Assembly: GCA_944363995.1 (NCBI GenBank)
Contig: CALVVV010000002.1
Coordinates: 1 to 34,355 of the forward strand
Direction: 5' to 3'
Source: an uncultured Bacilli bacterium
Lineage (GTDB): Bacteria > Bacillota_I > Bacilli_A > RF39 > UBA660
DNA: 34,355 nt
Shown here: in pieces, positions 1 through 34,355 of the stretch
Position numbering within the stretch: the first letter of the stretch is position 1
Layout of the letters: the number at the start of each line of letters is the position of its first letter
Position numbers and translations under genes: made by a program
Notes under the pieces: model-generated
The model's input: only the letters and a program-made list of their open reading frames with translations
Told to the model about the DNA's origin: nothing
Database searches by the model: none

Positions 1-2
1 TT

Positions 3-890
3 GAAAGTGGCACATCTTCAACTGGAACAGTAAGTTGTACTGATAATATAAGCGGAACAGATGGTACAACATCAAGTGAAACTTGTACAAATGCAAGTAA
101 TGGCAATTGGTATACCCATCCAGCATTTACATTTGGTAGTGATGAATTAGCTGGATTTTGGGTAGGAAAATTTGAAATAAGTGGAAGTACTAGTAAAATA
201 ACAATAAAACCAAATGTAAGTAGTTTAAGAGATCAATCAGTATCCTCATTTTTCACAGCAATCCAAAATATAAATACAACCTATAGTTTAAATGGCGATA
301 GTCATATGATGAAAAATATGGAATGGGGAGCAGTAGCCTATCTATCCCATAGTAAATATGGAATAAATGAAGAAGTAGGAATAAATAATAATGATAGTTA
401 TATAACAGGATGTGGAGCAGCGGCAGAAAGTAGTTCATCAAGTAGTTGTAATGCCTATAATACAACAAGTGGAATGTTAGCTAGTACGACCGGAAATATT
501 TATGGTGTATATGATATGAGTGGAGGAGCCAATGAATATGTAATGGGTAATATGGTAAATAGTAGTGGTGCATTTCATTCAAGTAGAGCTGATTTTAGTA
601 CATCACCCGAATCAAAGTATTATGACAAATATACTTATGGTACATCTTATGAAACGCATGGACGAGGAAAATTAGGCGATGCTACCAAAGAAACATTAAA
701 GACTTTTGGAAACACTGGTGGTGGATGGTATAGTGATTACCCGTACTTTCCGTACTCTAGTCATTCCTGGTTCCTTCGGGGCGGCTTTTGCAACGCTGAT
801 TCGATTGCCGGTTTGTTCTACTTCGGCAACCTTACAGGTAGTAGTAATTCCAACTATTCCGCCCGTGCAGTTGCGTGTGTTCGCGGGTAG
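3..890 (+). CDS. 3' part of a surface/secreted protein with an FGE-sulfatase-like (C-type lectin fold) domain; 5' end lies outside the window
   Basis: The frame of ORF 306..890 stays open back to base 3. FGE/SUMF1-type motifs occur in order: ELAGFWVGKFEIS, MMKNMEWGAVAY, GNIYGVYDMSGGANEYVMGN, and SWFLRGG...GLFYF...SARAVACV at the C-terminus. Confidence 0.6.
   Translation, partial: ESGTSSTGTVSCTDNISGTDGTTSSETCTNASNGNWYTHPAFTFGSDELAGFWVGKFEISGSTSKITIKPNVSSLRDQSVSSFFTAIQNINTTYSLNGDSHMMKNMEWGAVAYLSHSKYGINEEVGINNNDSYITGCGAAAESSSSSSCNAYNTTSGMLASTTGNIYGVYDMSGGANEYVMGNMVNSSGAFHSSRADFSTSPESKYYDKYTYGTSYETHGRGKLGDATKETLKTFGNTGGGWYSDYPYFPYSSHSWFLRGGFCNADSIAGLFYFGNLTGSSNSNYSARAVACVRG
738..887 (+). other. 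Candidate DGR variable region (VR) inside the C-terminal CLec-fold segment
   Basis: Hand counts: 721-890 is about 16% A and 51% GC, against about 37% A and 35% GC for 541-720. About 20 of 50 codons end in C (tac, ttc, tcc, ggc, aac, gcc), against about 10 of 144 upstream codons of the same ORF. Confidence 0.45.
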
Positions 891-982
891 CAAACTTTAG
901 TTACTTTCCTTTTTCTTGAATAACTGAAGTAATAAAAGAAGATAAAATGGTAGAAAATAGAGAAGAAAGACATCGGAGTAAT

Positions 983-1017
983 GCCCGACCTTTCTTCTTT
1001 TTTTTCAAAGGTCGGGC
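983..1017 (+). other. GC-rich hairpin: 11-bp stem GCCCGACCTTT/AAAGGTCGGGC with a 13-nt T-rich loop
   Basis: A perfect inverted repeat is seen directly, about 90 nt after the stop of the lectin-fold gene. No clean T-tract follows it, so a terminator role is uncertain. Confidence 0.4.
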
Positions 1018-1608
1018 TTGGAAATAGTATAGGATACAGAATAGGTATATAAAGTGGTATAGGTAGTGAATATAAAGACACGAACGAAGTGAGTGTTTCG
1101 CCTCACTCGTCCGAAGGTTGAGAGAGGTGGGGTATATTGTGTAAATAAAATGTAAAACACAAATGTTAAAATAGAAAGTCGTAAAAATGTCAAAGTTAAA
1201 AAGTCATAAAATTCTTTAAATTTATCACTCAGACTGTTGACCAATAGGTCTATAAATGATTTATTTATCAATAGTTTGTAATATGCTTTTGTATATTTCT
1301 TAATTCAACAGTTTTTATTTTAACATTTATAAGTTTCCCAATATGATAATTCTTCTAAATTTTGATTACAAATTTTAGAAATGTTTTTTCTACAATTTTA
1401 ATTATAAATCAGATGAAATATCTATCATAGTAGTTATTTTCATTGAATATGTCACATAACTTTGATTTCTTATATCTGTTAATTCTTTAACTAAAATCTC
1501 TTTTTATTTTTCTATTTATACAAATACCACTTTATTATGTAGTAATTATATCAAAAAAACTTTGCGAAGAAAATTTACTCTTTTTTAATGGTATAATTAA
1601 AAAAAATG

Positions 1609-1636
1609 TTCATTTTTATAAACTTTATGATATAAT
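1609..1636 (+). promoter_or_regulatory. Putative rpsB-tsf promoter (TTCATT - 16 nt - TGaTATAAT extended -10)
   Basis: Sequence motif only. A second extended -10 (TGgTATAAT) lies at 1589-1597. Confidence 0.3.
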
Positions 1637-1785
1637 ATTAATGGCTTTTTTAAACCGTTTACATTCGGGGATTGCTATATTAGAAAATGTAAATAAACAC
1701 AGATATGGATTTTTATGCCTAGTGCTTAATAATAAGTGGTGTAATTTTGAAATATCTCGAAGTAATAACAAAAGGAGGAATTGAA

Positions 1786-2778
1786 ATGGCAGTTGTGTCA
1801 ATGGGTTATTTACTTGAAGCCGGTGTTCACTTTGGACATCAAACAAAAAGATGGAATCCTAAAATGAAGGAATACATTTATACTTCTCGTGATGATATTT
1901 ATATTATCGATTTACAAAAAACAGCTAAAAAAATTGATGAGGCTTATACAGCTTTAAAAGAAATTGTTACTAATGGTGGTAAAGTTTTATTTGTAGGTAC
2001 TAGAAAGCAAGCTCAAGAAGCTATAAAAGAAGAAGCAATTAGATCTAATTCTTATTATGTAACAGAAAGATGGTTAGGTGGTACTTTAACTAATTTCAAA
2101 ACTATTCGTAGAAGAATTAGAAGATTAGAAGAAATCGAAAAGATGGAAGCAGATGGTATATTTGATTTATTACCAAAAAAAGAAGTTATTGGTTTAAAGA
2201 AAGAATATGTTAAATTAGATAATTTATTATGTGGTATAAGAGAAATGAATAAATTACCTCAAGCTATTTATATTGTTGATCCTTCTAAAGAAGAAATTGC
2301 TATTAAAGAAGCAAAAAAATTAAATATTCCTGTATTTGGAATCGTTGATACTAATTGTGATCCTGATATGGTTGATTATGTTATCCCTGCTAATGATGAT
2401 GCAATTAGAGCAGTAAAATTAATTACAAGTGTTATGGCAAATGCTATTGTCGAAGCAAATGGTGGCGAAATAATCGATTATACAAATGGTAAAAACAAAG
2501 AGGAAAACGCTGTTGAAGTAATGCAAAAAGCTTTAGAAACTGTTAAACGTAAAGAAGAAAGACCTAAAAAAGAAAATAAACCATTTAAAAAACAATTTAA
2601 TAAAAAAGAAAATAAAAAAGAAGTCAAAGTTGTTGAAAAAGTGGAAACAAAAGAAAATAAAATAGAACAACAATTAGATAATATGACTGTAGCTGAATTA
2701 AGAGAATTAGCAAAAAATAAAGAAGTCAAAGGTTATTCAACAATGAAAAAAGCTGAATTATTAGAAGCTTTAAAATAA
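1786..2778 (+). CDS. rpsB: 30S ribosomal protein S2 with a ~103-aa C-terminal extension
   Basis: [27 protein letters not shown] is the canonical S2 N-terminus. SD AAAGGAGG lies 6 nt upstream of ATG 1786. The track start at 1747 is an upstream extension. The extension is Lys/Glu-rich and ends in an HeH/Rho_N-like motif. Confidence 0.93.
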
Positions 2779-2790
2779 GGAGAGATTGTA

Positions 2791-3663
2791 ATGATAAGTG
2801 CTAGTTTAGTAAAAGAATTAAGAGAAGTAACTGGTGCTGGTATGCTTGATTGTAAAAAAGCCTTAGAAGCCACAAATGGTTCTATAGATGAAGCTATCAA
2901 CTGGTTAAGAGAAAAAGGAATTAGTAAAGCAGCTAAAAAAGCTGATAGAATTGCTGCTGAAGGTTTAGCTGCAACATTAATAGATGGCAATAATGCAGTT
3001 ATTATTGAAGTAAACTCTGAAACTGATTTTGTTGCAAAAAATGAAGAATTTAAAGAATTGGTTAATACAATTTTAAAAGCTATTGTTAATAATGATGTTA
3101 AAACAAATGAAGATGTGCTACAACTAAATGTTAATGGTGAAACTATTGAAGAAATTATTGTTAACAAAACGGCTAAAATTGGTGAAAAATTATCATTTAG
3201 AAGATTTGCAAAGTTGACTAAAAAAGATAATCAAGTTTTTGGTTCATATCTTCATATGGGAGGAAAAATTGCTGTTTTAGTAGTTTTATCTAACACAAAT
3301 GAAGAAGTTGCTAAAGATATAGCTATGCATGCTGCTGCAATGCGTCCTAGCGTTATAAGACGCGCAGATTTAGCTAAAGAAGTAGTCGACAAAGAAAGAG
3401 AAATTCTAAAGGAACAAGCAATGAATGAAGGAAAGCCTGCCGAGATAGCCGAAAAAATGGTTGAAGGTAGACTATTAAAATTTTATCAAGAATCTTGTTT
3501 AGAAGAACAAAGTTTTGTAAAAGATGATAGTATCAATGTTTTGAATTATGTTAAAAATAATGGTGGTACTATTGATAATATGGTTAGATTCGAAGTTGGC
3601 GAAGGAATGGAAAAAAGAGAAGATGATTTCGCTAGCGAAGTTGCAAAACAAATAGGAGCATAA
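2791..3663 (+). CDS. tsf: Elongation factor Ts
   Basis: The N-terminal UBA-like motif LVKELREVTGAGMLDCKKAL is present. SD is AAGGAGAG. The rpsB-tsf gene order is conserved. Confidence 0.93.
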   Translation: MISASLVKELREVTGAGMLDCKKALEATNGSIDEAINWLREKGISKAAKKADRIAAEGLAATLIDGNNAVIIEVNSETDFVAKNEEFKELVNTILKAIVNNDVKTNEDVLQLNVNGETIEEIIVNKTAKIGEKLSFRRFAKLTKKDNQVFGSYLHMGGKIAVLVVLSNTNEEVAKDIAMHAAAMRPSVIRRADLAKEVVDKEREILKEQAMNEGKPAEIAEKMVEGRLLKFYQESCLEEQSFVKDDSINVLNYVKNNGGTIDNMVRFEVGEGMEKREDDFASEVAKQIGA

Positions 3664-3677
3664 GCTCCTTTTATTTT
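3654..3677 (+). terminator. tsf rho-independent terminator
   Basis: AGGAGC-ataa-GCTCCT stem-loop with the TAA stop in the loop, followed by TTTTATTTT. Confidence 0.55.
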
Positions 3678-3712
3678 GAATTTAAGTGATTTAAAAGGAT
3701 TTAGTTAAATTT

Positions 3713-3740
3713 AAAAATTCACTTTAATTAGTGAATTTTT
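3713..3740. terminator. Bidirectional hairpin at the tsf/dac convergence
   Basis: AAAAATTCACT / AGTGAATTTTT inverted repeat with an A-run before and a T-run after. It contains the dac stop codon. Confidence 0.5.
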
Positions 3741-4914
3741 TATGTTTTGTCATTACTAAAATTGTACTGAATAAAATAATGGCTATTGGAATTATAATAA
3801 TTAGATTATTAATGAAAAATTGCATAAACGAAAATGATAATCCACCATCATAAATTATTGGAATTGTTACCAATATTTCATTATCTAATGTAATATTTAA
3901 TGTTCCTATTTGACCTTTATCAGTAAAATAATCTACCTCTTTTAATCCATCATAATCATATGTTAAATTATTTTTAGAAATGTTTTTATTTAAGTATTTA
4001 GAAATTGTTTCGTTAGCTTTAATTTCTAATTTATCTTGTTTGCTATTTTTAGTTTCTAAAGTTAATAATATATCATTTTTATTTACAATATCTAAATAAT
4101 GATAGTTATTTATATAATAATCATATATCATATTAGCGTCCATGATATGTAAAGGATAATTGCTCTTTCCATCAGCATTAGTAGTTATTAATAAATATTC
4201 TATGCCATCGTAATTTGCTATAGTTGATAAACAATAACCTGCTAAAGTGGTATAGCCAGTTTTTGAACCATAAATATATTTATTTTCTAAATTATAATTA
4301 TTTAAATAATTCGAATAAACACTTTTGAAAGTTAATGAATTATCACTAGTTGTATAGCTATTAGTTGTATATATTTCTTTAAATAATGGATTTTGTAGAG
4401 CATATTTTAAAATAATACTTAGTTCTCTTACCGTGGAATAATGATTATCTGTATCAAGTCCTGATGTATTAGCAAAATGGGTATTAGTTAAACCCAAATC
4501 TGAAGCTTTTTTGTTCATTAATTGTACAAAATTATCTTCATTGCCTGATATATAATAGGCAATTGTTCTAGTTGCATCTGCTCCTGAAGGTAAAAGTATC
4601 CCATATAGCAAATCTTTATAAGTTACTTTTTGACCTAATTTAAAACCAGCTACTGATGCATTTGCTTCAATTAATCCATCTAAAGCTTCAGATGGAACAG
4701 TTACCACTTCATTTATATCATCAATATTTTCAATAGCTACTATAGTGGTCATAATTTTAGTTAAACTAGCTATATATGTTTTAGTATCCGCATCTTTTTC
4801 ATATATAACTAGGTCATCGTTCATATTGTATAAAATAGCATTTTTAGAATTAATTTCTAAAGCATTGATATTAAATGGTATTAATAAAAATAAAAAAAAT
4901 ATTAAATACTTCAT
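3724..4914 (-). CDS. dacB: Serine-type D-Ala-D-Ala carboxypeptidase (PBP5/S11 family) with signal peptide and C-terminal TM anchor
   Basis: SxxK (ASLTK), SGA(D) and KTG (SKTGYT) motifs occur in the right order. SD GGAGGAATT is present. The ATGA overlap with the upstream yigZ stop suggests coupling. The paralogue assignment is tentative. Confidence 0.8.
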   Translation of the reverse strand: MKYLIFFLFLLIPFNINALEINSKNAILYNMNDDLVIYEKDADTKTYIASLTKIMTTIVAIENIDDINEVVTVPSEALDGLIEANASVAGFKLGQKVTYKDLLYGILLPSGADATRTIAYYISGNEDNFVQLMNKKASDLGLTNTHFANTSGLDTDNHYSTVRELSIILKYALQNPLFKEIYTTNSYTTSDNSLTFKSVYSNYLNNYNLENKYIYGSKTGYTTLAGYCLSTIANYDGIEYLLITTNADGKSNYPLHIMDANMIYDYYINNYHYLDIVNKNDILLTLETKNSKQDKLEIKANETISKYLNKNISKNNLTYDYDGLKEVDYFTDKGQIGTLNITLDNEILVTIPIIYDGGLSFSFMQFFINNLIIIIPIAIILFSTILVMTKHKKFTN

Positions 4915-5471
4915 AATTCCTCCATATATATTTTTTCAATAATTTCATATTTGTAATTTAATTTAGTTAAATTTTCTTTTTTAACTTTAACAAGATAATA
5001 AGGCTTTTCATCAAAATTTTTTTGGATTATAATGCTATTGTTTAATTGATATTCAAGTTGTTTAATATCATTATAATTAACATTTATTTTTATTAGATAT
5101 CCTTCATTGAATTTTCTTTTGATAATTGCTTCTTTTGTAGCATTACTATAAGCTCTAATTAGTCCACTAGCTCCTAATTTAATACCACCAAAATATCTTA
5201 CTACGATACATAAGACGTGGTTTAGATTTTCTTTTTTTAAAACATTTAAAATAGGAAGACCTGCAGTACCGGATGGTTCACCATCATCACTTGCTTTTTC
5301 ACTATTATCTAAAATATATGCATAGCAATAATGTGTAGCATCTTTATATTCTTTTTTTACTTTATCTAATAAATTATTTATTTCATTTAGATTATCAAGA
5401 TGATAAGTTAAAGCAATAAATTTTGATTTATTAATGATAATTGTATTTATATTATCTATTACTGAAATCAT
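4911..5471 (-). CDS. yigZ: YigZ / IMPACT-family (UPF0029) protein
   Basis: The HYCYAY...SDDGEPSGTAGLPILNVL and VVRYFGGIKLGASGLIRAY motifs are typical of the family. Confidence 0.8.
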   Translation of the reverse strand: MISVIDNINTIIINKSKFIALTYHLDNLNEINNLLDKVKKEYKDATHYCYAYILDNSEKASDDGEPSGTAGLPILNVLKKENLNHVLCIVVRYFGGIKLGASGLIRAYSNATKEAIIKRKFNEGYLIKINVNYNDIKQLEYQLNNSIIIQKNFDEKPYYLVKVKKENLTKLNYKYEIIEKIYMEEL

Positions 5472-5536
5472 TTAATCACCAATTTAATTATATCTTATTA
5501 TTTAAAATAAGTCTAGAATGTGCTAAAATAGAAAGT

Positions 5537-6307
5537 ATGAAAAAGTTTAAAAAAATATATATTGAAATAACTAATATTTGTAATTTAAATTGTCCTTTTT
5601 GTTCTTTAGATAATCGTAAAAAACGAGAAATGAATTTAACTAATTTTGAGCATATTTTAAAACAAATAGATAATTATACTGATTATCTATATTTACACAT
5701 TAAAGGAGAACCTTTATTACATTCTAAATTAAAAGAAATTTTAGATTTATGTTTTAAATATAATAAACAAGTTAATATTACAACTAATGGAACTTTGTTA
5801 AATGAAAAATACAAATTGTTAGATAAAGTTAGACAAATTAATATATCATTACATAGTTTAAACGAAGAAAGATTAGAAAATGTTTTAAAATGTGGTGATT
5901 ATTTAAGTAGTAAAGGAATACAAATTGTTTACAGATTCTGGACAAATGATAATTTATTAAATCAAGTCTTGAAATATTATAATTATCAAGATAAGATAAC
6001 TAATAATTTTAAATTAAAAAATAATATATATTTAAATAGAGATAAGAAATTTACTTGGCCTAGCTTAAATAATAAGTTTATCTCTGATAAAGGAACTTGT
6101 TATGGTTTAAAAACTCATTTAGGTATACTAGTAGATGGAACTGTTGTTCCTTGTTGTTTAGATACGGGAATAATTAATTTAGGCAATGTATTAAAAGAAA
6201 ATTTTGTTGATATATTAAATAAAGAACGAACTAAAAATATGATAACTAATTTTAATAATAATAAATTAGTAGAAGAATTATGTCAAAAATGTGATTTTAG
6301 GAAGTGA
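5537..6307 (+). CDS. Radical SAM protein with a SPASM-like Cys-rich C-terminus
   Basis: CNLNCPFC (CxxxCxxC) lies near the N-terminus of MKKFKKIYIEITN. C-terminal cysteines are C..VVPCC...CQKC. The track start at 5441 is a non-coding extension. The extended -10 TGcTAAAAT at 5521-5529 would give an almost leaderless mRNA. Confidence 0.75.
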   Translation: MKKFKKIYIEITNICNLNCPFCSLDNRKKREMNLTNFEHILKQIDNYTDYLYLHIKGEPLLHSKLKEILDLCFKYNKQVNITTNGTLLNEKYKLLDKVRQINISLHSLNEERLENVLKCGDYLSSKGIQIVYRFWTNDNLLNQVLKYYNYQDKITNNFKLKNNIYLNRDKKFTWPSLNNKFISDKGTCYGLKTHLGILVDGTVVPCCLDTGIINLGNVLKENFVDILNKERTKNMITNFNNNKLVEELCQKCDFRK

Positions 6308-6311
6308 TAGA

Positions 6312-8072
6312 ATGATTAAAGAAAAATTATCTTTAGTACCTCAAAAACCGGGGTGCTATTTAATGAAAAATAAAGATAATAATATTATTTATGTTGGTAA
6401 AGCAAAAAAATTAAAAAATAGATTAAGTTCTTATTTTAGAGGGACTCATTTTGGGAAAACTGCTAAATTAGTAAGTGAAATAAAAGATTTTGATTATGTT
6501 GTTGTTAATAGTGAAATGGAAGCTTTAATTTTAGAAAATAACTTAATTAAACAATATAATCCAAAATACAATATATTATTACGTGATGATAAAAGTTATC
6601 CTTATATTGAATTAACAAATGATAAAGTACCTCGATTATCGATCGTAAGAAGTATTAATAGAAAAAAGAATACTAATCATTTATATGGACCTTATCCTAA
6701 TGTTACAGCAGCAAGAAATACTGTTAATTTATTAAATAGAATTTATCCTTTAAGAAAATGTACAACTTATAATAAGAAACCTTGTTTGTATTACCACATT
6801 AATCAATGTTTAGGTTATTGTACTAATGATGTTGATATAAATAAAATAAACGAAATGAAAAATGAAATAGTTAAATTTTTAAAAGGTGATCATAGTATTG
6901 TATCTAATAAAATCAAAGAAGAAATGTTAAAAGAAAGTGAATTAATGCATTATGAAAAAGCTAAAGAATTAAAAGAACTATTAGATTATATTGAACTTGT
7001 TTTAACAAAACAACAAGTTGAAATGGGGGATAATGTTGATCGTGATGTCTTTGGATATTATACCGATAAAGGCTATTTATCAATCGAAGTATTTTTTATA
7101 AGAGGATCAAAATTAATTGGAAAACATTCTAAAATATTTCCTTTAATTGATGAAGTAGATGATACTTTAAATAGTTATATATCTAAGTTTTATGATAAAG
7201 ATATAATAAAACCAAAAGAAATATTAGTAACTGCTAATATCGATACTAACTTATTAAGTGAATATTTAAATATAAAAGTATTTAATCCAATTAAAGGTGA
7301 TAAGAAAAAAATAGTCGATATGGCTTGTAATAATGCGAAAATATTATTAAATGAAAAATTTGAACTAATTAAAAAAGATGAAGAAAAGACAAGTATAGCA
7401 AATGAAGAATTAAAAAATATTTTAAAACTAGATAAATTAGATCGAATAGAAATATTTGATAATTCTAATTTGTTTGGTAATTTTAATGTATCTGGTATGG
7501 TTGTTTATATCGATGGTAAAGAAGCAAAAAATGAATATCGTAAATATAAAATAACAATGGATAAAAATGATGATTATGGAACAATGAGAGAAGTTATTTA
7601 TCGTAGATATTTTCGAGTATTAAAAGATAATTTAGATAGACCAGATTTAATAATTGTTGATGGGGGAATAGGACAGATTAATATTGCTCGTGAAATATTA
7701 AATCAATTAAATTTAAATATCATGGTGGTAGGTCTTAAAAAAGATGACAAACATACAACTAATAAATTACTAGCATTCAATCCAATAATCGAAATAGACA
7801 TCGATAAAAAATCTAATTTATTTCATTATTTAGAAAGAATGCAAGATGAAGTTCATAATTACACAATTAATTATCACAAGCAATTAAGAAGTAAAGGAAG
7901 TTTAGAAAGCATATTAAGTAATATCGAAGGAATAGGAGAGAAAAGAAGAACTTTATTATTAAAAAAATATAAAAGTTTAAATAAATTAAAAGAATTAAGT
8001 TTAGAAGAATTAGAAAGTATTTTACCAAAAGATGTTGCTTTTAATTTACACGAATATTTAAAAGAGTTATAA
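6312..8072 (+). CDS. uvrC: Excinuclease ABC subunit C
   Basis: GIY-YIG N-terminus (PGCYLMKN...IIYVGKAKKLKNRLSSYF), a UvrBC motif region and a C-terminal (HhH)2. SD AGGAAGTGA lies before ATG 6312. Confidence 0.92.
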   Translation: MIKEKLSLVPQKPGCYLMKNKDNNIIYVGKAKKLKNRLSSYFRGTHFGKTAKLVSEIKDFDYVVVNSEMEALILENNLIKQYNPKYNILLRDDKSYPYIELTNDKVPRLSIVRSINRKKNTNHLYGPYPNVTAARNTVNLLNRIYPLRKCTTYNKKPCLYYHINQCLGYCTNDVDINKINEMKNEIVKFLKGDHSIVSNKIKEEMLKESELMHYEKAKELKELLDYIELVLTKQQVEMGDNVDRDVFGYYTDKGYLSIEVFFIRGSKLIGKHSKIFPLIDEVDDTLNSYISKFYDKDIIKPKEILVTANIDTNLLSEYLNIKVFNPIKGDKKKIVDMACNNAKILLNEKFELIKKDEEKTSIANEELKNILKLDKLDRIEIFDNSNLFGNFNVSGMVVYIDGKEAKNEYRKYKITMDKNDDYGTMREVIYRRYFRVLKDNLDRPDLIIVDGGIGQINIAREILNQLNLNIMVVGLKKDDKHTTNKLLAFNPIIEIDIDKKSNLFHYLERMQDEVHNYTINYHKQLRSKGSLESILSNIEGIGEKRRTLLLKKYKSLNKLKELSLEELESILPKDVAFNLHEYLKEL

Positions 8073-8073
8073 T
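8045..8073 (+). promoter_or_regulatory. Promoter of tRNA-Arg(CCG), embedded in the uvrC 3' end (TTTACA - 17 nt - TATAAT)
   Basis: Near-consensus hexamers. The predicted TSS lies 1-3 nt before the mature tRNA 5' end. Confidence 0.45.
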
Positions 8074-8081
8074 AATGGTAT

Positions 8082-8157
8082 GTCCACGTAGTTCAATGGA
8101 TAGAATATTCCTCTCCGAAGGGAATGATTATAGGTTCAACTCCTAACGTGGACGCCA
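8082..8157 (+). tRNA. tRNA-Arg (anticodon CCG), CCA encoded
   Basis: Hand-folded cloverleaf: acceptor GTCCACG/CGTGGAC, anticodon loop CTCCGAA, T-loop TTCAACT. There is one mismatch at the first T-stem pair. Confidence 0.85.
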
Positions 8158-8169
8158 TTTATTAATTAG

Positions 8170-8189
8170 ACCTTATTTATAAGGTTTTT
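8170..8189 (+). terminator. Terminator after tRNA-Arg(CCG)
   Basis: ACCTTA-ttta-TAAGGT hairpin followed by TTTTTATTT. Confidence 0.55.
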
Positions 8190-8211
8190 ATTTGAATATA
8201 TTTGTAACTTA

Positions 8212-8240
8212 TTGACTACCAAATTGAATTATTATATAAT
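8212..8240 (+). promoter_or_regulatory. Promoter of the XRE/Bro-N operon (TTGACT - 17 nt - TATAAT)
   Basis: Near-consensus sigma-A motif. The TSS is predicted at about 8247, right at the first candidate start codons. Confidence 0.5.
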
Positions 8241-8248
8241 TACATAAG

Positions 8249-8512
8249 GTGATATCATTGAATAAAATTATAGATGAAAAAAGAATTATGGAATTAGAGT
8301 ATAATTTGATATGTGAATTTATAAAATTAAGAAATGACTTAGGAATTAGTCAGCAACAAATGGCTAATGTTTCTGGTGTTGTAAGAGAAATGATAGCAGT
8401 TATTGAAAATAGAAAAAAGCATCCACAAATAAATACATTAATTAAAATATTAGAACCTTTTGGTTATACTTTATCAATTACAAAAATAAGGGAGGAAATA
8501 GATGAAAAATAA
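8249..8512 (+). CDS. XRE-family helix-turn-helix transcriptional regulator
   Basis: LRNDLGISQQQMANVSGVVREMIAVIENRKKHPQINTLIKILEPFGYTL is a typical Cro/C1 HTH. The start is uncertain among GTG 8249, TTG 8258 (5 nt after AAGGTGA) and ATG 8288. Confidence 0.8.
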   Translation: MISLNKIIDEKRIMELEYNLICEFIKLRNDLGISQQQMANVSGVVREMIAVIENRKKHPQINTLIKILEPFGYTLSITKIREEIDEK

Positions 8513-9314
8513 ATTAGCACTTTTCGAAGATAAAAAAATTAGGAAAACGTGGCAAAATAATAAATGGTATTTTAGTATTTTTGATGTTGTATATGCCCTT
8601 ACAGATTCTAAAGATCCAAAACAATATACAAAAAAACTAAAAGCGAGAGATCTAGAAATTCAAAATAACTGGGGTACAATTTGTACCCTACTTGTAATGA
8701 CTGCTAATGATGGTAAAAAAAGAAAAATTCAAATGGCTGATACAGAAGGAATATTACGCATTATTCAATCAATTCCTTCTTCTAAGGCAGAACCATTTAA
8801 AAGGTGGCTTGCTAAAGTTGGAAGTGAGAGAATTGAAGAAATTAATAATCCAGAACTTGCTATGGATAGAATGAAGCAAATTTATGAAAAGAAAGGATAT
8901 TCTAAATCTTGGATCGAACAAAGGGAAAGAAGTATCACAACAAGGCATAATTTAACTGATGAATGGAAAGAAAGAGGGGCAAAAGTAGGGAAAGATTATG
9001 CTATTTTAACAAATGAAATATACAAATCTGGTTTTGGTATTGATGCCAAAGAATATAAGAATATCAAGGGATTACATGAAAGTCAAAATTTACGTGATTC
9101 AATGACTAATATTGAGTTAGCATTAACGAATTTAGGCGAAGCAACAGCAGTTGAATTTCATAGAAAAAATAATAGTCAAGGGATTAATAGATTAAAAGAA
9201 GATGTAAATAAAGCTGGCAATGTATTAAATAAAGCAAAGATTGAAATAGAAAATGAATTAGGTAAATCAATAATTACATCGCAAAACTATATTGAACTAA
9301 CTGATAATAAATGA
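8502..9314 (+). CDS. Bro-N domain protein with a DinD-like C-terminal region (phage antirepressor / DNA-damage-inducible protein D type)
   Basis: The N-terminus (FEDKKIRKTWQNNKWYFSIFDVVYALT...) fits the Bro-N pattern. The C-terminal half resembles my recollection of E. coli DinD. Its ATG overlaps the XRE stop (ATGAAAAATAA). Confidence 0.65.
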   Translation: MKNKLALFEDKKIRKTWQNNKWYFSIFDVVYALTDSKDPKQYTKKLKARDLEIQNNWGTICTLLVMTANDGKKRKIQMADTEGILRIIQSIPSSKAEPFKRWLAKVGSERIEEINNPELAMDRMKQIYEKKGYSKSWIEQRERSITTRHNLTDEWKERGAKVGKDYAILTNEIYKSGFGIDAKEYKNIKGLHESQNLRDSMTNIELALTNLGEATAVEFHRKNNSQGINRLKEDVNKAGNVLNKAKIEIENELGKSIITSQNYIELTDNK

Positions 9315-9371
9315 TTAATTATAAATAAAAATTGCATAATTTATAACAAAATAATTTTAATAAATTGTAAA

Positions 9372-9405
9372 ATTTAAGAAAAACAAAAATTTAAGAAAAA
9401 CAAAA
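9372..9405 (+). repeat. Two perfect tandem copies of the 17-mer ATTTAAGAAAAACAAAA
   Basis: Direct reading. It lies immediately upstream of the tRNA-Ala -35 element, in an UP-element-like position. Confidence 0.8.
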
Positions 9406-9412
9406 TAAAATC

Positions 9413-9442
9413 TTGACAAGTGTTAGTAATATATGCTATATT
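9413..9442 (+). promoter_or_regulatory. tRNA-Ala promoter (TTGACA - 18 nt - TATATT)
   Basis: Motif match. The -10 ends 12 nt before the tRNA 5' end. Confidence 0.5.
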
Positions 9443-9454
9443 ATTAATGCACTT

Positions 9455-9531
9455 GGGGAATTAGCTCAGCTGGCTAGAGCATCTGCCTTGCACGCAGAGG
9501 GTCAGGGGTTCGAATCCCCTATTCTCCACCA
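9455..9531 (+). tRNA. tRNA-Ala (anticodon UGC), CCA encoded
   Basis: Cloverleaf with acceptor GGGGAAT/ATTCTCC including the G3:U70 identity pair, anticodon loop CTTGCAC and T-loop TTCGAAT. Confidence 0.93.
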
Positions 9532-9544
9532 AGTTTGATTATTG

Positions 9545-9568
9545 ACGACTTTGATAGTCGTTTTATTG
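9545..9568 (+). terminator. Terminator after tRNA-Ala
   Basis: ACGACT-ttgat-AGTCGT hairpin followed by TTTTATT. Confidence 0.5.
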
Positions 9569-9600
9569 TTGATATTTAATAAAATATTTATGCAATTGCT

Positions 9601-9632
9601 TTCTAGTATTTATATCGAACTAGAATTTTTTT
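9601..9632 (+). terminator. Second, orphan rho-independent terminator
   Basis: TTCTAGT-(11 nt)-ACTAGAA followed by seven T. No annotated gene ends here. Confidence 0.45.
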
Positions 9633-9693
9633 ATTATGATTTTCCAACTTTTATAAATATTATTATAAAATTACATAATTATCACAAAAGATA

Positions 9694-9755
9694 GTATAAA
9701 ATGTAAAATAAAAACAGTACAAAATGTAAAATGAAAATGGTACAAAATTTAAAAT
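9694..9755 (+). repeat. Three direct repeats of a 16-nt core GTAYAAAATKTAAAAT with a 23-bp period
   Basis: Copies lie at 9694-9709, 9717-9732 and 9740-9755, about 30 nt upstream of a TATAAT (9783-9788) preceding the ATPase gene. Confidence 0.7.
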
Positions 9756-9808
9756 AAGTGTTTAAAAAATTTAAAGATGTAGTATAATATGGATAGGAGA
9801 TGAATTTT

Positions 9809-11071
9809 ATGAAAAGATACTTACCTAGAATTGTTGACGATGTTTTAAAAAATAAGTTGGAATATATGGGAGCAGTTGTAATAGAAGGACCAAAATGGTG
9901 TGGGAAATCAACTACTGCTAAACAGTTCAGTAAGAGTGTAATAGAATTGCAAGATCCAGATAAAAAAATTCAATATGATAATATTAGTGAAACTAAGCCA
10001 TCATTATTTTTAGAAGGCGAAAAACCAAAATTATTCGATGAATGGCAAATGTACCCTGTTATATGGGATTCAATTAGAACTAATGTTGATCGTACGGGAT
10101 TAAAAGGACAATATATTTTGACGGGATCATCAAAGCCAGCTGAAAATGGAATTATGCACACGGGAACAGGACGATTTTCTAAAATACTTATGAGAACTAT
10201 GTCATTATATGAATCGGGTGATTCTAATGGAGCTGTTTCTTTAAAAGATATTATCGATGGCAAAGAAATATCCGGTGTATCAAATCTTGAATTAGAGGAT
10301 ATTATAGATGTTATGATAAGAGGGGGATGGCCAGAATCTTTAAATATTGATGGGAATAATAAATTTAAAGTAGCTAAAGAATATGTTCAAAGTTTAATTA
10401 GTGAAGAAATTAGAACTATAGATAGTGTAGAAAGAGATAAAATAAAAATGGAATCTTTATTAAAAAGTATAAGTAGAAATATTTCTACATCGACAAACAA
10501 AAAAACAATGATAAATGATATGTCGAATATTTTTAAAGAAGAAATATCTAGGCCAACATTAGAAGATTATTTAACTACATTAGAAAAATTGTTTGTATTA
10601 GAATATGTACCTGCTACAAATTTAAATTTAAGATCATCTGTACAATTAAGAACTAATCCTAAAATAGAATTAGTAGATCCTTCTATAGCAATTGCCTCTT
10701 TAGGATTAAAAAAAGAAGATTTAATCAATGATTTAAATTTTACTGGATTTATATTTGAAAATATGTGTTATAGGGATTTAAAAATATATGCAGATTATTT
10801 AGGCGCTGAATTGTTTTATTATAGAGATAATAAAGATTTTGAAGTTGATTTTATATTACGATGTGAAAATGGTAAATGGGGAGCAATTGAGGTAAAATTA
10901 GGAGCTAAACAAGTAGAAGATGCTGCTAAAAATTTAAAAAAATTTAAAGAAAAAGTTGACATTGAAAAAAGTGGAGAACCAACATTTTTACTTGTTTTAA
11001 GTGGTGCAGGGTTATCATATGTACGCGAAGACGGTATATATGTTGTATCAATAGGAAACCTTAAAAACTAA
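9809..11071 (+). CDS. AAA-type ATPase with a C-terminal DUF4143-like, putative PD-(D/E)xK nuclease-fold domain (COG1373 type)
   Basis: Walker A GPKWCGKST and Walker B KLFDEW are present. The C-terminal FEVDFIL...WGAIEVKLG is D...ExK-like. ATG 9809 is preferred because GGAGA abuts ATG 9800. Confidence 0.7.
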   Translation: MKRYLPRIVDDVLKNKLEYMGAVVIEGPKWCGKSTTAKQFSKSVIELQDPDKKIQYDNISETKPSLFLEGEKPKLFDEWQMYPVIWDSIRTNVDRTGLKGQYILTGSSKPAENGIMHTGTGRFSKILMRTMSLYESGDSNGAVSLKDIIDGKEISGVSNLELEDIIDVMIRGGWPESLNIDGNNKFKVAKEYVQSLISEEIRTIDSVERDKIKMESLLKSISRNISTSTNKKTMINDMSNIFKEEISRPTLEDYLTTLEKLFVLEYVPATNLNLRSSVQLRTNPKIELVDPSIAIASLGLKKEDLINDLNFTGFIFENMCYRDLKIYADYLGAELFYYRDNKDFEVDFILRCENGKWGAIEVKLGAKQVEDAAKNLKKFKEKVDIEKSGEPTFLLVLSGAGLSYVREDGIYVVSIGNLKN

Positions 11072-11169
11072 TTATTTTTAAAAATTGATGGCGCATCCAT
11101 ATATAATTAGTGGAAAATTTCCACTAAAAAAAGAAAGAGAGGTGTAGTCGAGACTACTCGACAAAAATT

Positions 11170-13704
11170 ATGGAAAAGATAATATTAGTTGATGGTAATA
11201 ATCTATTATTTAGAAGTTATTATGCTACTGCTTATAATGGTAATTTTATGAAAAATAGTAAAGGTTTTCCTACTAATGCTTTATTTGGCTTTGCTAATAT
11301 GATGCATAAAATAATCGAAGAAGAAAAACCAACTTATATAATGGTAGCATTTGATAAAGGAAAAACATTTAGACACGATAAATATGATTTTTATAAACAA
11401 GGAAGAATCGAAACTCCTAATGAATTAAAACTACAATTTCCCAAAGCTAAAGAATTATTAAATGCAATGGGAATTAAATATTACGAAATAGATAATTATG
11501 AAGCAGATGATATAATTGGAACATTTGCCGAATATTGTAATAAAGATCCTAACTTTATTGGTACAATTATTAGTAGTGATAAAGATTTATTACAATTAAT
11601 AAGTAATGATATCGATATTAAATTACTAAAACAAAAAGATTATATAAGATATAATGAAGATACTTTTACAAAAGAATATGGCATTAAACCAATTAATATT
11701 ATCGATTTAAAAGCATTAATGGGCGATTCATCAGATAATATTCCAGGAGTTAAAGGAATAGGAGAAAAAACTGCTTTAAAACTATTACAAGAATATAAAA
11801 CATTAGATGGTATATATGAACATATTGATGAAATAAAAGGGAAAACAAAAGAAAAATTAGAAATAGATAAAAATAATGCTTATATGAGTTATGAAATAGC
11901 AACTATCTATAAAAATGTTCCTATCGATATAAATGTTAATGAATTGAAATATTTAGGTAGTACCAATAAATTAAATAGTTTATATGAAGAATTAGAATTT
12001 TATTCATTCTTAAAAAAAGAACAAAAACAAGAAGAAGATATAAATATAACGATTATCGATGATGTAAGTGAAATAAAAATTACTAAAGATTGTGCGATTT
12101 ATTTAGAATTAGATGGCACAAATTATCATAATTCTAATATTATAGGTATAGGAATATATAATAAAGATGTTGCTTATTATATAAAAAATATAACTAATTT
12201 AGATTTTCTAAAAAATATAAATGTATTTACATATGATTTAAAAAAACTTTACGTTTCATTAAAATATAAAAACATTGAAATACCAAATATAAAAAATGAT
12301 TTAATGATAGCAGCATCTTTATTAGAATATAATACTAAAGATGATATTGCTTATTTAGCTAATCAATTTAATTATAATATTCCTTTTTATGAAAATGTTA
12401 TAAAACAAGAAGATATAGCAAAAATAGTTGTTAATAAAGCAAAATTTATTTATGAAATAAAAGACGAACTATTAAATAAAATAAAAGAAGAGGATATGGA
12501 AGAATTATATAATGAAATCGAAATTCCTTTAACTTATGTTTTAGGTGATATGGAATATGATGGTGTTATAGTCGACAAAAACATCTTAAATGAAATGGGT
12601 AATGAAATTAAAATTAAATTAGAAATATTAAGTAAAGAAATTTATAATTTAGCAGGTACATCTTTTAATATTTCCTCACCACAACAATTAGGTGAAGTAT
12701 TGTTTGAAAGATTAAATTTACCGCATGGTAAAAAAGGTAAAACTGGTTATTCGACTGCTGTTGATGTTTTAAATAAATTAGTCAATAAACATCCAATTAT
12801 TGAAAAAATACTAGAATATCGAATGTTAAATAAATTATATACAACTTATGTTGAAGGATTAATTAGTACGATTAAAGATGGTAAAATTCATACAATTTAT
12901 ACCCAAACATTAACTAGAACTGGTAGATTATCTAGTATCGAACCTAATTTACAAAATATTCCAATTCGTACAGAATATGGTAGATTAATAAGAAAAGCAT
13001 TTATACCATCATCTAATTCCGTTATTATTAGTGGCGATTATTCACAAATAGAATTACGCATTTTAGCCCATATGGCCGATGTACCAGCTTTAATAGAAGC
13101 ATTTAATAATGATTTAGATATCCACAGCAAAACTGCTTCTGATATTTTTAAAACTGATGTAGTTACTAAAGAAATGCGCAGAATTGCTAAAGCAGTTAAC
13201 TTTGGTATTATTTATGGTATTAGTAGTTTTGGCTTATCAGAAAACTTAAATATATCAAATAAAGACGCTAAACAGTTTATCGATGAATATTTAAAAACTT
13301 ATCCTGGCATTAAAGAATATATGGATAGCACAATTAAAAAAGCCTATGAGTGTGGATACGCTAAAACATTATTTAATCGTAAAAGAATTATCGATGAATT
13401 AAAAAATACTAACTATATGATTAGACAATCAGGCGAAAGAATGGCTTTAAATACACCAATCCAAGGAACTAGTGCTGATATAATTAAAAAGGCAATGGTT
13501 TTAATTCATAAAAAATTAAAGGAAAATAATTTGAAATCAAAATTGATTATTCAGGTTCACGATGAATTAGTTTTTGATTGTTTAAAAGAAGAACAAGAAA
13601 CCGTAACTAAAATTATGAAAGATGTTATGGAGAATGTAATAAAATTAAAAGTACCACTTAAAATTGACATCGAATATGGCAATAACTGGTACGAAGCGAA
13701 ATAA
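11170..13704 (+). CDS. polA: DNA polymerase I
   Basis: The 5'-nuclease N-terminus (ILVDGNNLLFRSYYA) is present, with polymerase motifs DYSQIELRILAH and QVHDELVF. Confidence 0.93.
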   Translation: MEKIILVDGNNLLFRSYYATAYNGNFMKNSKGFPTNALFGFANMMHKIIEEEKPTYIMVAFDKGKTFRHDKYDFYKQGRIETPNELKLQFPKAKELLNAMGIKYYEIDNYEADDIIGTFAEYCNKDPNFIGTIISSDKDLLQLISNDIDIKLLKQKDYIRYNEDTFTKEYGIKPINIIDLKALMGDSSDNIPGVKGIGEKTALKLLQEYKTLDGIYEHIDEIKGKTKEKLEIDKNNAYMSYEIATIYKNVPIDINVNELKYLGSTNKLNSLYEELEFYSFLKKEQKQEEDINITIIDDVSEIKITKDCAIYLELDGTNYHNSNIIGIGIYNKDVAYYIKNITNLDFLKNINVFTYDLKKLYVSLKYKNIEIPNIKNDLMIAASLLEYNTKDDIAYLANQFNYNIPFYENVIKQEDIAKIVVNKAKFIYEIKDELLNKIKEEDMEELYNEIEIPLTYVLGDMEYDGVIVDKNILNEMGNEIKIKLEILSKEIYNLAGTSFNISSPQQLGEVLFERLNLPHGKKGKTGYSTAVDVLNKLVNKHPIIEKILEYRMLNKLYTTYVEGLISTIKDGKIHTIYTQTLTRTGRLSSIEPNLQNIPIRTEYGRLIRKAFIPSSNSVIISGDYSQIELRILAHMADVPALIEAFNNDLDIHSKTASDIFKTDVVTKEMRRIAKAVNFGIIYGISSFGLSENLNISNKDAKQFIDEYLKTYPGIKEYMDSTIKKAYECGYAKTLFNRKRIIDELKNTNYMIRQSGERMALNTPIQGTSADIIKKAMVLIHKKLKENNLKSKLIIQVHDELVFDCLKEEQETVTKIMKDVMENVIKLKVPLKIDIEYGNNWYEAK

Positions 13705-13715
13705 GGTGATTAAAT

Positions 13716-14573
13716 TTGAAAATAACAAAAGTTTTATTGGTTAGTTCGATAACCAATATCTTTTTATCTATTATTAAAATATTATTTGGTTTTATTGGTA
13801 AATGTAATGCTTTAGTAGCTGACGGAATTCATTCTTTAAGTGATTTATCTACCGATTTAGTAGCAATATTTGGTAATTATTTATCATTAAAACCAGCCGA
13901 TAAAAAACATCCATTCGGTCATGGAAAAACTGAATACATTACTAGTATGATAATAGGTACAGTAATCATTATATTAGGTTTAACATTAATTTATAATATA
14001 TTTAATAAAGAAATAATAATTCCTAATTTATTGATGGTATTAGTAAGTTTATTTACTATAATATCAAAATTATTATTATCCAATTATATTTATAAAAAAG
14101 GTGTTTTATATGATAACAATATTTTAATAGCGTCAGGAAAAGAAAGTAGAGCCGATGTATATAGTTCTATATTTGTATTACTATCAATTATATTAATGCA
14201 GTTTTCAACTGAATTTAGTATATTAAAATATGCTGATACAATAAGCACGATAATAATAGCTTTATTTATTATTAAAACAGGATTTAATATTTTACAAGAA
14301 AATATAGGCATATTATTAGAAGAACAAGTATTAGATAAAGAATATATAAAGGAAATAAAAAATATAATTATGTCATATGATGAAATTATCGAAATAAAAG
14401 ATTTATATATTTTAAGATATGGACCTTATTATAAATTAGTATCAAATGTTATAATGAAAGATTTATTATTAACTGAAGCACATAAAATTATAGATGAAAT
14501 AGAAAATAAGTTAAAACAAGATGATAATAGAATAGAATATGTATTTATTCATATGGAAGCAATTGATAAATAG
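13716..14573 (+). CDS. Cation diffusion facilitator family transporter
   Basis: Multiple TM helices, ADGIHSLSDL and HPFGHGKTE motifs. TTG start 6 nt after AAGGTGA. Confidence 0.8.
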   Translation: MKITKVLLVSSITNIFLSIIKILFGFIGKCNALVADGIHSLSDLSTDLVAIFGNYLSLKPADKKHPFGHGKTEYITSMIIGTVIIILGLTLIYNIFNKEIIIPNLLMVLVSLFTIISKLLLSNYIYKKGVLYDNNILIASGKESRADVYSSIFVLLSIILMQFSTEFSILKYADTISTIIIALFIIKTGFNILQENIGILLEEQVLDKEYIKEIKNIIMSYDEIIEIKDLYILRYGPYYKLVSNVIMKDLLLTEAHKIIDEIENKLKQDDNRIEYVFIHMEAIDK

Positions 14574-14606
14574 AAAATCTTATATTAATTAAAAAAGGAT
14601 AAAATT

Positions 14607-15626
14607 ATGATAAGCAAATATGAATTTGGACAGTTAATTGAAAAATTAGAAAAAGCAGTTAAATTTTATAAAGAAACGAATTATAAATTTAATGAAAATA
14701 AAATCTATTTATCTAACGGCAAAACATTAGAATTTATGTTTAAACCGCAAAATATACCTCATTTATTGGGTATAGATGTAGCTTATTTAAGAAAAATTAA
14801 TCTTTTAAAAGCCAATAAACCATTTGATATGTTAGAAGAGCTCATTGAAAGATATGATATAATATACAAAAAAATTGAAAGTGGTCAAATTTATTATTAC
14901 AACATATTTTCCCCATACATTGAAAAAAAAATAAGTTCATTTGTAACTGTTTTAAAATGCAATATTGAAAATACTTTTTTTGTATCAGAATATGTTTTAC
15001 ATAGAACATATTTAAATGGTCAACAAAACAATTATGGTTGTCAATATTATATTGCCTTTAAAGAGAAAAGTAAATTAATTTTTTTAGGGTTGAAGAAACA
15101 GGATGATGATTATTATTATAGCCCATCTTCTATTATTTGTGCTTTTGATGATGCAACAAAAGAAAATATTTTAGAGGCATTAATAAAAAATCAACGAATA
15201 ATGTTAATTAATTGCATAAACATAAAAAATATTGGTATATCAAACTATTTAAAAAATAATAAAAAACTAAATCTTTTACAAGAACTGGTTGTTTTAGCTA
15301 ATAAATACGACGGTCATTTAATTGTATATAATGATTTTATTCATACCTTAAAGAAATTATTAAATCTTGTTAATCAAGAATGTATTACCAAAAATTTTAT
15401 TTCTCAATTAACTTTAGCTATTAATAATGAAGATAAAATTGATATGTTGGCTTTTTTTGACGAAAGCAGCCAGGAGTTAGTACAAGCATATAATATTTTA
15501 ATTCAAAAATTAAAACAAATTAATGAAAAGGATGAATTGATAAGGTTAAAGCAAGAACTATTAGAATCACAACAACAAATAAAAAGCCAATTAAAAATTA
15601 ATACCAAAAAACTAAATAATAATTAA
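14607..15626 (+). CDS. Hypothetical protein (globular N-terminal domain plus C-terminal coiled coil)
   Basis: Long ORF with host-like composition and an AAGGA SD. I recognise no family. The C-terminal ~60 aa are Q/K/E/L-rich. Confidence 0.6.
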   Translation: MISKYEFGQLIEKLEKAVKFYKETNYKFNENKIYLSNGKTLEFMFKPQNIPHLLGIDVAYLRKINLLKANKPFDMLEELIERYDIIYKKIESGQIYYYNIFSPYIEKKISSFVTVLKCNIENTFFVSEYVLHRTYLNGQQNNYGCQYYIAFKEKSKLIFLGLKKQDDDYYYSPSSIICAFDDATKENILEALIKNQRIMLINCINIKNIGISNYLKNNKKLNLLQELVVLANKYDGHLIVYNDFIHTLKKLLNLVNQECITKNFISQLTLAINNEDKIDMLAFFDESSQELVQAYNILIQKLKQINEKDELIRLKQELLESQQQIKSQLKINTKKLNNN

Positions 15627-15649
15627 CATTTTGAATAAAAGATAACCAG

Positions 15650-15678
15650 TTGACAAAAGAATTGTAAAATGATAAAAT
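15650..15678 (+). promoter_or_regulatory. serS promoter (TTGACA - 17 nt - TAAAAT with TG extension)
   Basis: Motif match. It implies a 5' UTR of about 155 nt. Confidence 0.45.
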
Positions 15679-15840
15679 TAATTGCACAAAATGAAAATTA
15701 ATCGGTTATAGAATTTTTAATCAATAATTTATTTAACTAAATAAAATTGTTATTTTGAAGTAGAGCTAAAGTTATTTATGGTATGTTATATTCATATCCT
15801 TAAATATCAATAGCTCTTTATATTCGGAAAGGAAGTTAAA

Positions 15841-17133
15841 ATGATTGATATTAAATTAATAAGAGATAATAGTGAATTAGTAAAAGAAAATATAAAGAAA
15901 AAATTTCAGTATCATAAATTAGTTACTGTTGATGAAATAATAAAACTTGATAAAGAATTTCGTGATTGTAAATTAAAAGGCGATAATTTAAGAGCTTTAA
16001 AAAATCAAAAAAGTTTAGAAATTGGATTATTAATGAAAGAAAATAAAAAAGAAGAAGCAAATAAAATAAAAGAAGAAATTAGTAATTATACTAATGAGAT
16101 AAAAGAATTAGAAGAAAAAGAATTATTATTAGAACAACAAATTAAAGAAAAAATGATGACAATACCAAATATCATTGATGATTCTGTTCCTATTGGTAAA
16201 GATGATAGTGAAAACGTAGAAATAGAAAAGTTTGGTGAACCAATTGTTCCAGATTATGAAATTCCATACCATGCGGATATAATGGCAGGTTGTTTAGATA
16301 AAGAAGCATCAGCTAGAACTAGCGGTAATGGTTTTTATTATTTAATAGGTGATATAGCAAGACTTCATTCAGCTATATTATCTTACGCAAGAGATTTTAT
16401 GATAGACAAGGGATTTACTTATTGTATTCCACCTTTTATGATTAGAAGTGATGTTGTTAATGGTGTTATGTCATTTGAAGAAATGGATGCAATGATGTAT
16501 AAAATAGCAAATGAAGATTTATATTTGATAGGAACTTCTGAACATTCAATGATTGGTAGATTTAAAAATCAAATTATTAAAGAGAAAGAATTACCTATTA
16601 CTTTAACAAGTTATTCACCATGCTTTCGAAAAGAGGTAGGCGCACATGGCATAGAAGAAAGAGGTATTTATCGCGTTCATCAATTTGAAAAACAAGAAAT
16701 GATAGTGTTGTGTAAACCAGAAGAAGCAATGAACTGGTATAATAAAATGTGGAGTTATACAGTGGAATTATTTAGAAATTTGGATGTGCCAGTTAGAACA
16801 TTAGAATGTTGTTCAGGTGATTTGGCTGATTTAAAAGTTAAATCTTGTGATATTGAAGCTTGGAGTCCAAGACAACAAAAATATTTTGAGGTAGGTTCTT
16901 GTTCGACATTAGGTGATGCTCAAGCTAGAAGATTGGGAATAAGAACCAAGAATGATAAAGGGACCTATTACTTACATACTTTAAATAATACAGTTTTTGC
17001 TACACCACGTGGATTAATTGCTTTCTTAGAAAATAATTACCAAAAGGATGGAAGTATAAAAATACCTAAATCTTTACAACCTTATATGGGTGGAAAAGAA
17101 AAAATTAATATAATAAATAAGAAAGGACAATAA
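15841..17133 (+). CDS. serS: Seryl-tRNA synthetase
   Basis: N-terminal coiled-coil arm, class II motif 2 (FRKEVGAHGIEERGIYRVHQFEKQE), and the SCS...AQARRL and HTLNNT motifs. Confidence 0.92.
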   Translation: MIDIKLIRDNSELVKENIKKKFQYHKLVTVDEIIKLDKEFRDCKLKGDNLRALKNQKSLEIGLLMKENKKEEANKIKEEISNYTNEIKELEEKELLLEQQIKEKMMTIPNIIDDSVPIGKDDSENVEIEKFGEPIVPDYEIPYHADIMAGCLDKEASARTSGNGFYYLIGDIARLHSAILSYARDFMIDKGFTYCIPPFMIRSDVVNGVMSFEEMDAMMYKIANEDLYLIGTSEHSMIGRFKNQIIKEKELPITLTSYSPCFRKEVGAHGIEERGIYRVHQFEKQEMIVLCKPEEAMNWYNKMWSYTVELFRNLDVPVRTLECCSGDLADLKVKSCDIEAWSPRQQKYFEVGSCSTLGDAQARRLGIRTKNDKGTYYLHTLNNTVFATPRGLIAFLENNYQKDGSIKIPKSLQPYMGGKEKINIINKKGQ

Positions 17134-17134
17134 A

Positions 17135-17800
17135 ATGGAAAAAGATTTTATAAGTAGTAGTGTTGATGTAAATGGAGAAAAAGACTTTTCGTCTAATTTT
17201 GAATTTAAAGAGCAAGATAGACATACGACTGAAGAATTAAGTAAAATTTTAACAGATTCTGATTTTGATAGTAAAAATATAGATTTAATGGCTAAGCTTC
17301 AATCTGCATTAAATCGTATTGAACAAACTTTAACACAACAAAAATCCAGTGATGTTCATAAATCACATTCACAGAATAATAATAAAGATATTTATTACTT
17401 AAAACGTGGTGTTATTGGTATTTCACGTAATGGTAGCGTAGGAATAGAAAATTTTGATCAAACTCTAAATTATCATGCAAATGCAACTGTAAAAATATCT
17501 AACGAATTAGGTGCTAATATTCCAATGACGACAATGCCGTTTCAAGCTGGAATAGATGCAAAAGAACAAGGAATATTATTATTGCAATTAGAAAGTGATA
17601 ATTGTCTTATATATTTCCCTGATAATATTACGAATGTTCAGTTAAGTGAATTAATAAAAGCAATTTTTTTAAAGCAAACATATACATATTCATTTGTTCA
17701 TAAAGATGAAATGCTTGATAATCAAAAAGTTTTTGATGTATTATCTTATGCAATAGCTTCTGTTGCTTCATTAAATAAGCAATCAAATTTAACAAGATAA
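17135..17800 (+). CDS. Hypothetical protein translationally coupled to serS
   Basis: ATG lies 1 nt after the serS stop, with AAAGGA upstream inside serS. No recognisable motifs. Confidence 0.55.
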   Translation: MEKDFISSSVDVNGEKDFSSNFEFKEQDRHTTEELSKILTDSDFDSKNIDLMAKLQSALNRIEQTLTQQKSSDVHKSHSQNNNKDIYYLKRGVIGISRNGSVGIENFDQTLNYHANATVKISNELGANIPMTTMPFQAGIDAKEQGILLLQLESDNCLIYFPDNITNVQLSELIKAIFLKQTYTYSFVHKDEMLDNQKVFDVLSYAIASVASLNKQSNLTR

Positions 17801-17836
17801 TATTATAAGTAAAATTATATTAATATAAAAAATGAG

Positions 17837-18538
17837 ATGATTAACATGAAAATAGGTATATTTGATTCTGGTATTGGTGGTTTAACTGTATTAAAAGAAT
17901 TGCTTAAATATAAAAATGAATATTATTATTATGGTGATAATATAAATATTCCTTATGGAACTAAAACAAAACATGAATTACAAATTTTAGCTTCTAAAAT
18001 AATTGAATTTTTAATTTCAAAAAATGTTGATATGATTATTATTGCTTGTGGAACTATTAGTTCTAATATTTACGAATATTTAAAAAATAAATATGATATT
18101 CCTATTTATGATATTATTAGTCCAACATTAAATTATTTAAAAGATAAAAGTTATTATACCTTTGCTACACCAATGACTTGTAGAAGCAAAATATTTAATA
18201 ATGCTATTGAATGCCCTTTATTAGTACCTTTAATTGAAAATGGAAAAAATGTAACTGATGCTTTAAAAGAATATTTAAATAAAATACCTACAAATTCCAA
18301 TTTAGTTTTAGGTTGCACCCATTATCCTATTTTAACTCATGAAATATTGAATATAAGACCAGATTTAAATTTGATTAATATGGGTAAAATTTTAGGGGAA
18401 TCACTTAATTTAAATTCTAATAAATTAAAAATACGATTATATTTTAGTAAAGTTGATATTAATTTACTTGATAATATTAATAAAATAATAAAATATGATT
18501 ATCAATTGGAGGAACTATGCCTGAATTGCCAGAAGTAG
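17837..18538 (+). CDS. murI: Glutamate racemase
   Basis: IGIFDSGIGGLTVLKEL, plus catalytic Cys contexts IIACGT and LGCTHYP. ATG 17846 is an equally plausible start. Confidence 0.85.
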   Translation: MINMKIGIFDSGIGGLTVLKELLKYKNEYYYYGDNINIPYGTKTKHELQILASKIIEFLISKNVDMIIIACGTISSNIYEYLKNKYDIPIYDIISPTLNYLKDKSYYTFATPMTCRSKIFNNAIECPLLVPLIENGKNVTDALKEYLNKIPTNSNLVLGCTHYPILTHEILNIRPDLNLINMGKILGESLNLNSNKLKIRLYFSKVDINLLDNINKIIKYDYQLEELCLNCQK

Positions 18539-19326
18539 AAACCGTAAAAGAAGTTTTGAAAAGCCAAATAATAAATCAAACAATATTAGATGTAGTAGTT
18601 AATTACCCTAAAATGATTGAAAATATGGATTATTTAGATTTTATTGAAAAACTTAAAAATCAAACAGTAATTGATATTAAAAGAAGAGGAAAATGGTTGT
18701 TATTTGAATTAAATGATTATTATTTATTATCACATTTACGGATGGAAGGTAAGTATTATATTAAAAATTTTAATGATGAGGTAACTAAACATCAACACGT
18801 TATATTTAAATTTAAAGATTTTGAATTGCGATACAATGATACACGAAAATTTGGTAGAATGTATTTATTAGATAAAAAAAATATTTATAATACTAAGCCA
18901 TTAAATGAATTAGGGTATGAACCATGGGATGATAAATTAGATGTCGATTATTTGAAAATAAGATATCAAAATAAGGAAAATCCTATAAAAACAGTTTTAT
19001 TAGATCAGTCAATAATAGTTGGTATCGGTAATATATATGCAGATGAAATATTATATTTAAGTAAAATAAATCCTTATAAAAAGGCTAAAACCTTATCTAA
19101 TGAAGAATTAAAAAATATAATTATTAATACTAAAAATGTTTTAGAAAAAGCAATTAAATTAGGCGGAACAACAATTAAAAGTTATACTTCTAGTGAAGGT
19201 GTACATGGCAAATTTCAAAATGAATTATTAGTTCATACAAAAAAGATATGCCCATGTAATCATAAAGTTATCAAAGTAAAAATTAATGGAAGAGGAACAT
19301 ATTACTGTGAAAAATGTCAGAAATGA
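18517..19326 (+). CDS. mutM: Formamidopyrimidine-DNA glycosylase
   Basis: MPELPEVETV N-terminus and a C-terminal zinc finger (CPC...YYCEKCQ). SD GGAGGA. It overlaps the murI end by 22 nt. Confidence 0.92.
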   Translation: MPELPEVETVKEVLKSQIINQTILDVVVNYPKMIENMDYLDFIEKLKNQTVIDIKRRGKWLLFELNDYYLLSHLRMEGKYYIKNFNDEVTKHQHVIFKFKDFELRYNDTRKFGRMYLLDKKNIYNTKPLNELGYEPWDDKLDVDYLKIRYQNKENPIKTVLLDQSIIVGIGNIYADEILYLSKINPYKKAKTLSNEELKNIIINTKNVLEKAIKLGGTTIKSYTSSEGVHGKFQNELLVHTKKICPCNHKVIKVKINGRGTYYCEKCQK

Positions 19327-19334
19327 CATTTTTT
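19311..19334 (+). terminator. mutM terminator
   Basis: AAATGTCA-gaaa-TGACATTT followed by a T-run. The TGA stop sits in the 3' arm. Confidence 0.55.
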
Positions 19335-19380
19335 GTCTATTATAAAATTAATTTATTAAACTTATATAATTAGTCAATAT

Positions 19381-19406
19381 AAAAAGAGATAAAATTACTT
19401 TATCTC
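19381..19406 (-). terminator. rnj terminator
   Basis: GAGATAAA / TTTATCTC 8-bp hairpin with the rnj stop codon in the loop and a T-run on the minus strand. Confidence 0.5.
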
Positions 19407-21038
19407 CATAATAACTGGTAATATTGTTGGTTTTCGACCTGTTTTATTATAAACATAATTTAATAATTCTGATATGATTAATGATTTTAAATCACCAATA
19501 TTTTTAATATTATGTTCAACGACATATTTTGTTTTGTTTTCTAAATCATGCAATAATTCCATATTATCATTAACTAAAACAAACCCACGAGTAGTAACAG
19601 TCGGATTTGATAACAATTTATTGTTTTTAATAGCAAAACTAATAATAACAATACCATCTTGGCTCATTGATTTTCTTTCTTTTATGACAATATTATCAAC
19701 ATCACCAATTTTATTACCATCAACATAAGAGTCACCAGCAACAACTGATTCACCTTTTGTAATGTAACCATTTTTCATGTTTAAAACATCACCATTGCTT
19801 AACACAAAAGTATTTTCTTTAGGTATATTACACATTACGCCTAAATCGGCATGACTTTTAAGCATTCGATATTCACCATGAACTGGCATAAAATATTTTG
19901 GTTTAATAAGTCTAATCATTAATTTTAATTCTTCTTGACTAGCATGACCTGATGTATGAACATCGCTTAAAGAAGTGTTGGTATATACTTTAACACCTTT
20001 CAAATAAAGTTTATTTATGGTTCTTGAAATACTAATTGCATTTCCTGGAATTGCTGAAGAAGAAAATACAACAGTATCATTACTTTTTAATTTTATTTGT
20101 TTGTGATTACCATTGGCAATTCTACTTAGAGCAGCTAAGGGTTCGCCTTGACTTCCAGTACATAAAAGACAAACTTTATGATCAGGCATGTTATTAGCTT
20201 CTTCCGGACTAATAAAAATTCCTTTATTTTTAATATATCCACCTTCAATTGAAATTTCAATATTAGTGTTCATGCTTCTACCAAAAATAGCAATTTTTCG
20301 ATTATTTCTTTTACATGTGTCAACAATATGTTTTAAACGGTAAATATTAGAAGCAAATGTAGCAATAATAATACGGCCATGGTGTTTTCTAAATATTTCT
20401 GATAATGCTTCATCAACTTTAGACTCACTAGCAGAAAAACCTTCATTTAAAGCGTTTGTACTATCACTTAATAATAATGTTACACCTTTTTTTCCAATTT
20501 CAGCCATTTTATGAATATTTGCCATAGGTCCAATTGGTGTTAAATCAAATTTAAAATCTCCTGTTGTCACAATAGTGCCATTAGGCGTATGAATGCATAT
20601 ACCATGACTATCAGGAATAGAGTGGGTTGTCATAAAAAATTCCACCATCATATGTTTAAATTTAATTTTTGATTTTTCATTATAAACATATAAATTTTTA
20701 TATTGAATATTTCTTTCTTCTAATTTACCTTTAATTAATCCAATAGCTTGATTAGGTGCATAAATAGTAGGAATATTAACGTTTTGTAATAAAAAAGGAA
20801 TTGCACCAATATGATCTTCATGACCATGAGTTATAAATAATGCTTTAATCTTGCGTTCATTTCGTTTTAGAAAAGTAAAATCAGGTATAATATAATCTAT
20901 ACCCATCATATTATCAGGAAATGTAACACCAGCATCAATAATAATAATTTCATTTTCATGTGATATACAATACATATTTTTTCCTACTTCACCTAGTCCA
21001 CCTAGAGCAAAAATTTTAGTAGCATTTTCTTTAAACAT
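19395..21038 (-). CDS. rnj: Ribonuclease J
   Basis: Metallo-beta-lactamase motif FITHGHEDHIG, a beta-CASP region, a length of about 550 aa, and SD AAGGAGG. Confidence 0.92.
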   Translation of the reverse strand: MFKENATKIFALGGLGEVGKNMYCISHENEIIIIDAGVTFPDNMMGIDYIIPDFTFLKRNERKIKALFITHGHEDHIGAIPFLLQNVNIPTIYAPNQAIGLIKGKLEERNIQYKNLYVYNEKSKIKFKHMMVEFFMTTHSIPDSHGICIHTPNGTIVTTGDFKFDLTPIGPMANIHKMAEIGKKGVTLLLSDSTNALNEGFSASESKVDEALSEIFRKHHGRIIIATFASNIYRLKHIVDTCKRNNRKIAIFGRSMNTNIEISIEGGYIKNKGIFISPEEANNMPDHKVCLLCTGSQGEPLAALSRIANGNHKQIKLKSNDTVVFSSSAIPGNAISISRTINKLYLKGVKVYTNTSLSDVHTSGHASQEELKLMIRLIKPKYFMPVHGEYRMLKSHADLGVMCNIPKENTFVLSNGDVLNMKNGYITKGESVVAGDSYVDGNKIGDVDNIVIKERKSMSQDGIVIISFAIKNNKLLSNPTVTTRGFVLVNDNMELLHDLENKTKYVVEHNIKNIGDLKSLIISELLNYVYNKTGRKPTILPVIMEIK

Positions 21039-21075
21039 TTTAACCTCCTTCCTTTTTAAGAGTTATGACTTTATA

Positions 21076-21104
21076 ATTATACATTTTTTAATAATTTTTG
21101 TCAA
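21076..21104 (-). promoter_or_regulatory. rnj promoter (TTGACA - 17 nt - TGTATAAT on the minus strand)
   Basis: Consensus hexamers read on the reverse complement. Confidence 0.5.
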
Positions 21105-21122
21105 AATGAAAATAAATTATTC

Positions 21123-21151
21123 TTGACTTATTTGACTTATTTTATTAAAAT
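21123..21151 (+). promoter_or_regulatory. rny promoter (TTGACT - 17 nt - TAAAAT); the -35 lies in a tandem TTGACTTAT duplication
   Basis: TTGACTTATTTGACTTAT is seen directly at 21123-21140. Confidence 0.4.
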
Positions 21152-21190
21152 AATATTAGAGTTAACACTCTAAGAAAGTGGAGGTAATAT

Positions 21191-22744
21191 ATGAATGGTA
21201 TTATACTCTCCATTTTATTTGTAATATTGGGAATTTTTGTCGGAATCATTACAATGATTATACTAAATTATATAAAAAATAATATGTCTGAAAAAAAAGC
21301 TGAATCAATTATTGATAAAGCTAACAAAGAAGCTGATAAAATAAAGAGAAATTATTTATTAGAAGCTAAAGAAGAAGCTCATAAATTAAAAATAGAATTT
21401 GAAAAAGAAGTAAAAGAAAAGAAAAATGAAATTAAAGATTCAGAAGATCGTTTAATTTTAAGAGAAGGTAATATTGATAAAAGAGATCAAACATTACAAA
21501 ATCGTGAGCAAATGTTAGAAGAAAGAGAAAATAATTTAGTTAACAAACAAAGAGAAATTCAAAAAGAACAAGATAAAGTGGAGGAAATAAAAAAGCAACA
21601 AGTGGATTTACTAGAAAAAATAGCTGGTTATTCTAAAAATGAAGCAAGGGATTTAGTTTTGAAAAAAGTTGAAGAAATGATGAATTTAGAAATAGCCGCT
21701 TACATTAAAGATAGGGAAGTTGAAGCAAAGTTAGAAGTTGATAAAAAAGCAAAAAGTCTGCTAATTAGTTCAATGCAAAAATATGCTGGCGATGTTGCTG
21801 GTGATCAAACTGTAACAGTCGTTAATTTACCAAATGATGATATGAAAGGAAGATTAATTGGTCGAGAAGGACGAAATATTCGTTCAATTGAGGCAGTAAC
21901 TGGTGTTGATTTGATAATTGATGATACGCCAGAAGCAATAGTACTATCTAGCTTTGATCCATATCGTAGAGAAATTGCTAGGGTTGCAATTGAATCATTA
22001 ATAAAAGATGGAAGAATTCATCCTGGTAGAATTGAAGAAATATATGATAAAACTGTTCAAGAAATGAAAGCTAAATTACTTGAATATGGTGAAGATGCTC
22101 TATTTGAATTAGGCATTACAAAAGTTGAACCTGAATTGCAAGAATTATTAGGAAAATTATATTTTAGAACTAGTTTTGGGCAAAATGCTTTAAAACATTC
22201 TATCGAAGTAGCTCATTTATCAGGTATTTTAGCTAGTGAGTTAGGTGAAAATGTTGCTTTAGCTAAGAGAGCGGGTTTATTTCACGACATTGGAAAATCA
22301 ATTGATCATGAAGTTGAAGGTTCTCATGTTGAATTAGGTGCTAATTTAGCCAAAAAATATAAGGAAAGTGAAACAGTTATTAATGCTATTGAATCACACC
22401 ATGGTGATAAAGATGCAACTAGTGTCATATCAGTTTTAGTAGCAATAGCTGATGCCTTGTCAGCTTCACGTCCTGGTGCAAGAAATGATTCTTTAGAAAA
22501 TTATGTTCAACGATTACAAGAACTGGAAAAAATAGGTAATGAAATACCAGGCGTTGAAAAATCATATGCTATGCAAGCTGGTAGAGAATTAAGGGTTATA
22601 GTTAAACCAGATAAAATCGATGATACTGCTAGTTATAAAGTTGCACGTGATATTAAAAATAAAATAGAGGAAACTTTACAATATCCAGGTACTATTAAGG
22701 TTATTGTAATTAGAGAAACAAGAGCACAAGAAGAAGCAAAATAA
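21191..22744 (+). CDS. rny: Ribonuclease Y
   Basis: N-terminal TM helix, coiled coil, KH domain ([15 protein letters not shown]) and HD domain (LFHDIGK). Confidence 0.93.
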
Positions 22745-22768
22745 AAGCTACTATTATACTAAAATATT

Positions 22769-22794
22769 AAAAGAACTAGTATCCTAGTTCTTTT
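22769..22794. terminator. Bidirectional terminator between rny and the small convergent gene
   Basis: AAAAGAACTAG-tatc-CTAGTTCTTTT, flanked by A and T runs. Confidence 0.55.
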
Positions 22795-23008
22795 AACGAT
22801 AATATGGACCGTATGGTGGGTATGGTGGATATAGTGGATATGGTGGTCTATTATATGGTGGACGCCAGAAATTAGGAGCTAAAGCTGCTCCTGTGACACC
22901 TCCTAATAAAAAAGGAAAAGCGAAACCACCAATAAATCTTTCATCATTTGGATAATTTTGATTATTTTTATAGTTATTAAAATAATTATTATAATAATTC
23001 GGATACAT
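22793..23008 (-). CDS. Small Tyr/Pro/Asn-rich protein with a central Gly-rich hydrophobic segment (possible spore coat/integument protein)
   Basis: A strong SD (GAAAGGAGTG) lies 6 nt before the ATG and a terminator follows directly. 71 aa, with an N-terminal NYxN-rich region and a C-terminal PPY repeat. Confidence 0.6.
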   Translation of the reverse strand: MYPNYYNNYFNNYKNNQNYPNDERFIGGFAFPFLLGGVTGAALAPNFWRPPYNRPPYPLYPPYPPYGPYYR

Positions 23009-23097
23009 AAAAACACTCCTTTCAATTTATCTTATGAAATATACCTAATTTTGTGAAATAGTTACATGAAATTCATATATTTAATTAGGTGATAAAA

Positions 23098-23949
23098 TTG
23101 AAAAAAATATTTGAATTAATTGGTTTATTTAGTTTGATTTGTTTTAGTTTTTTTTATACTGACAAAATAACAACAGTTATAAAAGAAAATGATGATATTT
23201 TAAATCAAATTGAAGAAGTAACTAACCAATATAAAATTGATCCTATTAATGCAAAAATTGATAATAATACAATCATTCCTGGAATAAATGGTATGGAAAT
23301 TGATATAAATGAAAGTTATAAAAAAATGAAAAAAATAAATAGCTTTAATACAAATTTATTAGTTTATCGACAAATTGAACCAGAAATCAGCATAAAAAAA
23401 ATTTATAATAAATACATTATTGGTGGCAATTCAAATAAGAACGAAGTAAGTTTACTTTTTAAAGTAAAAGAAAATGATAATGTTAATGATATTATTCTAA
23501 TATTAAAAAAATATCAATTGTATGCAACTTTTTATATTGATGGCATTTGGTTTGAAAATAATAATGATAAAATAATGGATTTAATAAAAGCTGGCTATTT
23601 AATTGGTAATTTAGGTTATAATTATCAATATAATGTGAGTGGTATTAGTTGGATGAATACTATAGTTACAAATATTGGTAAACAAAATCATACATATTGT
23701 TATACAGAAAAAGAAAATCCTGAAATATTAAATATTTGTCAAAATAATAAAAGTTATACAGTTATACCTAGTCTAATAATAAAAAAAAATCCGTTAATAG
23801 AAGTAAAAAAATATTTAAAAAATGGGAGTATTATTTCATTAGATATAAATAATCAAGTTACAAAAGAATTACCTTTAATAATTGAATATATTATGTCAAA
23901 AGATATAGCAATAGTTGATTTAGAACAGTTGTTAGATGAAAGTTTTTAA
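23098..23949 (+). CDS. NodB-homology (polysaccharide deacetylase-like) protein with degenerate catalytic motifs, PdaB/YlxY-like
   Basis: N-terminal TM helix. The NodB-like core is EVSLLFKV...YATFYIDGIW...GYLIGNLGYNY. The TFDDG and HSxxH positions are replaced. TTG 23098 lies 6 nt after AGGTGA. Confidence 0.55.
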   Translation: MKKIFELIGLFSLICFSFFYTDKITTVIKENDDILNQIEEVTNQYKIDPINAKIDNNTIIPGINGMEIDINESYKKMKKINSFNTNLLVYRQIEPEISIKKIYNKYIIGGNSNKNEVSLLFKVKENDNVNDIILILKKYQLYATFYIDGIWFENNNDKIMDLIKAGYLIGNLGYNYQYNVSGISWMNTIVTNIGKQNHTYCYTEKENPEILNICQNNKSYTVIPSLIIKKNPLIEVKKYLKNGSIISLDINNQVTKELPLIIEYIMSKDIAIVDLEQLLDESF

Positions 23950-24026
23950 TTACCATTAAATAGTAGTTTAAAATCTTTTTTTTTATGCTATAATAATAAC
24001 CAGGTTTAAAAGGGAAGTGATCAATC

Positions 24027-26330
24027 TTGAAAAAATATAATTTGCCAGTAATCCTTTTAAATGGCATTGTTTTATTACCACAAAATATTTTGAAATTAGA
24101 ATTTGATGCAAAAAACAGTGATAATAATGTTATTGATATGGCATTATTATTTCATGATAATTATATTTTAGTTGTTAGTGAATATAATCAAAAAAGAATG
24201 CCTAAAATTGGTGTTTTATCAAAAATAGAAAGTCATTTGGTATTACCGAATGGAAATATGCGTGTTGATATAAAAGGTCTAAGAAGAGTAAATATTGTTG
24301 AATTTTTAAATTTAAATAAAGTTAAAGAACCTTTAGAATCAATTGTTAGTGAAATAACTAGTGAAAAAATAGAGAATGAACAATTAATTATTAACAAATT
24401 AGTTAAAGAAATTAAAATCTATATAAAAAATATATCATATATTAGTAATGATATCATTAATATGATTGAAAAAGAAACTAATTTAGATAAATTTACTGAT
24501 ATTGTCGTACCCAATTTATTTAATAATAAGAAAAAAATGTTAGATTATTTAAATACAGTTGATCCAATTAAACGTAGTGAAATGCTATTAAAAGATATTT
24601 ATATAGAAAAAGAAATGTTTCAAATTGAACGTAATTTAGATATGAAGATAAAAAAAGAAATGGATGACACACAAAAAGAATTTCTATTAAGAGAAAAGAT
24701 AAGAATGCTTAAAGAAGAGTTGGGTGAATATTCAAGTAAAGATAATGAATTAGAAAAATTAAAAAAACAAATTGAAAATTTTTCTTGTCCGCCTAAAATA
24801 AAAGAAAGACTTTATTTTGAAATTAAACGTTATGAAAGTAGTTCAATTGCTTCACCAGAAATCAATGTAATAAGAGATTATATTGAATGGCTATTAAATT
24901 TACCTTGGAATATTTACACAGAAGATAATAATGATTTAAATAATGTCAAAGAAAAATTAGATAAATCACATTATGGTTTAGAAGAGGTGAAAGAACGAAT
25001 TATTGAATATTTGGCTGTTAAGCAAATAAGTAAAAATGATGCTAGTCCAATTATATGTTTAGTAGGACCTCCTGGAGTTGGTAAAACGAGCTTAGCAGTT
25101 AGTATTGCTAAATCTTTAAATAAAAATTTTGTAAAAATATCTTTAAATGGTATAAAGGATGAATCAGAAATTTTAGGTCATCGCAAAACATATGTTGGTG
25201 CCAGTCCAGGAAGAATTATTTCTTCTTTAAAAAAAGCTAAAAGTAGTAATCCCTTATTATTAATTGATGAAATTGATAAAATGAGTTATGATTATCGCAG
25301 TAATCCTACTAATAGTTTATTAAGTATTTTAGATTCAAAACAAAATAAATATTTTAGTGATAATTATATTGAAGAAGAGTTTGATTTATCTCATGTTTTA
25401 TTTGTTTTGACGGCTAATTACATTGAAGATATTCCAGAACCTTTAAAAGATCGATTAGAAATCATCAATATTTCTGGTTATACAGAATTTGAAAAATTAG
25501 ATATAGCTAACAAATATTTATTACCAAAAATTATCAATGAAAAAGGCTTAAACAATAAGTTTATCAATATTAGTGATAATGTAATATTAAAAATAATTCG
25601 TAATTATACTAAAGAGGCTGGTGTGAGAGAATTACAACGGCAATTAGATAAAATTATAAGAAAAATAATTACTCAATTAGTTATAAATAATATAAAGATC
25701 AATAAAATTAACATTACTGAAAAAGTTTTAGAAAAATATTTAGGAAAAGAAAAATATAAATTTAATATAAAGACTAAATCACAAGTAGGTGTTGTTAATG
25801 GCTTAGCTTATACTATTTATGGTGGGGATACATTACCAATAGAAGTTAATTATTTTAAAGGTAAGGGAAATTTATTACTAACAGGAAGTTTAGGCGAAGT
25901 AATGAAAGAAAGTGCAAGTATTGCTTTAAGTTATTTAAAATCCAATTACAAAATATATAATATTGATTATGAAAAATTAATTAATAATGATATTCATATA
26001 CATGTGCCTGAAGGTGCAATAAAAAAGGATGGACCTAGCGCGGGAATCGCTTTAACTTTAGCTATTTTAAGTGCAATTACTCAAATTAAAATACCTAATA
26101 CTATTGCTTTAACCGGTGAAATTACTTTAAGAGGACATGTTTTAGCAATTGGTGGTTTAAAAGAAAAAACAATAGGTGCATTAAGAAGTGGAATAAAAAC
26201 AATTATCCTACCATACGAAAATTTGAAAGATTTAGAAGAATTACCACATGAGGTTAAAGAAAATATTAAATTTATTACAGTAAAAGATTTTAAAGAAATT
26301 TATCAGGTGATTAAAAATGTTGAAAGATAA
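24027..26330 (+). CDS. lon: ATP-dependent Lon protease (LonA type)
   Basis: LON N-domain, Walker A GPPGVGKTS, proteolytic Ser (KDGPSAGIA) and Lys (GGLKEKT). TTG start. Confidence 0.92.
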   Translation: MKKYNLPVILLNGIVLLPQNILKLEFDAKNSDNNVIDMALLFHDNYILVVSEYNQKRMPKIGVLSKIESHLVLPNGNMRVDIKGLRRVNIVEFLNLNKVKEPLESIVSEITSEKIENEQLIINKLVKEIKIYIKNISYISNDIINMIEKETNLDKFTDIVVPNLFNNKKKMLDYLNTVDPIKRSEMLLKDIYIEKEMFQIERNLDMKIKKEMDDTQKEFLLREKIRMLKEELGEYSSKDNELEKLKKQIENFSCPPKIKERLYFEIKRYESSSIASPEINVIRDYIEWLLNLPWNIYTEDNNDLNNVKEKLDKSHYGLEEVKERIIEYLAVKQISKNDASPIICLVGPPGVGKTSLAVSIAKSLNKNFVKISLNGIKDESEILGHRKTYVGASPGRIISSLKKAKSSNPLLLIDEIDKMSYDYRSNPTNSLLSILDSKQNKYFSDNYIEEEFDLSHVLFVLTANYIEDIPEPLKDRLEIINISGYTEFEKLDIANKYLLPKIINEKGLNNKFINISDNVILKIIRNYTKEAGVRELQRQLDKIIRKIITQLVINNIKINKINITEKVLEKYLGKEKYKFNIKTKSQVGVVNGLAYTIYGGDTLPIEVNYFKGKGNLLLTGSLGEVMKESASIALSYLKSNYKIYNIDYEKLINNDIHIHVPEGAIKKDGPSAGIALTLAILSAITQIKIPNTIALTGEITLRGHVLAIGGLKEKTIGALRSGIKTIILPYENLKDLEELPHEVKENIKFITVKDFKEIYQVIKNVER

Positions 26331-27045
26331 TGAATTTAAAATATTCTATTACAGTAAATTATTACAAAGTTATTTATATAATGATGAAATATATAAAAAG
26401 GTCAATCAAGGATGTTATGATTTATATATTTTTGATCAATATTTTATAGCAATATTAATTAATTTTATTAATGATTATATTTTAATAGATTGTCCATATC
26501 AAGATTTAGATGTCAAACCAAAATTATCTGAATTAGTTAACTATATTAGAATTAATGCTGATTATAAAGATAAAGATACAAAAATAAAATATTATGAAAT
26601 TTTTAATAATTTGATTGTAAATCTTAACAAATTAAATTATGAAGTAACTTATATTGAAGATTGGATATTGTCTGAGTTAATAGCGAGAACAGAAATTAAA
26701 TTAAAACAGACAATTTCTTATGATCAATATTATAAATATGAAGAATTTGTAAAAAAATCTCTTGGATATGACTTTATTTATCTAACTTATCTTTCAGATG
26801 AAATAGACGAAATAGCTTTTAATGATAATATTGAATTATTAGCTAACGATGAGTTTTATTTCGCAAGCTTAAACGATTTTATTTTAAATTGTCCGATTTT
26901 ATTAAATAATACGACTTTTTTAAATAGAGTAAAAAAAATATTAGAATACAATCATCATCATATTGAACGTACTAATTCTTTAAAAACTAGGAAGTTTATA
27001 AAAAAACAAATAAAAAAACATATTAAAACATTAGACAATTTTTAA
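26317..27045 (+). CDS. Hypothetical protein overlapping the lon 3' end
   Basis: SD AGGTGA lies 6 nt before the ATG, which overlaps lon by 14 nt. No recognisable motifs. Confidence 0.55.
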   Translation: MLKDNEFKIFYYSKLLQSYLYNDEIYKKVNQGCYDLYIFDQYFIAILINFINDYILIDCPYQDLDVKPKLSELVNYIRINADYKDKDTKIKYYEIFNNLIVNLNKLNYEVTYIEDWILSELIARTEIKLKQTISYDQYYKYEEFVKKSLGYDFIYLTYLSDEIDEIAFNDNIELLANDEFYFASLNDFILNCPILLNNTTFLNRVKKILEYNHHHIERTNSLKTRKFIKKQIKKHIKTLDNF

Positions 27046-27099
27046 ATTTTATTTGTATAAATTATCTTATTTCTCATATAATTAAATGGGAGTGATAAG

Positions 27100-27738
27100 A
27101 TGAAAAAAACTGTACCTTTAAAAAAGGATATTACTTTTAAAACAAACGTTGCTGAAATAACAAGTATTGCTTTGGATCATGAACTTAATTTAGAAAATAG
27201 AAACATTAAGGGTAATTTAATTATAAGTGGTAGTTATAAAATAAATGATATTAGTGTTAACACAGAAGAATTTAAATATAATATACCTGTCAACATAGAA
27301 ATGAGTGAAAGATATAATTTAGAAGATTTAAAAATAACAGTAGATGATTTTTATTATGAAATAATTAATGATAATTTGCTGAACATTAATGTTGAAATAG
27401 GATTAGATAATTTAAAAGAAGAAGAAACATTACCACCTTTTAAATATGAAGAGGAAAAAGTAATGCCTGTTATAAAAGAAGAAAAATCACAAGTAAAAGA
27501 AAATCACAATAATGAACGATTGAATACCGAAGATGTTAAATCTTTATTTGACAACTTTGATGATAATAATGAAACATATGCAACTTATAAAGTTTGTATT
27601 GTAAAAGAAAATGATACATTAGAAAGTATAATTCTAAAATATAATATTAGTAGAGAATTGATTGAACAATATAATGATGTAAGTGAACTTAAAATAGGAG
27701 ATAAATTAATTATTCCAGCTGTTCATGAAACAAATTAA
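27100..27738 (+). CDS. spoVID: SpoVID-like spore coat morphogenetic protein (SpoVID-N-like domain plus C-terminal LysM)
   Basis: The N-terminus (ITSIALDHELNLENRNIKGNLIISGSY...NIPVNIE...VDDFYYEI...LNINVEIGLDNL) follows the pattern I recall for the B. subtilis SpoVID N-domain. The C-terminal YKVCIVKENDTLESIILKYNIS...IGDKLIIP is a LysM domain. Confidence 0.6.
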   Translation: MKKTVPLKKDITFKTNVAEITSIALDHELNLENRNIKGNLIISGSYKINDISVNTEEFKYNIPVNIEMSERYNLEDLKITVDDFYYEIINDNLLNINVEIGLDNLKEEETLPPFKYEEEKVMPVIKEEKSQVKENHNNERLNTEDVKSLFDNFDDNNETYATYKVCIVKENDTLESIILKYNISRELIEQYNDVSELKIGDKLIIPAVHETN

Positions 27739-28612
27739 TGAAATCTTAAAAAAACATCAATTAAAACCCCATCGCTATTTAAATAATGGTAAAGTAACCA
27801 TCGTTGATACAGAGATGGGGCGTTTTGTTATAAAAAAAAATAATAAAGATAAAAAAATTTTCGACTATTTAAAGTCACGTAGTTTCAATTATTATCCTAA
27901 ATCTTTAAATGAAGATGAAGAATATGAAATAATAGAATATATAGAAGATATTGATTACCCTAATGAACAAAAAATGTTAGATTTAATTAATTTAATAAGT
28001 TTACTGCATAATAAAACAACGCATTATAAAGAAATTGATTTTGATGACTATAAACAAATATATGAGGATATAAAAAATAATATTGATTATTTGAATAGTT
28101 ATTATAATGATTTAATTACTTTAATTGGCACTCATGTATATATGAGTCCTAGTGAATATTTGTTAGCACGTAATATAACTAGAATTTTTAATGCACTTAA
28201 TTTTTGTAATCAAGAAATTGATAATTGGTATGAATTAGTTAAAGAAAAAACCAAACAACGTGTGGTTGTTCTTCATAATAATTTAGATTTAAGCCATTTT
28301 TTTAAAAATGAAAATAGTTATTTAATTAGCTGGGATAAAGCAAAAATAGGAATACCGATTTTTGATATATATATATTATATAAAAGACATGGGTTAGAGT
28401 ACAATTTTGAAGATATTTTGAAACATTACGAACAAAGTTATCCATTACAAAAAGATGAAAGAAAATTATTATTCATTTTAATCGCTTTACCACCCAAGTT
28501 AGAATTTGATAAAAATATTTATCAAATGACAAAAGAAATTAGTCAAACGTACGACCTATTATATAAAACAGAAAATTTGATTTCACCATATTATACGGAA
28601 CAAAGAATATAA
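27725..28612 (+). CDS. ysxE: YsxE/CotS-family spore coat protein (kinase-like fold)
   Basis: APH/CotS-like core (VVVLHNNLDLSHFF...LISWDKAKIGIPIFDI). It lies directly downstream of, and overlaps, the spoVID-like gene, as in the B. subtilis spoVID-ysxE operon. Confidence 0.6.
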   Translation: MKQINEILKKHQLKPHRYLNNGKVTIVDTEMGRFVIKKNNKDKKIFDYLKSRSFNYYPKSLNEDEEYEIIEYIEDIDYPNEQKMLDLINLISLLHNKTTHYKEIDFDDYKQIYEDIKNNIDYLNSYYNDLITLIGTHVYMSPSEYLLARNITRIFNALNFCNQEIDNWYELVKEKTKQRVVVLHNNLDLSHFFKNENSYLISWDKAKIGIPIFDIYILYKRHGLEYNFEDILKHYEQSYPLQKDERKLLFILIALPPKLEFDKNIYQMTKEISQTYDLLYKTENLISPYYTEQRI

Positions 28613-28753
28613 AATTAGTAACCATAATATAAATAATAAAATTAAATTAAATCTAGTAATAATAAAAAAAGTAATAAAAACTTGCCAGCAAAAAACAATA
28701 ATTAATGCTAATAAACACAAACACCAAGTATTTCGTGACCATCTATGAAACAT
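28583..28753 (-). CDS. Possible 56-aa two-TM membrane peptide (absent from the ORF track)
   Basis: MFHRWSRNTWCLCLLALIIVFCWQVFITFFIITRFNLILLFILWLLILYSLFRIIW. SD TAGGTGAT lies 5 nt before the ATG. It overlaps the ysxE-like 3' end by 30 nt. Hydrophobic ORFs can arise by chance on the T-rich strand. Confidence 0.3.
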   Translation of the reverse strand: MFHRWSRNTWCLCLLALIIVFCWQVFITFFIITRFNLILLFILWLLILYSLFRIIW

Positions 28754-28825
28754 ATATATCACCTATTATCATTTTATGTATTTATAAAAATAACGATTGG
28801 GTGTATAATATATAAAGGTGGTAAA

Positions 28826-30052
28826 ATGAAAAGAAAATTAAAAATTAAACGTATAATTATTTTAATTTTTGTCTTAGTTATTATTTTAGCTCTTATTTGT
28901 TTATTAAATCATAAAAAAGAAAAAGTAAATAATTTAATGATTGACTTAACTAATAAAACAATAGCAGATGCTCAAAAATATGCTTCGGAAAATAAATTGA
29001 ATTTAAAAATTGAAGAACAAAATAATAATTATGAAAAAGATAAAATATTTAAACAAAGTATTGAAGTAAATAGTGAAATAAAGGAAAATGATGATCTGAT
29101 TATTTATATTTCCAAAGGAATTGATTATGAAGAATTAAAAGTTGATGAATCAGGAAATGTTCCAATTATGATGTATCATGGAATTCACAATATTACTGAT
29201 AATGAATATATTGGTGGAAATGTCGATAAAGATGGTTATCAAAGAACGGCAGAAGCATTTAAAAAAGATTTAGAATTTTACTATAATTCTGGTTATCGAA
29301 TGATAAGATTAAACGATTATGTTAATGGAATAATTGATGTAGAAGCAGGGTATAGCCCTATTATAATTACTTTTGATGATGGATTATCTAATAATATAAA
29401 AGTAACTGGTTTAGATGAAAATGGTAATATAATAATTGATCCTAATTGTGCAATTGGTATTTTAGAATCATTCAAACAAAAGTATCCTGATTTCAATGTA
29501 ACAGCAACTTTTTTTGTTAATGGTGGTTTGTTTAATCAAAGTGAATATAATGAAAAAATTTTAAATTGGTTAATTGATAATGGATATGACATTGGTAATC
29601 ATAGTTATTCACATGCTGATTTTACTAGTATTTCTAAAGAAAAATCTGTTCAAGAAATTGGAAGTGTTTATAATTTATTAGATAAATATATACCTGGGAA
29701 ATATGTTAATATAGTAGCTTTACCATTTGGTTCACCATATGATAAAAGCCATACTAATTTTAGTTCTATTTTAAAAGGTATTTATAATGATAAAGAATAT
29801 AATACAATAGCTACTTTAAGAGTTGGGTGGGAAGCGGAATATTCGCCCTTTAATAAATTATTTGATAAAACATTTTTAAAAAGAATTCGAGCTTATGATA
29901 ATAATGGTAAAGATTTTGATATTGAAATGAATTTTAAAATATTAGAAAATAATCGCTTTATATCTGATGGTGATAAAAATACAATTACAATTCCAAAAGA
30001 TAAAGAAACTTTAATTAACAATATATATGATTTAAATATAGAAACTTATTGA
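28826..30052 (+). CDS. Membrane-anchored PASTA-domain polysaccharide deacetylase (intact NodB domain)
   Basis: SD AAAGGTGG lies before ATG 28826. Features are a TM helix, a PASTA-like segment (...KIFKQSIEVNSEIKENDDLIIYISKG), and the NodB motifs ITFDDG and GNHSYSH. Confidence 0.8.
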   Translation: MKRKLKIKRIIILIFVLVIILALICLLNHKKEKVNNLMIDLTNKTIADAQKYASENKLNLKIEEQNNNYEKDKIFKQSIEVNSEIKENDDLIIYISKGIDYEELKVDESGNVPIMMYHGIHNITDNEYIGGNVDKDGYQRTAEAFKKDLEFYYNSGYRMIRLNDYVNGIIDVEAGYSPIIITFDDGLSNNIKVTGLDENGNIIIDPNCAIGILESFKQKYPDFNVTATFFVNGGLFNQSEYNEKILNWLIDNGYDIGNHSYSHADFTSISKEKSVQEIGSVYNLLDKYIPGKYVNIVALPFGSPYDKSHTNFSSILKGIYNDKEYNTIATLRVGWEAEYSPFNKLFDKTFLKRIRAYDNNGKDFDIEMNFKILENNRFISDGDKNTITIPKDKETLINNIYDLNIETY

Positions 30053-30076
30053 CAAATATATAAAAAATGTTAAAAT
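30049..30076 (+). promoter_or_regulatory. Promoter of the T-box operon (TTGACA - 16 nt - TGtTAAAAT)
   Basis: The -35 overlaps the deacetylase stop codon. An extended -10 is present. Confidence 0.5.
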
Positions 30077-30089
30077 ATAATTAAATACT

Positions 30090-30283
30090 TTGATTAGGAC
30101 ATGGCTTTTAAGATTCTTTTTTAAGCGAGCTAGCGATAGTGTGAGGTTAGTAAAAAGCATTAAAAGTTACTACCTATGAGTAGAACTCGAAAGAGATTTC
30201 CGGTTAATACCGTTATTTTAATTAAGTTTCAAGTAGGATGGTACCGTGTAATTAAGCACTCCTTTTTAAAGGGGTGTTTTTGT
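30090..30283 (+). promoter_or_regulatory. T-box riboswitch leader, threonine specifier
   Basis: The T-box sequence AGTAGGATGGTACCGTG lies at 30232-30248. The terminator CACTCCTT-ttta-AAGGGGTG (30257-30276) is followed by TTTTT. The alternative antiterminator pairing is AGGA...GTG with CAC-TCCT. Thr codons ACT and ACC lie at 30169-30174 in the stem I region. Confidence 0.85.
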
Positions 30284-30299
30284 ATTTAGGAGGATATTC

Positions 30300-30785
30300 A
30301 TGAATAAAAAAGATTTAAGTCGATTTGATAAAACTAAAGATACAATAAAAATGGAGAACTTTATTTGTCAATATTTAAACGATGGTATTTATATTGATTG
30401 TCGACGTTTAACTCATAAGCAGTTAAAGCTTTTTGATAATCCCTATGTTGTTTCAATCCCGTTTCAATTTGCAGCAGCCAATACAGAACTTATTTTGTCT
30501 AGCAAAATTTTATTGGTTTATGATAGTTGGGGGAATATTGCTCCTTATATTAATCCATTAGATTTAAAAAAAATTGAAAAACTAAATGAAATTGAACAAC
30601 AAATTGCAAATTTAAAAAAAACCAGTATTAATCAGTTATCTCAATTAGTAAATTTGTGGGGTAGAATGCAATTACTTTTGTATGAAAAAAATCAAATTGA
30701 AGAAACAATTGCTATTTTAAAAGAAATTGATAAATATTCAAAAATTGAACAATTAGGAGGGAAAAAATATGTTAAAAAATATTAA
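30300..30785 (+). CDS. Hypothetical protein, first gene of the T-box/thrS operon
   Basis: SD AGGAGGA lies 6 nt before the ATG. 161 aa with a coiled-coil C-terminal half. Its end overlaps the thrS start by 17 nt. Confidence 0.6.
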   Translation: MNKKDLSRFDKTKDTIKMENFICQYLNDGIYIDCRRLTHKQLKLFDNPYVVSIPFQFAAANTELILSSKILLVYDSWGNIAPYINPLDLKKIEKLNEIEQQIANLKKTSINQLSQLVNLWGRMQLLLYEKNQIEETIAILKEIDKYSKIEQLGGKKYVKKY

Positions 30786-32514
30786 AGAAGATAAAAGATT
30801 AAACATTGTAAACCATAGTTGTGCTCACCTTTTAGCCCAAGCTGTTAAACATTTATATCCCAATGCTTTATTTTGGGTAGGCCCAGTTATTGAAGAAGGA
30901 TTTTATTACGATATTGATTTAGGCGAATCTGTTATTAAAGAAGAAGATTTAGAAAAAATTGAGAAAGAAATGAAAAAAATTTCGAAAGATGGTAAAAGAA
31001 TTTATCGTGAAGAATTAAGTCGAGAAGAAGCATTAGAAAAATTTAAAAATGATCCATATAAAATTGATTTAATTAACAATATGAAAGATGATACGATTAT
31101 ATCTTGTTATACACAAGGAGATTTTACTGACCTTTGTCGTGGACCACATGTTGAATCTGTTAAAGAATTAAAATATTTTAAATTACTTAAAGTAAGTGGA
31201 GCTTATTTTAAAGGTGATTCTAAAAATAAAGCACTTCAAAGAATATATGGTATTTGTTATGAAACAGAACATGATTTGAAAGAACATTTACAATATTTAG
31301 AGGAAGCTAAATTAAGAGATCATCGAAAAATTGGTAAAGAACAAGAAATATATATGAATCATGAATTAGTTGGGGCGGGAATGCCTTTATGGTTACCTAA
31401 TGGAGCTATTATAAGAAAACAATTAGAAAACTATATTTATAATAAAGAAAAAAAATTGGGATATAATCACGTTTATACACCTTGTGTTGGAACTGTTAAT
31501 TTATATAAAACAAGTGGACATTGGGATCATTATAAAGAAAATATGTTTCCTATGATGAAAGTTGATGAAGAGGAATTTGTATTAAGACCAATGAATTGTC
31601 CACATCATATGTTAATATATAAAAATAAATTACATTCATATCGAGATTTACCAATTAGGATTGGAGAATTTGCTACGGACTTTAGATATGAAGCATCTGG
31701 AGCTGTAAAAGGATTAGAGCGTGTTAGATGCATGTGTCAAAATGATGCTCATTTATTTGTGACACCAGAACAAATTAAAGATGAATTTAAATCAGTTGTT
31801 AATTTAATATTAGATGTTTATAAAGATTTTGGTATTAAAGATTATAAATTTAGATTGTCTTTAAGAGATAAAGAAGATAAAGAAAAATATTTTGATGATG
31901 ATGAAATGTGGAATAATGCTGAAAGCAAATTAAGAGAAGTTCTGAATGAGTTAAAAATACCTTATTTTGAGGGGGTAGGAGAAGCTGCTTTTTATGGCCC
32001 TAAACTAGATGTTGAAGTAAAACCTGCTGTTGGCCCAGAAGTTACTTTATCAACTTGTCAATTAGATTTCTTATTGCCTAGAAGATTTGAACTAAATTAT
32101 ATTGATAATAAAGGTGAAAAACAAATACCTGTCGTAATTCATCGAGCTATTTTTGGAACATTTGATAGATTCACAGCATTTATATTAGAAGAAACTAAAG
32201 GAGCCTTGCCAACTTGGTTATCACCAGTTCAAATTAATATAATTCCAGTTAATAATGAATATCATTTGGAATACGCTAATAATTTATATTCAATGTTATT
32301 GGAAAATAATTTTAGAGTGGAATTAGATAATAGAGAAGAAAAATTAAGTTATAGAATGAGAGATAGTGTTATTAGAAAAATTCCTTATACATTGATATTA
32401 GGTCAAAAAGAAGTTGATAGCAATACAATTAGTTATAGAAAATATGGTAGTGAAGAAACTATTAATGTATCAATCGATGAATTTATTAATTTAATTAGAA
32501 AAGAGATCATTTGA
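30769..32514 (+). CDS. thrS: Threonyl-tRNA synthetase lacking the N-terminal TGS domain
   Basis: SD GGAGGG. The protein starts about 15 aa before the editing-site motif HSCAHLL. CRGPH, class II catalytic motifs and the anticodon-binding domain are present. 581 aa. Confidence 0.92.
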   Translation: MLKNIKEDKRLNIVNHSCAHLLAQAVKHLYPNALFWVGPVIEEGFYYDIDLGESVIKEEDLEKIEKEMKKISKDGKRIYREELSREEALEKFKNDPYKIDLINNMKDDTIISCYTQGDFTDLCRGPHVESVKELKYFKLLKVSGAYFKGDSKNKALQRIYGICYETEHDLKEHLQYLEEAKLRDHRKIGKEQEIYMNHELVGAGMPLWLPNGAIIRKQLENYIYNKEKKLGYNHVYTPCVGTVNLYKTSGHWDHYKENMFPMMKVDEEEFVLRPMNCPHHMLIYKNKLHSYRDLPIRIGEFATDFRYEASGAVKGLERVRCMCQNDAHLFVTPEQIKDEFKSVVNLILDVYKDFGIKDYKFRLSLRDKEDKEKYFDDDEMWNNAESKLREVLNELKIPYFEGVGEAAFYGPKLDVEVKPAVGPEVTLSTCQLDFLLPRRFELNYIDNKGEKQIPVVIHRAIFGTFDRFTAFILEETKGALPTWLSPVQINIIPVNNEYHLEYANNLYSMLLENNFRVELDNREEKLSYRMRDSVIRKIPYTLILGQKEVDSNTISYRKYGSEETINVSIDEFINLIRKEII

Positions 32515-32522
32515 TCTCTTTT
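32499..32522. terminator. Bidirectional hairpin containing the stop codons of both thrS and galU
   Basis: AAAAGAGATCA-tt-TGATCTCTTTT palindrome. The convergent CDS ends overlap by 8 nt. Confidence 0.55.
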
Positions 32523-33358
32523 AAAAATTGTTTTAAATCTTCTTTTAAATCTTCTCTATCTAAAGCATATGCGATATTTGCTTTTAAATAACCTAATTGA
32601 TTACCAATATCAAAGTATGTACCTTTAAATTTACAAGCGTAAAAATCTTGTTTCTTCATCAAATTTAACATGCCATCGGTAAATTGATATTCATTTCCTT
32701 TACCTTTTTCTAATTTATCTAATTCATCAAATATTTCTGGTTTTACAATGTATCTACCAAGTCCTGCAAAATTACTTGGTGCTTCATCGATAGAAGGTTT
32801 TTCAACAATACTTTTAATTTTGTCACCATTTTCAAAATCAATAATACCATATTTATAAACTAATTTTTTATCAACTTCTTGTACACCTATTACATTACAA
32901 TCATATTTTTCGTAAACATCAATTAATTGCTTTAAAACAGGAGTATTTGCTTTCATTAAATCATCGCCATATAAAACAGCAAATGGTTCGTTACCAATAA
33001 AAGATTTAGCTAATTTAATTGCATGACCACTACCTAATGGTTCACCTTGTCTTGTATAATATATCCTACACATTTTAGAAATATTTTTAACTATTTCTAA
33101 TTCTTTTAATTTGTTATTTCTTTCTAGTCTAGTTTCTAGTTCAAAACTTTGGTCAAAATGATCTTCAATATTTCTTTTATATGGACTTATAATAAATAAT
33201 ATTTCTTCAATTCCACTTTCCACACATTCTTCAACAATATATTGTAAAGTTGGCTTATCAATAATTGGTAGCATTTCTTTTGGAACTGACTTTGTTACTG
33301 GTAAAAATCTAGTTCCCATACCTGCTACTGGTATAACAGCTTTACGTATCTTTTTCAA
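32507..33358 (-). CDS. galU: UTP-glucose-1-phosphate uridylyltransferase
   Basis: KAVIPVAGMGTRFLPVTKSVPKEMLPI. TTG 33358 lies 5 nt after AAAGGTGA and gives the usual MKKIRKAVIP N-terminus. The track start at 33382 has no SD. Confidence 0.88.
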   Translation of the reverse strand: MKKIRKAVIPVAGMGTRFLPVTKSVPKEMLPIIDKPTLQYIVEECVESGIEEILFIISPYKRNIEDHFDQSFELETRLERNNKLKELEIVKNISKMCRIYYTRQGEPLGSGHAIKLAKSFIGNEPFAVLYGDDLMKANTPVLKQLIDVYEKYDCNVIGVQEVDKKLVYKYGIIDFENGDKIKSIVEKPSIDEAPSNFAGLGRYIVKPEIFDELDKLEKGKGNEYQFTDGMLNLMKKQDFYACKFKGTYFDIGNQLGYLKANIAYALDREDLKEDLKQFLKEIK

Positions 33359-33418
33359 AAATATCACCTTTCTTTTATCCATTATATCAAAAAAAATCTA
33401 AAAAATAAAGAAAAAGGG

Positions 33419-33447
33419 TTGAATATTAGATTAATATGTTGTATAAT
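33419..33447 (+). promoter_or_regulatory. tRNA-Arg(UCU) promoter (TTGAAT - 17 nt - TATAAT)
   Basis: Motif match 18 nt upstream of the tRNA. Confidence 0.5.
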
Positions 33448-33464
33448 TAATTCGTTCTTGTTTT

Positions 33465-33541
33465 GTCTCAGTAGCTCAGTTGGATAGAGCAATGCCCTTC
33501 TAAGGCAGCGGTCAGGGGTTCGAATCCCTTCTGGGACACCA
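33465..33541 (+). tRNA. tRNA-Arg (anticodon UCU), CCA encoded
   Basis: Cloverleaf with acceptor GTCTCAG/CTGGGAC, anticodon loop CTTCTAA and T-loop TTCGAAT. There is one A-G mismatch at the top of the anticodon stem. Confidence 0.88.
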
Positions 33542-33556
33542 TTAGATAAATAAAAG

Positions 33557-33578
33557 CCTTTAAAAATAAAGGTTTTTT
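33557..33578 (+). terminator. Terminator after tRNA-Arg(UCU)
   Basis: CCTTTA-aaaa-TAAAGG followed by TTTTTT. Confidence 0.5.
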
Positions 33579-33612
33579 ATTATATATTTTTAATTATACT
33601 CCCAAAAAACTC

Positions 33613-33885
33613 CTAAATAGCATATTTATCTATATCATTTTCTAAATTTCTTTTAGTTTTTCCGTAAAAAGTAGCGTAATATTTTTCAGTTGTTTTTGAA
33701 GAAGTGTGTCTTAATCTATCTTTAACTTCATCAATAGAATGATGGTACTTAGTAGGAATGTTCCATGAGAACTTCTTAAATCTTTAAATTTTGTATGTGG
33801 AATATTTGCTTTTTTTTGAAAATGATTTAATTGCTTTCTTAATGTTTTTGGACTAAATACTTTATTGTAATCATCTGTCTTTTTT
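33613..33885 (-). pseudogene. C-terminal remnant of a tyrosine recombinase (phage/island integrase), frameshifted and N-terminally truncated
   Basis: Minus-strand frames read ...VFSPKTLRKQLNHFQKKANIPHTKFKDLRSSHGTFLLS, then after a frameshift YHHSIDEVKDRLRHTSSKTTEKYYA...stop. These are box II and the catalytic Tyr region. The canonical HxLRH is degenerate (KDLRS). Confidence 0.6.
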
Positions 33886-34355
33886 CTTTTTCATACATAT
33901 TTGTGCTTTGTAATCTGAAAATATATTTTGCTCCTATTTTTTCTAAAAACCAAATCAAGTCAATTCCTGGATATCCTCGATCAAAGATTATTATACTTTT
34001 AGTTAAATCTATAATTTTTCCAGCTTCTGTTACATTCTTTTTTGCAAGATTTTTTTCTCCTTGTTCACAATCGGCTATTATAGCATCTATTATAAATTCA
34101 TTTTCAATATCATATATTCCTGACACCCTCGCCCTTGCTGATTCTCTATGTCCTGAATTGTTTTTTTGTGTTTTAAATATTTCTCTTAACTCTTTAGTAT
34201 TTGGAATTTTAAACATTGAACCATCTATTGCTAAAACATGATGTTCTTTATAAGTCTTTACTTCATCTTTTGAATTTGTATAAAAATCCCTTAAATAATC
34301 TTTATATAAATCTATAAATATTTCTGGTTTCAAATTTAATCTTTGTTTAGAAAAA
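33839..34355 (-). mobile_element. Truncated IS4-like DDE transposase fragment, running off the window end
   Basis: The HVLAIDGS and IIIFDRGYPG motifs supply the first two acidic residues of DDE. No third-motif region is present. The frame stays open to base 34355 and then reads into the integrase remnant before stopping. Confidence 0.55.

Follow-up and report, generated by a model that had tools for sequence, protein, structure and literature searches.

The window analysed here is a stretch of 34,355 nt from an uncultured Bacilli bacterium (assembly GCA_944363995.1, contig CALVVV010000002.1), and it opens inside a gene. Positions 3 to 890 of the + strand hold the 3' part of this gene (295 codons plus stop), of which the frame is uninterrupted and ends in ...SARAVACVRG*. 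Its 5' end precedes the window; in L001, a second allele of the locus, the same gene reaches 476 nt further upstream. As set out below, the gene is read as a DGR target, with a variable repeat (VR) at its very end.

The tail of the gene stands apart in its composition. The break at 721-890 that had been reported in the preliminary description was recovered on recomputation, with 15.9% A and 50.6% GC against 36.7% A and 35.0% GC in the preceding 180 nt, while the entire window has 41% A and 25% GC. The most GC-rich 170-nt stretch of the 34 kb is 717-886, which is also nearly the lowest in A. Only 0.026% of the 170-nt windows reach the GC content of the tail, and 0.06% are equally poor in A. Codon use changes along with it. 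The direction of the shift described earlier for NNC, Tyr and Phe codons holds, although the hand counts were slightly off: NNC codons make up 20 of 56 in the tail and 19 of 239 in the upstream part of gene 3..890. The ratio TAC:TAT is 4:2 in the tail versus 0:14 upstream, TTC:TTT 3:2 versus 1:8, and AAC:AAT 3:1 versus 1:19. All family members examined share such a tail, with a GC fraction of 0.44-0.52 and an A fraction of 0.15-0.22, and all come from genomes of about 24-27% GC.

The encoded protein has more than 8000 homologues. Clustering at 50% identity divides the family into at least 3483 clusters, and no Pfam or NCBIfam model passes its threshold for the C-terminal domain. Homologues of full length have about 450-780 aa and belong to the type IV pilin-like surface proteins. 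PF07963 (N_methyl) is present in 41 of 61 aligned homologues, TIGR02532 is reached by the homologues P0029 and P0006, and the family profile matches the type IV pilin PilE1 with an E-value of 1e-8. By this homology the window protein is predicted to be a type IV pilin-like surface protein as well, the N-terminus of which lies outside both the window and L001. For one paralogue, a T2SSF gene and a prepilin peptidase were found about 7-9 kb away.

The part encoded by 90-887 (+) is predicted to form an FGE-like/C-type-lectin-fold domain of the DGR variable protein kind, as judged from an AlphaFold2 model, Foldseek and a sequence profile. With 60 diverse cluster representatives as alignment, the model of the domain reached a pLDDT of 94.3 and a pTM of 0.92; a run on 61 close homologues gave a pLDDT of only 36 and was not used. 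The best Foldseek match is TaqVP (5vf4; E 1e-9, probability 1.0, TM 0.58), followed by TvpA, Mtd, FGE, EgtB and PvdO, and the sequence profile also matches 5vf4 (E 1.6e-4). The FGE/C-type-lectin fold that had been assigned by eye is therefore supported by the model, for which the PDB offers DGR variable proteins and enzymes of the FGE family as closest structures. In Pfam, the window protein stays under the gathering threshold of FGE-sulfatase (PF03781; 23.3 bits) with 14.6 bits (E 0.027), and weak matches occur in 29 of 61 homologues (best E 7e-4); Pfam and NCBIfam gave nothing above threshold for the window protein. Of the family search proposed in the preliminary description, the likeness to DGR variable proteins came out in structure and in the sequence profile, while membership of FGE-sulfatase stayed below threshold. 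Judging from the predicted model, the kinship to FGE-sulfatase is visible at the fold level only.

The VR itself was located at 733-887 (+), a segment of 155 nt that is colinear in blastn with the template repeats (TRs) of related cassettes and shows adenine-biased mismatches to them. It forms the last 51 codons of the gene, at the C-terminus of the C-type-lectin/FGE-like fold. The TRs used for comparison are L006:9263-9417, on a contig of related uncultured Bacilli, and L007:5658-5812, to which 733-887 is 82.6% and 85.2% identical, respectively. The adenine specificity that the preliminary description had predicted was found with both: relative to the L007 TR, mismatches fall on 18 of 39 adenine sites and on 5 of 116 others (Fisher p 6e-9), and relative to the L006 TR on 19 of 40 versus 8 of 115 (p 7e-8). 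The few non-adenine differences between the window VR and the L007 TR are expected after drift of the pair, or if the true cognate is another TR. In L004, a shorter copy of the L006 cassette, all 18 differences between TR and VR within the repeat fall on adenine sites. The adenine-to-N substitution zone of the window extends over 738-855 (+) and contains 18 sites, mostly at codon positions 1 and 2 of TR AAC/AAT codons. Across 62 homologues, codons for which the TR has an adenine in the first or second position reach a column entropy of 2.71 bits, compared with 0.94 bits for the remaining codons of the VR and 0.66 bits for the region before it. This concentration of variation at the AAY codons of the TR agrees with the earlier suggestion that the NNC codons arose from AAC by adenine mutagenesis. 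In the P0005 cluster every VR is distinct, with three substitutions (all in P0130) over about 500 aa upstream of the VR. L005, the second match of a TR-motif scan, was rejected as a TR, as it is actually another VR with unmutated AAC codons.

The surroundings of the TR are known from the relatives. In L006 the order is asnS, target, VR, spacer, TR, MutS_I (E 1.3e-8), bAvd (E 7.6e-17) and an RVT_1 reverse transcriptase (RT). The RTs of L006, L010 and L011 match RVT_1 with an E-value of 1e-15 and carry the motif IPIGNYTSQ. The bAvd proteins of the relatives score 62 bits against PF22296 (cut-off 40 bits) and match NCBIfam DivGenRetAVD with E 1e-17, and the MSL protein of intact cassettes has 83 aa. 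A TR homologous to the tail thus lies beside bAvd and a DGR-type RT in related genomes, and the identification of 721-890 as a DGR VR is upheld. Inspection by eye of the TR in the intact cassette found a promoter-like TTGTAC...TATAAT upstream and a hairpin with a GC stem and T-run downstream, which suggests that the TR has its own promoter and terminator. A scan of viral_contigs with a degenerate VR/TR motif gave no match, which makes a phage-borne element improbable.

A composition so sharply unlike the host genome could also mark a fixed tail unrelated to any DGR, which might have been acquired horizontally or might serve as a structural or RNA element within the gene's 3' end. The P0025 cluster, in which the VR is identical in 8 members, would fit such a reading. 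Nevertheless, it is extremely improbable. It is contradicted by the TR with adenine-specific differences beside bAvd and RT, and by hypervariability exactly at the AAY codons. The rest of the cassette, RT gene included, encodes products rich in Lys, Asn, Ile and Tyr and on this ground seems as AT-rich as the host, and Rfam returned only a chance miRNA match on 860-1760 at E-values up to 1. In the preferred DGR reading, the odd composition is accounted for differently. Adenines are kept in the TR only at AAY codons, where variability is wanted, and scaffold residues are written in C-, G- or T-ending codons. In the VR, about half of the TR adenines have since been replaced.

The 3' end of the VR at 858-887 (+), TCCGCCCGTGCAGTTGCGTGTGTTCGCGGG, is IMH-like and invariant in the VR/TR comparison, with a GC-rich core at 873-887. 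This core, GCGTGTGTTCGCGGG, is identical in five of six VRs (window, L001, L006, L007 and L010) and in both TRs, in line with the IMH-like character ascribed to it earlier; the L005 VR has GTATG instead of GCGTG. Outside the core, 858-887 varies at 869-870 only (GCGG in the L007 VR, GCTG in the L010 VR and GCAA in the L006 TR). Compared with the L007 TR, A-to-N differences end at 855. The A/G difference in GCA(A/G)TTGCG was considered as a discriminator between IMH and IMH* and rejected, as the L007 TR has G at this position.

Directly after the stop codon, the intact loci L006 and L007 carry an AT-rich hairpin with a 9-bp stem and a 4-nt loop, GTAGCAAAC-TTTA-GTTTGCTAC. In DNA folding, it reaches -7.9 kcal/mol in L006 and L007 (z -4.4, 0 of 200 shuffles), -5.0 in L005 and -2.8 in L001. 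The window retains a remnant at 887-904 (+) in which the 3' arm is 4 nt short, and no hairpin forms there. After the TR there is no hairpin either. The GC-rich downstream hairpin (983-1017) that had been singled out in the preliminary description is not the relevant one; its place is taken by the AT-rich stem at the stop codon, broken in the window.

The gene is followed by a conserved non-coding spacer at 891-1165 (+), with inverted repeats at 983-1017 and 1086-1108. It is found after the VR in all 'ACVRG'-type target loci and is absent after the TR. In the A4 alignment of five loci the mean column identity is 85% over the full alignment, which extends beyond the spacer. At the end of the spacer, the window departs from the intact arrangement: 480-1172 aligns with L006 8411-9104, after which 1161-1211 aligns with L006 9612-9661. 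The latter (1161-1211, +) is a stub of the segment just upstream of the MutS_I-like gene, which in intact cassettes lies downstream of the TR and its terminator. Its local alignment to L006 scores 29.5 (shuffle mean 16.4, 0 of 300 shuffles), and 38 of 42 positions are identical in L010 (0 of 300 shuffles). The stub marks a deletion of about 510 nt that took out the TR together with its promoter and the RNA region behind it, and no msl, avd or RT gene follows. In agreement with the preliminary description, the window lacks a TR, Avd and RT: a repeat search found no TR-like second copy of 720-890 within the 34 kb, and tblastn with the RT, Avd and MSL of a related cassette had no match in the window. 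Of the two places it had named for them, upstream of base 1 or elsewhere in the genome, the first has to be revised, as intact relatives have them downstream of the target, at the point of the deletion.

In the established DGR model, an error-prone RT copies the TR RNA and misincorporates opposite template adenines. For the present family, the RT would be assisted in this copying by Avd and the small MutS_I-like protein. The cDNA would then replace the VR, with the GC-rich IMH as anchor and the adjacent DNA hairpin as aid. Taken together, we are highly confident that 733-887 is a DGR VR at the C-type-lectin-fold C-terminus of a type IV pilin-like protein, in an uncultured Bacilli of about 25% GC. 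DGR diversification is a known kind of system, and the window VR is a further member.

The history of the locus can be approached through its two alleles, the only ones of this rpsB-linked locus that were compared. The window and L001 differ at 17 of 40 adenine sites and at 5 of 115 others (p 5e-8). Scans of JGI metagenomes with the window-specific deletion junction and with an IMH-plus-hairpin motif were both empty, so no further alleles were collected. The window copy would descend from a full cassette and would later have been diversified in trans as a remote target, since the two alleles share the TR-less junction and still differ in this way.

Recombination or gene conversion among paralogous targets, rather than retrohoming at the locus, could have produced most of the differences between alleles and paralogues. 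In target gene and spacer (segment 1-1160), the window and L001 have diverged by about 5%, compared with about 0.2-0.4% in the flanking genes, so that part of the VR difference could indeed be due to conversion by a paralogue. The window is also 91.9% identical to an asnS-linked paralogue over 1164 nt, and in S2/EF-Ts look-ups the assemblies of four other samples break at or inside the paralogous segment. As the main cause, however, conversion is unlikely. The excess at adenine sites far exceeds the 5% divergence of the flanking sequence, the VRs of the paralogues compared match neither allele, and the VRs would still need a DGR origin.

Whether or not conversion contributed, the remote target of the preferred reading is now probably frozen in this strain, a state inferred from the sequence rather than observed. 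This is suggested by the destroyed target hairpin, by the 4-5 non-adenine mismatches to the nearest TR and by the sole cassette seen in the lineage (L007), in which the TR is kept but msl, avd and RT residues 1-192 are missing. L007 shares its sample with L002, of which the identity to the window is 99.6%, and may or may not derive from the genome of the window. As only roughly one third of DGRs have inverted repeats adjoining the IMH (PMC5758913), the loss of the hairpin is no proof of inactivity.

It is possible, if rather doubtful, that the VR remains active as a remote target and that an intact TR, msl, avd and RT elsewhere in the genome rewrite 738-855 in trans. Non-phage DGRs with remote targets have been described (PMC5758913), and in most of the family members examined the target has no RT beside it (L003, L005, L012 and L013). 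The intact IMH core and the adenine-site differences between the alleles across their common TR-less junction fit as well. The broken hairpin, the non-adenine mismatches and the truncated RT in the sole cassette from the matching lineage and sample speak against it. So does the outcome of the RT homologue search and cluster listing: among the 120 RT homologues listed and the 15 members examined of RT cluster P0131, no intact RT is nearer to the window lineage than the L006 cluster. The intact RTs are of the L006 and L010 types only, and many are broken (7 of the 15 P0131 members are truncated or frameshifted).

Several points reach beyond the single locus. A DGR VR can be recognised by composition alone in a very AT-rich genome, and a large unannotated pilin-like family of uncultured gut-type Bacilli is tied to DGR diversification, which implies pili with a programmable ligand-binding tip. 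The locus would also be a clear example of DGR decay, with its TR deleted, its target hairpin broken and the RT genes of the clade truncated. Such decay matters for surveys in which VR-like targets are counted as proof of active hypermutation. The known DGR mechanism is unchanged by these results. Tentatively, it may be proposed that a single chromosomal DGR with MSL, Avd and RT diversifies this pilin-like family of host-associated Bacilli in trans. The post-VR element of about 270 nt (IMH, hairpin and inverted repeats) would then serve as a portable homing signal by which scattered paralogues are recruited, and frequent loss of RT or TR, as in the window, would freeze the adhesin repertoire time and again.

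Among known systems, an MSL accessory gene and remote targets have been described for DGRs (PMC5758913). The 'Architecture D' MSL DGRs (Wu et al. 2018, PMC5758913), including that of Legionella, likewise combine a small MutS_I ORF, avd and RT, as seen in L006, L010 and L011, with a separate TR and a C-terminal C-type-lectin VR. The MSL proteins reported there have 112-283 aa versus 83 aa in the related cassettes here. The cassette order of target, TR, msl, avd and RT differs, as do the putative promoter and terminator of the TR, and the window holds none of these DGR genes besides the target.

The requirement for an IMH and hairpin in DGRs was described for the mechanistic prototype, the DGR of BPP-1 with its target Mtd (PMC3240598). 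It likewise shows a GC-rich IMH at the VR 3' end and adenine-specific mismatches. As in the intact relatives, a short hairpin with a 4-nt loop directly follows the IMH and none follows the TR. However, the BPP-1 DGR is phage-borne and has a single adjacent target and a GC-rich stem, whereas the stem here, GTAGCAAAC, is AT-rich and broken in the window.

TaqVP from Thermus aquaticus (PDB 5VF4; bioRxiv 10.1101/432187) is the best match in both structure and sequence profile and also carries a C-terminal VR in a C-type-lectin fold. It has only about 17% sequence identity to the window domain, though, and is not a pilin fusion. TvpA (2y3c) of Treponema denticola is the fourth-ranked fold match and, after three TaqVP chains, the second distinct protein. 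The Treponema DGR is likewise chromosomal and not phage-associated, and its organisation is likened to the one considered here: a single cassette acts on several scattered paralogues whose C-type-lectin VRs are FGE-like. It differs in its HRDC accessory gene and lipoprotein targets, compared to MSL plus Avd and type IV pilin-like targets here.

A 'GspG-type pilin' domain has been mentioned as rare among VR-bearing proteins (PMC11661182). The type V pilus tip adhesin DGRs of Bacteroides (bioRxiv 10.1101/2024.11.15.621889) involve a different pilus (type V, versus type IV-like here), phylum and target architecture, but likewise diversify an adhesive pilus component in host-associated bacteria.

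The C-terminal end of the open, partial ORF 3..890 (+), which terminates in ...SARAVACVRG*, had been proposed to be a variable repeat (VR) of a diversity-generating retroelement (DGR). The assignment of 733-887 as such a VR can be made with high confidence; it is sustained by template repeat (TR) homology in relatives, adenine-biased mismatches, variability at AAY (AAC/AAT) codons and the protein fold. The gene lies in ordinary chromosome, together with rpsB, tsf, a D-Ala-D-Ala carboxypeptidase, an Impact_N gene, a radical SAM gene and three tRNA genes. The S2 protein encoded by rpsB (1747-2778) has a Lys/Glu-rich C-terminal extension of ~100 aa with a Rho_N domain at its end (PF07498, E 2.6e-8).

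The GC-rich, A-poor and NNC-rich tail noted in the preliminary description agrees with the counts. Positions 721-890 have 50.6% GC and 15.9% A, compared to 35.0% and 36.7% in the 180 nt just upstream of 721 and 25% and 41% in the window overall. NNC codons account for 20 of the 56 tail codons (upstream: 19/239), and C-ending codons take over for Tyr, Phe and Asn. In a scan of the 34 kb, 717-886 was the 170-nt stretch with the highest GC; 0.026% of such stretches are equally GC-rich and 0.06% equally A-poor. The tails of all family members examined are similar (GC 0.44-0.52, A 0.15-0.22), in host genomes of 24-27% GC.

The window itself lacks the remaining DGR components, as had been stated: a repeat search of the 34 kb gave no direct repeat of 720-890, and tblastn with the MutS_I-like (MSL), Avd and reverse transcriptase (RT) proteins of a related cassette was equally empty. 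The TR was found in relatives. For this search, AAY codons were inferred from three VRs (the window and the contigs L001 and L003) and TGGTTCAATCGGGGCGGCAAC was scanned in one genome per species. Among the matches was L004, from an uncultured Bacilli MAG, with a homologous target gene whose 3' end and downstream spacer are the same as in the window. Within the repeat, all 18 positions at which its 155-nt TR, located ~200 nt beyond the spacer, differs from the VR are adenines; one 3-nt indel comes in addition. L006, where the same protein sits on a longer contig, shows the entire cassette in the order uvrD, asnS, target, spacer, TR, an 83-aa MutS_I ORF (domain match E 1.3e-8), bAvd (62 bits, above the cut-off; DivGenRetAVD E 1e-17), RT (RVT_1, E 1e-15), lipoprotein and then rnfC. 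The RT and Avd missing from the window thus stand next to the TR in relatives of the L004/L006 type. This RT and its relatives contain an IPIGNYTSQ motif, typical of DGR RTs. Further intact cassettes occur on L010 and L011.

The window VR aligns without gaps with the TR of L006 and with that of L007, a contig whose sample also yielded L002 (99.6% identity to the window). Compared to L006, 19/40 adenine sites and 8/115 other sites differ (p 7e-8); compared to L007, 18/39 and 5/116 (p 6e-9). The mismatches fall mostly, though not exclusively, on TR adenines. Substituted sites extend from 738 to 855, and the 3' 30 nt of the VR, including GCGTGTGTTCGCGGG, are near-invariant across VRs and TRs, with a core identical in all except the locus L005. 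Such near-invariance would be expected of an initiation of mutagenic homing (IMH) element, to which the GC-rich 3' end had been likened earlier. Among 62 homologues, column entropy reaches 2.71 bits at codons with a TR adenine at position 1 or 2, versus 0.94 bits at the remaining VR codons and 0.66 bits upstream of the VR. In the 90% cluster P0005 (P0128-P0130), three substitutions, all in P0130, occur over the ~500 aa before a VR that differs in each member; in P0025 (P0121-P0127), the VR is identical in 8 members and the differences lie elsewhere. Active and frozen target loci therefore coexist in the family.

At this locus, 480-1172 (target 3' end, VR and spacer) is colinear with L006 8411-9104. 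The next homologous block, 1161-1211, corresponds to L006 9612-9661, directly upstream of the MutS_I gene (score 29.5, shuffle mean 16.4), and to L010 with 38/42 identities, both reached by 0/300 shuffles. From this skip it follows that ~510 nt were deleted, a segment that held the TR, its promoter and the post-TR RNA region. Beyond the 1161-1211 stub, the window has no trace of msl, avd or RT. The ~530 nt between stub and rpsB (1212-1746), without an ORF of note or similarity to these genes, are unusually long non-coding DNA for a compact genome. The locus appears to be descended from a copy of the cassette whose TR was lost, and the window shares the TR-less junction with L001.

The ~270-nt non-coding spacer (891-1165; also L001:1361-1640, L006:8819-9104, L007:5247-5520 and the minus strand of L005) is strongly conserved over paralogous and orthologous target loci. 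Its mean column identity of 85% (longer A4 alignment) is unusually high for intergenic DNA at a genomic GC content of 25%. The spacer has inverted repeats at 983-1017 and 1086-1108 and no Rfam match; it could serve as a 3' UTR or terminator, or belong to the homing target. In four other samples, the assemblies end at the border of the target-spacer segment or within it, at ~1277-1314 (starts of L002, L008 and L009) or in the target gene (where L001 begins), as would be expected of a segment with repeated (paralogous) copies in the genome. A second target class ends in ...AVLCE, ...AVLVP or ...AVLIP and lacks both the GCGTGTGTTCGCGGG core and the spacer (L003:11319-11370); L003, its sole member with downstream DNA inspected, has a different short hairpin, TTGATA-AAAA-TATCAA, directly after the stop.

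In intact loci, a hairpin with a 9-bp stem and a 4-nt loop (GTAGCAAAC-TTTA-GTTTGCTAC) directly follows the IMH of the VR, while none follows the TR; this is the arrangement that promotes homing in BPP-1 (PMC3240598). L006 and L007 give a folding energy of -7.9 kcal/mol (z -4.4) and L001 one of -2.8 kcal/mol; in the window the hairpin is abolished by a 4-nt deletion.

The VR alleles of the window and L001 differ at 17/40 adenine sites and 5/115 others. Because these alleles share the TR loss and yet differ mainly at adenine sites, the comparison points to diversification in trans after the loss. The whole target segment is ~5% diverged between the two and neighboring genes 0.2-0.4%, which leaves room for a contribution of paralogue gene conversion to the allele differences.

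L007 is syntenic with L006, and its target matches window 1-1164 at 91.9% identity. The TR has been kept there, but msl, avd and RT residues 1-192 are missing; the leftover RT fragment (L007:6068-6637) is interrupted. The L007 VR shows 6 non-adenine mismatches to its own TR, versus 0 in L006. Truncations or frameshifts affect 7 of 15 members of RT cluster P0131 (P0252, P0256, P0257, P0258, P0260, P0261, P0263), and RT decay seems to be common in these Bacilli. One RT in the clade has MDNF instead of the catalytic MDDF. Among the RT homologues listed, none that is intact comes nearer to the L007 lineage than the L006/L010 type. The VR of the window's strain is somewhat more likely to be frozen than to be a still active remote target, because the hairpin is broken, non-adenine mismatches separate VR and TR, and the cassette of the matching lineage is decayed.

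The claimed FGE/C-type-lectin fold emerges at the structural level. Pfam FGE-sulfatase stays below threshold in the window protein (E 0.027), with sub-threshold matches in 29 of 61 family members (best E 7e-4). An AlphaFold model from close homologues was unusable (pLDDT 36); for residues 30-295, 60 diverse representatives gave a model of pLDDT 94.3 and pTM 0.92. The closest PDB match of this second model is 5VF4 (E 1e-9, probability 1.0), followed by TvpA, PorK, Mtd, FGE, EgtB and PvdO. The sequence profile also matches 5VF4 (E 1.6e-4), and the confident model and profile match together confirm the fold. 5VF4 is TaqVP, a DGR variable protein of Thermus aquaticus (bioRxiv 10.1101/432187). The C-terminal domain has at least 3483 representatives after 50% clustering (E<=1e-3), and P0265 (3713 aa), P0266 (4516 aa) and P0276 (4340 aa) carry 5-6 tandem copies of it.

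In L001, from another sample with housekeeping genes ~99.6% identical to the window, the target gene reaches 476 nt further upstream. Its 452-aa fragment has at least 8000 homologues, many with a PF07963 N_methyl or an Ig-like domain. The prepilin methylation motif (PF07963) is present in 41 of the 61 aligned family members, the profile of the family finds type IV pilins of solved structure (PilE1, E 1e-8), and the N-termini are matched by GspG and ComGC models. One target paralogue is followed, 7-9 kb downstream (L003:17900-20648), by genes for a T2SSF-family platform protein and an A24 prepilin peptidase, consistent with processing of the target family as type IV pilins.

A literature search found no paper that describes type IV pilin-like proteins diversified by a DGR in Bacilli. 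Earlier literature on pilin-type targets is limited to passing mentions: PMC11661182 has a 'GspG-type pilin' among its rare VR domains, and 10.1101/2024.11.15.621889 has type V pilus adhesins as DGR targets in Bacteroides. This kind of DGR is already known, and the locus adds a further member. The system has the same working mode as a canonical DGR, and the variable domain is structurally nearest to TaqVP. The L006 cassette is laid out like 'Architecture D' of Wu et al., the type that contains an MSL gene, and the closest relatives are chromosomal DGRs of the MSL type and the multi-target Treponema system (PMC5758913).
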